Positions 1-64,000 of a stretch of 64,000 nt of DNA are shown in pieces; the first letter of the stretch is position 1, and each line of letters starts with the position of its first letter. The DNA is from Candidatus Daviesbacteria bacterium. GTDB lineage: Bacteria > Patescibacteriota > Microgenomatia > Daviesbacterales > UBA10151. The translations under genes were made by a program, and so were the position numbers. The notes under the pieces were generated by a model, which saw nothing but the letters and a program-made list of their open reading frames with translations, had not been told where the DNA came from and ran no database searches. The stretch is from positions 212,550 to 276,549 of the forward strand of contig JAQUSJ010000001.1 in the NCBI GenBank assembly GCA_028715175.1. Direction: 5' to 3'.

Positions 1-1011
1 AGAAGAATTTTGGTGGAACTGCCCGGATTAAAAGATGCTTCCGCTGCTGCTAATTTGGTGGGGAAAACAGCTCAATTGGATTTTCGGGAATTGCCTGCCA
101 GCTTGTCTGCCCAGGAAATTGAAGCTACTAAATCAGGCATGCCGATAGTAGCTTTTGCCAAACAGACCGGTTTAACCGGTGCTGATTTAAAAAAAGCTCA
201 GGTTACTTTTGGAGGAGGTCGAGGAGCAAAAAGCGGACCGCAAGTAGCGATTGAGTTTACTGTCGAGGGTGCTAAGAAATTTGCGGAAATTACCAGAAGG
301 AATATAAATAGACCTTTAGCTATATTTTTGGATAATGAACTTATTTCTGCCCCGAATGTTGCTCAAGAGATTGACGGAGGGAATGCCGTTATTACCGGAC
401 AATTTACAACCGAAGAGGCTAAAGATTTGGCTATTGAACTTAATGCCGGCGCGCTGCCTGTACCCATAAAATTAATCAGCCAACATTTTGTCGGTCCCAC
501 GCTTGGTCAGGAATCAATTAATAAAAGTGTTGTTGCAGGAGCTATAGGACTTATGGTGATTAGTCTATATATGGCAGCTTTTTATGGCATTTTAGGACTG
601 GTTGCTGACGGGGCTTTAGTTATTTATACACTTTTAGTGCTGGCAATTTTTAAAACCGGTTTTTTTATTCCGCAATTACAATTTACTCTGACTTTGGCAG
701 GAATTGCCGGGTTTATATTATCAATTGGAATGGCGGTTGACGCCAACATTTTAATTTTCGAAAGAATGAAGGAGGAAATCCGTTGGGGGAAAACTAAACA
801 GGTAGCTCTGGAGCTAGGATTTAAAAGAGCTTGGTCTTCAATTTGGGCGTCAAATGTTTCCTCGCTTTTGACTGCTATTATTCTTTATGGGATGGGGACA
901 TCTTTGATCCGGGGGTTTGCCATAACTTTGGCAATTGGGGTTTTGGTTTCCATGTTTACAGCAGTTGTGGTGACCAGGACTTTTTTGGGATATTTAATAC
1001 GAGATAAGTAA
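1..1011 (+). CDS. secD: protein translocase subunit SecD (5' end cut by window edge)
   Basis: Open frame from nt 1 with no upstream stop; C-terminal SecD/SecF membrane domain (FKTGFFIPQ...AVDANILIFERMKEE); secF lies downstream. Confidence 0.85.
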   Translation, partial: RRILVELPGLKDASAAANLVGKTAQLDFRELPASLSAQEIEATKSGMPIVAFAKQTGLTGADLKKAQVTFGGGRGAKSGPQVAIEFTVEGAKKFAEITRRNINRPLAIFLDNELISAPNVAQEIDGGNAVITGQFTTEEAKDLAIELNAGALPVPIKLISQHFVGPTLGQESINKSVVAGAIGLMVISLYMAAFYGILGLVADGALVIYTLLVLAIFKTGFFIPQLQFTLTLAGIAGFILSIGMAVDANILIFERMKEEIRWGKTKQVALELGFKRAWSSIWASNVSSLLTAIILYGMGTSLIRGFAITLAIGVLVSMFTAVVVTRTFLGYLIRDK

Positions 1012-1012
1012 A

Positions 1013-1885
1013 ATGAACTTTACAAGCACGAGCCCTCATTATGAATATTTACGAAAAAAATGGACCGGCCGCCATCGCGCTATCCAAAATAAGTTTTGGG
1101 AAAAACATGGCGAATCCTTGAAACATTTAGCGCTAGGTTCACTCGGAGGATTGATGTTGCTGGCTGCGCCCCATCAGCCGCAATTGCTATCACAAAATTT
1201 AATCGTAAGCAGTAAAAGTGCGCTTAAAGGTTTTGACCGGAATGTCCTACTTGCCAAAGTTTTATCTGATAATGTACCTCCAGAGGTCAGGCCGCTAGAC
1301 CCGCTAGAGGAAAAAAATATTACCGATATTTTATCTCGTAATCTTGGTTTTAAAGTGGTAACACAGCTTAATAATATAAGATTAAACAGGAATTATGGTT
1401 TAATAGGAGGAGAGCAGCATTTATACCGTTATCCGGGTGATAACTTATATGCTCATGCAGATGCCACATCTGATTGGGCGAATTATGGTGATGCAGGAAT
1501 CGCTCCGGGATTAGGCGCTTGGGGTTATTTCGCACCCTCAAAGACAAGTTTTACAGAGACGGATAAACAAAAAGAGCGTTATTATCTGGCGATTCAAACA
1601 TTCCTGGCTCCGGGTTTTGCGGAAAATTTTGCCAGATACAGAGATTTTTTTAAATTTAGAAAAATGCTGGTGGTAAATCCGAAGACCGGTCAGGCAGTTG
1701 TGGCAGTTATTGGTGATGCCGGTCCGGCAGAATGGACGGGTAAACATCTGGGAGGATCGCCAGAAGTAATGAATGCAATAGGTTTGGCAACCGGATCAAG
1801 AAAAGGCCCGGTACTGTATTTTTTTATAGATGATCCGGAGAATGAGCTACCTTTAGGACCGGTTAGCGTCAGGAGTGAAGCATGA
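1013..1885 (+). CDS. hypothetical membrane-anchored protein; C-terminal segment (VVAVIGDAGPAEWTGKHLGGSPEVMNAIGL) weakly resembles RlpA/3D-type double-psi beta-barrel domains
   Basis: 290-aa ORF with one N-terminal TM segment (LALGSLGGLMLLAAP); starts 1 nt after the secD stop; domain resemblance comes from reading the motif only. Confidence 0.5.
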   Translation: MNFTSTSPHYEYLRKKWTGRHRAIQNKFWEKHGESLKHLALGSLGGLMLLAAPHQPQLLSQNLIVSSKSALKGFDRNVLLAKVLSDNVPPEVRPLDPLEEKNITDILSRNLGFKVVTQLNNIRLNRNYGLIGGEQHLYRYPGDNLYAHADATSDWANYGDAGIAPGLGAWGYFAPSKTSFTETDKQKERYYLAIQTFLAPGFAENFARYRDFFKFRKMLVVNPKTGQAVVAVIGDAGPAEWTGKHLGGSPEVMNAIGLATGSRKGPVLYFFIDDPENELPLGPVSVRSEA

Positions 1886-2214
1886 CTAGAACTTTTTTCT
1901 ACAGCCATTTAATTGAGATAGAATCAATTATTATTGAACTTGATAAGTTGGATTTGTCTCCAGAACAAAAAGAGCACCTTGCCAATTTAATAGATTCCAG
2001 TTTACATCATACTATTTTGGATGCAGTTTTATCCGAATTAACGCCGGCGGATAAAAAAGTTTTTCTGCAATCTCTGAAGGAAGATAATCATAATAAAATT
2101 TGGAAGTTTTTAAATGAAAAAATTGATAGCGTTGAAGAGAAAATTAAAAAAACAGCGAACGATCTTAAAAACGAACTCCACAAAGATTTAAAAGAAGCTA
2201 AGAAGTATAAATGA
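1882..2214 (+). CDS. hypothetical small charged/coiled-coil protein
   Basis: 110-aa ORF with 4-nt start/stop overlaps to both neighbours (operon-like) between secD and secF. Confidence 0.45.
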   Translation: MTRTFFYSHLIEIESIIIELDKLDLSPEQKEHLANLIDSSLHHTILDAVLSELTPADKKVFLQSLKEDNHNKIWKFLNEKIDSVEEKIKKTANDLKNELHKDLKEAKKYK

Positions 2215-3098
2215 AAAATTTAATGCGATTTAAATCATTATATTTTATTTTTTCATTACTTATAATTTTGCCGGGGTTATATTATTTAATTACTTCAGGA
2301 CTCCGACTAGGAATAGATTTTACCGGAGGAGCTTTGCTTGAATATCAATTTGAAAAAAATATAGACCCAAATGATTTGAAACAACAGATTTCTTCCCAAG
2401 GCATTGAGGTCGGTCAAATTAATTCCTCTTCAAATAATATTTATATAATCCGTACAAAGCCGGTAGATCAAAGTAAAATAAACCAACTTAAATTATCTTT
2501 GGGTGAAAAATTTGGTCAGGTAGAAGAACGCAGAGTAGAATTTGTGGGGCCGGTTGTCGGAGCTGAACTTAGTCAAAAAGCATTCATTGCAGTGGCGTTA
2601 GCATCTTTGGTAATTGTTTTATACATAGCTTTTTCTTTTAGAAAAATACCCAGACCGCAATCTTCGTGGAGATTTGGCATTACTGCGGTTGTGGCACTGA
2701 TCCACGATATATTGATAGTTGTGGGACTTTTTGCAATGCTAGGAAAATTTCTTGGGGTGGAAATTGATACTCTTTCCGTGACGGCGCTTCTCACGGTCAT
2801 AGGTTTTTCCGTGCATGATACTATTGTTGTTTTTGATAGGATAAGAGAAAATTTGACTAAACATATTGGCAAGAAATTCATCGATGTTGCTAATTTGTCA
2901 GTTATGCAGACTTTAGATAGGTCTTTAAACACCTCTTTGACGGTAGTTTTTGTGCTGTTGGCAATGCTACTTTTTGGCGGAGAAACTCTAAGATGGTTTG
3001 TGTTAACACTGCTGGTTGGTATTGTTTCCGGTACTTATTCTTCAATCTTTAATGCCACAGCATTACTCGTTTGGTGGGAAGAAAAATTAGGCCATTGA
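2211..3098 (+). CDS. secF: protein translocase subunit SecF
   Basis: GIDFTGGALLEYQF motif and SecF membrane domain. Confidence 0.85.
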   Translation: MKNLMRFKSLYFIFSLLIILPGLYYLITSGLRLGIDFTGGALLEYQFEKNIDPNDLKQQISSQGIEVGQINSSSNNIYIIRTKPVDQSKINQLKLSLGEKFGQVEERRVEFVGPVVGAELSQKAFIAVALASLVIVLYIAFSFRKIPRPQSSWRFGITAVVALIHDILIVVGLFAMLGKFLGVEIDTLSVTALLTVIGFSVHDTIVVFDRIRENLTKHIGKKFIDVANLSVMQTLDRSLNTSLTVVFVLLAMLLFGGETLRWFVLTLLVGIVSGTYSSIFNATALLVWWEEKLGH

Positions 3099-3128
3099 TA
3101 TTTGCTATAAATTGAATATAATTCTTTC

Positions 3129-3473
3129 ATGGAGAAAATAGAGCTAAGAAGTGTGCCCCCCAAAATAATAATACAAGCATATCTTAGTGAAGCAAGTGGA
3201 GGGTTTGGCTCATACGGTGGATTAGATGGTAAGGGTCCTATGGTAACTATTGATCGAGAAAAAGGGAGAATAGTTGTATTGCGTGGCTCTGATTTTAGAG
3301 GAAGATTAAGAAGATGGAAAGAATCAGGAGGAGAAAGTCTATGTCCATTACAACAAAAGCCTACGCTTGCAGTTTTAAATGCATTTGTTAATCACGATCC
3401 TCGCGCTTTCTATGATAGAAGGATTAATCAAATAGTAATGATACCTAGTGAAGTTGCTGTATCCGTTGGATGA
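3129..3473 (+). CDS. hypothetical protein (weak call)
   Basis: 114-aa ORF with no Shine-Dalgarno; 3' end overlaps the convergent cca gene by 29 nt. Confidence 0.25.
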   Translation: MEKIELRSVPPKIIIQAYLSEASGGFGSYGGLDGKGPMVTIDREKGRIVVLRGSDFRGRLRRWKESGGESLCPLQQKPTLAVLNAFVNHDPRAFYDRRINQIVMIPSEVAVSVG

Positions 3474-4845
3474 GATAATCTTTATTATTCTTTGACGAGT
3501 TTTCTAGGACTTCTTCAAAAAGTTTTTGTAGGATTTCACCAACTTTTGGGCCGGGTTTTAAATTAAGTTCTTTCATTACGTCATTACCATTAACTTTTAA
3601 ATCAGAAATAGTAAATGGTTTTTTGAGAACTTCTTTAATTCTTTTTTGAAACTCTTCCATCCTCCAGGAAACAGCTTTTTGAGTTCCGCCTCCCAAGCGA
3701 TCTCCAATCCGTAATGCTATCATGTCCTCGATGTTTTCTATTCCGACATTTTTAATAAATCTGCGGATAGCAGAATCAGTTTGCCGTTCATCAACTGTAA
3801 ACAAATGCCACCTCACAAGACGATATAATTTGTCAGTTTGTTTATTTGATAAATTAAATCTTTTGGCAATATCTAATACTAATTTGCCGCCAACAACATC
3901 GTGATTGTAAAAAGTAACATTTCCATCAGGTTCTGTTTTAACTGTTTTAGTTTTCCCGATATCATGCAAAAGCGCAGCAAACCTGACTAGTGGATCAGTG
4001 GATGGTGTATGTTTTAAAGTTAATAGGGAGTGTTCTCCAATGTCATAGATCCGGTCGTGCTTTGGTCCTTTTTGGACAATGCCAAAACATTTTTCCAGTT
4101 CCGGTAAGATAATTTGTAATATTCCCGCCTCCCTAAGTTTTATCATACCTATGTAAGGACTGCCTGAAACAAGGATTTTAAATAATTCATCATGTATTCG
4201 CTCAAAGGCGATTTCTTTAAGTAAGGTGGCATTTTCCAAAATTGCAGAATGAGTTTTTGGGTCAATTTCAAATTCCAGCTCTGAAGCTAACCTGATAGCC
4301 CTCATTAGACGCAGAGCATCTTCTTTAAACCTTTTATCAGGTTCTCCAACAGATCTGATTATTTTATTCTTAATATCATCCTGACCGTTAAAAGGGTCAA
4401 CTATATTTATGGATCCCGTTGTACTCAGACACGACTTATCAAGTTCGGGATAACAGTGGAGGGCTATTGCATTAATGGTAAAATCGCGTCTTGCCAGGTC
4501 TTCCTCTATTTGATCTGTCCAGGAAACTTCTACCGGGTGGCGGTGGTCTTTATAAACTCCTTCTTTTCTCATAGTTGTAATCTCGAAAATTCCACCTCCG
4601 AGGTGTTTTGTGTCTTTTGACGGAATTCCTACTGTGCCAAATTTATTATCATAAAATCCATCAGGAAAAAGTTTAAGGATTTCTTCTGGTTTGGCATCAG
4701 TTGTGAAGTCCCAATCAGAAATCCGCCGGCTGGCGGATCCCATCAGAAGATCTCTAACTGCCCCTCCCACAATATAAATTTGGAAATTAGATTGCTGCAA
4801 TTTATTTAAGATATTTTTTACCTCAGTTGGTAGTGTATAATTCAT
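3445..4845 (-). CDS. cca: CCA-adding tRNA nucleotidyltransferase (polyA-polymerase head domain plus HD domain)
   Basis: GGAVRDLLMG...DWDFTT nucleotidyltransferase motifs and an HD motif (LLHDIGK). Confidence 0.8.
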   Translation of the reverse strand: MNYTLPTEVKNILNKLQQSNFQIYIVGGAVRDLLMGSASRRISDWDFTTDAKPEEILKLFPDGFYDNKFGTVGIPSKDTKHLGGGIFEITTMRKEGVYKDHRHPVEVSWTDQIEEDLARRDFTINAIALHCYPELDKSCLSTTGSINIVDPFNGQDDIKNKIIRSVGEPDKRFKEDALRLMRAIRLASELEFEIDPKTHSAILENATLLKEIAFERIHDELFKILVSGSPYIGMIKLREAGILQIILPELEKCFGIVQKGPKHDRIYDIGEHSLLTLKHTPSTDPLVRFAALLHDIGKTKTVKTEPDGNVTFYNHDVVGGKLVLDIAKRFNLSNKQTDKLYRLVRWHLFTVDERQTDSAIRRFIKNVGIENIEDMIALRIGDRLGGGTQKAVSWRMEEFQKRIKEVLKKPFTISDLKVNGNDVMKELNLKPGPKVGEILQKLFEEVLENSSKNNKDYLIQRIQQLH

Positions 4846-4860
4846 GATGTTATTGTACTA

Positions 4861-4873
4861 CACCTCCGAGGTG
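4861..4873. repeat. half copy (CACCTCCGAGGTG) of the dispersed hairpin repeat, located 7 nt upstream of the recJ ATG
   Basis: Identical to the 3' arm plus CA of the full copies at 8280, 39355 and 42163; its GAGGTG could serve as the recJ Shine-Dalgarno. Confidence 0.5.
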
Positions 4874-4880
4874 AAATAGC

Positions 4881-6527
4881 ATGAAGTGGAAAATAGCCCC
4901 CAGGAAATCTGATAATTTAGTCGAGCAACTTTTAATCAACCGTGGTATTAAAACCGAAAAAGAAAAAGAGCAATTTTTCCATCCTAAAATTTCCGACTTT
5001 GCTAGTGATTTACAAATTCCCGGTATCAAAAGGGCCAATAAAAGAATTTTACAAGCAATCGAAAGAGGCGAGTTAATAATAGTTTATGGTGATTATGATG
5101 CGGATGGAATATGCGCCGCGGCTGTTTTATACAAAGGCTTAACTTCAATCGGAGCAAAAGTGCTGCCTTACATTCCACATAGAGAAAAAGAAGGGTATGG
5201 GATATCAAATATAGGACTTCAGTCTGTAAAGAATTCCGGCGCTGTAGTAGTGGTGACAGTTGATAATGGAATTGCGGCAGCAGATCAGGCAAAATTTGCC
5301 AAGAGCTTAGGTTTAGATTTAATAATTACGGATCACCATATTCCTGCCGAGCGGAAAAATAAACCTTTATGGCCGGATGCATATGCAATAATTCATTCAA
5401 CTAAGATGTGCGGAGCGGCAGTTGCCTGGTGTTTAATTAAGGATTTGATCGAAAAAGAGTTAGCTACGGAGTTGTTGCAATTTGTAGCAATTGCGACAAT
5501 TTGTGATCTTATTCCGTTGTTTGATTTAAACAGGGCATTTGTTTTTGAAGGGCTAAAAATTTTAAACCAGACAAAAAATCCGGGATTACTTTCATTGATA
5601 AAGGAATCCGGTATTTCTTTAGGAGAGATAGGATCTTTTGAGGTGGGTTATATAGTCGGTCCGAGGTTAAATGCCATGGGTAGACTAGAGCATGCTATTG
5701 ATTCCCTCAGGCTTCTTTGTACTAAAGATCCGGTTAAAGCAAAAAGATTGGCAAAACTTTTAGCTGACACAAATATCACTCGTCAAAAAATGACCATGGA
5801 AGCACTGGAGCAGGCAAAATTATTGATTGATAAACAAAAAAAGATTCATGTTATCTTTAGCAAAGATTGGTCTGCCGGAATTATTGGTTTAGTAGCCGGC
5901 AGGGTTTGCGAGGAATACTCGCGTCCGGCAATTGCCATATCTGTTGGTGAAGAGATTTCTAAAGGTTCTGCCCGGTCTATTGACGGGATAAATATTATTG
6001 AGTTGATCAGGAAACATTCTGACATTTTAATTGATGCGGGAGGGCATCCTGGCGCAGCCGGTTTTTCTCTTTTAAGCAAACATATTGAAGTGTTTAAGAA
6101 AAGATTAGAGGAAATTGCGATAGCATTACCGGAGGAGAAAAAAGTTTTGGAAATTGATGCAGAAGTTATTAGTAAACAGTTAAATAAAACTTTAATTCAT
6201 GAGTTACAAAAATTTGAGCCCTTTGGATTGGGCAATAGAAGACCAGTTTTTGTAACTAAAAATATGCAGGTTTCTGATATTAGGACAGTGGGGGAAGGAA
6301 AACATTTAAAATTTAAGGTCTCTCCCTCTGTCATCCTGAGCGGAGCGCAGCGAAGCGAAGGATCTAATGCGATTGATGCTATTGCCTTTGGAATGGGAGA
6401 TTGGGTGAATCTCTTAAAATCCGGCCAGATGCTAAACTTGGCATATAATTTAGAGTTGGATACTTATAATGGTAATGATAAAGTGCAATTAAAAGTTAAA
6501 GATATAGGTGTTAATCCTTCGGCGTAA
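4881..6527 (+). CDS. recJ: single-stranded-DNA-specific exonuclease RecJ
   Basis: DHH motifs (YGDYDADGICAAAVL, ITDHH) and DHHA1 region. Confidence 0.85.
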   Translation: MKWKIAPRKSDNLVEQLLINRGIKTEKEKEQFFHPKISDFASDLQIPGIKRANKRILQAIERGELIIVYGDYDADGICAAAVLYKGLTSIGAKVLPYIPHREKEGYGISNIGLQSVKNSGAVVVVTVDNGIAAADQAKFAKSLGLDLIITDHHIPAERKNKPLWPDAYAIIHSTKMCGAAVAWCLIKDLIEKELATELLQFVAIATICDLIPLFDLNRAFVFEGLKILNQTKNPGLLSLIKESGISLGEIGSFEVGYIVGPRLNAMGRLEHAIDSLRLLCTKDPVKAKRLAKLLADTNITRQKMTMEALEQAKLLIDKQKKIHVIFSKDWSAGIIGLVAGRVCEEYSRPAIAISVGEEISKGSARSIDGINIIELIRKHSDILIDAGGHPGAAGFSLLSKHIEVFKKRLEEIAIALPEEKKVLEIDAEVISKQLNKTLIHELQKFEPFGLGNRRPVFVTKNMQVSDIRTVGEGKHLKFKVSPSVILSGAQRSEGSNAIDAIAFGMGDWVNLLKSGQMLNLAYNLELDTYNGNDKVQLKVKDIGVNPSA

Positions 6528-6764
6528 TTATGTTGTTATAACCCACGCTCTGCCTATCCAGAATTCTGGGTTTTTAGTTCTATCAAAACCTATTATCCTA
6601 AAAATTTTATCTGCAGGATCTCTAAATCGCCCATTACCAATATAAATTCCTTCTGGTGAAACTGGTATGCTAACAGTTTTAAACTTTTCGCCTGGTTTAA
6701 GAGTTATGGCTGTTGGATTATTAAATAATTCTACTGCTTCAATATTGGGCATATATTTTTCCAT
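6528..6764 (-). CDS. hypothetical small protein
   Basis: 78-aa ORF directly downstream of the pheA terminator; start context ...GGGAGGTTTTTTAATGGAAAAATATATG duplicates the pheA start context. Confidence 0.4.
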   Translation of the reverse strand: MEKYMPNIEAVELFNNPTAITLKPGEKFKTVSIPVSPEGIYIGNGRFRDPADKIFRIIGFDRTKNPEFWIGRAWVITT

Positions 6765-6788
6765 TAAAAAACCTCCCGTTCGGGAGGT
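6765..6788 (-). terminator. rho-independent terminator after pheA (CCTCCC-GAAC-GGGAGG plus T6 on the minus strand)
   Basis: Perfect 6-bp GC stem followed by a U-run on the minus strand downstream of the pheA stop. Confidence 0.6.
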
Positions 6789-6978
6789 CTTTAATACCTT
6801 TCTTTTTTAGATAAAGTTTACCTAAAAAGATCTCCCTAAGAGCGCTCCGGTAAGGAGCACCAAAAGGAGGCCTAATAAGACTTCAATTCTTTTTAAATTT
6901 AAACTCAAACTTTTCGACATGATGATTATTATGCTAATAGCAGTCTCGTGATTTGTCAATAAGTGAGTAAACTATTTT

Positions 6979-7911
6979 TCATTGACCATTGATTGTGCCC
7001 GGATCTCTAGCACCTGCTGGCAACTCGGCTTTTCTGTATGAACCCAGTATTCTAAGTGAGGAACAGTAAGTAGTTTCTAGATCATTTATACCTTGTTTGA
7101 CCGTATCATTTTCAATATGCCCATCTATTGTAACCCAGAAAGCGTATTGTCTCATGATTCCGGTAGGTCGTGAATCTATTTTCGTTAAATTTATGTCGTA
7201 AGAAGCTAAAACCGTAAGGCATCTTGCTAACATTCCCGGACGATTGCTTTCGGGAACGATGAAGACGAGAGCAGTACTATCTTGACCGGTAGGTTTAGTC
7301 TCGCCTCTTCCCAGCATTAAGAAACGAGTAGAGTTGCCTTTCACGTCGCCTATATCTTCTGCAAGGATAGGTACATTGTATATTTGGGCGGCTCTTCTGC
7401 CAGCTATTGCTGCAATTTGTTTATTGTTTCTTGCAAGTTCAACTGCTGCCGTAGTGCTGGAGGACGGCTCTTGTTTTGCTTGGGGATAATTATTTAAAAG
7501 ATAAGTCCTGCATTGAGCTAAAGCTTGAGGATGGGAATGAATTTCGCTTATTTCAAATCCTGGCCATCCTATTAACATATGCTGAATACCTAATATTGTT
7601 TCCCCAAGTATAGTGATACGTCTTGTATGGTTTAGTTCTCTTAAAACCTCTACGACATCTCCTTCGATTGCATTCTCCACCGGAACGACCCCAATGTCAT
7701 AATCGCCTGCTTCTACAGCTTGTACTACTGTTGCATTATAAGGCAAGAAGACAGCATCCATTTCGTCTAGATAATTACCTAACAATTCCCATCTGGCTGC
7801 TTCCGTGTATGTTCCTTCAGGACCTAAACAAGCTACTCTAGGTTTGATTCTACCTTGAGTAAGCTCGATCTTTACCGGATAATTATTTATTAATAATTCG
7901 ATCTTATTCAT
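6979..7911 (-). CDS. pheA: prephenate dehydratase (PDT catalytic domain plus ACT domain, no chorismate mutase domain)
   Basis: ACLGPEGTYTEAA, ESNRPGML and TKIDSRP motifs. Confidence 0.8.
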   Translation of the reverse strand: MNKIELLINNYPVKIELTQGRIKPRVACLGPEGTYTEAARWELLGNYLDEMDAVFLPYNATVVQAVEAGDYDIGVVPVENAIEGDVVEVLRELNHTRRITILGETILGIQHMLIGWPGFEISEIHSHPQALAQCRTYLLNNYPQAKQEPSSSTTAAVELARNNKQIAAIAGRRAAQIYNVPILAEDIGDVKGNSTRFLMLGRGETKPTGQDSTALVFIVPESNRPGMLARCLTVLASYDINLTKIDSRPTGIMRQYAFWVTIDGHIENDTVKQGINDLETTYCSSLRILGSYRKAELPAGARDPGTINGQ

Positions 7912-7925
7912 ATATTTTTTCCACT

Positions 7926-7957
7926 AAAAAACCTCCGTTTAAAAAAAATACGGAGGT
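7926..7957 (-). terminator. pheA leader terminator (attenuator segments 3:4): AACCTCCGT-AUUUUUUUUAA-ACGGAGGTT plus U6, ending ~15 nt before the pheA ATG
   Basis: Hairpin plus U-run on the minus strand upstream of the pheA start, so it is not a downstream terminator; see the attenuator finding. Confidence 0.6.
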
Positions 7958-8001
7958 TAGTTAATTTTTAGTTGATTTTTCTCAGCAAAACCAACCTCCG
8001 C

Positions 8002-8052
8002 TTAAGCGAAGGTAAAGAAGAACCAATTAATTCTTCCTACTGGTTTTTGCAT
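8002..8052 (-). CDS. pheL: pheA leader peptide MQKPVGRINWFFFTFA (16 aa, 5 Phe in the last 7 codons)
   Basis: ATG...TAA small ORF on the minus strand inside the pheA leader; Phe codons overlap attenuator segment 1; resembles E. coli PheL ([15 protein letters not shown]). Confidence 0.6.
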   Translation of the reverse strand: MQKPVGRINWFFFTFA

Positions 8053-8059
8053 AGATATT

Positions 8060-8088
8060 AATCTAACAAATATTTTTGATCTTGTCAA
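8060..8088 (-). promoter_or_regulatory. putative sigma70-type promoter for the pheL-pheA leader (TTGACA-17 nt-TAGATT on the minus strand)
   Basis: Consensus -35 hexamer, 17-nt spacer, 4/6 match at -10. Confidence 0.4.
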
Positions 8089-8117
8089 CATGTACTTCCT
8101 GCTGTTATGATGCATTC

Positions 8118-9530
8118 ATGCAGAGTCGCACTTTAATTTTGGATTGTAAGAATAAAATAGGCAAAGAAGTTAAAATTTGCGGCTGGGTACATACCAGACG
8201 AGACCACGGCAAGATTCTATTTTTAGATGTTTTGGATAGATCTGGAATCATTCAGGTTGTAGTATCTCCAGACAGTGTCCACCTCGAAGGAGTCAAAGTC
8301 CACCTTCGAGGTGAAGAGTTGCAGGTGCAACGCTACCTGGAAGGTGGGTTGCATGCAATACATCCGCAAGATGTTGTTTGTATAACTGGGAGAGTAAACA
8401 AACGTCCGGAAAACCTTATTAACAAAAATATTCCTACAGGAGAAATAGAGATTTCAGCAAAAGAAATTGAAGTTTTATCTAAAGCGCAGGAGTTACCTTT
8501 TGATATGGGAGGTAAAGACTTAGATTTACAGCTGCCTACTTTACTTGATTATCGCTCCCTTACTTTGCGCCACCCGAAAGTCAAAGCCATTTTTAAAATT
8601 CAAGAAAGTTTACTAGAGGGATTTAGAAAAGCTGCCAAAGATTTGGGATGCACAGAGATTATAGTGCCGACGATTGTGGCAGGAGCGACAGAAGGCGGTG
8701 CGGAAGTTTTTAGAATAGACTATTTTGAACACAAAGCTTACCTTTCCCAAAGTCCCCAACTTTACAAACAAATGCTGGTTCCGGTATACGAGCGGGTTTT
8801 TACCATAGCCAAGGCTTACCGTGCTGAGCCATCAGTGACGACCAGGCATTTGACTGAAAGCACTCAAATGGATGTTGAGATTGGTTTTGTGGAATTTGAA
8901 GAGTTACTGGATATTTTGGAGAATGCAGCGATTAAGATGTTAAAAATCGCTGAAGAAGAATGTAAAGAGATTTTATCCGAGTTTGGAGTGGAGAAGACTG
9001 CTTTTGGCTCGCCTCGCTCCGCGGGCGGAGCGGGCAAAATTCCCAGGCTTACTTTAAGGGAAGCGCAAGATATTCTCTTAAAAGAATTTGGGCGGGACAA
9101 CAGAAAGGAAAAAGATCTAACGCCGCAGGATGAAGCAGATCTTTGTAAATGGGCAAAGAAAAGTCACGGTAGTGATTTTGTGACGGTGACACATTTTCCC
9201 ACCAATGCCAAACCATTTTACACAATGCCGGATCCGAAAAATCCGGAATATTCCTTAAGTTATGATTTATTATTCAGGGGAGTGGAAATTATGAGCGGCA
9301 GTCAGAGGATTAATGATTATCAACAGTTGGTTGATTCAATCAAATCAAGAGGTATGGATCCAAAATCTTTTGAGATGTATTTGCAGGCTTTTAAATTTGG
9401 TATGCCTCCGGAAGGTGGATTCTCCTTTGGGTTGGAAAGAATTACTATGCATGTTTTGAATTTAGCTAATGTTAGAGAAGCCAGTCTTTTCCCGAGAGAT
9501 ATGGAAAGAGTAGACACCAGGTTGAGATGA
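8118..9530 (+). CDS. aspS: aspartate--tRNA ligase, class IIb archaeal/eukaryotic type (AsnRS not excluded)
   Basis: OB-fold N-terminus (KICGWVHTRRDHGKILF), QSPQLYKQ, class II motifs (AYRAE, GSQR); true start probably the ATG at 8118 (MQSRTLIL...) rather than the ORF-track start at 8076. Confidence 0.75.
   Translation: MQSRTLILDCKNKIGKEVKICGWVHTRRDHGKILFLDVLDRSGIIQVVVSPDSVHLEGVKVHLRGEELQVQRYLEGGLHAIHPQDVVCITGRVNKRPENLINKNIPTGEIEISAKEIEVLSKAQELPFDMGGKDLDLQLPTLLDYRSLTLRHPKVKAIFKIQESLLEGFRKAAKDLGCTEIIVPTIVAGATEGGAEVFRIDYFEHKAYLSQSPQLYKQMLVPVYERVFTIAKAYRAEPSVTTRHLTESTQMDVEIGFVEFEELLDILENAAIKMLKIAEEECKEILSEFGVEKTAFGSPRSAGGAGKIPRLTLREAQDILLKEFGRDNRKEKDLTPQDEADLCKWAKKSHGSDFVTVTHFPTNAKPFYTMPDPKNPEYSLSYDLLFRGVEIMSGSQRINDYQQLVDSIKSRGMDPKSFEMYLQAFKFGMPPEGGFSFGLERITMHVLNLANVREASLFPRDMERVDTRLR
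8280..8313. repeat. dispersed hairpin repeat, copy inside aspS (CACCTCGAAGG-AGTCAAAGTCCA-CCTTCGAGGTG), in frame, encoding ...HLEGVKVHLRGE...
   Basis: 11-bp inverted repeat with 12-nt loop; both arms carry a compensatory change relative to the other copies (G>A paired with C>T). Confidence 0.7.
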
Positions 9531-10459
9531 GATACTATTTATATTCCGCCGGTTTGATTATTCTGGCAATAATTATCACAACAGCGATCCCATTCGTGGT
9601 AGAGTTTAGTGAAAATGAATTAATAAGTTCGGCTATCCCTTTAAATAATTCAAGCGTTGCCGGTATTCAGAAATATAATATTCCACCGGTTGTTGGCAGT
9701 TTACCGGTTCCAATCGTTTCTGCCCGCGCAGTTTTTATTGAGGATTTGGCGACTAATACAATCCTTTACCAGAAAGATGCTGACACTCCGCTTCCAATTG
9801 CATCTACTACAAAGATTATGACAGCTCTTGTTGGAGTAGAATATTTTAAACAAAATTCCATACTAACTATTGGAAGCAGCGCAAATATCCCCGGTTCCCG
9901 GGTAGGTTTAGTTTCCGGAGAAAATCTTAGCTTTAGATCATTGCTTTACGGTATGCTGTTGAATTCCGGTAATGATGCTGCTTTTGCTTTGGCAGAGAAT
10001 TACCCGGGCGGAGTTTTGAGTTTTATATCGGCAATGAATAAAAAAGTTTTAGAGCTAAATTTGCATAGTACCCACTTCGACAACCCTGCAGGCTTTGATA
10101 GCCCAAATCATTACTCTTCCGCAGCAGATCTTGCTAAAATTACAAAAGAAGCCTTAAAAAATTCCCAACTGGCAAGAATTTTTGCGACCAAAGAAACGAA
10201 TATAGTTTCTTTAGATAAAAGATATTCCCATCAATTATTTAATCTTAATAAATTACTAACCCAGATTAATGGGGTTTTAGGAATAAAGACCGGCACTACT
10301 GATCAAGCCAAAGAGAATTTAGTGACGTTGATCGAAAGGGACGGACATCGGGTTTTGATAATAATTCTCGGAAGCAATGACCGGTTTGGCGAAACTACGA
10401 GATTAATAGACTGGACTTATACGAATGTTACTTGGCCGGAGACTGAAACTCCCCGCTGA
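9527..10459 (+). CDS. dacA: D-alanyl-D-alanine carboxypeptidase (peptidase S11, PBP5-like)
   Basis: Active-site serine motif (ASTTKIMTAL) and SGN motif (LLNSGNDAA). Confidence 0.75.
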   Translation: MRYYLYSAGLIILAIIITTAIPFVVEFSENELISSAIPLNNSSVAGIQKYNIPPVVGSLPVPIVSARAVFIEDLATNTILYQKDADTPLPIASTTKIMTALVGVEYFKQNSILTIGSSANIPGSRVGLVSGENLSFRSLLYGMLLNSGNDAAFALAENYPGGVLSFISAMNKKVLELNLHSTHFDNPAGFDSPNHYSSAADLAKITKEALKNSQLARIFATKETNIVSLDKRYSHQLFNLNKLLTQINGVLGIKTGTTDQAKENLVTLIERDGHRVLIIILGSNDRFGETTRLIDWTYTNVTWPETETPR

Positions 10460-11501
10460 TTGCAGCAACATATGCAACAAAATTTGGACCTTCAAAAATA
10501 AATATTGGCTGTAAATATGGACTATACTCATCCGACAGAAAGTAACCAAGATATATAGAGGTTATAGAAACTTGTGGACTTTTCGGTTCAGAGATTACTA
10601 CGCCTTTCCCGCTTTTTAGATCTTCAAATGCAACTTCAGCTTCTTTAATCGGGTATGTTGCAAAGGTTGAGGTATCAATGGGGTAGTAGATGAAATCTAA
10701 AGACAAATAATAATCTAGCTTGTCGGCGCTGCCTGAAACAACTGCATTTACTAAAGATTTATCAAAATCGGCTGTAAAAATTGATTTTTTATCGATAGGG
10801 GAAGGCCAAAGTGAAATTTGAGCAGCAACAGCTTCCGATCTAAGTTGGGTTGGTATTAGCGCCTCTCCGGCATTTTTCAAAAAGGTTACTTTGGTTCTGC
10901 CGGTTTTGAGGTCGTCTTTCATTACTCCCAAAGTTGTGAGAGTTTGCTCAAAATCAGATACCAATTTATTATCGTTATCTAAGTTTACCTTTCCTGATAT
11001 TGTTGCTTCATTTCTGTATGAAAAGTTGCCTGAGTCTAGCTCAACAGTTAATGTTTTATTGCGAAGCAAGGAGGTTGCTTCATTTTGGTCAGTATATTTG
11101 TATTTTGTATCGCTTAAAATCTCCGGTGGAGCTACCAGGCCGAAATTTGCAGCTAAAGCCGAAGATCTGTCTGCAGAAAGGAATGTGGCAAAAGTTTGGG
11201 TGACGAAATAGACTTTAGTTATTTTTTCAAAACCGGAATCAACCCCTATTTTAGGTAAACCGCCTGTTGTTGTATCCAGCGAGTAGGAGAAATTTGATGT
11301 GGACACTTTGCTTTTTGGAAAATTAACTGGTGGGAGCGGGCCAAATCTGATGTCCGGTTTTTCTTCAACAGGCGGCAGATGAGCCAAATAATATGCATAC
11401 CACATTCGATAACCTATAAAACTGATTGTACCCAACACCAGTGCAATTATTGATACAGTTACAACTTGTCTTACGATGGCAGCAGTTTGAGTTAGAGTCA
11501 T
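10428..11501 (-). CDS. hypothetical membrane-anchored extracytoplasmic protein
   Basis: Probable start at the internal ATG (MTLTQTAAIVRQVVTVSIIALVLG...) giving one N-terminal TM; the ORF-track start at 11789 would overlap gltX. Confidence 0.5.
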   Translation of the reverse strand: MTLTQTAAIVRQVVTVSIIALVLGTISFIGYRMWYAYYLAHLPPVEEKPDIRFGPLPPVNFPKSKVSTSNFSYSLDTTTGGLPKIGVDSGFEKITKVYFVTQTFATFLSADRSSALAANFGLVAPPEILSDTKYKYTDQNEATSLLRNKTLTVELDSGNFSYRNEATISGKVNLDNDNKLVSDFEQTLTTLGVMKDDLKTGRTKVTFLKNAGEALIPTQLRSEAVAAQISLWPSPIDKKSIFTADFDKSLVNAVVSGSADKLDYYLSLDFIYYPIDTSTFATYPIKEAEVAFEDLKSGKGVVISEPKSPQVSITSIYLGYFLSDEYSPYLQPIFIFEGPNFVAYVAAISGEFQSPAK

Positions 11502-11516
11502 AAGTAAAAGTTCAAT

Positions 11517-12872
11517 GTGATCGCATACTATTATTATACAAGAATGGGAGATATAATAATCTGTGTGAAAATTAAAACTAGATTTGCGCCTTCCCCAACC
11601 GGAGTATTGCATATCGGGGGGGTTAGAACTGCGCTTTATGCATATTTGGTGGCCAAAAAAGCCGGCGGAGTTTTTTCGTTGCGGATTGAGGATACTGACA
11701 GGGCAAGGTTTGTAGAAGGCGCGACAGAAGATATTATTAAAACACTCAAATGGCTGGGACTCACATTTGACGGGGAGCCAATTTATCAATCCAGGAGAGT
11801 AGATTTATACAAAGAACAGGTAGAAAAACTGGTTGACTGCGGTAAAGCTTATGAAAAAGACGGGGCTGTCTGGTTTAAGGTCCAATTAAGCGGTAAAACT
11901 TCAATTGTTGATTTGGCGGGAGGAAGGAAAATTGAATTTGAAAATTCCACCCAAAAAGATTTCGTAATTTTAAAATCCGACGGTTACCCGACTTATCATC
12001 TGGCCCATGTAGTTGATGACCATTTAATGGAAACGAACCCTGTTATCAGGGGGGCGGAGTGGATTTCTTCAGTTCCAAAACATATCCAGCTTTTTGAGGC
12101 TTTCGGCTGGGAAATACCGCAATATGCGCATTTGCCTATTATTCTGGGGACTGACCGGTCAAAACTTTCCAAAAGGCACGGCGCCAAACCGGCATCCGAG
12201 TTTCGCGAAGATGGATTTTTAGCGGAAGCGATTTTAAATTATATGGCTTTACTTGGTTGGACACCGCCTTCAGGGAAAGAAATTTTGACACTTTCGGAAA
12301 TGGTTAAAGAATTTGATTTATCTGATGTTAATAGCGCAAATCCTATTTTTGACATTACAAAACTTGAATGGATGAACGGGGAATACATCAGGAAATCTCA
12401 AATCTCAAATCTCAAATCTCAAATTTTGGAATACTTAAAGGATCTTGCTGGGGGGGTTATGCCGGATCACCCAACAGAAGAAGAGTTAGAAAAAGTTGCA
12501 CCGCTTGTTAAAGACCGGATTAAAAAACTGTCTGATTTTATACCTTTAACAGATTTTCTCTGGGAGAAAGTAGAATATGATAAAGAAATTTTTAACAGAT
12601 TAAAGATTGATGATTTACGATTAAAGATGGAGAAAGTTCTGAAAAAAATGGGAGATATGGAAAAGCCATGGAAGGCAGACATGTTTGAAAAAACTTTTAG
12701 AGGGTTGGCAGACGAGATGGGGGTAAAAGCAGGGGATATGTTCCAATTAATTAGGGTGGCAATTTCTGGTCAAACTGTCACACCCCCTCTTTTTGAGAGT
12801 ATAGAGATTATAGGCGAGGAGGAAATTGTGAAAAGAATAAAAGCAGCAATAGAATTTTTACAAACTACTTAA
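11517..12872 (+). CDS. gltX: glutamate--tRNA ligase
   Basis: FAPSPTGVLHIGG (HIGH region) and KLSKR motif; start may be the downstream ATG (MGDII..., 11544). Confidence 0.85.
   Translation: MIAYYYYTRMGDIIICVKIKTRFAPSPTGVLHIGGVRTALYAYLVAKKAGGVFSLRIEDTDRARFVEGATEDIIKTLKWLGLTFDGEPIYQSRRVDLYKEQVEKLVDCGKAYEKDGAVWFKVQLSGKTSIVDLAGGRKIEFENSTQKDFVILKSDGYPTYHLAHVVDDHLMETNPVIRGAEWISSVPKHIQLFEAFGWEIPQYAHLPIILGTDRSKLSKRHGAKPASEFREDGFLAEAILNYMALLGWTPPSGKEILTLSEMVKEFDLSDVNSANPIFDITKLEWMNGEYIRKSQISNLKSQILEYLKDLAGGVMPDHPTEEELEKVAPLVKDRIKKLSDFIPLTDFLWEKVEYDKEIFNRLKIDDLRLKMEKVLKKMGDMEKPWKADMFEKTFRGLADEMGVKAGDMFQLIRVAISGQTVTPPLFESIEIIGEEEIVKRIKAAIEFLQTT
12393..12424 (+). repeat. tandem heptanucleotide repeat (AAATCTC) x4.5 inside gltX, translated SQISNLKSQISNLKSQ
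   Basis: Direct reading of the sequence. Confidence 0.7.
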
Positions 12873-12891
12873 AGTTGCGCAGCTCATAGTT

Positions 12892-13278
12892 TTGTGGTAT
12901 ATTCCGACCATGGAAGATTCAAGGTGGTTTCGGTTAATAACAATAGGGTTAATATTGGCAGCTTTGGCTGTCGGCTATTTTTTATTGAGCGGTCGGTTGA
13001 CTTCAAACAGTTTTATAAAAACAAAGTCCCAAACAACTAATGTAGTATCCGAAACAGCAAGCGCCACCCCGTCAGCATCAGTTTTGGGACAAGATGTACA
13101 GACTACTCCAACATCCAGCCCCAGGCAGACACCATCATCGGCATATGACAGGATAGCAAACCGCACACAAAATCAGGTCCAGACATTGCCGAAAACCGGT
13201 TTTTCACAAGTTCTGGCCGGAATTTTTTCAGTCGGGATTATGATTTCCGGCTGGGGCCTAAGACGATTTCCTCGTTAG
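12892..13278 (+). CDS. small secreted S/T/P-rich protein with C-terminal LPXTG sortase signal (LPKTG, hydrophobic stretch, RRFPR tail)
   Basis: N-terminal TM/signal segment, low-complexity middle, canonical sorting signal at the C-terminus. Confidence 0.55.
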   Translation: MWYIPTMEDSRWFRLITIGLILAALAVGYFLLSGRLTSNSFIKTKSQTTNVVSETASATPSASVLGQDVQTTPTSSPRQTPSSAYDRIANRTQNQVQTLPKTGFSQVLAGIFSVGIMISGWGLRRFPR

Positions 13279-13319
13279 TTTCCTAGATCAAAAATTGGTA
13301 TAATTTCCAAGGTAAGTAT

Positions 13320-13416
13320 TGCGGGATCGCCCGCCTGCAACGCTATGCCCGCTCGCATCGATATGCGAAGCGTTTCGGGCGAGCGTAGCATTGCGGGCAG
13401 GTCTAACGGTAGGACC
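13320..13416 (+). other. structured GIY-YIG leader containing two degenerate copies of the tRNA-Gln 5' end (13320-13329 TGCGGGATCG; 13392-13416 TGCGGGCAGGTCTAACGGTAGGACC) plus nested GC hairpins
   Basis: 22/26 identity of the second fragment to positions 1-26 of the downstream tRNA-Gln; an extended -10 box (TGGTATAAT) sits at about 13295-13303. Confidence 0.55.
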
Positions 13417-13656
13417 ATGTTTTATACTTATGTTTTAAAAAGCAAAAAGGATGGTAAGCTTTATATTGGATGGAGCGTTGATCTTAAGCATCGTGTTGAA
13501 CAGCATAGTAAAGGTTTAGTAAGAGCCACCAAGGATCGATTACCTATGGAACTCATATATTATGAAGCCTGTTTGAGTGAGAGTAATGCTATTTCCAGAG
13601 AGAAGCAATTAAAAACAGGTTTTGGTAGAGCTTATCTAAAAAGAAGATTAGGTTAA
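13417..13656 (+). CDS. GIY-YIG domain nuclease (small UPF0213-type)
   Basis: YTYVLKS...GKLYIGWSVDLKHRVEQH...E motifs (GIY-YIG); start set at the ATG right after the tRNA-like fragment. Confidence 0.7.
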   Translation: MFYTYVLKSKKDGKLYIGWSVDLKHRVEQHSKGLVRATKDRLPMELIYYEACLSESNAISREKQLKTGFGRAYLKRRLG

Positions 13657-13663
13657 TTAATAA

Positions 13664-13737
13664 TGCGGGATCGTCTAATGGTAGGACAACAGGCTCTGAA
13701 CCTGTTTATCTAGGTCCGACTCCTAGTCCCGCAGCCA
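13664..13737 (+). tRNA. tRNA-Gln (anticodon CUG)
   Basis: Hand-folded cloverleaf: acceptor TGCGGGA/TCCCGCA (U1:A72 as in bacterial tRNA-Gln), D stem GTCT/GGAC, anticodon stem ACAGG/CCTGT with loop CUCUGAA, T arm CTAGG-TCCGACT-CCTAG, discriminator G, encoded CCA. Confidence 0.85.
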
Positions 13738-13773
13738 AGTAGGGCACCCCAAGGTGACCGTACTTTTAAATTC

Positions 13774-14463
13774 ATGAGTAAAGTTAAAGAAATACGTTTT
13801 TGTGTTGGTAGTAAGAATAAAATGTCTTCATTAGTTTGGAAGATGTTTATAAATAACGAAGATGTGTATCTACTTGCAAGACAAATGGGTGGTTCTTGGA
13901 AGATTAGCCTACATAAAAGTGGAATATGTAGAGTTGCATTTAAACAAGAACTAGAAAAAGGTAAGGATAGACTTGTACTAAAATGGGATAAAGTTTATGT
14001 TGAAGATACTATATCTCCAAATATTGCGATTTTAGTTCCCCATGTTGACATAACTAAGGCGTTAAACAAAAATATTGAAAGTAGATTAAATAAAGATATT
14101 TTGTATATTGATTCCCCGTCAAATGATGAGAAAGTAGTTGTTAAAGTTTTTTACACAAAAAATGATGGAGTTGATTTAGAAAGTAAGTTGCCGGCTTCTC
14201 ATAAAAAACTTTTCCAATATGCACTTAAGAATGGTGAGGTAGTTTATTTGATTGCTTGGAAAGAAAAATTACAGGATGCCGAAATAACACAGCTTCGAGA
14301 TCAGGTATCAAAATTCCAAGTAAATGTCACTTCAGAAGAAGCTAAAAGTAAAATAGATACCGTTTTTGCTGTGTGGATAAACGAAGGTACGCAACAAACT
14401 CACCAACAACCTACTATAGTAAACTATCCATTAGGATATGAGCACTTAAAGGTTTCGTTATAA
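13774..14463 (+). CDS. hypothetical protein (no recognisable domain)
   Basis: 229-aa ORF immediately downstream of tRNA-Gln; AT-rich. Confidence 0.5.
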   Translation: MSKVKEIRFCVGSKNKMSSLVWKMFINNEDVYLLARQMGGSWKISLHKSGICRVAFKQELEKGKDRLVLKWDKVYVEDTISPNIAILVPHVDITKALNKNIESRLNKDILYIDSPSNDEKVVVKVFYTKNDGVDLESKLPASHKKLFQYALKNGEVVYLIAWKEKLQDAEITQLRDQVSKFQVNVTSEEAKSKIDTVFAVWINEGTQQTHQQPTIVNYPLGYEHLKVSL

Positions 14464-14642
14464 TGATACAAAGGTTCTAGACCGATACGCTCAGCAAAAG
14501 CTCGGTTCACTGTGCTCTTCCGCAGCCCAAAGAATGAAGGAGGAAATCCTAGTCTTGAGCGGCTGCACACTTTAGGTATCTGTGTATCCAATATAATTTT
14601 AGACTGATGCAAAATTGGATACTTCTGATATAATCCCTAATT

Positions 14643-15314
14643 GTGATTACGGAGTTTAACAGAGGACCTCAGCCCGTTAGTCTTGAGCATCAAGAGGTTG
14701 TAGAAAGACTAATTTCCTTTTCCAAGGTTGCTAATGCAGGATATTTTGATGAGTATGGTGTATTTGGGTTAGTACCAACTAACCGACCTACAACTTTAGA
14801 AAACCGTAGAGAATATTGGACTTTAGATCTTTTAGAATTTACCTCTGCCGAGGATAGACTTTGGATTGGAAGAAAGGGTTTAATGGTTGTATTTGGAGGA
14901 AGAGTGGGAAATGCAAGCGGAATGGAAATAGAACAAATGGCAGCCGGGAGACCTCGTCATATTTTAACTGCGGGAGATGTAAGAGAGATTAACCCATATA
15001 GGCGTTTTGAGGCTGTTGTACCTGAATCAGGATGGTTGTTTAGCATACATGCAGCCCTGAGGCAGCGTTTGTATGCTGGTTTAAGAGATGAAGATTTAGA
15101 AAAAATTTTGATGGGAGTAGAAGTAGGAAAGGAACCTCCGTTTTTTGATGACCATATCTATACCAAAGTTGAACCAGGACACGAAGGGAAAAGAGTGCAA
15201 GTTCTACCTTTTCATCCACAAAATGATGCAGTTGTTATAGATACGGAGACCAGGAAATTAATCCCAGTCCACAATGCTGCTATATTGTCAGAGGCCAGAT
15301 GGACAAAACAATAA
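14643..15314 (+). CDS. hypothetical protein (no recognisable domain)
   Basis: 223-aa ORF with GTG start; a TATAAT-like box at about 14628. Confidence 0.5.
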   Translation: MITEFNRGPQPVSLEHQEVVERLISFSKVANAGYFDEYGVFGLVPTNRPTTLENRREYWTLDLLEFTSAEDRLWIGRKGLMVVFGGRVGNASGMEIEQMAAGRPRHILTAGDVREINPYRRFEAVVPESGWLFSIHAALRQRLYAGLRDEDLEKILMGVEVGKEPPFFDDHIYTKVEPGHEGKRVQVLPFHPQNDAVVIDTETRKLIPVHNAAILSEARWTKQ

Positions 15315-15438
15315 CTACAAATTATTTATAAACTACAGTTTTGACCTTGATGCAAGATTATCGTTATAAGGACTAAGAAGTCTCTAAACTGGCCTGCTCA
15401 GCTTTTTAAATTTGCTAATATTTTGCTAATATGAATAC

Positions 15439-15606
15439 ATGTCTTCAAAAGTTCTAGTATATTTAGGTATGATTATTGGTTCCATTATAGGAGGGTATAT
15501 ACCAACATTATTTGGAGCAGGTTTAATTTCCTACACTTCAGTATTATTTAGCGGAATTGGTGCGATATTAGGAGCTTGGATTGGCTACAAATTAAGTAAT
15601 TTTTGA
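15439..15606 (+). CDS. small two-TM membrane protein (55 aa, glycine-zipper-like GxxxG repeats)
   Basis: ATG...TGA ORF below the ORF-track size cutoff, translated by hand: MSSKVLVYLGMIIGSIIGGYIPTLFGAGLISYTSVLFSGIGAILGAWIGYKLSNF. Confidence 0.35.
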   Translation: MSSKVLVYLGMIIGSIIGGYIPTLFGAGLISYTSVLFSGIGAILGAWIGYKLSNF

Positions 15607-15655
15607 GTAAAAAGTTCCAACTTTCAAATATTTTAACTTCTGGTATACTTTCATT

Positions 15656-16357
15656 ATGATTAATGATAAAAAGATTGGGATAATTGGTGGAGTTGGTCCT
15701 CAGTCAACGGATTTTATTTATGAGAAGATAATCCAGTTTTCTCAATCCAAGTATGGCGCTAAAGATAATGCTGATTATCCAAGACTGGTTATTGAGTCAG
15801 TTCCCATACCAGACTTTATTTCAAATAAAGATCATATAGAAGTGGCTAAAGAAATGTTAATTGATGCTGCAAAATCCTTATCTAATGCAGGAGCAACAAG
15901 GCTTTGCATTGGAAGTAATACGGTCCATATATTATTGGAAGAGTTAAGGACACAGACAGAAGTTCCTTTTATATCAATGATTGAGCTTGTTGCTAAAAAA
16001 TGTATAAACAGCGGTTTTAAGAAAGTAGGCGTTCTTGGGACTCCTGTCCTGATACAATCAAATCTGTATACTAGAGAACTGAAGAAAAATGACATTGAAA
16101 TTATTGCTCCGTCAGAGGAGCAACTAAAAATAGTTGAAGAAATTATAAGACATATCCTTGCCGGATCTAAAAGCGAGGATCAGAAAAAAGCATATATTGA
16201 TGTTCTTAATGATCTATTTAGCAAGGGTGCAGAGGCAATAATATTAGGGTGTACTGAGCTGCCTCTTGCCGTAAATTATGAAGCATTAGGCAACAGAACA
16301 ATTAACTCAGACGAAGTCTTAGCTGAAGGTATAGTCGATTACTACTATTCTGGATGA
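15656..16357 (+). CDS. aspartate/glutamate racemase family protein
   Basis: KIGIIGGVGPQST N-terminus and second catalytic Cys region (LGCTELPL). Confidence 0.75.
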   Translation: MINDKKIGIIGGVGPQSTDFIYEKIIQFSQSKYGAKDNADYPRLVIESVPIPDFISNKDHIEVAKEMLIDAAKSLSNAGATRLCIGSNTVHILLEELRTQTEVPFISMIELVAKKCINSGFKKVGVLGTPVLIQSNLYTRELKKNDIEIIAPSEEQLKIVEEIIRHILAGSKSEDQKKAYIDVLNDLFSKGAEAIILGCTELPLAVNYEALGNRTINSDEVLAEGIVDYYYSG

Positions 16358-16460
16358 TTTAAGTAATAAGTTTCTACATATTCAATCAGCACTAGTAGCA
16401 TTTTGGTCTTTAAAATAGGATCTTTTTAATGCTTTATGACAGTAGTATAATTAACCCGCT

Positions 16461-16703
16461 ATGAAAGTAAAAAAGTTAGATTATTTAATTAAATTAACCT
16501 ACGATAAGGTTTATAAAGGCTATGTGGCTGATGTAGTTAATTTATATGGTTGTATGTCTCAAGGCAGAACGAAAGAAGAAGCTTTAGCCAATATAGAAAA
16601 AGCAATTAAAGCCTATATGAAAGTAATGAATCTAAAAAGAGATAAAAACTCTGAGTTTAGAGAAAAATCAGTTGATACCCCATATCCTGTACTAAATGCC
16701 TAA
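16461..16703 (+). CDS. hicB: HicB-family antitoxin (UPF0150)
   Basis: YVADVVNLYGCMSQGRTKEEALANIEKAIKAY resembles the HicB N-terminal RNase H-like fold; overlaps hicA by 8 nt. Confidence 0.6.
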   Translation: MKVKKLDYLIKLTYDKVYKGYVADVVNLYGCMSQGRTKEEALANIEKAIKAYMKVMNLKRDKNSEFREKSVDTPYPVLNA

Positions 16704-16917
16704 GTTAACAAATATTTCAGGGAAAGAGGCTGTTAAAGCTTTTACAAAGTTTGGATATGCACATGTTCATACATCAGGAGATCATGCTATTCTGCAAAAA
16801 ATCGGATCACCAACGCTTTCGATACCATTACATAAAGAAGTAGCACCCTTTTTGCTAAAAGCTCAAGTAAAAAGAGCAAGCATTCCTCTAGAAGATTACA
16901 TTAAGGTTTTGAAATGA
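16696..16917 (+). CDS. hicA: HicA-family mRNA interferase toxin
   Basis: KEAVKAFTKFGYAHVHTSGDHAIL matches the HicA dsRBD-like motif (GSH). Confidence 0.6.
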   Translation: MPKLTNISGKEAVKAFTKFGYAHVHTSGDHAILQKIGSPTLSIPLHKEVAPFLLKAQVKRASIPLEDYIKVLK

Positions 16918-17498
16918 TAAGTTCTCACATAAAAGCAATTTTTATTCCAGGTTACCATGGTGCAGGTGAGGACATTTTATCTTCTAAGCATCAAATGTGG
17001 TTTGCCTGGTTGAAAGAGGGGTTGGAGAAGCTGGGGATGGAAGTCATTGCTAAGGATTATCCTGATGCTTATCTTTGCAGGGCAAATTATTGGCTGCCTT
17101 TTATTAAGGAGCTTGGAGCTGATGAGAACACTATTTTATTTGGTCACTCAACAGGCGCAATTGCAGCTATGAGATTCGCTGAAGAAAATAAAATTTTAGG
17201 GTCAGTTTTGGTTGGAAGCTATTATACTGATTTAGGTGATTCCGAAGAGAAAGCAAGCGGTTATTTTGACAACCCATGGCAATGGGAAAAGATAAAAAAC
17301 AATCAGAAATGGATAATCCAATTTCATTCAACAGATGATCCCTGGATTTCAAATGACGAAGCACACATGGTTCATGAAATGCTTACCAGCGAACTTCATG
17401 AATTCCATAACCAGGGACACTTTGGAGCTGATAGACCAAAAATGGAATTTCCTGAACTTTTAGAAGCTATTAAACAAAAATTCCCAGCCAAACAGTAA
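16914..17498 (+). CDS. alpha/beta serine hydrolase, RBBP9/YdeN-like
   Basis: GHSTG nucleophile elbow, conserved Asp/His downstream, ~190-aa size typical of the family. Confidence 0.65.
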   Translation: MISSHIKAIFIPGYHGAGEDILSSKHQMWFAWLKEGLEKLGMEVIAKDYPDAYLCRANYWLPFIKELGADENTILFGHSTGAIAAMRFAEENKILGSVLVGSYYTDLGDSEEKASGYFDNPWQWEKIKNNQKWIIQFHSTDDPWISNDEAHMVHEMLTSELHEFHNQGHFGADRPKMEFPELLEAIKQKFPAKQ

Positions 17499-17685
17499 TT
17501 TTGTCTATGCTTATTAGCAATTTGTGCACAAACCTGACTTGAGGGGTTACTGGAAACAACCACGTTATTAATATCTTTGCCAAACAGTTACGAATTTTGA
17601 TTTTTCTTCAAGAATCTTGACTCCCCAATCATTAAATCTCCAATAGCCGTATTGGTCTCCCTTTTGAATGATAGCAGTTTTTTCA

Positions 17686-17958
17686 CTAGTTAAAGTTTTT
17701 ATCAGGATTTTCCCAGATAATTACGTCTGTTTCTGTTTTGGTCCACTCTGGATAATCGTTAATGGCATTCTTGCATGCGGTTTGCAGCATGCTGTTATCA
17801 TTTGGGGATTTTGAACTGTTGTTTATGTTAAGCAACCCGTTATTTTGATTAGTTTTTTGTAGGGTGGGAAAAAGCAAAAGACAGCCGATACCAACTACGG
17901 CAATAATTGCAATTACAATCAGGATTGCTATTCCTTTTTGTCGTTGCGAAACATTCAT
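17686..17958 (-). CDS. hypothetical small secreted/membrane-anchored protein
   Basis: 90-aa ORF with N-terminal TM (IAILIVIAIIAVVGIGCLLLF). Confidence 0.4.
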   Translation of the reverse strand: MNVSQRQKGIAILIVIAIIAVVGIGCLLLFPTLQKTNQNNGLLNINNSSKSPNDNSMLQTACKNAINDYPEWTKTETDVIIWENPDKNFN

Positions 17959-18056
17959 ATTTTTAAGTATAGCATTTTATTATACTGTCTCACTTGCCTA
18001 TCCGAAGCCTTGTGCGGAGGATGGTTTAGCTGCGAGTTGAAGGATATAATGTAAGC

Positions 18057-18311
18057 ATGTATACGGTTTATATCCTAAGAACATCTTTAAATACTTTATA
18101 CATCGGTCAAACAAACAATCTAGAAAAAAGGTTAAAAGAACATCAAAATAAAAGCTCCAAATCAGCTAAATATATTCGTTATTTTCAATCTTCGCAGCTG
18201 GTTTATTCGGAAGAGTACGGGACTAAAATTGAAGCCATGGGTAGAGAATACGAGTTGAAACAGTGGACAAAAGCTAAAAAAGAAGCTTTAATTGCAGGGG
18301 GGATGAGATAA
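18057..18311 (+). CDS. GIY-YIG domain nuclease (small UPF0213-type), second copy
   Basis: YTVYILRT...LYIGQTNNLEKRLKEH motif; TATAAT at about 18040. Confidence 0.7.
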   Translation: MYTVYILRTSLNTLYIGQTNNLEKRLKEHQNKSSKSAKYIRYFQSSQLVYSEEYGTKIEAMGREYELKQWTKAKKEALIAGGMR

Positions 18312-18332
18312 TATTGTAGATGAGGTATTAAT

Positions 18333-19226
18333 ATGAATGGGTATCATGGAGTTTCAACTAATATCAAAGCTTTAAGAATTAGCGCTTTATTAATTCTGAT
18401 TTATTTTGTATTTGAAATTGCCATTGCTTTATCTACTGGTTCATTATCTTTACTTGCAGATGCCGGACATGAACTTTCTACTTTTGTGGCAATTGCAATT
18501 TCTTTACTTGCCATGCAACTTGCTACCCAAAAACCTACTCCCAAAAAAACCTTCGGTCTTTTAAGGATAGAAATTCTGGCTGCATTATTTAATGGTTTAC
18601 TTCTTTTGGGGATGGCCGGATTTATCATTATTCGAGGAATAGACAGATTACAAAATCCAATGGAGGTATCATCTTTGCCAATGTTTATTATGGCTTTTGG
18701 CGGCATTAGTCTTGAAATAGCCTCACTTTGGATTATGTATAAAGGTCAAAAAGAAAACTTGAATATAAGAGGTTCTTTTTGGCATGTAATGAATGCTTTT
18801 TTGGGGAGCGTGGCAGTGATCATTGCTGCAGCCTTTATTCAGTTTGGGCAAATCTATGTAGCTGATGCCTGGGCAGGTATACTTTTTGCCTTTATTCTTA
18901 TTTGGGCGTCTTTTGGAATAATTAAAGACTCATTTTTCATATTGATTGATGTTGCACCCAAAGAAGTTAATCTTATTTCTATAGAAAAGGAACTTTCAAA
19001 AATCCCCGGGGTAAAAAAGGTTCATCATTTTCATGCCAGAACCTTAGTGGGTTCTATAAAGACTTTTAGCGGACATCTGGTTGTTAAAGATATGAATCAA
19101 GCTGGAGGCATTCTTAAAAAAGCCAAACAGATCCTTGATAAAAAACATGGCTTTTCTCTATCAACCGTTCAAATAGAGGATGAAAATCTTTCAGAGACAG
19201 ACATTAAACAGTTAGAATATAAATAA
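18333..19226 (+). CDS. cation diffusion facilitator (CDF) family metal efflux transporter
   Basis: ADAGHELS and HxxxD-type TM motifs; C-terminal cytoplasmic domain. Confidence 0.75.
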   Translation: MNGYHGVSTNIKALRISALLILIYFVFEIAIALSTGSLSLLADAGHELSTFVAIAISLLAMQLATQKPTPKKTFGLLRIEILAALFNGLLLLGMAGFIIIRGIDRLQNPMEVSSLPMFIMAFGGISLEIASLWIMYKGQKENLNIRGSFWHVMNAFLGSVAVIIAAAFIQFGQIYVADAWAGILFAFILIWASFGIIKDSFFILIDVAPKEVNLISIEKELSKIPGVKKVHHFHARTLVGSIKTFSGHLVVKDMNQAGGILKKAKQILDKKHGFSLSTVQIEDENLSETDIKQLEYK

Positions 19227-19363
19227 GTGTTACAAGTCATACGGATATTCAATCTCAGGATTGGGAATACTTGTCGGCGCTTTTTATGGATTTGTTGAAG
19301 GTTTTGTGTGACTTGGAGCATTTGCCTGGTTGTATAATAAGTTATTAAAGAGGTAATCTTTAA

Positions 19364-20218
19364 ATGAATAAAAAACAATCTGTTGCGCTAAGTTCTGTTT
19401 TTGCAAGCATTGCTTTAACTGTGCTTAAGCTTGTTGTCGGGTTGACAACAGGCAGTATGGGAATTTTATCTGAAGCAGCCCACTCTTTTTTGGATTTTGG
19501 AGCAGCGCTGTTGACATTTTTTGCGGTAAGAGTTGGAGATAAAGAAGCTGATGAGAGTCACCATTTCGGTCATGAAAAGATAGAAAGCGTCTCTGCTTTA
19601 ATTGAAACAGGTTTGCTTTTTTTAACCAGCGCCTGGATTATTTATGAAGCAGTAAAAAGGTTGAGCACCGGAAAAGTGGAAATAGAAGTTACCTGGTATG
19701 CCTTTGCGGTAATGGCATTTTCTATAATTGTAGATTACTCCCGTTCACGGGCACTCAAGAAAGTAGCAAAGGAAACAAAAAGCCAGGCTTTGGAGGCAGA
19801 TGCTCTTCATTTTAGCTCGGATATTTTAAGCTCTTTGACGGTAATAGCAGGCTTGATCTTTGTTTGGTTGGGAATTGCCAAAGCTGATGCTATTGCAGCA
19901 ATTGGTGTTTCTTTATTTGTATTGCGCGTCGGGTATAGTTTAGGAAAAAGAACAATAGATGTATTAGTTGATACTGTGCCCTCTGGTTTATCAGAAAGAA
20001 TTATTGATCTTGTTCAACTGGTAGAAGGGGTTATTGCTATTAAACGGATACGCGTCAGACCGGCAGGCATTACTATTTTTATTGATATAACAATTACTGT
20101 AAGCGCTAAATTATCAATAACCAAAGCGCATGCTATTTCTGATAAAATTGAAAATAAAATCAAAAATTCGATTCCGGAGGCAGATATAACAATACATCTG
20201 GAACCTCATAGGTTCTGA
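19364..20218 (+). CDS. cation diffusion facilitator (CDF) family transporter (FieF-like)
   Basis: LSEAAHSFLDFGAALL and HHFGHEK motifs. Confidence 0.75.
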   Translation: MNKKQSVALSSVFASIALTVLKLVVGLTTGSMGILSEAAHSFLDFGAALLTFFAVRVGDKEADESHHFGHEKIESVSALIETGLLFLTSAWIIYEAVKRLSTGKVEIEVTWYAFAVMAFSIIVDYSRSRALKKVAKETKSQALEADALHFSSDILSSLTVIAGLIFVWLGIAKADAIAAIGVSLFVLRVGYSLGKRTIDVLVDTVPSGLSERIIDLVQLVEGVIAIKRIRVRPAGITIFIDITITVSAKLSITKAHAISDKIENKIKNSIPEADITIHLEPHRF

Positions 20219-20223
20219 AATCC

Positions 20224-21297
20224 TCATTCAGGATAACCGGTTATTAACAGGTTATCGTCAAATTTTTTTAGAGTGATGTTTTTTAAACGGATAGCTTTTT
20301 TTACAGTTTCTACTCCTTTTCCTCCAATACAGGCAGCTTTCCTCCCGCCGATAATAACAGGCGCTTGGAATGTGTATACTTTATCAATTGTTTTTGCATC
20401 AATAAAATTTCCCAAAGTCTCTCCGCCGCCTTCAACCAGGATGCTGATGATTTCTTTTTCTCGCAGCGCAGATAATAGTTTTGGTATTGTAATGTGTTCT
20501 TCGTTAAATGTAAGAATTGTGAAACTTTTACTTTCCAACTTTTTTCTTTTTTGCTGATTTGCTTTTGCGGTGGTGGCAATCATGACATTTGTGTCACGGA
20601 GGACGTCTGCATTCAGGGGAATTTGCAGTTTAGGATCAAGAATTATGCGTATCGGGTTTTTTCTGCCTTTTAATCCGGCTCCAAGGTTAGGGTTATCGGC
20701 AAGGACAGTATTAATACCAATAACCAATCCTTGATATCCGGCTCGCAGTCCCCGGGCAAAACGTCTTGCCTTTTCATTGGTGATCCATTTCGAATCGCCG
20801 GTTTTGGTTGCCATTTTCCCATCTAAGGAAGTAGCAAATTTTATGGCAACAAAAGGGCGTTTTTTTTCATGAAAAGTAAAAAATGCTTCATTTAATTTCC
20901 TGACATCCTGTTCTAGTATCCCAACAGAAGTTTCTATACCCGCTTTTTTTAATTTAACAATACCTTTTCCATGGATTTTTTGGTTGGGGTCAAGACTGGC
21001 GCATACAACTTTTTCGATCCCGCTTTTAATGATAGTGTCTGTACACGGAGGAGTTCTGCCAAAAATCGCGCAAGGCTCCAGACTGACATACATTGTTGCG
21101 CCTTTGGGGTTTTCTGTTGCTGTATTTAACGCTTCAGCTTCTGCATGGGCAAGTCCGACTTTACGGTGAAAGCCTTGCCCAATGACCCGTCCATTTTTAA
21201 CTATGACGGCTCCAACCATTGGGTTGGGATTGGTCCAGCCCAAGCCTTTTTTAGCCAGCCTAAGAGTTTCCTTGAGGAATTTAATATCGTTATTCAT
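20224..21297 (-). CDS. ribD: bifunctional riboflavin biosynthesis deaminase/reductase RibD
   Basis: Cytidine/dCMP deaminase zinc motifs (HAEAEAL...PCAIFGRTPPC) plus a C-terminal RibD reductase domain. Confidence 0.85.
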   Translation of the reverse strand: MNNDIKFLKETLRLAKKGLGWTNPNPMVGAVIVKNGRVIGQGFHRKVGLAHAEAEALNTATENPKGATMYVSLEPCAIFGRTPPCTDTIIKSGIEKVVCASLDPNQKIHGKGIVKLKKAGIETSVGILEQDVRKLNEAFFTFHEKKRPFVAIKFATSLDGKMATKTGDSKWITNEKARRFARGLRAGYQGLVIGINTVLADNPNLGAGLKGRKNPIRIILDPKLQIPLNADVLRDTNVMIATTAKANQQKRKKLESKSFTILTFNEEHITIPKLLSALREKEIISILVEGGGETLGNFIDAKTIDKVYTFQAPVIIGGRKAACIGGKGVETVKKAIRLKNITLKKFDDNLLITGYPE

Positions 21298-21304
21298 GAT
21301 GTTG

Positions 21305-21907
21305 TTAAACTAGTTTTAATTTATGACCGAGTTTATATTTTTTGGTGCGTAGATAGCCAGCATCTATTGGATTAGGAGGAATTTCCAGCGGAATAATTTC
21401 TTTAATAGTTATCCCGAAGTTTTCGATCTGGCTGATCTTATCGGGGTTGTTGGTTAGAAGATTAATCTTACAGATATTAAGGTCTTGTAAAATTTGTGCA
21501 GCTACCTCATATGTGCGGGGATCTGCGGCAAATCCCAACTGTTCATTTGCCTGTACTGTGTCAAAACCTCGCTCCTGCAGGGCATAAGCCTTAATTTTAC
21601 TCCCAAGCCCAATGCTTCTTCCTTCCTGATTTAAATAAATTAAGATGCCGTTTTTGGCTTTACCTATTTTTTTTAAACTTTCTTCCAATTGATCCCGGCA
21701 ATCACACCGCAGGGAGGTAAAAACTTCGCCAGTTAGGCATTGTGAGTGAATTCTGACTAAAGCCGGCTGTTTAATTTTTTGGTTGCTGAGTAAAACCACA
21801 TGTTCCAGATTGTCCTCGAGCGATTTGTAGATTCTGATTTGGAAGATTCCATAAGTCGTGGATAAGGTAGCAGTAGCTATTTTTATAATAGTTTGATTGT
21901 TGTTCAT
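21305..21907 (-). CDS. ribA: GTP cyclohydrolase II (stand-alone, no DHBP synthase domain)
   Basis: RIHSQCLTGE...CDCRDQL zinc motif; about 200 aa. Confidence 0.8.
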   Translation of the reverse strand: MNNNQTIIKIATATLSTTYGIFQIRIYKSLEDNLEHVVLLSNQKIKQPALVRIHSQCLTGEVFTSLRCDCRDQLEESLKKIGKAKNGILIYLNQEGRSIGLGSKIKAYALQERGFDTVQANEQLGFAADPRTYEVAAQILQDLNICKINLLTNNPDKISQIENFGITIKEIIPLEIPPNPIDAGYLRTKKYKLGHKLKLV

Positions 21908-22386
21908 AGGTCTATCTTTGCTAGCGTGTTGATAGTTTCAAGAAGAGCTTTGGCTGCTTCAATTCCTTTATTATATTTGCCCGTACTTCTTTTTTTGGCC
22001 TGTGCCAAGTTGTAGGTGGTGAGAATTTCAAAGATTATGGGAATATCAAACTCCAGGGTAATCTTCATGAGGGCTTTGGCAGACTGGTTGGCCAGGATTT
22101 CAAAGTGGTAAGTTTCCCCTTTGATAATGATGCCAAAGGTAACTATTCCGTCATATATTTTTTTGGCGGCAAGCCGTCTGGTTACAAGTGGAATTTCCCA
22201 GGAACCCGGCACTTCAAATGTAGTGATATTGCTCCCTTTGACACCGCTTTTGATCAGATGGTTTCTGCAGGCATTTTCTAAGCTTTTAGTTAAATCCTGA
22301 TGGTAATTAGCCCTGACAATGGCAATTTTTAAGTTTTGATTATGTTTGCTATATTTAATTGGATTTTTGGATAAATCTTTAATCAT
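21904..22386 (-). CDS. ribH: 6,7-dimethyl-8-ribityllumazine synthase
   Basis: KIAIVRANYHQDLT...FEVPGSWEIP. Confidence 0.8.
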   Translation of the reverse strand: MIKDLSKNPIKYSKHNQNLKIAIVRANYHQDLTKSLENACRNHLIKSGVKGSNITTFEVPGSWEIPLVTRRLAAKKIYDGIVTFGIIIKGETYHFEILANQSAKALMKITLEFDIPIIFEILTTYNLAQAKKRSTGKYNKGIEAAKALLETINTLAKIDL

Positions 22387-22955
22387 TTTAGCCTCTTTAC
22401 ATACTTTGCCAGAATATCGACTTCAATGTTGACAAAGTCATTTTTTTTGATGGTATGCAGCATGGTGTTGGTCCAGGTATAGGGGATTATTCCAACCGTG
22501 AAATAATTTTTACCTCCCTCTGCGATGGTTAAAGAGATGCCATTAACAGCTACTGAGCCTTTCCTGACCATATATCTGGAAAGTTTGCGGGGAACAGAGA
22601 ATTTTAAGATATGACTGATTCCTTGTTTAGCGATATTAGTTAGTTTGGCTATCCCGTCTGCGTGACCTTGGACAATATGGCCGGATATAAAATCCGCTGG
22701 AGTCAAAGGTAGTTCCAGATTAACCAGGTCGTCTGTTTTAAGATTTTCTAACATTGTTTTATTTAATGTTTCGGGCATAATTTCAACTGAAAACATGCGG
22801 GGAGTTTTTTTTGAAACGGTCAGGCAAACACCGTTGACTGAAACGCTTGTGCCGTTTCTAATTTTTTTACAGAAGTTAAGGTCGGCCGCAAATATAAAAG
22901 TTGCACCTGCTTTTTTCTTAAGTTTTCCTAAATGTGTAATAATTCCTGTAAACAC
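22383..22955 (-). CDS. ribE: riboflavin synthase alpha subunit
   Basis: VFTGIITHLGKL N-terminus and second lumazine-binding repeat; start moved to the GTG at 22955 (the ORF track gives a TTG at 22982). Confidence 0.75.
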   Translation of the reverse strand: MFTGIITHLGKLKKKAGATFIFAADLNFCKKIRNGTSVSVNGVCLTVSKKTPRMFSVEIMPETLNKTMLENLKTDDLVNLELPLTPADFISGHIVQGHADGIAKLTNIAKQGISHILKFSVPRKLSRYMVRKGSVAVNGISLTIAEGGKNYFTVGIIPYTWTNTMLHTIKKNDFVNIEVDILAKYVKRLK

Positions 22956-22980
22956 GCACAAAGTATACCATGTCTCCCAC

Positions 22981-23004
22981 AAAAAAACTCGCGCAAAGCG
23001 AGTT
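22981..23004 (-). promoter_or_regulatory. terminator-like hairpin (ACUCGC-UUUGC-GCGAGU plus U7) ending immediately before the ribE start, within a ~75-nt leader that also carries a 10-bp GAAA-tetraloop hairpin (23011-23034); putative promoter TTGACC-17-TATAAG at 23038-23066 (minus strand)
   Basis: Read directly from the sequence; no FMN-riboswitch-like conserved segments present. Confidence 0.4.
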
Positions 23005-23105
23005 TTCTTGAAAAGCTATCTTTCGATAACTTTTAATCTTATATCAAATGGTTTAAGTTTGGTCAAGTAGTACAAAATAGATCAAATCATTGATATAATA
23101 GTTAT

Positions 23106-23558
23106 ATGATTTATCTTGCTACAGATCATGCAGGTTTTGAGTTAAAAGAAAAGATTAAAGAATTCTTAAAAAAAGCAGGATATGAAGTAGAAGATTTTGG
23201 TGCAAATACGTTTGATCCGGAGGATGATTATCCTGATTTTATTTCTAAAGCTGCAGAGGCCGTATCAAAAAATCCAAGTAGCAGGGCTATAATTTTGGGG
23301 GGTTCAGGACAAGGAGAGGCAATGGTTGCCAATAAATTTCCAAATGTCAGAGCGGCAGTATATTATGGATCCGCAGAGCAAATACCTGGCTTAACCCGTC
23401 AGCACAACGATTCTAATGTTTTGTCCCTGGGGGCGAGATTCTTAAAAGAGGATACGGCAATTGAGGCTGTTAAATTATTTTTACAAACCCCGTTTTCAAA
23501 TGAAGAACGGCACACCAGACGAATTGAGAAGATTAAAAAGATAGAAGAGAAACCTTAA
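23106..23558 (+). CDS. rpiB: ribose-5-phosphate isomerase B
   Basis: MIYLATDHAGFELKEKI... RpiB/LacAB fold; extended -10 (TGATATAAT) 7 nt upstream, so likely leaderless. Confidence 0.8.
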   Translation: MIYLATDHAGFELKEKIKEFLKKAGYEVEDFGANTFDPEDDYPDFISKAAEAVSKNPSSRAIILGGSGQGEAMVANKFPNVRAAVYYGSAEQIPGLTRQHNDSNVLSLGARFLKEDTAIEAVKLFLQTPFSNEERHTRRIEKIKKIEEKP

Positions 23559-24206
23559 ATGGTGCAAATTATTCCTGCGATACTGGATACAACCCCCGAA
23601 GATTTTAAGAAGCATGTTGAACAGCTTAAACATTCCGTATCTTTTCAGGAAGGTTGGGTACATATTGACTTTGAGGATAATGAATTTGTTCAAAATAAGA
23701 CAGTTGACATTACTACAGTTATCAAAACCCCCATTTCCCTTAACAAAGAAGCGCATTTAATGGTTGTTCATCCTTTGCAGTGGATAGACAAGTTAAAAGA
23801 AGCTTCCTTTAAGAGAGTTATTTTTCACTTTGAATCAAAGGATGATATTTTGGAATGTATCAGTAAGATAAAACAGTTAGAGATGGAAGCTGGAATTGCT
23901 TTAAATATTGATACTCCGGTTGAGAGCTTAGAGCCATTTAAAGACAAACTTGATTCAGTACTCGTAATGTCAGTTGTTCCAGGATTTCAAGGTCAGCCGT
24001 TCCTGCCGGAAGCGCTTGATAAAATTAAGGCTTTAAAAAAATTGAATTGGTCTGGTAGAATTGCAGTTGACGGGGCAGTCAGAGACAGCAATGCCAAGCA
24101 AATCATTGAGGCAGGTGCGGACCAGCTGATAATTGGCTCCTATCTTTTAAAAGGGGATATTGATGAAAACCTGGAAAACTTGTGGGAGGTTATTTTAGAT
24201 GAGTAA
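23559..24206 (+). CDS. rpe: ribulose-phosphate 3-epimerase family protein (divergent)
   Basis: IIPAILD...HIDFEDNEFVQN pattern of Rpe TIM barrels; pentose-phosphate gene neighbourhood. Confidence 0.6.
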   Translation: MVQIIPAILDTTPEDFKKHVEQLKHSVSFQEGWVHIDFEDNEFVQNKTVDITTVIKTPISLNKEAHLMVVHPLQWIDKLKEASFKRVIFHFESKDDILECISKIKQLEMEAGIALNIDTPVESLEPFKDKLDSVLVMSVVPGFQGQPFLPEALDKIKALKKLNWSGRIAVDGAVRDSNAKQIIEAGADQLIIGSYLLKGDIDENLENLWEVILDE

Positions 24207-24828
24207 CGGAATACCTAAAGCTGAATCTATAAATCAGATTGCTATTTTTGGCTCTTCTCATATTGATGAGAACAATGCATTATTTAAAGAAGCTTTTGAA
24301 GTCTGCGAAAAGTTGGCAGAAGCTGGATATGTCATAGTTAACGGAGGCGGACCGGGAGTGATGAGAGCGGCAAGCATGGGAGCTAAGGCTGCAGCATGTA
24401 AAGTGATTGGGGTGACTTTTCAGGCGGATCCGAAGATGCATTTTGAAGGAAGAGATCCTTTTAATAGGGTGGATATAGAGATCAAAACAAAAAATTACGT
24501 CGAAAGAACACTGACGCTTTTAAAGGAAGGACAAGTTTATGTAATTTTTAATGGGGGAACAGGGACTATTTCCGAATTTGGCATGGCTTGGGGTTTGGCT
24601 AAACTTTATTTTGGTCATCATAAACCACTAGTTCTGTATGGAAAATTTTGGGAAAATATTATCCAGGTATTTAAGGATAATATGATTCTGCGGCCGGAAG
24701 AGCTGGAAGTTTATAAAATTGTTGACAGCCCGGATGCAGTTCTACAAGCAATATTGGATTTTGAAAATGAATTAAAACAGGGGCAACACTTGTACGTTAA
24801 AGCGATAACCGACGATTTTAGTATATGA
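24199..24828 (+). CDS. LOG family protein (TIGR00730-type, cytokinin riboside 5'-monophosphate phosphoribohydrolase-like)
   Basis: GGGPGVM and NGGTGTISE motifs. Confidence 0.7.
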   Translation: MSNGIPKAESINQIAIFGSSHIDENNALFKEAFEVCEKLAEAGYVIVNGGGPGVMRAASMGAKAAACKVIGVTFQADPKMHFEGRDPFNRVDIEIKTKNYVERTLTLLKEGQVYVIFNGGTGTISEFGMAWGLAKLYFGHHKPLVLYGKFWENIIQVFKDNMILRPEELEVYKIVDSPDAVLQAILDFENELKQGQHLYVKAITDDFSI

Positions 24829-25643
24829 ATATTCATAAATTAGAGGAAACAGCCAATCTAATCCGCCAGGATATTATCAAAATGTTACTTGAGGCCGGAT
24901 CAGGGCATACGGCCGGGTCTTTGGGGATGACTGATATCTTTGCCGCACTCTATTTTCATATTTTAAACTATGATCCGGCAAAACCAGGCTGGAGCGGACG
25001 CGACAGATTAGTTTTGTCCAACGGCCACATCTGTCCAGTGTTATATGCCAGTATGGCTCGTGCGGGCTATTTTCCCGCCTCAGAACTTAAGACGCTGCGC
25101 AAGTTGGGCAGCAGATTACAAGGTCATCCCCATCGGACTTCTTTACCCGGGATTGAAACAACCTCCGGACCCTTAGGTTCTGGCTTGTCGCAGGCTGCGG
25201 GTTTGGCTTTAGCCGGACGCATGGATAAGGCCAGCTGGCGGGTGATTTGTTTAACATCAGACGGGGAGCATGATGAGGGCAATACCTGGGAAGCAGTGAT
25301 GTTCGCCGGTAAAAATAAGCTGCATAATTTAACAGCTGTAATCGATAGAAATAATATTCAAATTGACGGATTTACGGAAGATGTTATGCCGCTTGATAGT
25401 TTACGGGCAAAATATGAAGCTTTTAACTGGCATGTTATTGAGATTGACGGACATAATATGCAGGAAATTATTAATTCTTTTAACAAAGCTAAGACGATTT
25501 TGGAAAAACCGACGGTAATAATTGCCCATACGATTCCCGGGAAAGGGGTAAGTTTTATGGAAGGAAAATACGAATGGCATGGAAAATCGCCTAATAAAGA
25601 GGAGACTAAAAGGGCTTTGGCAGAGCTTAAAAATCATGATTAA
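24825..25643 (+). CDS. transketolase, N-terminal (TPP pyrophosphate-binding) subunit
   Basis: GHTAGSLG, DRLVLSNGH, TSDGEHDEGN motifs. Confidence 0.8.
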   Translation: MNIHKLEETANLIRQDIIKMLLEAGSGHTAGSLGMTDIFAALYFHILNYDPAKPGWSGRDRLVLSNGHICPVLYASMARAGYFPASELKTLRKLGSRLQGHPHRTSLPGIETTSGPLGSGLSQAAGLALAGRMDKASWRVICLTSDGEHDEGNTWEAVMFAGKNKLHNLTAVIDRNNIQIDGFTEDVMPLDSLRAKYEAFNWHVIEIDGHNMQEIINSFNKAKTILEKPTVIIAHTIPGKGVSFMEGKYEWHGKSPNKEETKRALAELKNHD

Positions 25644-26625
25644 TCCAAAAGCATATTTGAACCCGAAATTATTTGATCCCGGTGTTGAACAGGCGCCGAC
25701 CCGGAATGGTTATGGCGAAGGTTTAGTTTTAGCAGGGGAAGAAGATGAACAGGTAGTGGCGCTTTGCGCAGACTTAACCGAATCTACAAAGGCCAAAGCT
25801 TTTGCCGAAAAATTTCCGCAAAGGTTTATTGAGGTGGGGGTAGCTGAGCAAAATTTAGTGACAGTTGCAGCCGGTATGGCTCTTTTGGGAAAAATTCCTT
25901 TTGCTTCATCTTTTGCTACTTTTTCGCCGGGCAGGAACTGGGAGCAAATCAGAACAACTGTTTGTTATAACGACGTGCCGGTTAAAATTGTCGGTTCTCA
26001 TGTCGGTGTCAGTGTTGGGCCTGACGGAGCAACACATCAAGCTTTGGAAGATATAGCCATGATGCGGAGTTTGCCTAATATGATAGTAATTTCCCCGGCA
26101 GATGCAATTGAAGCTAAAAAAGCCACGCTGGCTATGGCCAAGCTGTCTAAGCCTTGTTATCTCAGGTTGTCCAGAGATAAAACACCTGTTGTAACTACGG
26201 AGCAAACCCCTTTTAAGATAGGGAAGGCAGAAATTTTCTATGAGGGAGATGACGTGGCAGTGATTGCCACCGGGCCGATGGTTTATAGGGCTTTGCTGGC
26301 TGCTAAAGAACTACAGTTGCGCAAAATATCTGTTCGAGTAATAAATTGCCACACTATCAAACCTTTAGATAAGCAGTTAGTGATAAATGCAGCTAAAGAT
26401 TGCGGAGCAATAGTTACAGCAGAAGAACATCAGGTTACAGGCGGTTTGGGAGGTGCGGTTGCGGAAGTCATTTCGCAAAATTTTCCCGTGCCTTTAAAAA
26501 TTATCGGCGTTGAAGACAGATTTGGAGAATCAGGTGAATCAGAGGAACTGTTTACAAAATTCGGCTTAACAAAGGAAGCAATTATGAAAGCTATCACTCA
26601 TATTTTACGAGTGAAAGAAAGGTGA
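25636..26625 (+). CDS. transketolase, C-terminal (pyrimidine-binding) subunit
   Basis: Start taken at the ATG overlapping the upstream stop (ATGA); transketolase pyrimidine and C-terminal domains. Confidence 0.8.
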   Translation: MINPKAYLNPKLFDPGVEQAPTRNGYGEGLVLAGEEDEQVVALCADLTESTKAKAFAEKFPQRFIEVGVAEQNLVTVAAGMALLGKIPFASSFATFSPGRNWEQIRTTVCYNDVPVKIVGSHVGVSVGPDGATHQALEDIAMMRSLPNMIVISPADAIEAKKATLAMAKLSKPCYLRLSRDKTPVVTTEQTPFKIGKAEIFYEGDDVAVIATGPMVYRALLAAKELQLRKISVRVINCHTIKPLDKQLVINAAKDCGAIVTAEEHQVTGGLGGAVAEVISQNFPVPLKIIGVEDRFGESGESEELFTKFGLTKEAIMKAITHILRVKER

Positions 26626-26631
26626 GATGAC

Positions 26632-27060
26632 ATGATTTCATTTAGTTTGTCAAACCGGTTGATTTTTGTTTTCAGCTTACTGGGTTTAAGTGTGGCTTCT
26701 TTTTTGTTTTATAAATACGGTTTAAACGAATCAGTGTTTTGCCCGATTGGCAAAGGGTGTGACATTGTTCGAACTAGTTCCTATTCCCATATTTTAGGTA
26801 TCCCGATTCCTTTTTTGGGGGTTGTCTACTACTTAACAATGGCGCTACTTTCAGTAGTGCACTCCCATCAGCTGCCACATAAGCTAGTGAGGAAATTACA
26901 ATTATTAGCTTCTACCTTTGCAGTAGGTTTTGGGGTGTATCTGACCTTTTTGGAAGTTTTTGTAATCAGAGCTTATTGTTTTTGGTGTTTAATGTCATTT
27001 ATAATATCGGTCGTGATTTTTTTGGCAATAGTTGTATCCCGCTATGAAATACGAAACTAA
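26632..27060 (+). CDS. vitamin K epoxide reductase (VKOR) family membrane protein
   Basis: 4-TM ~140-aa protein with loop Cys pair (CPIGKGC) and TM CxxC (CFWC). Confidence 0.6.
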   Translation: MISFSLSNRLIFVFSLLGLSVASFLFYKYGLNESVFCPIGKGCDIVRTSSYSHILGIPIPFLGVVYYLTMALLSVVHSHQLPHKLVRKLQLLASTFAVGFGVYLTFLEVFVIRAYCFWCLMSFIISVVIFLAIVVSRYEIRN

Positions 27061-27670
27061 AATTTTAGGAGCCATTTTAATTATTACTGTTGTTATCCTT
27101 TTTGGCGGTATTTTCTTGCTCAGCAGAAACCAGGAGAATAATATTTTCCAGATCGATTATTCCAGGGGACAAAAAATTGGCAGTGATAGCGCCAAAGTAA
27201 GGATGGTAGAGTTTTCGGATTTTGAGTGTCTTGCCTGTAGCGCTGTTGAACCATATATTGTAAAGCTTCGGGCTGCGGATCCAAGTAAAATCCAGCTTAT
27301 TTATCGCCATTTTCCGCTTTCTCAGCATGCCCATTCCAGCCAGGCGGCAGCCTTGGCTGAGGCGGCCGGGGAGCAAGGCAAATTTTGGGAAATGCATGAC
27401 AAGCTTTTAGAGACTCAAGCGAAGTGGTCTTCTATGAACGATGCAACAGCTTTTTTTATGGATTTAGTGAAAGAGCTGGGGTTGGATGAAGATAAAATTA
27501 AGCAGACGATGGCAGGAAATGTTATAAAAGCGAAAATTGACAGCGATGTAGCTGAGGGAAACAGTTTGGGAATCAGTCAAACGCCAACCTTTTTTGTAAA
27601 CGGACGGAAACTTGATTTGCAAAAGTTTGAAGATTTAGATACTCTTGTAGAGCAAGAACTAAAGAAGTAA
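27032..27670 (+). CDS. DsbA-family thiol:disulfide oxidoreductase, membrane-anchored
   Basis: N-terminal TM, thioredoxin-fold CxxC (FECLACS). Confidence 0.7.
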   Translation: MYPAMKYETKILGAILIITVVILFGGIFLLSRNQENNIFQIDYSRGQKIGSDSAKVRMVEFSDFECLACSAVEPYIVKLRAADPSKIQLIYRHFPLSQHAHSSQAAALAEAAGEQGKFWEMHDKLLETQAKWSSMNDATAFFMDLVKELGLDEDKIKQTMAGNVIKAKIDSDVAEGNSLGISQTPTFFVNGRKLDLQKFEDLDTLVEQELKK

Positions 27671-27686
27671 GATAAAAATACCAGAA

Positions 27687-28499
27687 ATGAGCGATCTTTC
27701 TCCAATAAACAACATAATTAATCTTTCCGGAAAGGCAGCTGTGGTGACCGGAGGAGCTATGGGTATTGGTTTTGGAATAACTTACAGGCTGGCTGAGGCT
27801 GGGGCAAAAGTGATGATTGCCGATTTTAAGGAAGCAGAATCGCTGATAGCTGTCCGGAAATTAACGGAAAAAGGCTGGACGGCAAAATCTGTTAAAGTGG
27901 ATGTTTCAAATGAAGAAAATGTTAAAAAGATGGTTGCGGAAACCGTCAGTGCTTTTGGGAGTTTGGATATATTAGTTAATAATGCCGGAATTTACCCGAG
28001 TATGACTCTTTCGCAGATGAGTCTGGTTGATTTTGATAAGGTTTTGTCTGTGAACCTGAAAGGAGTTTTTCTATGCACAAAATATGTTTGCGAACAAATG
28101 ATAAAACAAGGAAAGGGAGGAAAGATAATTAACATTACTTCTATTGATGCGCTTCATCCTTCTTCCATAGGGCTAGCTCATTATGATGCTTCCAAACACG
28201 GAGTTTGGGGTTTTACCAAAAACGTGGCCCTGGAGTTGGCCTCCCACAAAATTTGGGTTAATGCTATTGCGCCGGGGGGGATTGCAACGCCGGGAGTACA
28301 GGTAATGCAAGGTAAAGCTCCTGTGCCGGCAGGCGTGGATATGTCTAAAATGCTGGAAGGTTTCCTGGCTAAAATTCCCATGCACAGGATGGGAGAGCCG
28401 GACGATATCGGCAAAGTTGCGCTGTTTTTGGCCTCAGACATGTCTTCCTATATGACCGGCAGCCAGATAGTGGTGGACGGCGGAGTTTTGCTTTCTTAA
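27687..28499 (+). CDS. SDR-family oxidoreductase
   Basis: TGGAMGIG Rossmann motif, NNAG, YDASK catalytic tetrad. Confidence 0.75.
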   Translation: MSDLSPINNIINLSGKAAVVTGGAMGIGFGITYRLAEAGAKVMIADFKEAESLIAVRKLTEKGWTAKSVKVDVSNEENVKKMVAETVSAFGSLDILVNNAGIYPSMTLSQMSLVDFDKVLSVNLKGVFLCTKYVCEQMIKQGKGGKIINITSIDALHPSSIGLAHYDASKHGVWGFTKNVALELASHKIWVNAIAPGGIATPGVQVMQGKAPVPAGVDMSKMLEGFLAKIPMHRMGEPDDIGKVALFLASDMSSYMTGSQIVVDGGVLLS

Positions 28500-28511
28500 A
28501 AATCCCTGGCA

Positions 28512-28557
28512 TTGACATGATTCCCCTATCTAATATATGATATCCCCTATGGGGGGA
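28512..28557 (+). promoter_or_regulatory. csoR promoter (consensus TTGACA at 28512-28517) with putative CsoR operator: duplicated TCCCCTAT boxes and GC inverted repeat ATCCCC-TAT-GGGGGGA
   Basis: Read directly; CsoR-family operators are typically G/C-tract inverted repeats overlapping the promoter. Confidence 0.5.
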
Positions 28558-28585
28558 CTATGATCCTTCGACAGACTCAGGACCT

Positions 28586-28858
28586 ATGACATACAGACCT
28601 AAAGATACGGAGGAACGCATATTGCATAGACTAAAGATTGTCAAAGGGCATCTGCAAAAGATTATCCAGATGGTTGAAGACGATCATTATTGTATTGATG
28701 TAATTCACCAATCCCAGGCTGTTCAGAGAGCTTTGGAAGAAACAGATGGCGTGCTTTTGGAAAATCACCTTAAGACTTGTGTTGTTGATCACATTAAAAA
28801 AGGCGAAGTAGAATCTTCCATAAAAGAAATTATGAATGTTTTTAAGAAAAGGAAATAA
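28586..28858 (+). CDS. csoR: CsoR/RcnR-family metal-sensing transcriptional repressor (copper-type C-H-C ligand set)
   Basis: HYCIDVIHQ...C signature of the DUF156 four-helix bundle repressors. Confidence 0.75.
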   Translation: MTYRPKDTEERILHRLKIVKGHLQKIIQMVEDDHYCIDVIHQSQAVQRALEETDGVLLENHLKTCVVDHIKKGEVESSIKEIMNVFKKRK

Positions 28859-28860
28859 TT

Positions 28861-29361
28861 ATGGTTGACAAAAAGATAATTATCGGTTTAATAGTTTTCA
28901 CCCTTCTTCTATTGGGTGGAGGGATCTATGTTTTAAGTATTTCCTCTGCTCCTGTTAAGATTACATCTTCGCAGAATGCCAAGGCAGCGGTTGATCAAAA
29001 AACTTTTGATTGGGGTAATATTCCGATCAATGGAGGCAATGTCACCAAGACTTTTACTATCAAAAATACAGGTACAGATGTATTGAAATTGATCGGAGTA
29101 AAAACTTCCTGTACTTGTACCAAAGCCCAAGTAGTAATAGATGGTAAAACCAGTCCTTATTTTAGTATGCACGCCACTTCTTCTTGGGTTGGTGAAGTAG
29201 CACCGGGTAAAGAAGCCCAACTGACAGTTATTTTTGATCCTGCTTTTCATGGTCCTACAGGAGTTGGACCTACGGAAAGATTAATATCCGTAGAGACAAA
29301 TGATATCCAAAATCCAAAATTAGAGTTTTCTTTGAAAGGGGTAGTGGTAAAGGATAAATGA
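28861..29361 (+). CDS. DUF1573-like Ig-fold protein with N-terminal TM and CTC motif
   Basis: WGNI...G..V..TF.IKNTG...L.I..V..SCTC pattern typical of DUF1573; domain assignment from memory of the family, not a search. Confidence 0.5.
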   Translation: MVDKKIIIGLIVFTLLLLGGGIYVLSISSAPVKITSSQNAKAAVDQKTFDWGNIPINGGNVTKTFTIKNTGTDVLKLIGVKTSCTCTKAQVVIDGKTSPYFSMHATSSWVGEVAPGKEAQLTVIFDPAFHGPTGVGPTERLISVETNDIQNPKLEFSLKGVVVKDK

Positions 29362-30287
29362 AAAACTTTAAAAAAATTCTGATGAAAGCCGTACCTTTGT
29401 GGATGGTATTTATAATTGTTTTAAATTCCACTTTAGCTATGGGGTTACTGCAGTATTATTTGATGAAACAGGAACTAAATAGGAATATTGCTGCTCTTGC
29501 AAAAACCACTAAAAATCCGGAAGAATTAATTCAAATTCTAAAACAACAAGTTCTACCGCAAGATGGTTACAAAACTTCCTTAAAGTGGAAAGATTTGGGG
29601 AGAAAACTGGTTGAGGCAGGAGCTATCGACAAGGCCAAATTTGAAGCGAGTTTAGGTGCAGATGCCGATGGTAAGGCTGACATGAAATATATGGATGGTA
29701 GCTCAGAAGATAATGTCGTAATTAGCGAAAAGAATTCCCATTTTGTGGTTAATTTCTTTTGGGCGCTGGGTTTAGTAAATAAAAGCAAAGTTTTAGATGA
29801 AGGGCCAATGAAGGTGGGGGGTACTCCAACCGGAAATTTTGCCTCAACCGGAGGCTGGACACTGGGAGCAAAAGAACCGATGGAAATTTATTCCTCCGAG
29901 GAAATATTATCCCTTAATTCTTTCCAGAAAGATTTGGTGAAGAAAATAGCGGATAATGTGTTCCGGATTTGTTGTGGTAATGCCACCAGTTTTCCTGACT
30001 GCAATCATGGTATGGCGGCCTTAGGTTATATTGAATGGGCTGTTTATAATGGCCTTCCGGAAGATCAGATATACAAAGATCTTCTTGCCTTTAACTCATT
30101 TTGGTTTCCGCAAAATTATGTAGAAATGGCGGCATATTTTGACAAACAAGGTATTAAATGGAAAGATGTCGATCCTAAACTGGCGCTAAGTAAAGATTAT
30201 TCTTCAAATCAGGGTGCAGCCCGCATCAAGCAATCTATCCAAGGTGTGCCCGGACTGCAAATTCAAGGTGGAGGTTGCGGGGCATAG
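29358..30287 (+). CDS. hypothetical membrane-anchored extracytoplasmic protein with Cys/His cluster (CCGN...PDCNHG) and C-terminal GGGCGA
   Basis: 309-aa ORF, one N-terminal TM, translationally coupled to neighbours. Confidence 0.5.
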   Translation: MKNFKKILMKAVPLWMVFIIVLNSTLAMGLLQYYLMKQELNRNIAALAKTTKNPEELIQILKQQVLPQDGYKTSLKWKDLGRKLVEAGAIDKAKFEASLGADADGKADMKYMDGSSEDNVVISEKNSHFVVNFFWALGLVNKSKVLDEGPMKVGGTPTGNFASTGGWTLGAKEPMEIYSSEEILSLNSFQKDLVKKIADNVFRICCGNATSFPDCNHGMAALGYIEWAVYNGLPEDQIYKDLLAFNSFWFPQNYVEMAAYFDKQGIKWKDVDPKLALSKDYSSNQGAARIKQSIQGVPGLQIQGGGCGA

Positions 30288-31124
30288 ATGGAAAATGTAT
30301 TGTTTCAGACTTCCCTTATTGCCGCGTTTGTGGCAGGAATGGTAGCTTTGTTTGCCCCTTGTTGCATCACCTTTTTACTCCCTGCATATTTAGGTAGTGT
30401 GTTTAAGGAAAAAGAGAAAGTGGTGCTGATGACTCTTGTGTTTGGGGCAGGGATCTTTGTGGTACTTTTACCTGCGGTTTTGGGAGTGGCTTTTATTTCT
30501 CACTTGTTATTCCGATATCATGACGTTATTTATATTTTAGGAGGGGTTATCATGTTAACGGTAGCAGCAACTACCTTTTTGGGTATTAAATTACCCATGC
30601 CTGGTTTAAATAGGTTTAATGTCGGGGGAAGAACTGATGTGGTTTCAATTTTTACATTAGGGATTATTTCCGGTATTACCAGCGCTTGTTGCGCCCCGGT
30701 TTTGATCGGTATTATGACTTTGACTCTTTTTTCACCAAGCTTTTTCGGAGCCTTTCTGATAGGTGGGATGTATGTACTGGGGATGATAATCCCATTGCTT
30801 TTGATTGCGGTTTTCCTTTCAGATAAGATGCCGAAATTTATTCTTCTGAAAAAACCAATTTGGATATTAGATATTTTGGGCAAATCTTATGCGGTGATTA
30901 TAAGTAATGCAGTAGCAGCGATTGTATTTTTAATCACCGGACTATTGGCTTTGGGGTTAACGATGACAGGGAGGTTGTCTGCGGAAAATATGGATGTATT
31001 TACCAAGAATATTACAAATGTCTTAAGTAATGTGAATAATGTGATAGGAGGCAACATATTACTGAATGTTCTTTTTGTAATTGCTTTAATAGGGTTTGTT
31101 TATTGGGTATCAAAAAAGGTTTAA
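30288..31124 (+). CDS. CcdA/DsbD-like transmembrane thiol-disulfide electron transporter (DsbD_2 family)
   Basis: Conserved Cys in TM1 (FAPCCITFLLP) and TM4 (TSACCAPVLIG), 6-8 TM topology. Confidence 0.55.
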   Translation: MENVLFQTSLIAAFVAGMVALFAPCCITFLLPAYLGSVFKEKEKVVLMTLVFGAGIFVVLLPAVLGVAFISHLLFRYHDVIYILGGVIMLTVAATTFLGIKLPMPGLNRFNVGGRTDVVSIFTLGIISGITSACCAPVLIGIMTLTLFSPSFFGAFLIGGMYVLGMIIPLLLIAVFLSDKMPKFILLKKPIWILDILGKSYAVIISNAVAAIVFLITGLLALGLTMTGRLSAENMDVFTKNITNVLSNVNNVIGGNILLNVLFVIALIGFVYWVSKKV

Positions 31125-31359
31125 AACATATTAATAGGAGATGATATTAAATGACAGGTTATGGCATAGGTATTTTGGGAATAATTTTTTGGATAGTTTA
31201 TTTTATTTGACCTGTCTGTAAGCCGAATTATTATGCCTCAAGAGGTTACAGCGGATGGAGTACGGATGAACGCAAAGAAAATGGATTACGAAAAGCAAAG
31301 CATATCGGCTTTTAGGACGCTTACAGACGGAAATTTGGGGTGCGAAGAGGGGAGTCTAA

Positions 31360-31677
31360 GTGGCAGTTGCAGTTGAAGTATTGGGGATAAGTTTTAAGGC
31401 TGGATCGACAAATAGATGTATGGGATGTCCATTTGCCGGTCTTTGTACACCTTGCCGACCACAAGGCACTAAAACAGATTCGATAATTAAAAGACCTAGT
31501 TTTGAAGGAGAGGCTAAGGAACTAACAGTTGATATGATTGCACCTTTAGGCAGTATCCCTTTTAGGTTAGAAGGAAGTGGAGGGCATCCAATAAGAAGTG
31601 AAAAAACTTGCTCTAAATGCGGTAAAGAAGTTTCCACCTGCTTACACTCGAAGGAGAATTTAGTAGGTGATGAATGA
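31360..31677 (+). CDS. hypothetical Cys-rich protein (CMGCPFAGLCTPC ... CSKCGKEVSTC)
   Basis: GTG start with GGGGAG Shine-Dalgarno; same strand as the operon; a fully overlapping antisense ORF was rejected. Confidence 0.4.
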   Translation: MAVAVEVLGISFKAGSTNRCMGCPFAGLCTPCRPQGTKTDSIIKRPSFEGEAKELTVDMIAPLGSIPFRLEGSGGHPIRSEKTCSKCGKEVSTCLHSKENLVGDE

Positions 31678-31777
31678 GGAATTTTTTGGAACTTATTGCG
31701 GAGGGGGTTGTGAAAATTGTCCGTATATCGACGAGGAAGGCAATCGTCGAAAAATAAATAACTACTTAAAAAGATAA
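31670..31777 (+). CDS. small Cys-containing peptide MNEEFFGTYCGGGCENCPYIDEEGNRRKINNYLKR (35 aa)
   Basis: Hand-translated ATG...TAA ORF overlapping the upstream stop (ATGA-type coupling); below the ORF-track cutoff. Confidence 0.3.
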   Translation: MNEEFFGTYCGGGCENCPYIDEEGNRRKINNYLKR

Positions 31778-31798
31778 TTTTAAAAAGGGGGTGAGAAA

Positions 31799-32062
31799 AT
31801 GTTAAACGCAAAAGCTTTTGCCAATGCAGCTACAGCTGTAATGGCTGTGTATTATATAGTTTGTGCTTTGTTGTCATATTCTATGCCTGATTTAATTTTT
31901 GGTATTGCAAAGTCATGGATGCATTCAATAAGTATTGAATCACTTAAGGCGGCATCCGTGCCGGATATTGGATCGCTATTTTTGGGATTTGTGACTCTGG
32001 CAGGATTAACTTGGCTGACAACATATGGCACAATTTGGTTGTACAACCGTTGGGCAAGGTAA
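31799..32062 (+). CDS. hypothetical small membrane protein (3 TM)
   Basis: 87-aa hydrophobic ORF with GGGGGTGAG Shine-Dalgarno. Confidence 0.45.
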   Translation: MLNAKAFANAATAVMAVYYIVCALLSYSMPDLIFGIAKSWMHSISIESLKAASVPDIGSLFLGFVTLAGLTWLTTYGTIWLYNRWAR

Positions 32063-32170
32063 TGGGTTTTGATAGGATATTTAAATGGAATTTATTTTAA
32101 CTTTACTACTAGTATTAGCGTGTCCTTTAATGATGTTATTTATGCACAGGGGAGGTGGACACAAACACAG

Positions 32171-32530
32171 ATGAGTACAGATAAGATTATAGTCACAGTA
32201 GCTGGACTTGCAGGGATAATTTTTATCTATTGGTTTTTCCTGATGAAGAAGGAGAAAGAGGTTAGTGTTGCCGGAGAAGTAGATATCACCGTTTCTGGCG
32301 GATATTCGCCGGAAGTTATTTCTATTCCTTTAGGGAAACCTACAAAAATAAATTTTATCAGAACTGACCCGACTGAGTGTTTATCCGAAGTGGTATTGCC
32401 GGATTTTAAAATTAAAAAACAACTGCCATTAAATCAAAAAGTAACTGTAGAAATAACTCCGAAAGAAAAAGGAGAGTTTGGTTATGCTTGTGGTATGAAC
32501 ATGTATCACGGAAAGATAATAGTCAAATGA
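32171..32530 (+). CDS. cupredoxin-like domain protein, membrane-anchored (C-x-M-x-M-x-H-G motif: [14 protein letters not shown])
   Basis: Start set at the ATG with GGGAGGTGGA Shine-Dalgarno; N-terminal TM; same domain as the C-terminus of the ORF at 34728. Confidence 0.55.
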
Positions 32531-34728
32531 CAGAAGTTAAAAAAACTTTTCCGATCAAAGGAATGCATTGCGCTTCTTGTGTGCGGGTAATTGAGAAATC
32601 GCTGTCAGAGCTACAGGGAGTTTCCAGTGCAGCAGTCAATCTGGTAACAGAAAAAGCGAGTATCGTTTATGATCCGAGTCGAGCGAGCGACCAGGATTTG
32701 GCATCGGCTGTTGCAAACGTAGGATATAAAGCGGTTTTAGAGCAGAAGCTTATGAACAAAGATGAACAAAAACAGGAAAAGCAAAAAGAGCTTAAAAGTC
32801 TAAGGAACAAGGTGATGTTCTCTTTGATTTTAGGTACCTTTATTGTCTGGGGATCTTTTCCGGGACTGATGGAATTTGCGCCCGTGTTTTTACGAAATAA
32901 TTTGGTACAGTTTCTTTTGGCTATCCCTGTACAATTTTGGGCAGGACTGACATTTTATAGGGCGGCAATTCCGGCTATAAAGCATCGTACAGCCAATATG
33001 GATACTTTAGTTGCACTGGGTACCTCTGTTGCTTTTTCCTACTCCGCATTTGTGACAGCGTTCCCTCAAGTTATGCAAAGTATCGGGATCGAACCGGCAA
33101 CTTATTTTGATGTTTCAACGATTATTATTGGCTTGATACTCCTAGGACGCTACTTTGAAGCCAAAGCCAAGGCAGGCACGTCTGAAGCGATAAAGCGGTT
33201 GATCGGATTGCAGGCAAAAACGGCCAGGGTAGTAAAGAACGGTCAGGAAGTTGATATCCCAATTTCACAAGTTTCAGTTGGTATGGTTATCAGGGTTAGG
33301 CCGGGAGAAAAGATTCCGGTTGACGGGAAAATTCTGGAAGGAGGGAGTTCTATTGACGAGTCAATGGTAACAGGTGAAAGTATGCCTGTTGACAGAACAA
33401 AAGGAGACAGCGTGGTAGGGGCAACAATCAATAAAACCGGTACGTTTACTTTTAAAGCCACTAAAATCGGCAAAGATACACTGTTGTCGCAAATTATCAA
33501 ACTGGTGGAAGAAGCCCAAAGCTCTAAAGCTCCAATACAGCGGTTGTCAGATTTAATTTCCTCGTATTTTGTGCCGGCGGTAATAATGCTGGCAATTTTA
33601 ACTTTTGTAATCTGGTATATCTTCGGGCCTGTCCCGAGTTTTCTTTTTGCCATGTTAAATATGGTGGCGGTTTTGATTATTGCCTGTCCTTGCGCCATGG
33701 GGCTGGCTACTCCTACAGCTATAATGGTGGGGACAGGATTGGGGGCGAGTAAAGGAATCCTAATTAAAGACGCATCCAGTTTAGAAACTGCCCATAAAAT
33801 TGATACGGTAATTTTTGACAAAACCGGAACCCTTACTTACGGGAAACCGACTGTAACGGATATCGTGGGTGATGTTTTACAGCTGGCTGCATCTTTAGAA
33901 AAAGGATCAGAACATTCTCTAGCAGAGGCAATCGTCAGAAAAGGGGAAGAAAAAAAGGTCAGGTTTTTGAAAGTAACCGGGTTTAAGGCGATCCCCGGGT
34001 ATGGGGTGAAAGGCAAAGTGGAGGGGAAACTGGTGGTTTTTGGCAACAGGAGGTTAATGGAAAAAGAGAATATTACGTTTGCAAGGCTAGACCTTGCAAA
34101 GCTGGAGGAGGAGGGAAAGACTGTAATGATGTTGGGAGTAAACTCTAAATTTAGAGGTTTAATTGCGGTGGCAGATACTTTAAAAGATACTGCAAAAGAC
34201 GCTGTCGGGAAATTGCGAAAACTGGGCATAGAAGTGATTATGATCACAGGAGACAACCAAAGAACGGCACATGCTATTGCATCTAAAGCGGGTATAAAAA
34301 CTGTGTTGGCAGAAGTGTTGCCTGATGAAAAAGAAAAAGAAGTCAAAAGACTGCAAGCTGAAGGGAAAAAAGTGGCTTTTGTGGGAGATGGGATCAATGA
34401 CGCCCCGGCCTTGGCACAAGCGGATGTGGGAATTGCTATGGGAGCTGGGACTGATGTGGCTATAGAATCAAGCAATATTACTCTGGTTAATAAGGATTTG
34501 CGTTCAATAGCCACAGCCATCAATTTATCAAAAAAGACTATGAGGACTATCAAGCTTAATCTTTTTTGGGCTTTTGGTTATAATGTAATTTTAATCCCGG
34601 TAGCCATGGGAGTTTTGTATCCTTTTTTCCATATCTTATTGAATCCGATTTTTGCTTCGGCAGCGATGGCTTTAAGTTCAATATCGGTTGTGAGTAATTC
34701 GCTATTTTTGAAAAAGGCGAAAATCTGA
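32527..34728 (+). CDS. copA: copper-translocating P1B-type ATPase
   Basis: N-terminal HMA (GMHCASC), CPC in TM6, [17 protein letters not shown]; start at MTEVKK (ATGA overlap with the upstream gene). Confidence 0.9.
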
Positions 34729-35708
34729 TGGATTTAATAACGATATTTTTTATTGGTTTAACAGCCGGAGGGTTAGGGTGTGTGGCAGTCCAGGGAGGGC
34801 TTTTAGCCTCGGCTGTTACTGCCAGAAAAGAACTGGACCAAAAAGATAAAAATGATATTATCCCGACTTTATCGTTTCTTTCGGCAAAACTTGTAAGTCA
34901 CGCTATTTTAGGGGGAGCTTTGGGGCTTTTTGGGGCTGCTTTGTCTATCTCCAATAATGTTAGGACTACTGTGCAAATTATTGCCGGCATTTATATGATT
35001 ATAGTTGCCTTAGATTTATTGAATGTTCACCCAATTTTCCGCTATTTTATTATCCAGCCTCCAAGGTTTTTAACCAAAATGGTGAGAAATAGATCAAGAA
35101 GCGCTGATATTTTTGCACCGGCCATTTTAGGGACAATGACAATTTTTATCCCATGCGGGACGACTTTGGCAATGGAGGCTTTAGCTATTTCTTCAGGATC
35201 TGCTGTAAAAGGCTCATTGATTTTAATTGCTTTTGTATTGGGTATCTCCCCGATCTTTTTTGGTTTAGGTTATATTACTGCCAAATTAAGCGATAATTTC
35301 AGGCAGACTTTTTTTAAAATCGCCGCTTTTATCATTATTTTTGTAGGACTTGCCACGATCAATAATACTTTGGGGGCGGCAGGATTTCCAATAATAACCA
35401 TTGATTTAGGCGGTAGAGAGCTCCAAACGAGGAATATTGCAGCCAGCCAGGAATACCAGATCCAAATTTCAGGCAGTGGTTATAGCCCGAATTATTTAAA
35501 AGTTAAAAAAGGATTGCCTGTTAAAATTACTCTTATTTCAAACAATACTTATGGTTGTGCTTTGGCTTTTAGGATTCCTTCTTTGGGGATTTCCAAAAAT
35601 TTAAAACCAACAGATTCCCAAACTTTTGAATTTACACCAACTGAAATTGGGCAAATAACGTTTAGCTGTTCAATGGGCATGTACCGCGGAATTATTGAGG
35701 TGATTTAG
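34728..35708 (+). CDS. membrane permease-like domain (~200 aa, TauE/SafE-like, weak) fused to C-terminal cupredoxin-like domain (FSCSMGMYRGIIEV)
   Basis: 6-7 predicted TMs followed by a domain paralogous to 32171..32530. Confidence 0.5.
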   Translation: MDLITIFFIGLTAGGLGCVAVQGGLLASAVTARKELDQKDKNDIIPTLSFLSAKLVSHAILGGALGLFGAALSISNNVRTTVQIIAGIYMIIVALDLLNVHPIFRYFIIQPPRFLTKMVRNRSRSADIFAPAILGTMTIFIPCGTTLAMEALAISSGSAVKGSLILIAFVLGISPIFFGLGYITAKLSDNFRQTFFKIAAFIIIFVGLATINNTLGAAGFPIITIDLGGRELQTRNIAASQEYQIQISGSGYSPNYLKVKKGLPVKITLISNNTYGCALAFRIPSLGISKNLKPTDSQTFEFTPTEIGQITFSCSMGMYRGIIEVI

Positions 35709-35927
35709 ATGACTAAAAAGAAATTTAAAATAATAGGCATGCATTGTACATCTTGTGCCATGACCATTGATATGGATTTAGAGGATTTGCCTGGGGTAAA
35801 AATGGCTCAGACAAACTACGCTCGCCAAACCACTGAAGTAGAATTTGATCCTAAAAGAGCGACAGATAGTTTAATTCTGGAAACTATTAAAAAATCAGGA
35901 TATACTGCAGTTCCCCTTGAAACTTAA
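35709..35927 (+). CDS. copZ: copper chaperone, heavy-metal-associated domain
   Basis: GMHCTSC MxCxxC motif, 72 aa. Confidence 0.8.
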   Translation: MTKKKFKIIGMHCTSCAMTIDMDLEDLPGVKMAQTNYARQTTEVEFDPKRATDSLILETIKKSGYTAVPLET

Positions 35928-35951
35928 TACCAAATACATAATACTTAATAC

Positions 35952-36935
35952 ATGTTCGACTTAATCTCCATCGGGGATGCCAGGATTGACAATTTTGTTC
36001 ACTTGCCGAAGGCTCATATAAGTTGTACTTTGAACAGGGAAAACTGCGAAATTTGTTTGAATTACGGGGATAAAATTCCGGTAGACGAGATGCGGTGTTT
36101 GCCTGCAGGAAATAATAACAATAATGCTGTGGGCGCAGCCAGATTGAAGATGAAAACAGCCCTTTACGGCAATATTGGCGGCGACGGCAACGGCAGAATG
36201 ATTCTGGATCATTTAAGAAAAGAAGGTGTTGTCACGCGCTACGTGATTGTAAACAAAGATGTGCCGACAGAGCAATCGATAGTTTTAACATACCAGGGCG
36301 AGCGGACGATTTTAGTTTATCATTATCCCTGGGATTATAATTTGCCTGATTTGGAGCGGGCCAGATGGGTCTATTTTAGTTCCGTGTCTTATTCATACAC
36401 CAAGACCTCTTTAATTTCTCAAATTGAAAGCTATATAGAAAGAACCGGAGCGAATTTGGCTTTCGGTCCCGGAACAAATCAATTAAAAGACGGGGTCAAA
36501 AAATATCCGAAATTGCTTTCTTTGACCAAAGTTTTTATCCTGAATAAGGAAGAAGCCAAAAAAGTTTTGGAAATTCCGGAGGAGAAAAAAGCGGACATCA
36601 AGAAGTTGCTTATTGGTTTGGCGGATTTAGGTCCGGAGATGGTGGTAATTACCGATGGAGAGGATGGGTCATACGGATTTGATGGAGATAAATTCTACAA
36701 AATCGGGATTTTTCCGGCAAATTTAGTGGAGATGACCGGAGCAGGCGACGCGTATTCGACAGGTTTTCTGGCAGGTCTTTTTCATGGAAATAGTTTAGCG
36801 CAGGCAATGCGGTGGGGTGCGGCAAACGGGGCATCAGTTGTGGAACAAACCGGCGCGCAAACAGGACTTTTGAGCTTGCATCAAATGCAGGAGAAATTAA
36901 AGATGAATCCTAAAATTATTGCAAAAGAAATATAG
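35952..36935 (+). CDS. PfkB-family carbohydrate kinase (ribokinase-like)
   Basis: GAGDAYSTGF anion-hole/catalytic motif near the C-terminus. Confidence 0.7.
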   Translation: MFDLISIGDARIDNFVHLPKAHISCTLNRENCEICLNYGDKIPVDEMRCLPAGNNNNNAVGAARLKMKTALYGNIGGDGNGRMILDHLRKEGVVTRYVIVNKDVPTEQSIVLTYQGERTILVYHYPWDYNLPDLERARWVYFSSVSYSYTKTSLISQIESYIERTGANLAFGPGTNQLKDGVKKYPKLLSLTKVFILNKEEAKKVLEIPEEKKADIKKLLIGLADLGPEMVVITDGEDGSYGFDGDKFYKIGIFPANLVEMTGAGDAYSTGFLAGLFHGNSLAQAMRWGAANGASVVEQTGAQTGLLSLHQMQEKLKMNPKIIAKEI

Positions 36936-36947
36936 CGTAGCCGGTTT

Positions 36948-37670
36948 TTAATGTACGACCACGCGGGTACCGGGATTTTCTGCAGTTGCTCTGACAGCAC
37001 CCTGGCCGGATGGAACAGTTGGTCCGGCCCAATCAAAAATTTGGGCAGCAGAGGCAAGAGGAGAGTTAACGCAGCCATGACTCATCGGGTGGCCGAAATT
37101 ATTATGCCAGTAAGCCCCATGAATGGCATAACCCAAGTGAAAGAACATATTATTCGGAACATTAGGCAGGTTGTAGTAAGTGCCCAAGGCTTGCGATCCT
37201 CCTGTCATACTTTGACTTCTGGTTTTATACCAGATATTGAAAGTTCCTCTGGGGGTAGGAGCCCATAGGCCGGTAGAAACCGGGAATTCCATGACTAGCC
37301 TGTTTCCTTCCCAAGCCCTAAGCCGTTGTTCGTCTAAAGATATATCAATCCATTTTTCTTCTCCGGCAGGATTGGTTGTACCCAGTACTGTCTGGTTATT
37401 GTCCTGATTTTGGGCTAGAGATTCTGAGTATGCATAAGCAAGCGATGTTTTAGGATAGTCTATAACTTTGTTGTTATAGGTAGCGGTACTGGCTTCCTCA
37501 TTAAACTTGCCGTCTGATTTGGCAACCGTACTGGCATCGCAGCAGGAGGTGGTTGGGTCGCCGGAAATGTCTAATTTATAAACGATTGTCCGCCTGATTG
37601 ATTGAAAATTAAAAGCAACGAAGAGAGTAACAGCTATTATTAGTAGAAGAGGTATCAGACGGTGCAGCAT
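36948..37670 (-). CDS. L,D-transpeptidase (YkuD domain), membrane-anchored
   Basis: HGAYWHNNFGHPMSHGCVN catalytic His/Cys motif. Confidence 0.75.
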   Translation of the reverse strand: MLHRLIPLLLIIAVTLFVAFNFQSIRRTIVYKLDISGDPTTSCCDASTVAKSDGKFNEEASTATYNNKVIDYPKTSLAYAYSESLAQNQDNNQTVLGTTNPAGEEKWIDISLDEQRLRAWEGNRLVMEFPVSTGLWAPTPRGTFNIWYKTRSQSMTGGSQALGTYYNLPNVPNNMFFHLGYAIHGAYWHNNFGHPMSHGCVNSPLASAAQIFDWAGPTVPSGQGAVRATAENPGTRVVVH

Positions 37671-37765
37671 ATAAAAGTTTTGCGCTTCCGTCTTAGCACA
37701 ATTTAATTGTGAGGCAAAATTGCTCTGGACGTCAAGAGGGAGTTTCGCTTAAGATAGAAAATTAC

Positions 37766-38677
37766 ATGAAAAAACTAGCTATTCCGGTAACTATTTTGAC
37801 TGCTCTCCTTGCAGTTTTGTTTATAATCAGTTCAAGCAAGGAGGCGGAGAATTTAATCTCCCCTCTTGCAAAGGGGACAAGAGTTTTAGGGATAAACCAG
37901 TGGTTTCCGGGAAATACAAATATAGCTCAAGCAGATGCTCCAGGAGTGAGCGCGGAAGCAGTTTTGTTTGTTGATACAAAGACCGGGCAGGTTCTTTTTT
38001 CAAAAAATCCCAATAAAAAATTGCCGATTGCCTCTTTGGTTAAGGTTATGACAGCGCTTGTGGCTTTGGAACACAAGAGTATGGATGATGAATTTTTTGT
38101 TTCCCGGCATGCAGCCGAGACTGAACCTGATAAAATGTTGCTTATTGCCGGAGAAAAATTAACTTTAAGAGAACTTTTGGATGGAGTCTTTTTAATATCG
38201 GCAAATGATGCGGCAGAAGTCTTGAGCGAAGGCACAACGGGAAGCAGGGATGAATTTATCAAGTTGATGAATGATAAGACAGAACAGTTAGGAATGAAAG
38301 AAACTTATTTCGTAAACCCCACCGGATTGGATGAAGATTCCAATAATTCATATTCAACGGTTTATGATTTGGCTATTTTGACGCGATTTCTGATAAGGCA
38401 CTACCCGGAAGTTGTTGATATTTCCAGGACGGAACATATTTATTTACCGAAAACGGAGAATCACCAGGATTATGATATGTATTCCGGGATAAACCTTTTA
38501 ACTTCATATCCGGGGGTTGTGGGTTTTAAAACCGGTTATACCCCGGAGGCAGGGTTGACTTTAATAACTTTGGCAAGGAAAAACGGACATGAGGTGATAG
38601 GGGTACTTTTGGGGTCCGGGGACAGGCGGGATGAGGCAAGAGAAATTTTGGACTATTCGTTTAATAAACTAAAGTGA
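37766..38677 (+). CDS. D-alanyl-D-alanine carboxypeptidase (peptidase S11), second paralogue
   Basis: ASLVKVMTAL (SxxK) and SANDAA motifs; start at MKKLAIPV... with N-terminal TM/signal. Confidence 0.75.
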   Translation: MKKLAIPVTILTALLAVLFIISSSKEAENLISPLAKGTRVLGINQWFPGNTNIAQADAPGVSAEAVLFVDTKTGQVLFSKNPNKKLPIASLVKVMTALVALEHKSMDDEFFVSRHAAETEPDKMLLIAGEKLTLRELLDGVFLISANDAAEVLSEGTTGSRDEFIKLMNDKTEQLGMKETYFVNPTGLDEDSNNSYSTVYDLAILTRFLIRHYPEVVDISRTEHIYLPKTENHQDYDMYSGINLLTSYPGVVGFKTGYTPEAGLTLITLARKNGHEVIGVLLGSGDRRDEAREILDYSFNKLK

Positions 38678-38853
38678 GTGGAAAAAGTTTTGGGGAAGGG
38701 GTATGCTGAGGGTATGATTGTAAAAGTTAAGGAAGGTTTTAGGGTGGTGGCGGAGAGTGGGAGAAATATGGGAACTTATTCAACCAAAGAACAGGCAGAG
38801 AAAAGGCTTAGACAAATTGAAATGTTTAAACACATGAGGAAAGGATAGAATTT

Positions 38854-39120
38854 ATGTTAGGATTTAGCTGGAAAAGATTTTTGATTACTTTGGGGTTAAG
38901 TGTGTTGGTGTGGGTAGTGAGTGGTTTTACTCAAGCTTTGATCGGATTTCCGAATTACTTTACAATTTTCCATACATGTAGTTTAACTGGTTACCCTATT
39001 GCTTTGTGTATATCTAGTAACGATCAGGCTAAAGTAGCTTTGATATCTTTTGTAAATATTATCCTGTGGTTTTGGGTTATCCATTTATTTTGGGGATTGT
39101 TTCAGAAACGTGGCAAGTAA
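38854..39120 (+). CDS. hypothetical small membrane protein
   Basis: 88-aa hydrophobic ORF; 3' end overlaps the convergent large gene. Confidence 0.35.
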   Translation: MLGFSWKRFLITLGLSVLVWVVSGFTQALIGFPNYFTIFHTCSLTGYPIALCISSNDQAKVALISFVNIILWFWVIHLFWGLFQKRGK

Positions 39121-42078
39121 ACCAAAAGAGGCTAAGGTTATTATGCCTCCGGAAACTATCAATAAACCGCCAAGAAATTCTTCCGCTGGCTTTTCATCAT
39201 TTTTATTGGAGATTAAATTTTTCTGTTCTTCCAGGACTTTGCTGACATTGATTTGATCGGAAATATGGTTGGGGTTTTGGAAGGTAATTCCCAAGACGTC
39301 CGGCGTAGACAAGATGGAGTTTGATGATTGATTTGTGGTTTCTCTCTTGGAGTTCACCTCGGAGGAGTCAGAGTCCACCTCCGAGGTGCTAACTGTGTTG
39401 GAGGTAGAATTTGATGAAGTACCAGAGGAGATGATTGAAGTGGGGGTTTGTGTAGGAGTTGGGATGAGAGTAGGAGACGGGGACACAGCAATTTCTATAG
39501 TGATAGATTGGGGGATTTCTTCGTTACCCAAGTTATCAATTGATTTGATTTGGATAGTGGTTGTTCCCGGATTAGAAATAGTGAACGGCCCGGTATATGT
39601 CTGTACTGTTTGACCATTATCTAAGCTATATTCAATCCTTAGTATTCCTGATTCAGTATCGCTTCCGGTTAAAGTTATAGTAACTGGTCCAGTATAAACA
39701 CCTGAAGAATCTTTAGTACCGGAAATTTGAATATTGGTAACGGGCGGTGTTTGGTCTAATGCTGCAGAACCGGTAGTTTCGCTGGTAGGATTAATGGGGA
39801 TATTTATTTCGCTTGACGAATCAGGATAAAAATTAAGCGAAGGGGAAGTATCTAAAGCAGGATCAAGAGTAAATTCTACTTTGCCAACTTGAGGAATAGC
39901 AATGTCTTTATAAATTGTGGTTTTGGATATTTTATCTTGTTTGTAGGTCCTTTTTTTGAGGCTAGTAGTTTTAGAGTTATTGGACGGATTTTTACGAGTT
40001 GTTTTTACTTTTACTTTTGCAGCTTTCTTTTTAACAAAAGCGTGTTTGGTATTGCCGGAAGTGGTACAAGAGACATCCGGAATATTTTCTTCTATTTCTC
40101 CTTTGTCATTTAAACCGCAGTGGCGGTTTTGATCATCGTATAAATCTAATTCTCCATCATCTAAGGAAATTTGTTCGCCTTCCAGAACAATTTTTTCGTC
40201 TTTTACTTCAACTGGTAAGGAATTATCATCATTCAAAATTGCTTTGACGGTTTGCATGGCTGTTCCATTGCTGGAAACTAGATCACCATGCTCTTGCTCT
40301 ACATAATAAATTTTGGTTGCACCTGAGATATCAATACTGTCGTTTTTAAGTGAAGCGCTGTACAGGGGGACTGTACCATCGCCATTAACAAAAACTTCGT
40401 CTCTTTTGGGTATTAAATTAATTGGCCAGGTTACCCACCAAGTTTCGTGGATTTGGCCTAAGGTGGATTGACTAGAGCCAACTATTTCGTAAACCTTTAC
40501 ATCATTAGTCTGATTAAACAATGAATCTTGTAAGGTATGAAATTCTTCCCCAATATTAAATGCTGTCATATTATGCCCTAGATTAGATAGAAGTGTTTTT
40601 GTTTGATTAAAATTTAATGCCCCGATTTCATTATTATTATCAATATCTCTATCATCTTTGTATGGATAAGAAATTGTATTATCTGTATTGGTATAGAAAT
40701 CGAAATATTTTGAAGAGGGTAGTAATTCAAATATGCTTGGTAAATTTTGAGAAGTATCTTTAGTTTCGCTGGGTGGAATACCGAGTTTAAATAATCTAAA
40801 ATCATAGCCTAGCCATGATCCATATCTTAAGGTTTTGAGACTATCTACTGCTCCTAAATGTGGAACTCCCAGTTCTATCAATTTATTGACCTTAGCAGCT
40901 TTTACTGAGTCTGAAATATAATACCTTGCTACCAGGCCTCCCATAGAGTGGACTACCAGATTAACTTGAGATTGACCGGAAGCTATTTTGGCGGTTTCAA
41001 TGAGATTGTCTAAACTGTCTTTAGTGTTTCTGACATCTTTTCTCCAATCATATGGAAAGGTAAAGAAATTTTTACCTTTCTCGTACCCCATTCCGGTAAA
41101 AAACGAATCAATATCAGAATACCCAAAAGAAGTTAAGTCTCCTGTTAAACTTAAAGCAGCCTCTGGGGTTTGCCCATCGGTTTTTAACCGTAAAATATCA
41201 AAATAATCATCATCTCCCAGTTCCGCAGCCTTATCCTGATTTACCCAAATCTTTTCATTGCTGGAATAAGCATGAGAATATGTTCCGCCATGGCCGTCTT
41301 GAGCAGACCAAATAATATCCTGAGATGCCTTTATCTCTGACCCGCCAATTCCCGGAATAAAAATTACCGGTAATCTTGGAGGTGGAGGTGGAGGCGAAGT
41401 GTTACTCAAGATAAAATATAAATCATCTTTAGTGCTGGAAAATACATTGCAACCAGAATTTGAAGTTTGAGAATTCCAGATATATTGAGAAGCGTTACAG
41501 AATCCGTTATCAAAAGCATATCTTAAGCCTCCGCCGCTAAATAAATCAGATCCCCCATGTCCTCCCGGACCATAAGCAGCGCTTGTAAATAATATTTTAC
41601 CGCTGCCCGCGTTACCATTATTGGCATTGGTTATAAATATTAAGTACCGGTGTCCAGGGATGAAATTATAATTCCGGCAGGAAAAATCAATGGTAACATC
41701 TTCGTATCCGATTGGGACGCCAGTTGTTGTAAAAGTTAAACCGTCTAATGGGTCATTATGGTTAGTTCCAGGACAGCCAATTATATATGAATTATTATTA
41801 TCCTTGTCGTAGATACGGGTGTTTCTGGTGGTAAAATCAAATTGATTTAGATTGGTCCGGGAAGTACTAACTCTGAACGTGAAAGAGGATGCGGTGCCGG
41901 ATAAATTATTTCCTAATTCTTGTAAAGCCTCCCAAACAGTTAGTGGATCGCTCCAGGTTTGAGTTTGTTCCGCTACAGAAACAGCAGAGATATTAGAAGT
42001 TGAGGCCACAAAAAGTCCTGCTACAAAAATAAGCCGTATATATTGGCGAAATGGCAGTTTTATATTCACTTTTAACAC
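39085..42078 (-). CDS. large surface protein: signal peptide, lipase/acyltransferase-like alpha/beta-hydrolase domain (GIGGSEI...LVVHSMGGLVARYY), Ig-like domain, S/T-rich linker, C-terminal TM anchor
   Basis: GxSxG nucleophile elbow (HSMGG) of PGAP1/LCAT-like lipases; C-terminal hydrophobic stretch GGLLIVSGGIITLASFGLLATFL plus KQSPK. Confidence 0.6.
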   Translation of the reverse strand: MLKVNIKLPFRQYIRLIFVAGLFVASTSNISAVSVAEQTQTWSDPLTVWEALQELGNNLSGTASSFTFRVSTSRTNLNQFDFTTRNTRIYDKDNNNSYIIGCPGTNHNDPLDGLTFTTTGVPIGYEDVTIDFSCRNYNFIPGHRYLIFITNANNGNAGSGKILFTSAAYGPGGHGGSDLFSGGGLRYAFDNGFCNASQYIWNSQTSNSGCNVFSSTKDDLYFILSNTSPPPPPPRLPVIFIPGIGGSEIKASQDIIWSAQDGHGGTYSHAYSSNEKIWVNQDKAAELGDDDYFDILRLKTDGQTPEAALSLTGDLTSFGYSDIDSFFTGMGYEKGKNFFTFPYDWRKDVRNTKDSLDNLIETAKIASGQSQVNLVVHSMGGLVARYYISDSVKAAKVNKLIELGVPHLGAVDSLKTLRYGSWLGYDFRLFKLGIPPSETKDTSQNLPSIFELLPSSKYFDFYTNTDNTISYPYKDDRDIDNNNEIGALNFNQTKTLLSNLGHNMTAFNIGEEFHTLQDSLFNQTNDVKVYEIVGSSQSTLGQIHETWWVTWPINLIPKRDEVFVNGDGTVPLYSASLKNDSIDISGATKIYYVEQEHGDLVSSNGTAMQTVKAILNDDNSLPVEVKDEKIVLEGEQISLDDGELDLYDDQNRHCGLNDKGEIEENIPDVSCTTSGNTKHAFVKKKAAKVKVKTTRKNPSNNSKTTSLKKRTYKQDKISKTTIYKDIAIPQVGKVEFTLDPALDTSPSLNFYPDSSSEINIPINPTSETTGSAALDQTPPVTNIQISGTKDSSGVYTGPVTITLTGSDTESGILRIEYSLDNGQTVQTYTGPFTISNPGTTTIQIKSIDNLGNEEIPQSITIEIAVSPSPTLIPTPTQTPTSIISSGTSSNSTSNTVSTSEVDSDSSEVNSKRETTNQSSNSILSTPDVLGITFQNPNHISDQINVSKVLEEQKNLISNKNDEKPAEEFLGGLLIVSGGIITLASFGLLATFLKQSPK
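39355..39388. repeat. dispersed hairpin repeat copy inside the lipase-like gene (CACCTCGGAGG-AGTCAGAGTCCA-CCTCCGAGGTG), in frame (…STSEVDSDSSEV… on the minus strand)
   Basis: Near-identical to the copy at 42163. Confidence 0.7.
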
Positions 42079-42162
42079 TAGAATTATTGATCGTGAAAAG
42101 GGTCAATACAAGATGTCTTTAAGATGCTTTAAGGTAACAAACAAATACAGATTTACCCTGTC

Positions 42163-42196
42163 CACCTCGGAGGAGTCAAAGCCCACCTCCGAGGTG
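42163..42196. repeat. dispersed hairpin repeat copy, intergenic, abutting the ppiB -10 box (GAGGTG-TATAAT)
   Basis: CACCTCGGAGG-AGTCAAAGCCCA-CCTCCGAGGTG followed by TATAAT at about 42198 and the ppiB ATG at 42210. Confidence 0.7.
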
Positions 42197-42209
42197 TATA
42201 ATTGGGCAG

Positions 42210-42899
42210 ATGTTTACCAATCAAAAGGTTTTGGGAATGCTTTTAATTGTTTTTATAATCGGAACGGCAATTTATTTTACTGTTACAAAGTTTAGTCGGG
42301 ATGTCAGTAATTTATCTGTGACTCCGACTCCTGCTCCACAGGATATAAATTTTACACTTAATTCAACCCCTGCTCCTTCGGCGGCGAATGTGGCGCAGAC
42401 CCAATCAACTGAACTGCCTTTAGCCAAAAACAAAAGACTTGACCGGTTTCCCGGCATATTAAGACCGGAAGTTTTGCAAAATAAAAAAGCGGTTATCCAA
42501 ACTTCTAAAGGTCTCATCCAGTTGCAAATTTACCCCGAAGCATCTATGGCTGCTTCTAATTTTATGCTTTTAGCTGCTAATGGTTTTTATGACGGATTAA
42601 CTTTTCATCGGGTAGAAGATTGGGTGGTTCAGGGCGGCGATCCAACTGGTACAGGGTCTGGTGGACCCGGGTATCAGTTTCCTGATGAGCAGATTATAAG
42701 AGCATATGTGAAAGGTATAGTTGCTATGGCAAATTCAGGACCAAATACTAACGGCAGCCAGTTTTTTATATTAAAAAAAGATAGCGCACTTCAGCCGAAT
42801 TACACAATTTTTGGCCAGGTTATTTCCGGCCAGGAGGTGGTAGATAAAATAGCTGTTGGGGAGATAATGCAAAGAGTTCTGATCCAAGACCTCCAGTAG
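42210..42899 (+). CDS. ppiB: cyclophilin-type peptidyl-prolyl cis-trans isomerase, membrane-anchored
   Basis: FHRVEDWVVQGGDPTGTGSGGPGYQF and SGPNTNGSQFFI motifs; N-terminal TM. Confidence 0.8.
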   Translation: MFTNQKVLGMLLIVFIIGTAIYFTVTKFSRDVSNLSVTPTPAPQDINFTLNSTPAPSAANVAQTQSTELPLAKNKRLDRFPGILRPEVLQNKKAVIQTSKGLIQLQIYPEASMAASNFMLLAANGFYDGLTFHRVEDWVVQGGDPTGTGSGGPGYQFPDEQIIRAYVKGIVAMANSGPNTNGSQFFILKKDSALQPNYTIFGQVISGQEVVDKIAVGEIMQRVLIQDLQ

Positions 42900-42976
42900 C
42901 TTTCAGCTATCAGTCTTCAGTCATCAGACAGTTGTAATTTAAATCTGAAAGCTGACAGCTGAAGACTGACGACTAT
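42900..42976. repeat. long imperfect palindrome (arms ~30 nt, 11-nt perfect core TCAGTCTTCAG/CTGAAGACTGA, AT-rich 15-nt loop) immediately after the ppiB stop
   Basis: Read directly; the left arm also contains a TCAGTCN 7-mer x3. Confidence 0.55.
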
Positions 42977-43034
42977 ACCATATATTGTATATTGACACTT
43001 TAAGGTACCAATATGTTATGTTATACTGGGTTTC

Positions 43035-43475
43035 ATGAAATGTCCATTTTGCCAAAGTAATTTGAGTAAAGTTAAAGACAAAAGAGCAGTTCTGCGTCGC
43101 GGAGAGATAAGACGTCGTCGGGAATGTTTAAAATGTTCGAAGCGTTTTACAACTTACGAAATTCTGGCTGAGATAGAAATTTTGGTAATTAAAAAAGACG
43201 GGAAAAAGGAACCATATGAACGGGAAAAATTGCAGAGAGGATTGAATAGAGCTTTAGAGAAAAGACCGGGTGTTGACAGGGTTGAAAGCATTCTTGATAG
43301 AATAGAAAGCCGGATTAGAACTAAGCACTTGCAGGAAATTCCCTCGCAAACTTTGGGGAAGTGGGTATTATCAGAGTTGAAAAAACTAGATCCGGTTGCC
43401 TATTTGCGGTTTGCAAGCGTTTACCGGACTTTTTCTGACCCAAAGGATTTTAAAAAAGAGCTGGAAACCTTATGA
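43035..43475 (+). CDS. nrdR: transcriptional repressor NrdR
   Basis: N-terminal zinc ribbon (CPFC...CLKC) plus ATP-cone. Confidence 0.85.
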   Translation: MKCPFCQSNLSKVKDKRAVLRRGEIRRRRECLKCSKRFTTYEILAEIEILVIKKDGKKEPYEREKLQRGLNRALEKRPGVDRVESILDRIESRIRTKHLQEIPSQTLGKWVLSELKKLDPVAYLRFASVYRTFSDPKDFKKELETL

Positions 43476-46105
43476 AAAGAATCAGAAACAAAAACAAAAT
43501 AGCAGCTAAGCCCACTCTGCAGGTGGTGGCTGTGCCTAGAGTTCATGACAGGAGAAAGACTAATGGTGAAGATCGATTTAAGAGGTTGGATAAAAATGGT
43601 CGCACTTTTGAAACAAGATTTATTCCGCGCTATAAATTTATACCAGAGTTGCCGGGCGGTTTGCCTGAACCAACATTCTCTGAGAGTGCAAATAAAATTT
43701 TGAATGAAAGATATCTTCTAAAGAGCAGTAATTTGGAAATAGCTGAAACTGTTGCGGAGAGATTTTGGCATATTGCTTTTGATATTGCCTCAGGTGATAT
43801 TGATTTTGGTGCAACTACAAAAAATGTGACAGAGTTGGCAAAAAGTTTCTATACCATGATGGTGCGCCAGGAATTTTTGCCTAATTCTCCGACAATAATG
43901 AATGCCGGAAAACAAAACGGGTTGCAGTATTCTGCCTGTTTTGTTTTGCCGATTGGGGATTCGCTGCCGGAAATTTTTGATACCATAAAATATGCGGCTT
44001 TGATTCACCAAACAGGCGGAGGAACGGGTTTTGCTTTTTCCAGGCTTCGCCCGGCAGGGAGCATTGTCAATACCACAGGCGGTGTGGCCTCCGGACCGGT
44101 TTCGTTTTTGCGGGTATTTAATGCTGCTACAGAATCTATTAAGCAGGGCGGTACGAGACGTGGGGCGAATATGGGAATTTTGCGGGTTGACCACCCCGAT
44201 ATTCTGGAATTTATCAGGTGCAAGGCAGAATTGGATGATTTAAATAAACCGGTATATGAAGGTATCGCCCAGTTCTTGCCGGATTCCTCTGTCAGAGACT
44301 TTGTCAAGACTTTGCTTTTGGATAAGCAGATTGCCAATTTTAATATCTCTGTAGCGCTGACAAATAAATTTATGGAAGCGCTGGCAAAAGGCAAAGATTA
44401 TGATTTGGTGAATCCCGGCAACGGAGAGGTAGTTGGCAAATTAAACTCAAGAGAGGTTTTTGATGAGATTGTGGAACGGGCTTGGAAAACAGGTGATCCA
44501 GGACTTATATTTATTGACAGGATTAATGATTCACCTTCCAATCCGGTGCCATCTTTAGAAACTATTGAATCTACTAATCCATGCGGTGAACAACCTCTGG
44601 CTCCCTGGGACGCATGTAATTTAGGATCCATAAATTTGGGTAAATTTGTCCGCCAGTTGGCGGATGGGAGTTTGGATGTGGATTGGGAAAGATTGGAACA
44701 AACTACCAAACTGGCGGTACATTTTCTGGATAATGTGGTTCAGACAAATCCCTTTACCTTAAAACAAATTTATGATGAAGTGCATCAAAACAGAAGGATA
44801 GGTCTTGGGGTAATGGGTTTTGCCGACATGTTGTTTAAGCTAAAGATTTCATATAACTCTGTGGAAGCGTTGAGCCTGGCCGGCAGACTAATGAAGTTCA
44901 TTAATGAAGTAGGACACGGCGCTTCGCAAGGTCTGGCAGTGGAAAGAGGTCCTTTTCCAAACTGGACCCTGTCAATTTATGCCGATAAACACTCTTCTGC
45001 TTTCAAAAACAGGCCTGAATCCAGTGCTTATGTTGGCGGAAGAAAAATCAGGAATTCAACAATTACAACCATTGCCCCAACAGGCACGATTTCTATTATT
45101 GGGGATTGTTCCTCCGGAATTGAGCCGGTATTTGCGCTTAGCTTTATCCATAAAGCTAAAGCTAAAGGTGATGAATACAGGACATTAACCATCGCCAATC
45201 AAACTTTTGCCGATATTGCTAAAGAACAGGGTTTTTGGAGCGAAGACCTGGCAGCTAAGGTACTTGAGCATGGGTCTGTTAGAAATATCCCTGATGTGCC
45301 GGAAGACTGGCAGAAAGTTTTTGTGACGGCCCAGGAGATTGAGCCAGTGTGGCATGTTAGAATGCAGGCAGCTTTCCAGGCATATACGGATAATGGGGTT
45401 TCTAAAACAATAAACCTTCCCGGTATCGCAACGCGTGATGATGTAAGGACTGCATACATGATGGCTTATGAGACAGGTTGTAACGGGATAACAATTTATA
45501 GGGACGGTTCCAAAAGTACCCAGGTTTTAAATGTTTCTTCCAGTTTGAATGAACAAGTCGAATCTGAATCGGCTCCCATTGCCGAGAGGCCGATGATCCT
45601 CCGGGGTAGGACTTACAAGGTTTCAACGCCTGTGGGGGAGGCTTTTATTACTGTTAACAGGGATGCAAGCGGTCAACCTTTTGAAGTTTTTGTAACTGTC
45701 GGGAGAGCCGGTATGCACACTATGGCAGATGCGGAAGCTATGGGACGACTGGTTTCCTTATCGCTTCGTTTGGCAAGAGGAGCAAAAGAAACAGATCCAA
45801 AAGCAGTAGCATTGAAAATTGTCGGACAACTGCGGGGGATTGGTGGAGCATCATCAGTAGGTTTTGGAAAAAATAGGGTGCAGAGTTTGGCAGATGCAAT
45901 TGCCAAAGTTTTGGCAGAAGACTTAGCGGAGACTGGAACGGAGGAGACTGCGGAAACTTTACCGCAGTCAAATACAGGTACAGATGACGTGACACCGGCT
46001 CTATCACACAACCAGGCAGATCTTTGTCCGGAATGCGGCAGTGTTTCTTTCGTGATGGAAGAAGGCTGCAAAAAATGTCACTCATGTGGATACTCCATGT
46101 GTTAA
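43472..46105 (+). CDS. nrdJ: adenosylcobalamin-dependent (class II) ribonucleotide reductase, with ~70-aa basic N-terminal extension and C-terminal Cys4 zinc finger
   Basis: NSPTIMNAGK, CFVL, active-site segments; C-terminal CPECG...CKKCHSCG. Confidence 0.8.
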   Translation: MKRIRNKNKIAAKPTLQVVAVPRVHDRRKTNGEDRFKRLDKNGRTFETRFIPRYKFIPELPGGLPEPTFSESANKILNERYLLKSSNLEIAETVAERFWHIAFDIASGDIDFGATTKNVTELAKSFYTMMVRQEFLPNSPTIMNAGKQNGLQYSACFVLPIGDSLPEIFDTIKYAALIHQTGGGTGFAFSRLRPAGSIVNTTGGVASGPVSFLRVFNAATESIKQGGTRRGANMGILRVDHPDILEFIRCKAELDDLNKPVYEGIAQFLPDSSVRDFVKTLLLDKQIANFNISVALTNKFMEALAKGKDYDLVNPGNGEVVGKLNSREVFDEIVERAWKTGDPGLIFIDRINDSPSNPVPSLETIESTNPCGEQPLAPWDACNLGSINLGKFVRQLADGSLDVDWERLEQTTKLAVHFLDNVVQTNPFTLKQIYDEVHQNRRIGLGVMGFADMLFKLKISYNSVEALSLAGRLMKFINEVGHGASQGLAVERGPFPNWTLSIYADKHSSAFKNRPESSAYVGGRKIRNSTITTIAPTGTISIIGDCSSGIEPVFALSFIHKAKAKGDEYRTLTIANQTFADIAKEQGFWSEDLAAKVLEHGSVRNIPDVPEDWQKVFVTAQEIEPVWHVRMQAAFQAYTDNGVSKTINLPGIATRDDVRTAYMMAYETGCNGITIYRDGSKSTQVLNVSSSLNEQVESESAPIAERPMILRGRTYKVSTPVGEAFITVNRDASGQPFEVFVTVGRAGMHTMADAEAMGRLVSLSLRLARGAKETDPKAVALKIVGQLRGIGGASSVGFGKNRVQSLADAIAKVLAEDLAETGTEETAETLPQSNTGTDDVTPALSHNQADLCPECGSVSFVMEEGCKKCHSCGYSMC

Positions 46106-46135
46106 GCTTTCCACCCCAAGGGCACAAAAATATCT

Positions 46136-46177
46136 AAATATCCGCAGGTGTCAATACAAATCCACCCCAAGGGTGGA
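46136..46177. repeat. 42-bp direct repeat, left copy (AAATATCCGCAGGTGTCAATACAAATCCACCCCAAGGGTGGA)
   Basis: Direct reading. Confidence 0.8.
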
Positions 46178-46190
46178 TACGGCTGTCAGT

Positions 46191-46841
46191 CTAGTCTTCA
46201 ACATCTAATAGTTGGTGTTTTATTAATTCCAATTTCTGGGCATAATCAACTTGGTCTAGAACAAATCGCTGATAGTGTTTGGATGATTTGAAGAGACATA
46301 GGATAGCTTCTTTATTACAAATTCCGTCGGTATCATTCTCAATGTATTCCCTATAAGAAGACCAGCGATATTGATTTAGATCTTTTACCAAAAATGAAGC
46401 AATTGGATTTAAATGGATGTAACGGGAAGCATGGCTTAATTGCTCATCAGATTCTATAAGTACTGCCTTAAATTCTCCTTGCAGCAGAGGACCAACACGG
46501 TTATATTTTACATTGTAATATTTAGTATAACTGTTGCTTAGCTTGCTAATAAATTCTGTAATTCCACCATCTTTTAACTGTTTTATTAGGAAATGAAAAT
46601 GATTTGACATGAGGCAATAACAGATTATTTCAACTATTTTTTTGCTTGAATCAGGTTTGAAAATTGAATAAGCGAGAAATTTAGAAAGTTTTGGCTTGGG
46701 TCCTGCAAGCTGGTAGTAACACATTGTTTTAATGAGTCGTGAATAATCCCAACTTTTTTCAAAAATACTTCTTTTTTCTACACCACGATTGTAAATGTGG
46801 TAATATTGCCCGTTTACAAATGGAAAAATTCTAGAAGGCAT
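46191..46841 (-). CDS. REP-associated tyrosine transposase (RAYT) / IS200-like HUH Y1 transposase
   Basis: HUH motif (MSNHFHFLI) and C-terminal catalytic Tyr motif (SHASRYIHLNPI). Confidence 0.7.
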   Translation of the reverse strand: MPSRIFPFVNGQYYHIYNRGVEKRSIFEKSWDYSRLIKTMCYYQLAGPKPKLSKFLAYSIFKPDSSKKIVEIICYCLMSNHFHFLIKQLKDGGITEFISKLSNSYTKYYNVKYNRVGPLLQGEFKAVLIESDEQLSHASRYIHLNPIASFLVKDLNQYRWSSYREYIENDTDGICNKEAILCLFKSSKHYQRFVLDQVDYAQKLELIKHQLLDVED

Positions 46842-46859
46842 CTGAAGCTAGCATAGCTT

Positions 46860-46901
46860 AAATATCCGCAGGTGTCAATACCAATCCACCCCAAGGGTGG
46901 A
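46860..46901. repeat. 42-bp direct repeat, right copy (one mismatch versus the left copy)
   Basis: Direct reading. Confidence 0.8.
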
Positions 46902-46937
46902 CATTTTACTATAGACATGGTTTGTTAAAATCAGCTC

Positions 46938-47471
46938 ATGAATAAAGAAAAAGGTTTGGTTATTTTATATACCGGTGAGGGGAAGGGGAAAACCACGGCT
47001 GCCTTGGGTTTGGTTCTTCGGGCTGTGGGCCATCAGAAAAAGTGTCTGGTAGTCCAGTTCGGAAAAGCCTGGTTTACCGGTGAGCTTGAAGGGGTTAGAC
47101 ATCTTAAGCCTTATGTCAAATTTATCCAGGGAGGTAAAGGGTTTGTCAAGATTTTAGGAGACGATCTTCCCCTAAAAGAACACAAACAGGTTGCTAATGA
47201 CACCTTTAAGCTATTATCTAAAGAGATTATCTCTGGAAAATGGGATGTGGTGGTGGCAGATGAAATAATTGGGGCAACCTCATCCAGACTTCTTCCCGAG
47301 AGCTTGGTTTTGAAATTAATTGCAGATAAACCTGAGGAGTTGGATTTAGTATTAACCGGTCACCATGCATCAAAGAAATTAATTGGGATGGCGGATTTAG
47401 TAACCGAAATGCGGGAAGCAAAACATCCTTACCAAAAAGGAATTCTGGCAAAAAAGGGTATTGACTTTTAG
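46938..47471 (+). CDS. cobO: ATP:cob(I)alamin adenosyltransferase (CobA/CobO/BtuR type)
   Basis: VILYTGEGKGKTTAALGLVLRAVGHQKKCLVVQFGK P-loop signature. Confidence 0.8.
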   Translation: MNKEKGLVILYTGEGKGKTTAALGLVLRAVGHQKKCLVVQFGKAWFTGELEGVRHLKPYVKFIQGGKGFVKILGDDLPLKEHKQVANDTFKLLSKEIISGKWDVVVADEIIGATSSRLLPESLVLKLIADKPEELDLVLTGHHASKKLIGMADLVTEMREAKHPYQKGILAKKGIDF

Positions 47472-47509
47472 CACTCATTGCACTAAACTGCTAATAGTTT
47501 TAAGAAAAT

Positions 47510-49942
47510 ATGGTTGATTTCATTAAATCGATTACGCCAACTTCAACAGAACCTTTAAAGTTGAAACCGACTATGCCGGTTGGTCCGCTTAGGGATACGG
47601 TTATTTTTCCCGGCAACTCAGTCCCGATTATATCCGGTAGACCAAGATCTAAAGCCGCGCTAGATGTGGTATGGAATAGCGATAAATTGATAGTTTTTGT
47701 TACTCAAAAAAATTCCCGGATTGAAGACCCGACAGAAAAAGATCTGTATAAAGTTGGTACTGTTTGTCTGATAAGACGGGTAGTTAAAAATCCTGAAGGA
47801 GAATATACACTGCAGGCAGAAGGGCTTTCCAGGGTGTACTTAAAAAGCTTTACCAAGATAGAGCCTTATTTAGAAGCGGAAATAGAAGAAATCCCCGAAC
47901 TTTACGAAAAAAGCGAACAAACAGAAGCATTGGTTAGAACTGTTAGAGAACAAATGAAACGGTTTCTGGAGTTGGGCGGTAACCCATTTTTTGACCAAAG
48001 CAATTTCGCCAACTGGTCCCTTTTTACCTATAGCGATGATCCCAATCAGTTGGTAAACTCGATAACTCAATCTATAGATTTTAAAACCATAGACAAACAA
48101 CAGATTCTAGAAATGGTTTCTGCAGGGGAGCGGTTGCAACGGCTATCTGAGCTTTTGGCAAAAGAGATAAGAATTCTGGAAATATCCCAGAAAATTTCAT
48201 CGCAAACTCAAGAGCGTGTTTCCAAAATGACCAAGGAAGCAATACTGCGGGAACAGATGAAGAGCATCGAAGAAGAGCTGGGCGGGGCAGATACAGAGCA
48301 TCAGGAAATTAAAGAATTTGAACTCAAAATCAAAAAGAGCGGCATGCCGAAAGAGGTTTTGGAAAGGGCAAAGAAAGAACTGGGGAGGTTGGCCAAGATG
48401 TCTTCCTACAACCCGGAAGCAGGCTATATCAGAAATTATCTGGAATGGTTGACAGATTTACCCTGGAAGCACAGTAAAAAAGGTAAAGTTGATTTGAAAA
48501 AAGCAGAGGGAATTTTGGAAGAAGATCACTACGGTTTAAAGAAAGTAAAAGAGCGTATTCTTGAGTATCTGGCTGTTTACAAGCTTGCAGGCAAAATGAG
48601 AGGACCGATCCTTTGTTTCGTCGGCCCGCCGGGTACAGGTAAAACTTCCATCGGAAAATCTATTGCCAGAGCTTTGAGCCGGAAATTTATCAAAGTATCT
48701 CTGGGTGGAATACGTGATGAGGCGGAAATAAGAGGACACCGCAGAACTTATGTCGGTTCTATGCCGGGTAGGATTATCCAGGGAATAAAACAGGCCGGCA
48801 CCACCAACCCGGTTTTTATGCTGGATGAGATTGATAAAATCGGGACAGACTACAGAGGCGATCCTTCGGCAGCACTTCTTGAGGCGCTTGATCCTGAACA
48901 AAACGAAGGCTTTTCCGATCATTATTTGGAAGTCTCATACGATCTTTCCAATGTTATGTTCATTACAACTGCAAATATTTTGGACACAATTCCACCGGCG
49001 CTTCGGGACAGGCTTGAAGTGATCAGATACCCGGGTTACACGGAAGATGAAAAGTTCCATATTGCTAAAAAATTCTTAATTCCCAAGCAAATGCAAAATC
49101 ATGGGTTCAAAAAGGACCAGATTGAGTTTCAAGATGAAGCTATTTATTCAATTATTAGGGGTTACACAAGAGAGGCCGGAGTTAGAAATTTGGAAAGAGA
49201 AATCTCAGCGGTCCTAAGAAAGGTGGCAAGAAAAATAGCAGAAGGAAATGGTGAGGTGAAGAAATTTATAATCCTTTCTAAGGATATCCATAGTTTTCTG
49301 GGACCAATCAAATTCTTACCAATTTTGGCTGAAAAGATGGATGAAATCGGGATGGTTACCGGTCTTTCTGTGACAGAGGCCGGAGGAGAGATTTTGTTTA
49401 TTGAAGTCACTTTAATGCCCGGAAAAGGCAATTTGCTTTTGACAGGACAACTGGGGGATGTGATGAAAGAGTCTGGTCAAGCAGCAATGTCTTATGTTAG
49501 GGCTCACTGGGCTGATTTGGGATTGCCGGAGCGGTTTTTCCAAAAGGTTGATGTGCATGTTCATGTTCCGGAAGGAGCAATTCCAAAAGATGGCCCCTCA
49601 GCAGGGATAGCTCTTACAACTGCCATTGTTTCCGCATTCACAAAAATTCCGGTCCATAAAGATATAGCCATGACCGGTGAGGTTACGTTAAGAGGACGAG
49701 TTTTGGAAATAGGTGGATTCAAAGAAAAAGTTTTGGCAGCTCACCGGGCCGGAGTAAAAGTTATAATTGCACCCTCTGATAATGAAAAAGATTTGGAAGA
49801 TATTCCGGATTATGTACAAAAGGATCTTAAATTTATCTTTGTCAAACATATGGATGATGTTTTGAAGGTGGCACTGATTAGGTCTCCTCAACCAGCACCA
49901 CGAAAAAGAATCCCAATTTCTCCACCAGCATATCTGGCTTAA
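47510..49942 (+). CDS. lon: ATP-dependent Lon protease
   Basis: LON N-domain, Walker A (GPPGTGKTS), Ser-Lys dyad region (KDGPSAG...K). Confidence 0.9.
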
Positions 49943-50006
49943 ATTATCTTCTTGACTAATTCTAGGTAGGTAGTGTAAATTCTAAGATACTGCTCCGAAA
50001 GACTTC

Positions 50007-52013
50007 ATGGATTTCATATTAAATAATGCAAATTTAATAATTTGGGCTGCGGTGGCGGCTGCGCTTCTGTATGGCTTTTGGCTTATTATTGAAATTTTAA
50101 GAAAAGATTCCGGCGATGAAAAAATGAAAGAGATTGCCTCTGCCATTCAAATCGGAGCCTCAGCATATTTGCAAAGACAATACAAGGTGGTTGCCATGGT
50201 TGCTCTGGTTCTTGCGGCACTGATCTACTACGCATTGGGTAAAGATACTGCGATTGGATTTTTGATAGGTGCTTTTCTTTCGGCTCTGGCCGGTTTTATC
50301 GGCATGAGTGTGGCAGTGAGGGCTAATGTCCGTGTGACGGAGGAAGCTAAGAAAGGTTTATCCGGGGCTTTTATTTTGGCATATAAAGGCGGGGCAGTGA
50401 CAGGATTTCTGGTGGTAGGTTTAGCGCTCGCCGCAGTTTACGGGTTTTTTCAATATACCAATGGAGATCTGAAATCTTTAGTAGGGTTGGGGTTTGGCGG
50501 CTCTTTGATAAGTGTTTTTGCCCGGCTTGGCGGGGGCATATTCACTAAAGGTGCGGATGTCGGGGCGGATTTAGTGGGGAAGATTGAAGCAGGAATTCCT
50601 GAAGACGATCCGAGAAACCCGGCTGTCATTGCGGATAATGTGGGGGATAATGTCGGGGATTGTGCCGGAATGGCGGCAGATATTTTTGAAACCTATATTG
50701 TGACCGCCATTGCCTCTATGATATTAGGCCAACTCTTGTTTCCAGGATACAGCAATGCCGTGATGTTTCCCCTCTTAATCCTTGCTATGGGAATCCTGGC
50801 TTCGATTGTAGGATCGTTCTTTGTTAAATTGACGGGTAAAAACATCATGAAAGCTCTTTATAAAGGGATGATAGCAACTAGCGCTGTTTGCGCAGTTTTA
50901 TTTTATCCTGTTGCCTACAGCGTTATGGGAGACAACGGTATCATAAGCGTTTTTAATTTATACCTGGCATCTTTAATCGGAATACTGGTGACTGCGGGAA
51001 TGGTACTCATAACCGAATATTATACAGGTACGGAGTACTCCCCTGTCCAAAATTTAAGCCTGGCTTCCAAAACAGGCCATGCCACCAATATCATTGCAGG
51101 ACTTGCTTTGTCTATGCGTTCAACTTTTGCTCCGGTAATTTTAATCTCCGCAGCGGTATTATTAAGTTTTATGTTTGCGGGGCTTTATGGAATTGCTTTG
51201 GCCGGTGTGGCAATGCTTTCTTTAGCCGGAATTGTAGTGGCGATAGATGCATTTGGTCCGATTACAGATAATGCAGGCGGAATTGCAGAGATGGCAGATC
51301 TCCCGTCGAAAGTTCGCGATGTGACAGATCCGCTGGATGCTGTCGGGAATACGACTAAGGCTGTGACTAAAGGATATGCGATTGCTTCGGCAGCACTGGC
51401 AGCAATGGTTTTGTTTACAGCATATGCTCAGGAATTTTCTTCTCAAGGCTCGCAGTTGCAGTTTTCATTATCAGACCCTAATGTTTTGATAGGACTTTTT
51501 ATTGGTGGTTCGCTTCCCTACCTTTTTGCCTCCTATGCAATGGAAGCTGTAGGGCGGGCCGGAGGGGCAGTGGTTGAGGAAGTAAGGCGTCAGTTTAAGA
51601 CGATAAAGGGGATTATGGAAGGTAAGGCAAAACCTGATTATGCAAAGTGTGTTGATATTGTGACTCAATCGGCGCAAAAGGAGATGATTGTACCTGCTTT
51701 GATCCCTGTTTTGTCGCCGGTCATTGTGGGATTTGCCTTGGGTCCGGTGGCTTTGGGCGGGATGCTGGTGGGATCAATTGTGACAGGGATTTTTGTGGCG
51801 GTTTCTATGACCACAGGAGGCGCTGCCTGGGATAATGCCAAAAAGTATATTGAGTCGGGTAAGTTTGGAGGGAAGGGTTCTGAAACCCATAAAGCAGCAG
51901 TCACAGGGGATACAGTTGGCGACCCTTACAAGGATACAGCCGGTCCGGCAATAAACCCCATGATAAAAGTTGTTAATATCGTTGCCTTACTTCTGGTACC
52001 ATTCTTAAGATAA
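50007..52013 (+). CDS. hppA: membrane-bound proton/sodium-translocating pyrophosphatase
   Basis: [26 protein letters not shown] and other H+-PPase signatures; ~16 TM. Confidence 0.9.
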
Positions 52014-52038
52014 ATTTGTTATCCTTTAAACAAATAAT

Positions 52039-53136
52039 ATGGATAGTGAAAAAGTGAGTGATTCTGCTCTATTAGATAGCCCTATCCCTCTTGAACTATA
52101 TTCTTTAGCAGGATGGAAAGAAGTTCCAATTAGGGAAAACGGTGAACCTTTAGTTCCACTGGGGCCATTTTCTGGAAGTGATGAAATTTTTACCCATGCA
52201 ATATATTTTGGTGAAAAAAAAGACTCCCCTTATCCAAGCGGGTCTTTAGAAGGAAGCTTGGTGACTATGTTTGTACGCCAAGAGGTAGTCAGACAGCTCA
52301 AAAGAGCACAAGCTCTTTTACCTTCAGGGATGCATTTGCTTGTTTTTGATGCCTATCGTACCTTGCAAGTTCAACAATCTTTGTATGATGTGTATCTAAA
52401 TGAATTAAAGAAAATACATCCTGATTGGACAGACGACCAATTATCAGTTGACACTCAAAGGTATGTTTCTGTACCCTCAACAGATTCTAATCGTCCATCG
52501 CCGCATAATACCGGTGGTGCTGTTGATGTGGCAATTTTTCAGCTTCCTGAAGAGGTAGAGATAGATGTGCAACGAATTAATAACGAGCTGGCCACGTTAG
52601 AAAATAAGGATTGGGAGGAGGCATATAGATTGGAAATGAGAAAAATTGGTCTGATTGAAGCAAACATGCAGCTACTGAATTTTGGTACTAGATTTGATTA
52701 TGGAGGAGTTGAAGCTTCTCTTAATTATTTTGAAAAACTGGCTACTAAAAGGAGTTTAACTGCTGAGGAACAAGAGGCCCAAAGCAACAGAAGACTTCTT
52801 TATAACACTATGGTAAATGTTGGTTTTGAGCCGTATGAGGATGAATGGTGGCATTTTAATTCTAAAAAATCCCAGATGGGCGCAAAGGTAGCGGGTTTAG
52901 ATCATGCTGAGTATGGTCCAATGCAGCTTTCTCCTGAAAACTCTGCACATGAGAAGATGCGTAGAGATCATTGGACTGGTTCAGTAATAATTTCCAACCA
53001 TGATTTTGGTTCCAAGTTAGGATTACCTCTTTCACCAGCAATGAGAGCAGCCCAGGCAGGTGTTTCTGAAGTAGGCGATATTAGAAATACTCAATCACCT
53101 TGCGCAGAAGTCATAACACCACAAAAACCTACGTGA
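52039..53136 (+). CDS. VanX/DdpX-like D-Ala-D-Ala dipeptidase (peptidase M15D) with N- and C-terminal extensions
   Basis: SxHxxGxAxD motif (SPHNTGGAVDVAI) and DEWWHF motif. Confidence 0.65.
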   Translation: MDSEKVSDSALLDSPIPLELYSLAGWKEVPIRENGEPLVPLGPFSGSDEIFTHAIYFGEKKDSPYPSGSLEGSLVTMFVRQEVVRQLKRAQALLPSGMHLLVFDAYRTLQVQQSLYDVYLNELKKIHPDWTDDQLSVDTQRYVSVPSTDSNRPSPHNTGGAVDVAIFQLPEEVEIDVQRINNELATLENKDWEEAYRLEMRKIGLIEANMQLLNFGTRFDYGGVEASLNYFEKLATKRSLTAEEQEAQSNRRLLYNTMVNVGFEPYEDEWWHFNSKKSQMGAKVAGLDHAEYGPMQLSPENSAHEKMRRDHWTGSVIISNHDFGSKLGLPLSPAMRAAQAGVSEVGDIRNTQSPCAEVITPQKPT

Positions 53137-53163
53137 ATTTGGTTTTATATTTACAACGTTTAC

Positions 53164-53200
53164 AAACCCGGTTTGTCAATACGAATTCAAACCGGGTTTT
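53164..53200. terminator. bidirectional terminator hairpin between convergent genes (AAACCCGGTTTG-13 nt-CAAACCGGGTTT flanked by A/T runs)
   Basis: 12-bp perfect stem. Confidence 0.6.
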
Positions 53201-53220
53201 CAGGTTGGTTATGGTGCTTA

Positions 53221-53637
53221 TTAGGTAAGTCCGCCAGCTGGCGGAGGAGGTGGCTGGTTGCCAAAAAGGGCATTTTTTACCTCATTCACTACTTGATCTG
53301 GGGTATAAGATGCTTTAATCAAATAAGCCTGGGCCCCCAGCTCAAACCCTTCTTTTATAACCGCTTCCTGACCTAAATTTGTTAAAAGAATGGTGATCAT
53401 CGGGGAGTTTGGGTTTTGGGTTTTAAATTCGCGGAGCAGTTGCAAACCATTAATCCCCGGAAGCATGATATCCAAAAGAAGTAAATCAAAAGGTTCATTT
53501 TTTAGTGTTTCCAAACCGCTTTGTCCGTCCACTGCGCTTTTCACCGCAAATCCTGCTTTGGCGAGCTGCCTTGTGTACAACTCCCTGATGAAATCCTCGT
53601 CTTCAACAAGTAAAATTTTCTTTGGTGTCGGACCCAT
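53221..53637 (-). CDS. stand-alone response regulator receiver domain (CheY-like) with C-terminal Pro/Gly tail
   Basis: LLVEDED...DLLLLDIMLPG...K receiver motifs; no output domain. Confidence 0.8.
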   Translation of the reverse strand: MGPTPKKILLVEDEDFIRELYTRQLAKAGFAVKSAVDGQSGLETLKNEPFDLLLLDIMLPGINGLQLLREFKTQNPNSPMITILLTNLGQEAVIKEGFELGAQAYLIKASYTPDQVVNEVKNALFGNQPPPPPAGGLT

Positions 53638-53660
53638 ATACTTTATTTTATATTAATAGT

Positions 53661-55148
53661 TTAATAATTCAAAGTCCCGGATTGAATAGCTCCGGAAACA
53701 AATTTGTTGTTTTCTGAAACAGCGGTACTTAAGGTTACAATTGGTAAAGTAAAGGAAAATCTGCTGCCTTTTCCCGGTTCTGATTCAACCCAGATTTTAC
53801 CGTGAAGTTTTTCTATAATTGATTTAGAGATGTATAATCCCAGACCCGTGCCTTTGCTTGCTTGTTGCAGCTTATTAGAAACTCTGAAGAATTTACTAAA
53901 GAGGTGCGGAATTGCCTCCGGCGGTATCCCGATACCGTTGTCTGAGACAGTAGTCGTAATGTCATTCGGGGAAACTTTTACAAAAACCTCTATTTTTCCA
54001 TTTGGATTAGTGTAGTTTATTGCATTAGAGACAAGGTTGGTTATTACTTCGTTTATTCTGATAGGGTCGGTAATAACTTTGGGTAATGTTTCAGTTGGCG
54101 GAAGTGTACTCAAGACAATATTTTTTTGAGTAGCTTGACTTTTTAAATCTTCAACCGCCTTGGTTAGTATAGGCAGATAGTCGGTTGGTTGCGGAGAAAC
54201 GGATAGTTGCTCTTTTTCGATTTTATTAACATTAAGCAGATTTTGAATCAAGGTTTGGAGCTGTTTGGCAGCCACAAATGCTTTGTTCAACAGATCTAGA
54301 TTTTCTGCAGGGACTTTGCCTTTGTTTTCATCGAGGAATACAGACAGATAACCGACAATACTGGTTAAGGGTGTTTTTAACTCATGTGATGCCATAGACA
54401 CAAAATCCAATTTCATTTGCTCCAGCTCTTCTTCTTGAGATAGATCATGGATTATTAAAATGCAGTTTAGATTAGTTTGTACCGCACTGCCGACCTGTGT
54501 AGTCGTCAGTTTGACTTTGACTTGTCTGCCATCTTTGCCGATAAGTCTTGCTGTTTGGTTAAAGCTTTCCTGACAGTAAGTTTTAACCAGGATTTCTTCT
54601 TGGTCGGAGAATAGATGGATCGCCTGGTCAACCGATTTACCAAGGACATCGGATTCTCTGAGACCTGTCAGCTCTTCTGAAGCTTTATTCAAAAACACGA
54701 TATTTTTATTAAAATCCAACGCAATAATTCCATCAATTATTGATGAAAGAATCTCGTCAAATTTATTTTTTTCTGAGATTGCAGTAGCCTGATCATTTTC
54801 AAGTTGCTGGATTATTTTTGAGAGTTTGTCTGTCATGAGGTTAAATGAGTTGCCTACGTCTTCAAATTCATCGTTTGAGTGAAGACTAATTCTATGATTA
54901 AGATTGCCATTGGAAAAAATCTGTGCGCTTTTAATAAAAGTGTCCAGCGGTTGCAATATCCAAAGTACTAATACGACAGCTAAAATTGCGCTGGCTGCTG
55001 CTGCCAGAATATAAAGCAAGGCTGTGAGCGGGATGATCAGTCCCAGAAGACAGGGAAAGATTGTCGCTAAAACTACAATTAGGATAACTTTAAAACGGAG
55101 TGTTTTTTTTGCCTGTTTAACAGGCGAGCTTTGGGCAGCTTGGTTCAT
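53661..55148 (-). CDS. sensor histidine kinase (2 TM, HAMP-like, PAS, HisKA, HATPase_c)
   Basis: H-box (MASHELKTPLTSI), N, G1 (DNGIGIP), G2 (GTGLGL) boxes. Confidence 0.85.
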   Translation of the reverse strand: MNQAAQSSPVKQAKKTLRFKVILIVVLATIFPCLLGLIIPLTALLYILAAAASAILAVVLVLWILQPLDTFIKSAQIFSNGNLNHRISLHSNDEFEDVGNSFNLMTDKLSKIIQQLENDQATAISEKNKFDEILSSIIDGIIALDFNKNIVFLNKASEELTGLRESDVLGKSVDQAIHLFSDQEEILVKTYCQESFNQTARLIGKDGRQVKVKLTTTQVGSAVQTNLNCILIIHDLSQEEELEQMKLDFVSMASHELKTPLTSIVGYLSVFLDENKGKVPAENLDLLNKAFVAAKQLQTLIQNLLNVNKIEKEQLSVSPQPTDYLPILTKAVEDLKSQATQKNIVLSTLPPTETLPKVITDPIRINEVITNLVSNAINYTNPNGKIEVFVKVSPNDITTTVSDNGIGIPPEAIPHLFSKFFRVSNKLQQASKGTGLGLYISKSIIEKLHGKIWVESEPGKGSRFSFTLPIVTLSTAVSENNKFVSGAIQSGTLNY

Positions 55149-55247
55149 GTTATTTCCAGCGTAACAGAAGTGAGATCCTTGTTCAACTCTAACTTTGGCC
55201 TGTACTGAGTCCTTCGGTAGAACTCAGGGTAGACTGCGCCGAAGTGT

Positions 55248-55321
55248 ACCGCCAACGGGAGTCGAACCCGTGATTTCTTGGATGAGAACCAAGTGTCCTG
55301 GACCACTAGACGATGGCGGCA
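55248..55321 (-). tRNA. tRNA-Glu (anticodon CUC); CCA not encoded
   Basis: Reverse complement GCCGCCATCGTCTAGTGGTCCAGGACACTTGGTTCTCATCCAAGAAATCACGGGTTCGACTCCCGTTGGCGGTA folds as a cloverleaf and closely matches bacterial tRNA-Glu (UCGUCUAGnGGcCCAGGACAC D-arm); coordinates +/-1. Confidence 0.85.
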
Positions 55322-55386
55322 AGTCAAACTTGCCAGTCGAGTTTGACTCGACGGCGTGGTCAAATTATACTTACCAGACACTTAAT

Positions 55387-55415
55387 TGACAAGATATGTT
55401 AATCAATATATAATC
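55387..55415 (+). promoter_or_regulatory. consensus sigma70 promoter (TTGACA-17-TATAAT) driving the ~165-nt greA leader
   Basis: Perfect hexamers and spacing. Confidence 0.6.
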
Positions 55416-55558
55416 CATTTTAATATGACACTTGCTAAAGCAATGGTTTCAAAAAAAATTGTCTCCCTTTTCACATCTCCTTGCCGGGGGGGCCACTATG
55501 GCCAACAGGCGCAGGGAGGTCTTTTTAGGTAAAAAAACCTAAAATCCCAAAGCAAAGG

Positions 55559-55585
55559 AGACCTCCTCAAAAGGGAGGTTTTTTA
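55559..55585 (+). promoter_or_regulatory. greA leader terminator hairpin (ACCUCC-UCAAAAG-GGAGGU plus U6) ending at the greA ATG; upstream GGGAGGUC could pair alternatively with GACCUCC (antiterminator)
   Basis: Read directly; E. coli greA has a leader terminator (GraL). Confidence 0.45.
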
Positions 55586-56076
55586 TGGCTGGAGTAAAAC
55601 AACAATTGACAAGAAACGGACAAAATATCTACATTACTGCCAAGGGTTTAGCTGATGCTAAAGTAGAGTTGGAGTTTTTGAAAAAGACTAAGAGGGTTCA
55701 AATTGCCGAAAAAATTCATCAGGCCAGAGAATATGGAGATCTGGCTGAGAACTCTGAGTATGATGCTGCGCTGGAAGAACAGGCTATGGCAGAAAGCCGC
55801 ATTTCGGATTTAGAGGACATCCTTAAAAGCGCAAAAATCATAGAAAATCAGCATACTCAAGATTTTGTGGTGATCGGATCAACAGTCAAAGTTGAGATGG
55901 ATGAAGGAATTGATGAATTTACTATAGTAGGAAGAGTTGAAGCTGATCCCTCCAAAAAAAGAATCTCCAATGAATCGCCTTTAGGTCAAGCTCTTATGGG
56001 TGTTCAAAAAGGAGAAACAATTGAGGTAACAACGCCGATAGTCAGATATAAGTGTAAGGTTCTTGACATAAAATAA
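55585..56076 (+). CDS. greA: transcription elongation factor GreA
   Basis: N-terminal coiled coil with conserved acidic tip (YGDLAENSEYDAA) plus FKBP-like C-domain. Confidence 0.85.
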   Translation: MAGVKQQLTRNGQNIYITAKGLADAKVELEFLKKTKRVQIAEKIHQAREYGDLAENSEYDAALEEQAMAESRISDLEDILKSAKIIENQHTQDFVVIGSTVKVEMDEGIDEFTIVGRVEADPSKKRISNESPLGQALMGVQKGETIEVTTPIVRYKCKVLDIK

Positions 56077-56103
56077 AAAGAGTTAAAATTAGAGGATAAA
56101 ATA

Positions 56104-57408
56104 ATGCCTAAAATGCCTAAAAGATTTGCAAAAGAGCCTTTAATTGAATTTAATCCAAAACTGCCAAAGCTTTCTGAGAACGAGAGTAAAGTTTTAAAGC
56201 TTTTGGTGGAAGCGGCAAAATTGATCGTCCCAATTTATAAACTTCAGGAAAACCAAAAACCCCTAGAAGGAATTAAAAAAGCAGCAAAAAAAAATCCGGC
56301 AATCCTTTCTCCATATACCGTAATTGAAGAACAAAATGGGAAACTGGTAGCAATTCCTTACCATGTCAAATATGCAGATTTATTAAAACCTATTGCAGAG
56401 AAATTGAGAGAAGCAGCCAAAATAACAGAGAACAAAGAGTTCGGTAAAGCGTTAAAGATCCAAGCAAAAGTTTTATTGGATGGAACTTACGAGCAAGCAA
56501 GTGCTGCATGGCTTAAGATGGAGCCATATATTTTAGATATATCCATCGGCCCGCTACATCATTATGACGATCGATTATTTTTCTCAAAGGCCTCTTATCA
56601 TGCTTGGGTGGGAGTAATTGATAGAGAAGGAACAGATAGACTCCTTAATTATAAGGCTGTGACACTAAGTGTGAGGAGGAAGACGCTTTCGCCCAAGGAG
56701 CGAATTGAACCAAAAAAAATGAAGGTGAAGGTGCTAGATGTAGTTATATTTTCGGGTATTATGGCCCGAACAAAATTTGTGGGGTTAAATCTGCCGATTG
56801 ATACAAATTTTGTTGAAAAATATGGGGCTGATGTTACTCTTTTTAATCAATCAAATGACTTAAGGTTTATGGAACAGGTTCTGCCAACTTTTAATCAAAT
56901 ATTCTCAAAAGATTTTAAACAAGGTTTTAGCGAGGAGGATTTAAGAAGAGGCTATCTGCGTTACACTGCCCTCCACGAACTGGCCCACAGCTATCTTTAC
57001 TATAAAAATGCCGCTAAAAACTTGGAAGATTTATTTCTTTGTATTTATGAACTTGCTGCTACTATTTTGGGACTTCGCTTGGCAGGATCATTGTTACTGA
57101 AAGATAGGATTACAGATAAACAACTTCAGTCCATGATTGTAGCCTATACTAGCAGATGTATCTACTTAATGAAGAAAGGCGGAAATGGTAGATTTATGAT
57201 GAAGTATGTTTTGGGAAGCACTATATTTATTAACTTCATGCTTGAGAGTGGTGCTTTAAGATGGATTGACAATCAGATTATTTCTAATTTCACCAAAATA
57301 TTTGTTTCGCTGCACGATTTATCGAATATATTAGAGAGTTTATTGATTCAAGGTACCAGAAAAGATGCAGAGTCCTTTATAAATAAGTATGCAAGTGATT
57401 TGTCTTGA
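56104..57408 (+). CDS. hypothetical protein with HExxH zinc-metallopeptidase-like motif (TALHELAHSY)
   Basis: 434-aa soluble ORF; motif only. Confidence 0.45.
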   Translation: MPKMPKRFAKEPLIEFNPKLPKLSENESKVLKLLVEAAKLIVPIYKLQENQKPLEGIKKAAKKNPAILSPYTVIEEQNGKLVAIPYHVKYADLLKPIAEKLREAAKITENKEFGKALKIQAKVLLDGTYEQASAAWLKMEPYILDISIGPLHHYDDRLFFSKASYHAWVGVIDREGTDRLLNYKAVTLSVRRKTLSPKERIEPKKMKVKVLDVVIFSGIMARTKFVGLNLPIDTNFVEKYGADVTLFNQSNDLRFMEQVLPTFNQIFSKDFKQGFSEEDLRRGYLRYTALHELAHSYLYYKNAAKNLEDLFLCIYELAATILGLRLAGSLLLKDRITDKQLQSMIVAYTSRCIYLMKKGGNGRFMMKYVLGSTIFINFMLESGALRWIDNQIISNFTKIFVSLHDLSNILESLLIQGTRKDAESFINKYASDLS

Positions 57409-57450
57409 ATTTTTATTTCAATGAAAGTATAATTTCAAATCTACAAAGCT

Positions 57451-58353
57451 ATGGCTACAGAGGCGGCGGAAGCAGGAGACTCATTAAGAGAATCAGTTGG
57501 TTTATCTCTCGTATTACCACGAGGAAACCCGGTAACACGTATCCATAATGGGATTTTTTATGAAACTCACAGAGTAACACCCAATAATATGTGGGCATTA
57601 AGATTTAGAGCTTTGCCTTTTGAAAAACAGCTAGGTTATGATTCGTTCCGTACCCATGATGAAATTCGTCACCATATCCAGCCCAGACCTGGTCGATTAG
57701 TAGAAGTAGAATTTGCCAGAATAAGATATAAGGGTGAAATGGTAGATATCGGGGTTGTTACTCAGGAGATAGCAGATATTTCTGTAGATGGACAGAAAAA
57801 AAGAGGATTGTCCATAGGAGTTAAGGTAGTTGACCCCAAATTTGAAAATCGCGATATAGGCACTCAACTTTTAATAGATGCGCTTCTTGAACACGATGGA
57901 ATTGATTTTGTTACAGGTAGAAGCAGAAATGGACGCGTATACCGTTATCTCGAGAAGTCTTTCCTTATCGAGAAAACTTTTCCGCTTGACGGAGAATTTA
58001 CTCCTGAAATTGTGGAAGCGCTTCGTCAAATTCTCGATATAACTAATTTCAAACAAATAGCAGATTTAAGAATCGGTCTTTGTGTAGGTATTTATCCTCT
58101 GGCAGATAGCGCACTTTTTATTGCTCCTAAAAATAACCCAGCAGCTGAAAGAATTGTTAATAGACTGACAGAATTGGGGGTGGAACCTGGAGGACTGAAT
58201 GGGCTAAGGTATTATGCAGTGGTTGATAAAGAGGCAGTAATGACTGCAAGGGATAAATATGCAGGAAACGAGATTTTAGAATCTACTCCTAGGTTATCGT
58301 CCTTAGGAACTTTACGTGACAAAATCGTTAGTTTGTTTCCTTGTCGTCATTAG
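57451..58353 (+). CDS. hypothetical protein
   Basis: 300-aa ORF with no recognisable motif. Confidence 0.45.
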   Translation: MATEAAEAGDSLRESVGLSLVLPRGNPVTRIHNGIFYETHRVTPNNMWALRFRALPFEKQLGYDSFRTHDEIRHHIQPRPGRLVEVEFARIRYKGEMVDIGVVTQEIADISVDGQKKRGLSIGVKVVDPKFENRDIGTQLLIDALLEHDGIDFVTGRSRNGRVYRYLEKSFLIEKTFPLDGEFTPEIVEALRQILDITNFKQIADLRIGLCVGIYPLADSALFIAPKNNPAAERIVNRLTELGVEPGGLNGLRYYAVVDKEAVMTARDKYAGNEILESTPRLSSLGTLRDKIVSLFPCRH

Positions 58354-58393
58354 ACTTCTTTTAAAAATTCACAGCTTCGGTTATACTTTACCC

Positions 58394-59872
58394 ATGGCTT
58401 TAGAGGATTTGCAGAAAGAAAGACTTAAAAAGTTAAAAAATATTCAAAGATTAGGGATTAATCCATATCCCGCCTACGCTAAAGCTGCGGCGGGCAAGCC
58501 TGCAAGAATTGATATTGATCGCGCACGCAAGTTGATGGGTAAGAAAATGGTGGTGGCCGGAAGAATCAGGTCGTTGCGTCCTCATGGCAAAATTACTTTT
58601 GCAGACATAGAAGATGTAACAGGCAAGGTTCAGCTTCTTTTTAGACAGGATAACCTCAAGGGTGAAAAATATGACTTCTTACAAAATCTTGATCTGGGAG
58701 ATTTTATTGAAGTTTCTGGTGAAGTAATGAGAACTCAAGCTGGAGAAATTACAGTTGATGTGGTAACTCTTTCAATTTTAACCAAAAGTTTACGTCCTCT
58801 TCCCTCAAACTGGTATGGACTAAAAGATGTGGAAGAAAGATACAGGAAAAGATATGTTGACCTTTTGATGAACCCGGGCGTCAAAGAAATTTTAGAGACC
58901 CGCTCCAAAATCATTTATACAATCCGTAAATTTTTAATAGAAGAAAAAGGATATATTGAAGTAGAAAACCCGGTTTTGCAGCCTGTTTATGGCGGGGGAA
59001 GAGCCAAACCTTTTAAAACTCATCATAATTCTTTAGATAGCGATTTTTATCTTCGCATTTCCAATGAGCTTTATTTAAAAAGGCTGATTGTGGGAGGTTT
59101 TGAGAAAGTTTTTGAAATCGGACATGTTTTTCGTAATGAAGGCATGGATAGAAATCATAACCCGGAATTTACCATGTTTGAAACAATGGAGGCTTATGCA
59201 GATTATAAAGATAATATGAATTTGATAGAGGAGATGTTTGAATATGTAGTCAAAAAGGTCTTTGGTAAAACAAAGCTTTCGTATCAAGGGAAAATGATTG
59301 AATTTAAAAGGCCCTGGCAAAGGATTAAATTGATAGATTTATTTAAAAAGCATACCGGAGTGCATTTACATGAAATTGATACTTTAGAAAAAGCAACTTC
59401 TCTAGCCAAAAAATTAGGAGTTGAGATAAAAGATTATATGACTGATGGAGAGATACTGTTGGAGATTTTTGAAAAAAAGTGTACAGATCAGCTGATTCAG
59501 CCGACATTTGTATATGATTATCCAGCTGATTTTTATCCCTTGGCAAAAAGGTGTGCTGATAACCCTAAGCTGGTTGAGAGCTTTGATATTTATGTGGCGG
59601 GAATGGAGATGGGAACCAATTGGAGCGAACAAAATAATCCCCAGGCTTTAAAAGAAGCCTGGATTGTTGAAAAAAAGAAAATGAAAAAAGGCAATTTGGA
59701 GGCTCAGAAGACTGACGAGGATTTTCTGGAAGCTTTGGAGTATGGTATGCCGCCTACTTCTGGTATCGGCCCGGGGTTGGATAGATGGGTAATGGTAATG
59801 ACTGATTCCCCTTCCATCTCGGATGTAATAGCATTTCCCATGCTAAGACCTGTGAAGAAAAACAAAAAATGA
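58394..59872 (+). CDS. lysS: lysine--tRNA ligase (class II)
   Basis: Start at MALEDLQK...; HVFRNEGMD motif 2, GMEMG, C-terminal motif 3. Confidence 0.85.
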   Translation: MALEDLQKERLKKLKNIQRLGINPYPAYAKAAAGKPARIDIDRARKLMGKKMVVAGRIRSLRPHGKITFADIEDVTGKVQLLFRQDNLKGEKYDFLQNLDLGDFIEVSGEVMRTQAGEITVDVVTLSILTKSLRPLPSNWYGLKDVEERYRKRYVDLLMNPGVKEILETRSKIIYTIRKFLIEEKGYIEVENPVLQPVYGGGRAKPFKTHHNSLDSDFYLRISNELYLKRLIVGGFEKVFEIGHVFRNEGMDRNHNPEFTMFETMEAYADYKDNMNLIEEMFEYVVKKVFGKTKLSYQGKMIEFKRPWQRIKLIDLFKKHTGVHLHEIDTLEKATSLAKKLGVEIKDYMTDGEILLEIFEKKCTDQLIQPTFVYDYPADFYPLAKRCADNPKLVESFDIYVAGMEMGTNWSEQNNPQALKEAWIVEKKKMKKGNLEAQKTDEDFLEALEYGMPPTSGIGPGLDRWVMVMTDSPSISDVIAFPMLRPVKKNKK

Positions 59873-60459
59873 ATATAATTGACTTAAAGAAAATATTGAA
59901 AGTTTTTTTGACGCTGCAATGGGCTAAAGAGCTTCCCAGACAGGGTTTTATTGCCTTGGGTTTTAAAAGGAATGAAGCGGACTCTGTTGCAGCACATTCT
60001 TTTACAACGGGACTGCTTGCCTATTTTTTGGCCAGACAATTACAAAAAGAAGGTATAAAAATAAATGCCGATAAAGTTTTGAAGATGGGACTTGTACATG
60101 ATATCGGCGAAACAATTGTTGGAGATGTCGGGACTTTTGTAAAAGGTATGGCAGGCGGAGTTTTTCGCAATATCGAAGAAGAAGGAGTGAAAGCGTTGCT
60201 TGAGGGTTTGGATTCGGAACAGGAAATAATAGAGTTGGTTGAAGAATATAACGAGAGAAAATCTGTTGAAGCAAGGGTGGTGAAAACGGCAGACAATCTG
60301 GATGCCCTGGCACAAGCCAAGGGTGTACCTGGGGCTCGAGATGCGTTAAAATATTTTAAGCAAGTGCATCATATAACTAAATTCGACTGGCACAAAAAGG
60401 CAGTTGATTTGATACTTTCCGGGGAGGTAGAACCTGCCAGAGGCTGGCAGAAACACTGA
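59869..60459 (+). CDS. HD-domain phosphohydrolase (YfbR-like 5'-deoxynucleotidase family)
   Basis: H...HD metal-binding motifs (AHSF..., LVHDIGE). Confidence 0.6.
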   Translation: MNIIDLKKILKVFLTLQWAKELPRQGFIALGFKRNEADSVAAHSFTTGLLAYFLARQLQKEGIKINADKVLKMGLVHDIGETIVGDVGTFVKGMAGGVFRNIEEEGVKALLEGLDSEQEIIELVEEYNERKSVEARVVKTADNLDALAQAKGVPGARDALKYFKQVHHITKFDWHKKAVDLILSGEVEPARGWQKH

Positions 60460-60461
60460 TC

Positions 60462-61700
60462 ATGTTAGATATTAATTACATTAGAGATAATTTGGAAAAA
60501 GTAAAAAAGGGAGTGGTTGCTAAAGGTTATCCTGTGGATTTGGTAGATAAAGTTTTGGAGCTTGATAAAACTCGCCGGCAGTTAATACAGGAAATTGACG
60601 AACTTCGCTCAAGAAAAAATAAAGCAGCTGAGGCAAGAGACGTGGAGACTGGTAAAAAAATTAAGGATGATCTTCATGAGAAAGAACCAAGACTTAAGAA
60701 AACAGAAGAAGAACTGGAAGAAGTATTAATTGCTATTCCTAATCCTCCATCTCCAGAGGCCCCTATTGGTAAAGACGAAAACGAGAATAAAGTTGTTAAA
60801 ACTTGGGGGCAACCGCAAGAATTTAAATTTAAACCCCGTGACCATATTGAGCTGGGGGAAAATTTGGGGATACTTGATTTTGAAAGTGGGGCTAAAGTTG
60901 CAGGATCTCAATTTTACTTTCTTTATAATGAAGGAGCGCTTTTAGAAATTGCATTGATACAGTTTGCTTTAAGCCTTTTATCCAAAGAAGGATTTACGCC
61001 GGTTATTACCCCTGATTTGGCTAAATCAAGACATTATTTGGGAACCGGATATAATCCGAAAGGTAAAGAGGCACAAACTTATACCATTGAAGGAGAGGAT
61101 TTGGGACTTATCGCAACGGCAGAAGTAGCATTGGCCGGTAAACATGCAGATGAGATTATCCCCGAGAAAGACTTGCCTATAAAATATATTGGTTATTCTC
61201 ACTGTTTTCGGAAAGAAGCTGGATCCTATGGTAAATATTCAAAAGGTTTATTTCGAGTCCATCAATTCACCAAAGCAGAGATTTTTATTTACTGTCTACC
61301 GGAGGAATCAGAAAAAATGCATCAATATCTACTATCCTTGGAAGAAAAGATTTATCAGGAACTTAAAATTCCTTACCGAGTAGTGGAAATGTGTACAGGG
61401 GACTTAGGAGCCATGGCCGCCCGGAAATTTGATATCGAAGCCTGGATGCCGGGTAGAAATGAATATGGAGAGGTGACATCTACTTCAAATTGCACAGACT
61501 ATCAGGCTAGGAATTTAAATATTCGCTTGAGGAGAAAAACCGGTGAATTGGAGTTTGCACATATGCTAAATGGAACCGCAATTGCAACCTCAAGATCAAT
61601 TATTGCCATCTTGGAAAATTTTCAAACTGAAGATGGCTCAGTTAAAATTCCCGAGGTTTTACAAAAATACGCCGGATTCTCCGAAATTAAACCTAAATAA
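60462..61700 (+). CDS. serS: serine--tRNA ligase
   Basis: N-terminal coiled-coil arm, class II motifs (FRKEAGS, GYSHCFR...), GNAIAT-like C-terminus. Confidence 0.85.
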   Translation: MLDINYIRDNLEKVKKGVVAKGYPVDLVDKVLELDKTRRQLIQEIDELRSRKNKAAEARDVETGKKIKDDLHEKEPRLKKTEEELEEVLIAIPNPPSPEAPIGKDENENKVVKTWGQPQEFKFKPRDHIELGENLGILDFESGAKVAGSQFYFLYNEGALLEIALIQFALSLLSKEGFTPVITPDLAKSRHYLGTGYNPKGKEAQTYTIEGEDLGLIATAEVALAGKHADEIIPEKDLPIKYIGYSHCFRKEAGSYGKYSKGLFRVHQFTKAEIFIYCLPEESEKMHQYLLSLEEKIYQELKIPYRVVEMCTGDLGAMAARKFDIEAWMPGRNEYGEVTSTSNCTDYQARNLNIRLRRKTGELEFAHMLNGTAIATSRSIIAILENFQTEDGSVKIPEVLQKYAGFSEIKPK

Positions 61701-61702
61701 AC

Positions 61703-62761
61703 CTATATTCCTTGTCTTTGGCGGATGAGATCAGCTGCAGAAGTTGCAGACGGAGTGCCTCCTACTTGCCCAAAGCTTGCTGAACCTGTAGCAGTTGAGG
61801 GAGAAGGTTGCGCAGAAGTTGTGGCAATTGGTAGAGTGGGTTTAACTTGAGTTGTTTGCGGCGTGGTCGTTGCCGGCAAACTTGTTGTCCCCTTAGACGG
61901 TTGGCCAATGCCAAGTATAAAATATGCGGAAGCGCCTATTACTAAGATTAGCAGTCCCCCTGCTCCTACACCAAGCAGCCATTTTGGTATACCTTTGCGA
62001 CTTTCAACAGAAAGCGTTGATACTTCCGGGTTTGTAGTTGGGCTTGCGGGAGATGTAACTAATGTTTCAGGCGCAGATTGAACCAAATCTTGCTGCGGGT
62101 TATTGGTTATTAGATGAGAAAGATCTGTCGGAGCAGCTTCCTGGTTATTCATCCAGCTTGGCTGTGAGGGATTTGCAGGTGTTTCGCCCCATGGATTGTC
62201 TAGCGGTGAAGTAGCAGGAGACGGTTCATTGATGCCGCCGATAGGGTTAGCAGCCGGAGGAGTGAAAGTGGGAATTGATTCCGGTTGAGTTGGAGCTGGT
62301 ATCGGTGGTGTTGGAGTTTGCGGCTGTGGAATTGGTTCCGGTTCGCTCGGAACTGGAGGGGTCCAGGTAGAGGTTTGCGGGTTTGACCACGGGTTGGATA
62401 CTGCTGGTTCCGGTAGTACTGTAGGTTGGGTCGGCGGCTGGACTGGGGATGGAGGAGTCCAAACTGAGCTAAGATCAGGTCCGGCGCTTACTGATGCAGG
62501 CGGGCTAGCGCCCGGACTGGTTTGAGTTGTATCTTGAGCCCATGGAGAAAGAGGAGCTTGAGCGGGGCCTGGTTCCATAAAGGGTGTAGCAGGTTCTGAA
62601 ACTGGAGGCCAACTTGGTATCGGAGATGGTGGTGGAGCTGGTGTCTGGTTTGGTTCAACAATTGGTTGCGGTTGGGTGGGGGTTGGTTCCGGTTCGCTCG
62701 GAGCTGGTATCGGTGTCGGATTTAGGTTAGTAGGTGAATTTTGGTTATTAGGGTTATCCAT
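61703..62761 (-). CDS. Pro/Thr/Ser-rich low-complexity protein with a single internal TM segment
   Basis: 352-aa ORF; internally repeated PEPEP.P.QP blocks; TM (LLGVGAGGLLILVIGASAYFIL). Confidence 0.45.
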   Translation of the reverse strand: MDNPNNQNSPTNLNPTPIPAPSEPEPTPTQPQPIVEPNQTPAPPPSPIPSWPPVSEPATPFMEPGPAQAPLSPWAQDTTQTSPGASPPASVSAGPDLSSVWTPPSPVQPPTQPTVLPEPAVSNPWSNPQTSTWTPPVPSEPEPIPQPQTPTPPIPAPTQPESIPTFTPPAANPIGGINEPSPATSPLDNPWGETPANPSQPSWMNNQEAAPTDLSHLITNNPQQDLVQSAPETLVTSPASPTTNPEVSTLSVESRKGIPKWLLGVGAGGLLILVIGASAYFILGIGQPSKGTTSLPATTTPQTTQVKPTLPIATTSAQPSPSTATGSASFGQVGGTPSATSAADLIRQRQGI

Positions 62762-62823
62762 TAGGGCAGTTTTCTAGATAGTGTTAGTGTAAGGCAAGAA
62801 TATACTTATTGTCAATCATTTTA

Positions 62824-62853
62824 TTGCGAAGCAAGAAGCTTGTCTTATATAAT
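62824..62853 (+). promoter_or_regulatory. putative secA promoter (TTGCGA-18-TATAAT)
   Basis: Near-consensus hexamers 28 nt upstream of the secA ATG. Confidence 0.45.
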
Positions 62854-62881
62854 ATGTGGTACAAAACAAAGCTTACTATTT

Positions 62882-64000
62882 ATGTTAAATTTCCTTGGAA
62901 AACTGCTAGATTCAAATGAGAGAGAAATAAAAAAATTTAAAGTTGTTGTTGATGCGATAAATGATCTTGAAAAAAGAGTATCAAAATTATCGGACAAGGA
63001 GCTTAAAGGTAGTTTTGCAAAATTTAGGTTAGAGCATAGAAACGGGAAAAGTTTAGATGAGCTGTTGCCGGAAGTATTCGCTTTCGTCCGTGAAGCCTCC
63101 AAAAGAACTATCAAGCAGCGCCATTTCGATGTTCAAATGATGGCTGCAATTACTTTGCATCAAGGTAAAGTAGCCGAACAGAAAACAGGTGAAGGAAAGA
63201 CGCTGTCGGCAACTCCGTCATTATTTTTAAATGCAATAGCCGGAAAAGGCGTGCATCTTGTGACTGTTAACGATTATCTGGCTCAGAGAGATTGCGGTTG
63301 GATGGGACCAATCTATTTTGCGCTTGGAGCAAGTTGCGCCACCATAATTCATGACGGCGCTTTTATTTATGATCCGAAATATAAAGATCTTGGCCACGGC
63401 GATAAACGATTACAACATCTCCGTCCGGTTACCAGGCAAGACGCTTACAATGCGGATATAACTTATGGAACGAATAATGAGTTTGGTTTTGATTACCTTA
63501 AAGACAATATGGTTTTTCGATTGGCGGATCAATCGCAACGCGGTCACTTCTTTGCAGTTGTTGATGAGGTGGACTCGATATTAATTGATGAAGCCAGAAC
63601 TCCGCTTATTATCTCTCAACCGGCACAGGAAGCAACGGAAAAATATTACGAGTTTGCCAAGATTATCGATACTCTTTCCCCGTCCGACTATGTCGTTGAC
63701 GAAAAGTTAAAGACAGCTAATCTTACAGAGCATGGAACTCTGAAAATAGAGAAGATGCTAAAAGTAGATAACCTCTATGAAAAGGATTTTTCTACTCTTC
63801 ATCATTTGGAAGAAGCTCTAAAGGCAAAAACTTTATTTCAGAAGGATAAAGATTATGTAGTGAAAGACGGGGAAGTAATTATTGTTGATGAATTTACTGG
63901 AAGACTTATGTTAGGACGAAGGTACTCGGAAGGGTTGCATCAGGCAATTGAAGCCAAGGAAGGCGTTTCAATTCAACAAGAGTCACAAACGCTGGCAACA
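62882..64000 (+). CDS. secA: preprotein translocase ATPase SecA (3' end cut by window edge)
   Basis: Hand translation MLNFLGKLL...[12 protein letters not shown]...[11 protein letters not shown]...[20 protein letters not shown] (Walker A, DEAD-like); absent from the ORF track because no stop falls in the window. Confidence 0.9.

Follow-up and report, generated by a model that had tools for sequence, protein, structure and literature searches.

What is the small gene, bounded on both sides by nearly the same repeat, that separates nrdJ from cobO in a genome of Candidatus Daviesbacteria, and what does its product have to do with those repeats? We analyzed a stretch of 64,000 nucleotides from this CPR bacterium, whose genome is tiny (the window, 64 kb). 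A first-pass annotation of the locus had proposed a RAYT/IS200-like HUH transposase inserted into a B12 module; the gene is called tnp here. The features at the junction, in window coordinates, are as follows.

43472..46105, plus strand: nrdJ, class II B12-dependent ribonucleotide reductase (Pfam Ribonuc_red_lgC at 428.9 bits, plus TSCPD)
46110..46126, unstranded: degenerate third hairpin copy, TCCACCCCAAGGG, with a diverged 3′ arm, outside the right end of the module and 4 nt past the nrdJ stop
46135..46177, minus strand: 43-nt unit, downstream (right-end) copy, a direct repeat 13 nt past the tnp stop codon
46160..46178, unstranded: hairpin of the downstream unit from folding, with an 8-bp stem here, followed on the gene strand by TTGTATTG, terminator-like
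46191..46841, minus strand: tnp, Y1 HUH endonuclease/transposase gene, RAYT-like class 2 (open reading frame, Pfam, NCBIfam, motifs, fold)
46850..46878, minus strand: predicted tnp promoter, −35 TTGACA (46873-46878) inside the repeat, 17-nt spacer, −10 TATGCT (46850-46855)
46859..46901, minus strand: 43-nt unit, upstream (left-end) copy, a direct repeat at 42/43, its layout kept in all syntenic orthologues
46885..46901, unstranded: hairpin TCCACCC-CAA-GGGTGGA of the upstream unit, 7-bp stem and 3-nt loop (fold; compensatory stem changes)
46938..47471, plus strand: cobO, ATP:corrinoid adenosyltransferase (Pfam CobA_CobO_BtuR, 184 bits)

The tnp protein and its family

The 216-aa product of tnp (46191-46841, minus strand) is a Y1 HUH protein. 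In a profile search, Pfam Y1_Tnp (PF01797) matched residues 57-143 with 28.9 bits (cutoff 23), which places the protein inside the HUH Y1 family. The first-pass annotation had read a HUH motif and a RAYT-type tyrosine motif in this frame, and both proved sound: HFH (H81 and H83, within N80-H81-F82-H83) and RYIHLNP (R140-Y141-I142-H143-L144-N145-P146, with Y141 the putative catalytic tyrosine) are invariant across 20 homologues of 68-98% identity. Further motifs are (L/F)Q and a WSSY tail. The sole NCBIfam match was REP_Tyr_transpos (NF047646), over profile positions 42-146 and with a score of 48.9 bits, below the equivalog cutoff of 80. In a profile search, the first-ranking structure was 4ER8, the E. 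coli TnpA_REP bound to a REP hairpin (E = 6e-6), whose HuH and Y motifs line up with those of tnp. Foldseek likewise returned 4ER8 as the best match of the predicted model (target TM 0.65, sequence identity ∼14%), with IS608 and ISDra2 at a TM of ∼0.5.

The tyrosine motif is of the class-2 type Y---NP (YIHLNP), in contrast to the Y---Q of IS200, a criterion set out by Quentin et al. 2018 (PMC6006769). Judged by the sole NCBIfam match, the agreement with 4ER8 in fold and sequence, and the Y---NP motif, tnp is closer to RAYT/TnpA_REP than to IS200. It shares Pfam Y1_Tnp and the fold with IS200/IS605 enzymes (IS608, ISDra2, IS200), but has YIHLNP in place of Y[IV]ENQ, an extra tail of ∼70 aa, and no tnpB; IS200 class 1.1 TnpA consists of the core only (∼150 aa), and the fold match of tnp to IS608 and ISDra2 is weaker than that to 4ER8. 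The original label was accordingly narrowed. Its Y1 HUH part stands, and the element is RAYT-like rather than classical IS200/IS605 because identical hairpin-plus-arm units at both ends are combined with a single copy in the window and class-2 motifs.

Within class 2, the motifs NHFH, (L/F)Q, YIHLNP, and SS agree with the signature of TnpA_Y1 subclass 2.1 (NH[YF]H, FQ, Y[IV]HLNP, and an SS tail; Table 1 of PMC6006769), an assignment made by motif comparison with that published signature alone. Subclass 2.1 (PMC6006769) equals the Group 1 RAYTs of Bertels and most TIRYTs, and among the five groups kept as RAYTs, Group 6 having been reassigned to IS200, it is Group 1 that most resembles insertion sequences (PMC5581495). 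In length (216 aa against a subclass median of 238), low copy number, and diverged paralogues, tnp resembles members of the subclass. Unlike them, it showed no distal HTH or Bac_DnaA_C-like domain in Pfam, where nothing beyond Y1_Tnp matched at E up to 1; at the C-terminus, the predicted model carries one long terminal helix (residues 187-215). Subclass 2.1 was reported without nearby REP-like sequences, and TIRYTs with terminal inverted repeats GGGG[AT][CG]A[CG] (PMC6006769). In contrast, tnp has clear cognate hairpins in direct orientation.

The flanking 43-nt units

Two units flank tnp in direct orientation and are identical at 42 of 43 positions. The repeat, its orientation, and its hairpin had been described before; only the length changed, from 42 bp (41/42) to 43 nt. 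Each unit comprises a short (A/T)ATG-N foot, a 7-bp GC-rich hairpin, a spacer of 6-7 nt (6 nt here), and the invariant arm TTGACACCTGCGGAT; on the gene strand, the upstream unit reads hairpin, TTGGTA, and then TTGACACCTGCGGATATTTA. The two hairpins are predicted to fold as single-stranded DNA at −9 and −7 kcal/mol. We counted just two copies of their sequence in 64 kb, against 0.08 expected with up to 3 mismatches allowed; the 23-nt arm of the repeat has 0.00 expected chance matches, and no further copy of TCCACCCCAAGGGTGGA was found in the 64-kb window. A third, degenerate copy had been noted just after the nrdJ stop and was indeed found four bases past it; it retains the first 13 nt unchanged, has lost the 3′ arm, and folds weakly (−2.5 kcal/mol). 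A comparable relic is present in one related locus, L003.

All 20 copies of the arm, from 15 loci and from either side of the gene, proved to be the same. Pairing in the hairpin stands at 90.7%, with CG-to-AU and CG-to-UA compensatory changes; none of 500 shuffles attained the observed value. Across the wider family of 80 homologous loci, down to 37% identity, lineage-specific hairpins flank most genes, and at about 40 of the 76 loci compared here, with identities of 37-100%, a perfect-stem hairpin is common to both flanks, positioned at about −60..−40 and +1..+50. Orientation varies: among 41 matched loci, the loop was the same in 27, reversed in 11, and different in 3. The hairpin type varies by lineage yet agrees between the two flanks of one gene, the stem changing in both together. 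Where both flanks could be read, the repeats were present at 8 of 10 distinct occupied loci, and they were present at none of the empty sites described below. The flanking repeats belong to the tnp gene, not to the host.

We dropped concerted evolution or gene conversion of the flanks. Flank identity within a genome (37-40/42) barely exceeds that between genomes (mean 86%), and the upstream copy of the window equals that of L002 at 42/42; the claim is therefore limited to a matched hairpin type. A known RNA element was also rejected: Rfam (E up to 1, positions 45500-47500) gave a spurious lncRNA match alone, so no known RNA family explains the repeats. The 18-nt arm was absent from IMG/VR. Nor do the units have the canonical REP anatomy, as they lack a 5′ GT[AG]G foot and are direct rather than inverted pairs.

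The units also coincide with predicted transcription signals. The upstream unit supplies the −35 box of the predicted tnp promoter, a 10/12 consensus match whose −10 box lies 8 nt from the ATG, a distance that suggests a leaderless mRNA; the −35, spacing, −10, and 8-nt distance are kept in seven orthologues. On the other side, cobO has an extended −10, TGTTAAAAT, at 46923-46931, 6 nt before its ATG, which likewise points to a leaderless mRNA; the motif recurs in relatives as TGTTAAAAT, TGTTAGAAT, or GGTAGAAT. The upstream unit, with its hairpin, lies exactly between the divergent predicted promoters of tnp and cobO, with conserved spacing. By consensus matching, the two hairpins resemble terminators and the two TTGACA boxes promoters (10/12 each), the downstream box as TTGACA-16-TATTTT. 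All of this would fit repeats that are gene-expression signals only, the hairpin being a bidirectional terminator or insulator and TTGACA-N17 a promoter, with two copies alike because both serve the transcription of tnp, nrdJ, and cobO, and with a protein that has decayed or been repurposed. However, a 15-nt arm is invariant also 3′ of the gene, where a promoter is needless, the stem changes by lineage in both flanks together, and other genomes have hairpins that are dispersed or lie inside coding sequence. A copy of the gene at another locus has the units with it, empty sites that retain cobO promoters lack them, and the catalytic residues are invariant. We consider such a signal-only role highly improbable and, given the invariant downstream arm and the units that travel with the gene, rejected it as the sole explanation. 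An additional role of this kind is part of our reading: the upstream unit may double as the tnp promoter, with the −35 TTGACA in its arm, the −10 eight nt from the ATG, and a leaderless mRNA, and the downstream hairpin may double as the tnp terminator. IS200 uses its end hairpin as a transcription signal.

Occupied, empty, and alternative sites

Both neighbors were as first annotated, with Ribonuc_red_lgC plus TSCPD in nrdJ and CobA_CobO_BtuR in cobO. The tnp gene occupies the same nrdJ-cobO site in 13 related loci, and synteny is kept even where the proteins are only 62% identical. In at least nine relatives the nrdJ-cobO junction is empty, with a spacer as short as 9-10 nt in some. Since empty junctions exist, tnp is an insertion into the B12 module, which bears out the proposal that the module is split; but the event is ancient and mostly inherited, not recent. 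The empty junctions contain no hairpin, so they hold no fixed 42-mers without a transposase, an outcome that would have pointed to host regulatory sequence. We found no excision footprints or solo units in them either; they keep predicted cobO promoters and lack the 43-nt units.

The sequences of occupied and empty sites have diverged too far to define an insertion target. Variable small ORFs lie between tnp and nrdJ in L002, L003, L004, and L008; they are not bounded by hairpins, and we rejected an integron-like cassette. None of these ORFs had a Pfam match.

The tnp tree agrees weakly with those of neighboring genes (Spearman 0.31-0.40, against 0.62 for cobO versus lon), so inheritance has not been purely vertical, and tnp presence is patchy on the Lon tree. 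We conclude that an ancestral Daviesbacterium acquired the module at its nrdJ-cobO junction, and that several losses or replacements followed. For annotation of the window, tnp is a RAYT-like resident whose insertion, long ago, broke an nrdJ-cobO operon joint.

In a different lineage we found, elsewhere in the chromosome, an 82%-identical copy (protein variant P0009) with the same hairpin-plus-arm unit on both sides, between EamA and F420-ligase genes. This copy with its flanking units indicates that the whole module has moved. Right-end homology with the other-site copy L112 stops directly after ...CCTGCGGA. Homologues of tnp occur in many genomic contexts. For the two protein variants that we looked up, the context is constant, over 24 contigs for P0009 and 8 contigs for P0041. 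Within a contig, paralogues are strongly diverged (66% versus 45% identity to the query, in L007 and L054), and tnp is single-copy within the window. We found no close homologues on plasmids or phages, where matches reached ∼34% identity or less, and rejected such vectors, those matches being all there was.

These observations bear on whether the module is an autonomous, low-copy, tnpA-only insertion sequence of IS200/IS605 type, 0.77 kb long, with the same subterminal hairpin at both ends on the same strand. The main activity of its enzyme would be to carry the enzyme's own gene to new sites by single-strand peel-and-paste, excising it precisely, and the dispersed hairpins would be incidental. 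Same-strand end hairpins, as in IS608 and ISDra2, speak for it, as do a small single-gene unit that relocates as a whole without an obvious target-site duplication, the clean presence/absence polymorphism at one site with its patchy distribution on the Lon tree, the complete unit at the second site and the many contexts of homologues, and the partial incongruence of the tnp tree with its neighbors; the closest published group, Group 1, is moreover the most IS-like of the five retained (PMC5581495). Against it stand the single copy in 64 kb and the single contexts of P0009 and P0041, which together showed no multicopy, near-identical elements, along with the diverged paralogues, the Y---NP motif, a best structural match to the monomeric TnpA_REP, synteny that persists to 62% protein identity, and the lack of plasmid or phage homologues above ∼30% identity. 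Known IS200/IS605 elements insert 3′ of a fixed tetra- or pentanucleotide without duplicating it and undergo strand-specific cleavage of single-stranded DNA, and the left and right ends of IS608 and ISDra2 differ in sequence. Both ends of the tnp module, in contrast, carry the same 43-nt sequence. On balance, a self-moving insertion sequence seems to us unlikely, although it is the alternative we take most seriously.

Dispersed hairpins and the proposed activity

A second family of hairpins, with the CACCTC core, is dispersed through the window (9 matches versus 0.31 expected).

42160..42196, plus strand; 8277-8313; 39352-39388: three CCACCTC-type 37-nt doublets, REPIN-like relatives of the flanking unit
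4593-4605; 4861-4873; 8333-8347: CCACCTC-type single hairpins

A doublet is predicted to form a single hairpin of 11 bp (−13.2 kcal/mol, z −5.1). The window contains no second Y1 gene that could own these hairpins. The CCACCTCSGAGGTGG hairpin, dispersed through the window, flanks orthologues of tnp at the same site in L085, L108, and L010. The last of these also has a solo unit ∼3.2 kb from the gene, and in L067 an 86-nt two-hairpin element occurs five times in 5.8 kb, both gene flanks among them; in-frame hairpin insertions lie within the gene in L042, L056, L062, and L066. Dispersal is clear in L067 and is also seen, at low density, in several other loci. The earlier suggestion that this enzyme or a paralogue mobilizes the CACCTC hairpins fared in two ways: the hairpins are real and flank orthologues, but the exact cognate hairpin of tnp is not dispersed in 64 kb. 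The link between tnp and the dispersed hairpins is circumstantial but real. The CCACCTC doublets most likely stem from an orthologue or paralogue, past or present, with that specificity and not from this exact enzyme. High-copy dispersed REPs are the defining RAYT trait, and it speaks against a RAYT assignment that the cognate hairpin of tnp has no further copy in the window.

We favor, with a probability of roughly 0.7, the reading that a class-2 RAYT/TnpA_REP-like Y1 HUH endonuclease acting on single-stranded DNA forms, together with its two 43-nt units, a compact module of ∼0.77 kb. By analogy with TnpA_REP and IS608 TnpA, the protein would bind the folded hairpin on single-stranded DNA and cut and rejoin it at a fixed distance. 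Homology on the gene strand ends immediately 5′ of the foot of the left hairpin and directly behind ...GCGGA in the right arm, which makes these the likely cut sites. Such an activity would permit rare moves of the whole module and, more often, moves of hairpin-only derivatives.

The module resembles the REPtron/RAYT system of E. coli (YafM, REP/BIME, 4ER8) in its Y1 HUH core, class-2 Y---NP motif, and serine-containing tail. Also shared are a gene, single-copy in the window, with cognate short GC-rich flanking hairpins that differ by lineage, dispersed two-hairpin (REPIN-like) elements and in-frame gene insertions in some genomes of the family, and apparent inheritance largely at a fixed locus. 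It differs from that system in its low identity to 4ER8 and a score below the NCBIfam equivalog cutoff, in direct composite units (hairpin plus invariant arm) in place of inverted REP pairs, in hairpins without a GT[AG]G foot, in a cognate hairpin that is undispersed in 64 kb, in the evident relocation of the whole module, and in its CPR host. In kind the element is a known one; what is new about the tnp module is its lineage and its layout.

Most work on RAYT/REP systems has dealt with Proteobacteria and Cyanobacteria and has used complete genomes. In a full-text literature search, we found no study that connects RAYTs or TnpA_REP with CPR lineages. Homologues of tnp fall into 4703 protein clusters, with at least 588 matches in species-representative genomes, which indicates a very large RAYT-like clade in the Microgenomates (CPR). 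The motif signature of this clade is that of a subclass described in print as "REP-less," but cognate hairpins bound its genes and are densely dispersed in some genomes. The clade may also explain some of the short palindromic repeats of tiny CPR genomes, which in part overlap Shine-Dalgarno and promoter positions. The natural pairs of occupied and empty sites, together with the relocated copy, offer a test of whether class-2 Y1 enzymes still move themselves.

More speculatively, and in our estimate rather doubtfully, the module could link an IS200-type insertion sequence with a domesticated RAYT as a still active intermediate, one that excises and re-inserts itself and seeds REPIN-like doublets across CPR genomes, with the arm TTGACACCTGCGGAT serving as both cleavage or recognition site and portable −35 box. 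Precise excision and re-insertion of the 0.77-kb gene would explain the clean empty junctions, the patchy occupancy, and the second chromosomal site. If the module were such an intermediate, each insertion would rewire the transcription of its neighbors, here by uncoupling cobO from the nrdR-nrdJ operon.

The tnp gene, its protein and its flanking repeats

We examined the gene between nrdJ and cobO, tnp, and found its first-pass description (a minus-strand ORF with direct repeats, a third copy, and these neighbors) accurate except for repeat length; the two copies do share one orientation, but each spans 43 nt rather than 42.

46191-46841 (minus): tnp ORF, 216 aa
46135-46177 and 46859-46901 (same orientation): 43-nt repeat copies, 42/43 identical
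46110-46126: degenerate third hairpin copy, beginning four bases past the nrdJ stop
46923-46931: putative cobO extended -10, TGTTAAAAT, 6 nt before the cobO ATG

On one side of tnp lie nrdR and then a class II ribonucleotide reductase with a TSCPD domain (nrdJ); on the other, a CobA/CobO/BtuR adenosyltransferase and then lon. Both repeats terminate in TCCACCC-CAA-GGGTGGA (7-bp stem, 3-nt loop), and this hairpin is the dominant structure predicted by single-stranded DNA folding in both. The 17-mer has just these two sites in the 64 kb, and the chance expectation of the repeat's 23-nt arm in the window is 0.00.

The protein matched Pfam Y1_Tnp at 28.9 bits (gathering score 23), confirming the proposed HUH Y1 assignment, and its sole NCBIfam match was REP_Tyr_transpos (48.9 bits, below the equivalog cutoff of 80). 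Three motifs are invariant among 20 homologues (68-98% identity): HuH (N80-H81-F82-H83), tyrosine (R140-Y141-I-H-L-N-P146), and, in the tail, W160-S-S162. When PDB sequences were searched with a profile of these homologues, E. coli TnpA_REP (4ER8) came first, aligned at its HuH, Y, and W-x-S motifs, and ISDra2 TnpA second. For an AlphaFold model (pLDDT 76, pTM 0.76), 4ER8 was also the best fold match (E 6e-6, target-normalised TM 0.65); IS608, ISDra2, and Sulfolobus TnpA scored ∼0.5. Quentin et al. 2018 (PMC6006769) define class 2, the RAYT side, by Y---NP and give subclass 2.1 (Bertels' Group 1) the signature NH[YF]H / FQ / Y[IV]HLNP / SS. Judged by sequence, tnp encodes an apparently catalytically intact class-2 Y1 protein, which its motifs alone would place with subclass 2.1/Group 1; Pfam detected no distal HTH-like domain of the kind present in many subclass 2.1 proteins.

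We aligned 20 copies of the repeat unit from 15 loci. On the gene strand, the unit consists of a foot (usually (A/T)ATG-N), the hairpin, 6-7 nt, and the arm TTGACACCTGCGGAT. The arm is better conserved than the hairpin: TTGACACCT, with GGA two bases beyond, is invariant in 20/20 copies, upstream and downstream. Hairpin positions pair in 90.7% of cells, with double changes from CG to AU and CG to UA; in 500 shuffles, neither the pairing nor the covariation was matched. Orthologues at nrdJ-cobO carry CCACCC/GGGTGG, ACACCC/GGGTGT, CCACCCC/GGGGTGG, or CCACCTC/GAGGTGG hairpins. Among 10 distinct occupied loci with both flanks readable, 8 have the unit on both sides, with equal stem types in 8/8; L010 and L089 (loci in other contigs, as are all L numbers) lack the downstream copy. 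These alignments indicate that the structured repeats are cognate to the protein and co-vary with it.

In every orthologue, a 17-nt spacer separates the TTGACA of the upstream arm from a -10-like hexamer (TATGCT, TATATT, TATACT, or TACGAT), and the distance from this hexamer to the conserved ATG is exactly 8 nt, from which we infer that the tnp mRNA is leaderless. The cobO start codon lies about 36 nt from the upstream hairpin; the downstream hairpin scores terminator-like and is followed by TTGTATTG. Such consensus matches suggest promoter and terminator roles for the units. The downstream unit (46127-46154, minus) scores as a promoter too (TTGACA, 16 nt, TATTTT; 10/12), from which transcription would run antisense into the nrdJ 3′ end.

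Occupied and empty junctions

The order nrdR-nrdJ-tnp (opposite strand)-cobO-lon is shared by L002, L003, L004, L006, L008, and L010 (Tnp identity 62-82%) and by metagenome loci L085, L088, L089, L102, L108, and L111. Relatives with 64-79% CobO identity have junctions without tnp: the nrdJ stop lies 9-10 nt from the cobO start in L092, L093, L094, and L100 and 37-99 nt in L084, L091, L095, L097, and L103, and unrelated 0.3-0.8 kb inserts occupy the site in L090, L098, L099, L101, and L106. This spacer comparison bears out the suggested insertion between nrdJ and cobO. Hairpin and arm were both absent from all of these junctions, empty or otherwise filled, which excludes the 43-mers as fixed host regulatory sequence; relatives of that kind, which the first-pass annotation had named as counterevidence, were looked for and not seen. 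That the repeats are purely expression signals, as their promoter and terminator matches might suggest, is very improbable.

Occupied and empty states are interspersed in CobO and Lon trees. The Tnp and Lon trees share some groupings (the window with L002; L010 outermost), and pairwise identities of Tnp and its neighbors correlate weakly (Spearman 0.31-0.40, vs. 0.62 for cobO and lon). The insertion is old, and the simplest reading would be that tnp was acquired early, descended mostly vertically, and was lost or replaced several times.

The junction is also a hotspot of variable small genes (L002, L003, L004, L008, L090, L098, L099, L101, L106, L122), and its size runs from 9 nt, as an operon joint, up to inserts of 0.8 kb. 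Its ORFs (79-187 aa) have no Pfam matches, one has a HEVGH zinc-protease-like motif, and short opposite-strand ORFs occur in L099 and L101; the Y1 gene constantly keeps the cobO side. Separately, the nrdJ match in L002, L084, L091, L093, L095, and L097 is broken at ∼residue 184 or ∼residues 371-441 by 0.9-1.4 kb that does not align, probably representing inteins or intervening sequences of another kind; the window nrdJ is uninterrupted.

A variant 82% identical to the window protein, P0009, was seen on 24 contigs that represent many samples; its gene constantly has an EamA transporter gene on one side and F420-ligase/glutamine synthetase genes on the other, and is not at nrdJ-cobO. Both its flanks carry TCCACCCTTGGGGTGGA, a 6-nt spacer (ATCGTA upstream, ATTGTA downstream), and TTGACACCT..GGA, and similarity to the window ends immediately 5′ of the left hairpin and immediately past the ...GGA of the right arm. 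By this architecture and these limits, the unit that relocated is a repeat-gene-repeat module of ∼0.77 kb. P0041 (72% identical) sits at nrdJ-cobO on 8/8 contigs. With each variant in one context, position is fixed within a population but not between lineages.

Hairpins and mobility across the family

We surveyed 80 loci (37-100% protein identity), 76 of them evaluable by a strict perfect-stem criterion. In most of the 80, a short palindrome precedes the ATG by ∼40-60 nt and recurs within ∼50 nt past the stop. One hairpin is common to both flanks in about 40/76 evaluable loci, and loops in matched loci are identical (27/41), reverse-complemented (11/41), or different (3/41). Stem sequences vary by lineage, and TTGAC(A) after or overlapping the hairpin is kept in many units. 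L067 (1-5781) holds a very dense REPIN-like family: an intergenic 86-nt element, five times in 5.8 kb including both Y1 gene flanks, with two CCACCTCSGAGGTGG hairpins, whose starts are 71 nt apart, and a conserved spacer, TAGTGAAAAACGAGGCTAAATTTGAG. L010 has a solo hairpin-plus-arm ∼3.2 kb from its tnp gene, and L009, L034, L052, and L053 have additional hairpins within 10 kb. In L042, L056, L062, and L066, an in-frame copy of the lineage's own hairpin (TAACGATCCCGTATCGTTA, or one built on an AAGCT-N-AGCTT core) lies inside the Y1 gene at ∼+163 to +185, in a variable loop ahead of the HuH motif; hairpin self-insertion is known for subclass 2.4 RAYTs. This pattern is the behavior expected of RAYT/REP pairs, and hairpin derivatives evidently disperse in some genomes. 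Two diverged Y1 paralogues ∼5-10 kb apart, each with distinct flanking repeats, occur at L007/L054 (both JACPDA010000004.1), L035, and L056.

We read tnp and its units as a RAYT-like module, with a probability of roughly 70%. By analogy with TnpA_REP and IS608/ISDra2 (PMC6006769, PMC8266576), the protein would bind the folded hairpin on single-stranded DNA and cut and rejoin at sites fixed by foot and arm; whole-module movement would be rare and hairpin-only propagation more frequent. The module would work like a REPtron, but a non-canonical one: its flanks are direct rather than inverted, the canonical GT[AG]G foot is absent, the protein falls below the RAYT equivalog cutoff, and the high copy number typical of REPs is not seen for the cognate hairpin, which has just two sites in these 64 kb. 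Subclass 2.1/Group 1 is reported without REPs, yet tnp shares its motifs and has cognate flanking hairpins. That group is also the most IS-like of those retained as RAYTs after Group 6 was reassigned to IS200, and tnp could be a primarily self-mobilising low-copy IS. We consider this unlikely. Nor is tnp an IS200/IS605 element in the strict sense: its Y motif is not the right one, its ends are identical, and no multicopy elements were seen.

Annotations place the homologues in Candidatus Daviesbacteria and other Microgenomates: 4703 protein clusters at E <= 1e-3, nearly all of 211-227 aa, and at least 588 matches in contigs (one genome per species) from Daviesbacteria, Levybacteria, Curtissbacteria, Shapirobacteria, Gottesmanbacteria, Roizmanbacteria, and others. 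Searches of plasmids and phages gave no close relatives. A full-text literature search found no paper tying RAYTs or TnpA_REP to CPR lineages, and the module belongs to a phylum-level group from which systems of this kind seem not to have been reported. Many L002-L080 contigs are titled "uncultured Gammaproteobacteria bacterium" despite CPR-type genes and a Microgenomates tnp homologue, and these titles look unreliable as taxonomy.

Dispersed CACCTC hairpins

The window holds nine CCACCTCSGAGGTGG-like hairpins at five places (0.31 expected), among them three 37-nt doublets that are 89-92% identical. The predicted fold of a doublet is one 11-bp hairpin (-13.2 kcal/mol, z -5.1), like two inverted REPs in a REPIN, and the doublet has TTGAC or CTGAC in its spacer, as in the tnp-flanking unit. 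One doublet (39352-39388) lies in frame in ORF 39085-42078 (minus), whose 997-aa product is surface or lipase-like. This doublet contributes ...TSEVDSDSSEVN... to a Ser/Thr-rich linker and resembles a REP-like insertion that the coding sequence has tolerated. CCACCTC-type hairpins flank orthologous tnp at nrdJ-cobO in L085, L108, and L010, as well as distant homologues L014, L018, L041, and L067, and the window contains no second Y1 gene; mobilisation by the tnp enzyme or a paralogue, as first proposed, is therefore plausible. A CCACCTC-specific variant, elsewhere in the genome or formerly at nrdJ-cobO, would be the likelier mobiliser.

Positions of dispersed CACCTCC-GAGGTG hairpins:
4593-4605
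4861-4873
8333-8347
42184-42196

One arm of this hairpin, CACCTCC, is anti-Shine-Dalgarno-like, matching the 16S 3′ end, and its pairing partner is a perfect SD, GGAGGTG. Start codons follow closely after several of the copies, with GAGGTGA 7 nt before ATG 4881, AAGGTGG 5 nt before ATG 8355, and, directly after another hairpin, TATAAT 7 nt before ATG 42210. The dispersed hairpins may thus provide or mask signals for ribosome binding and promoters.
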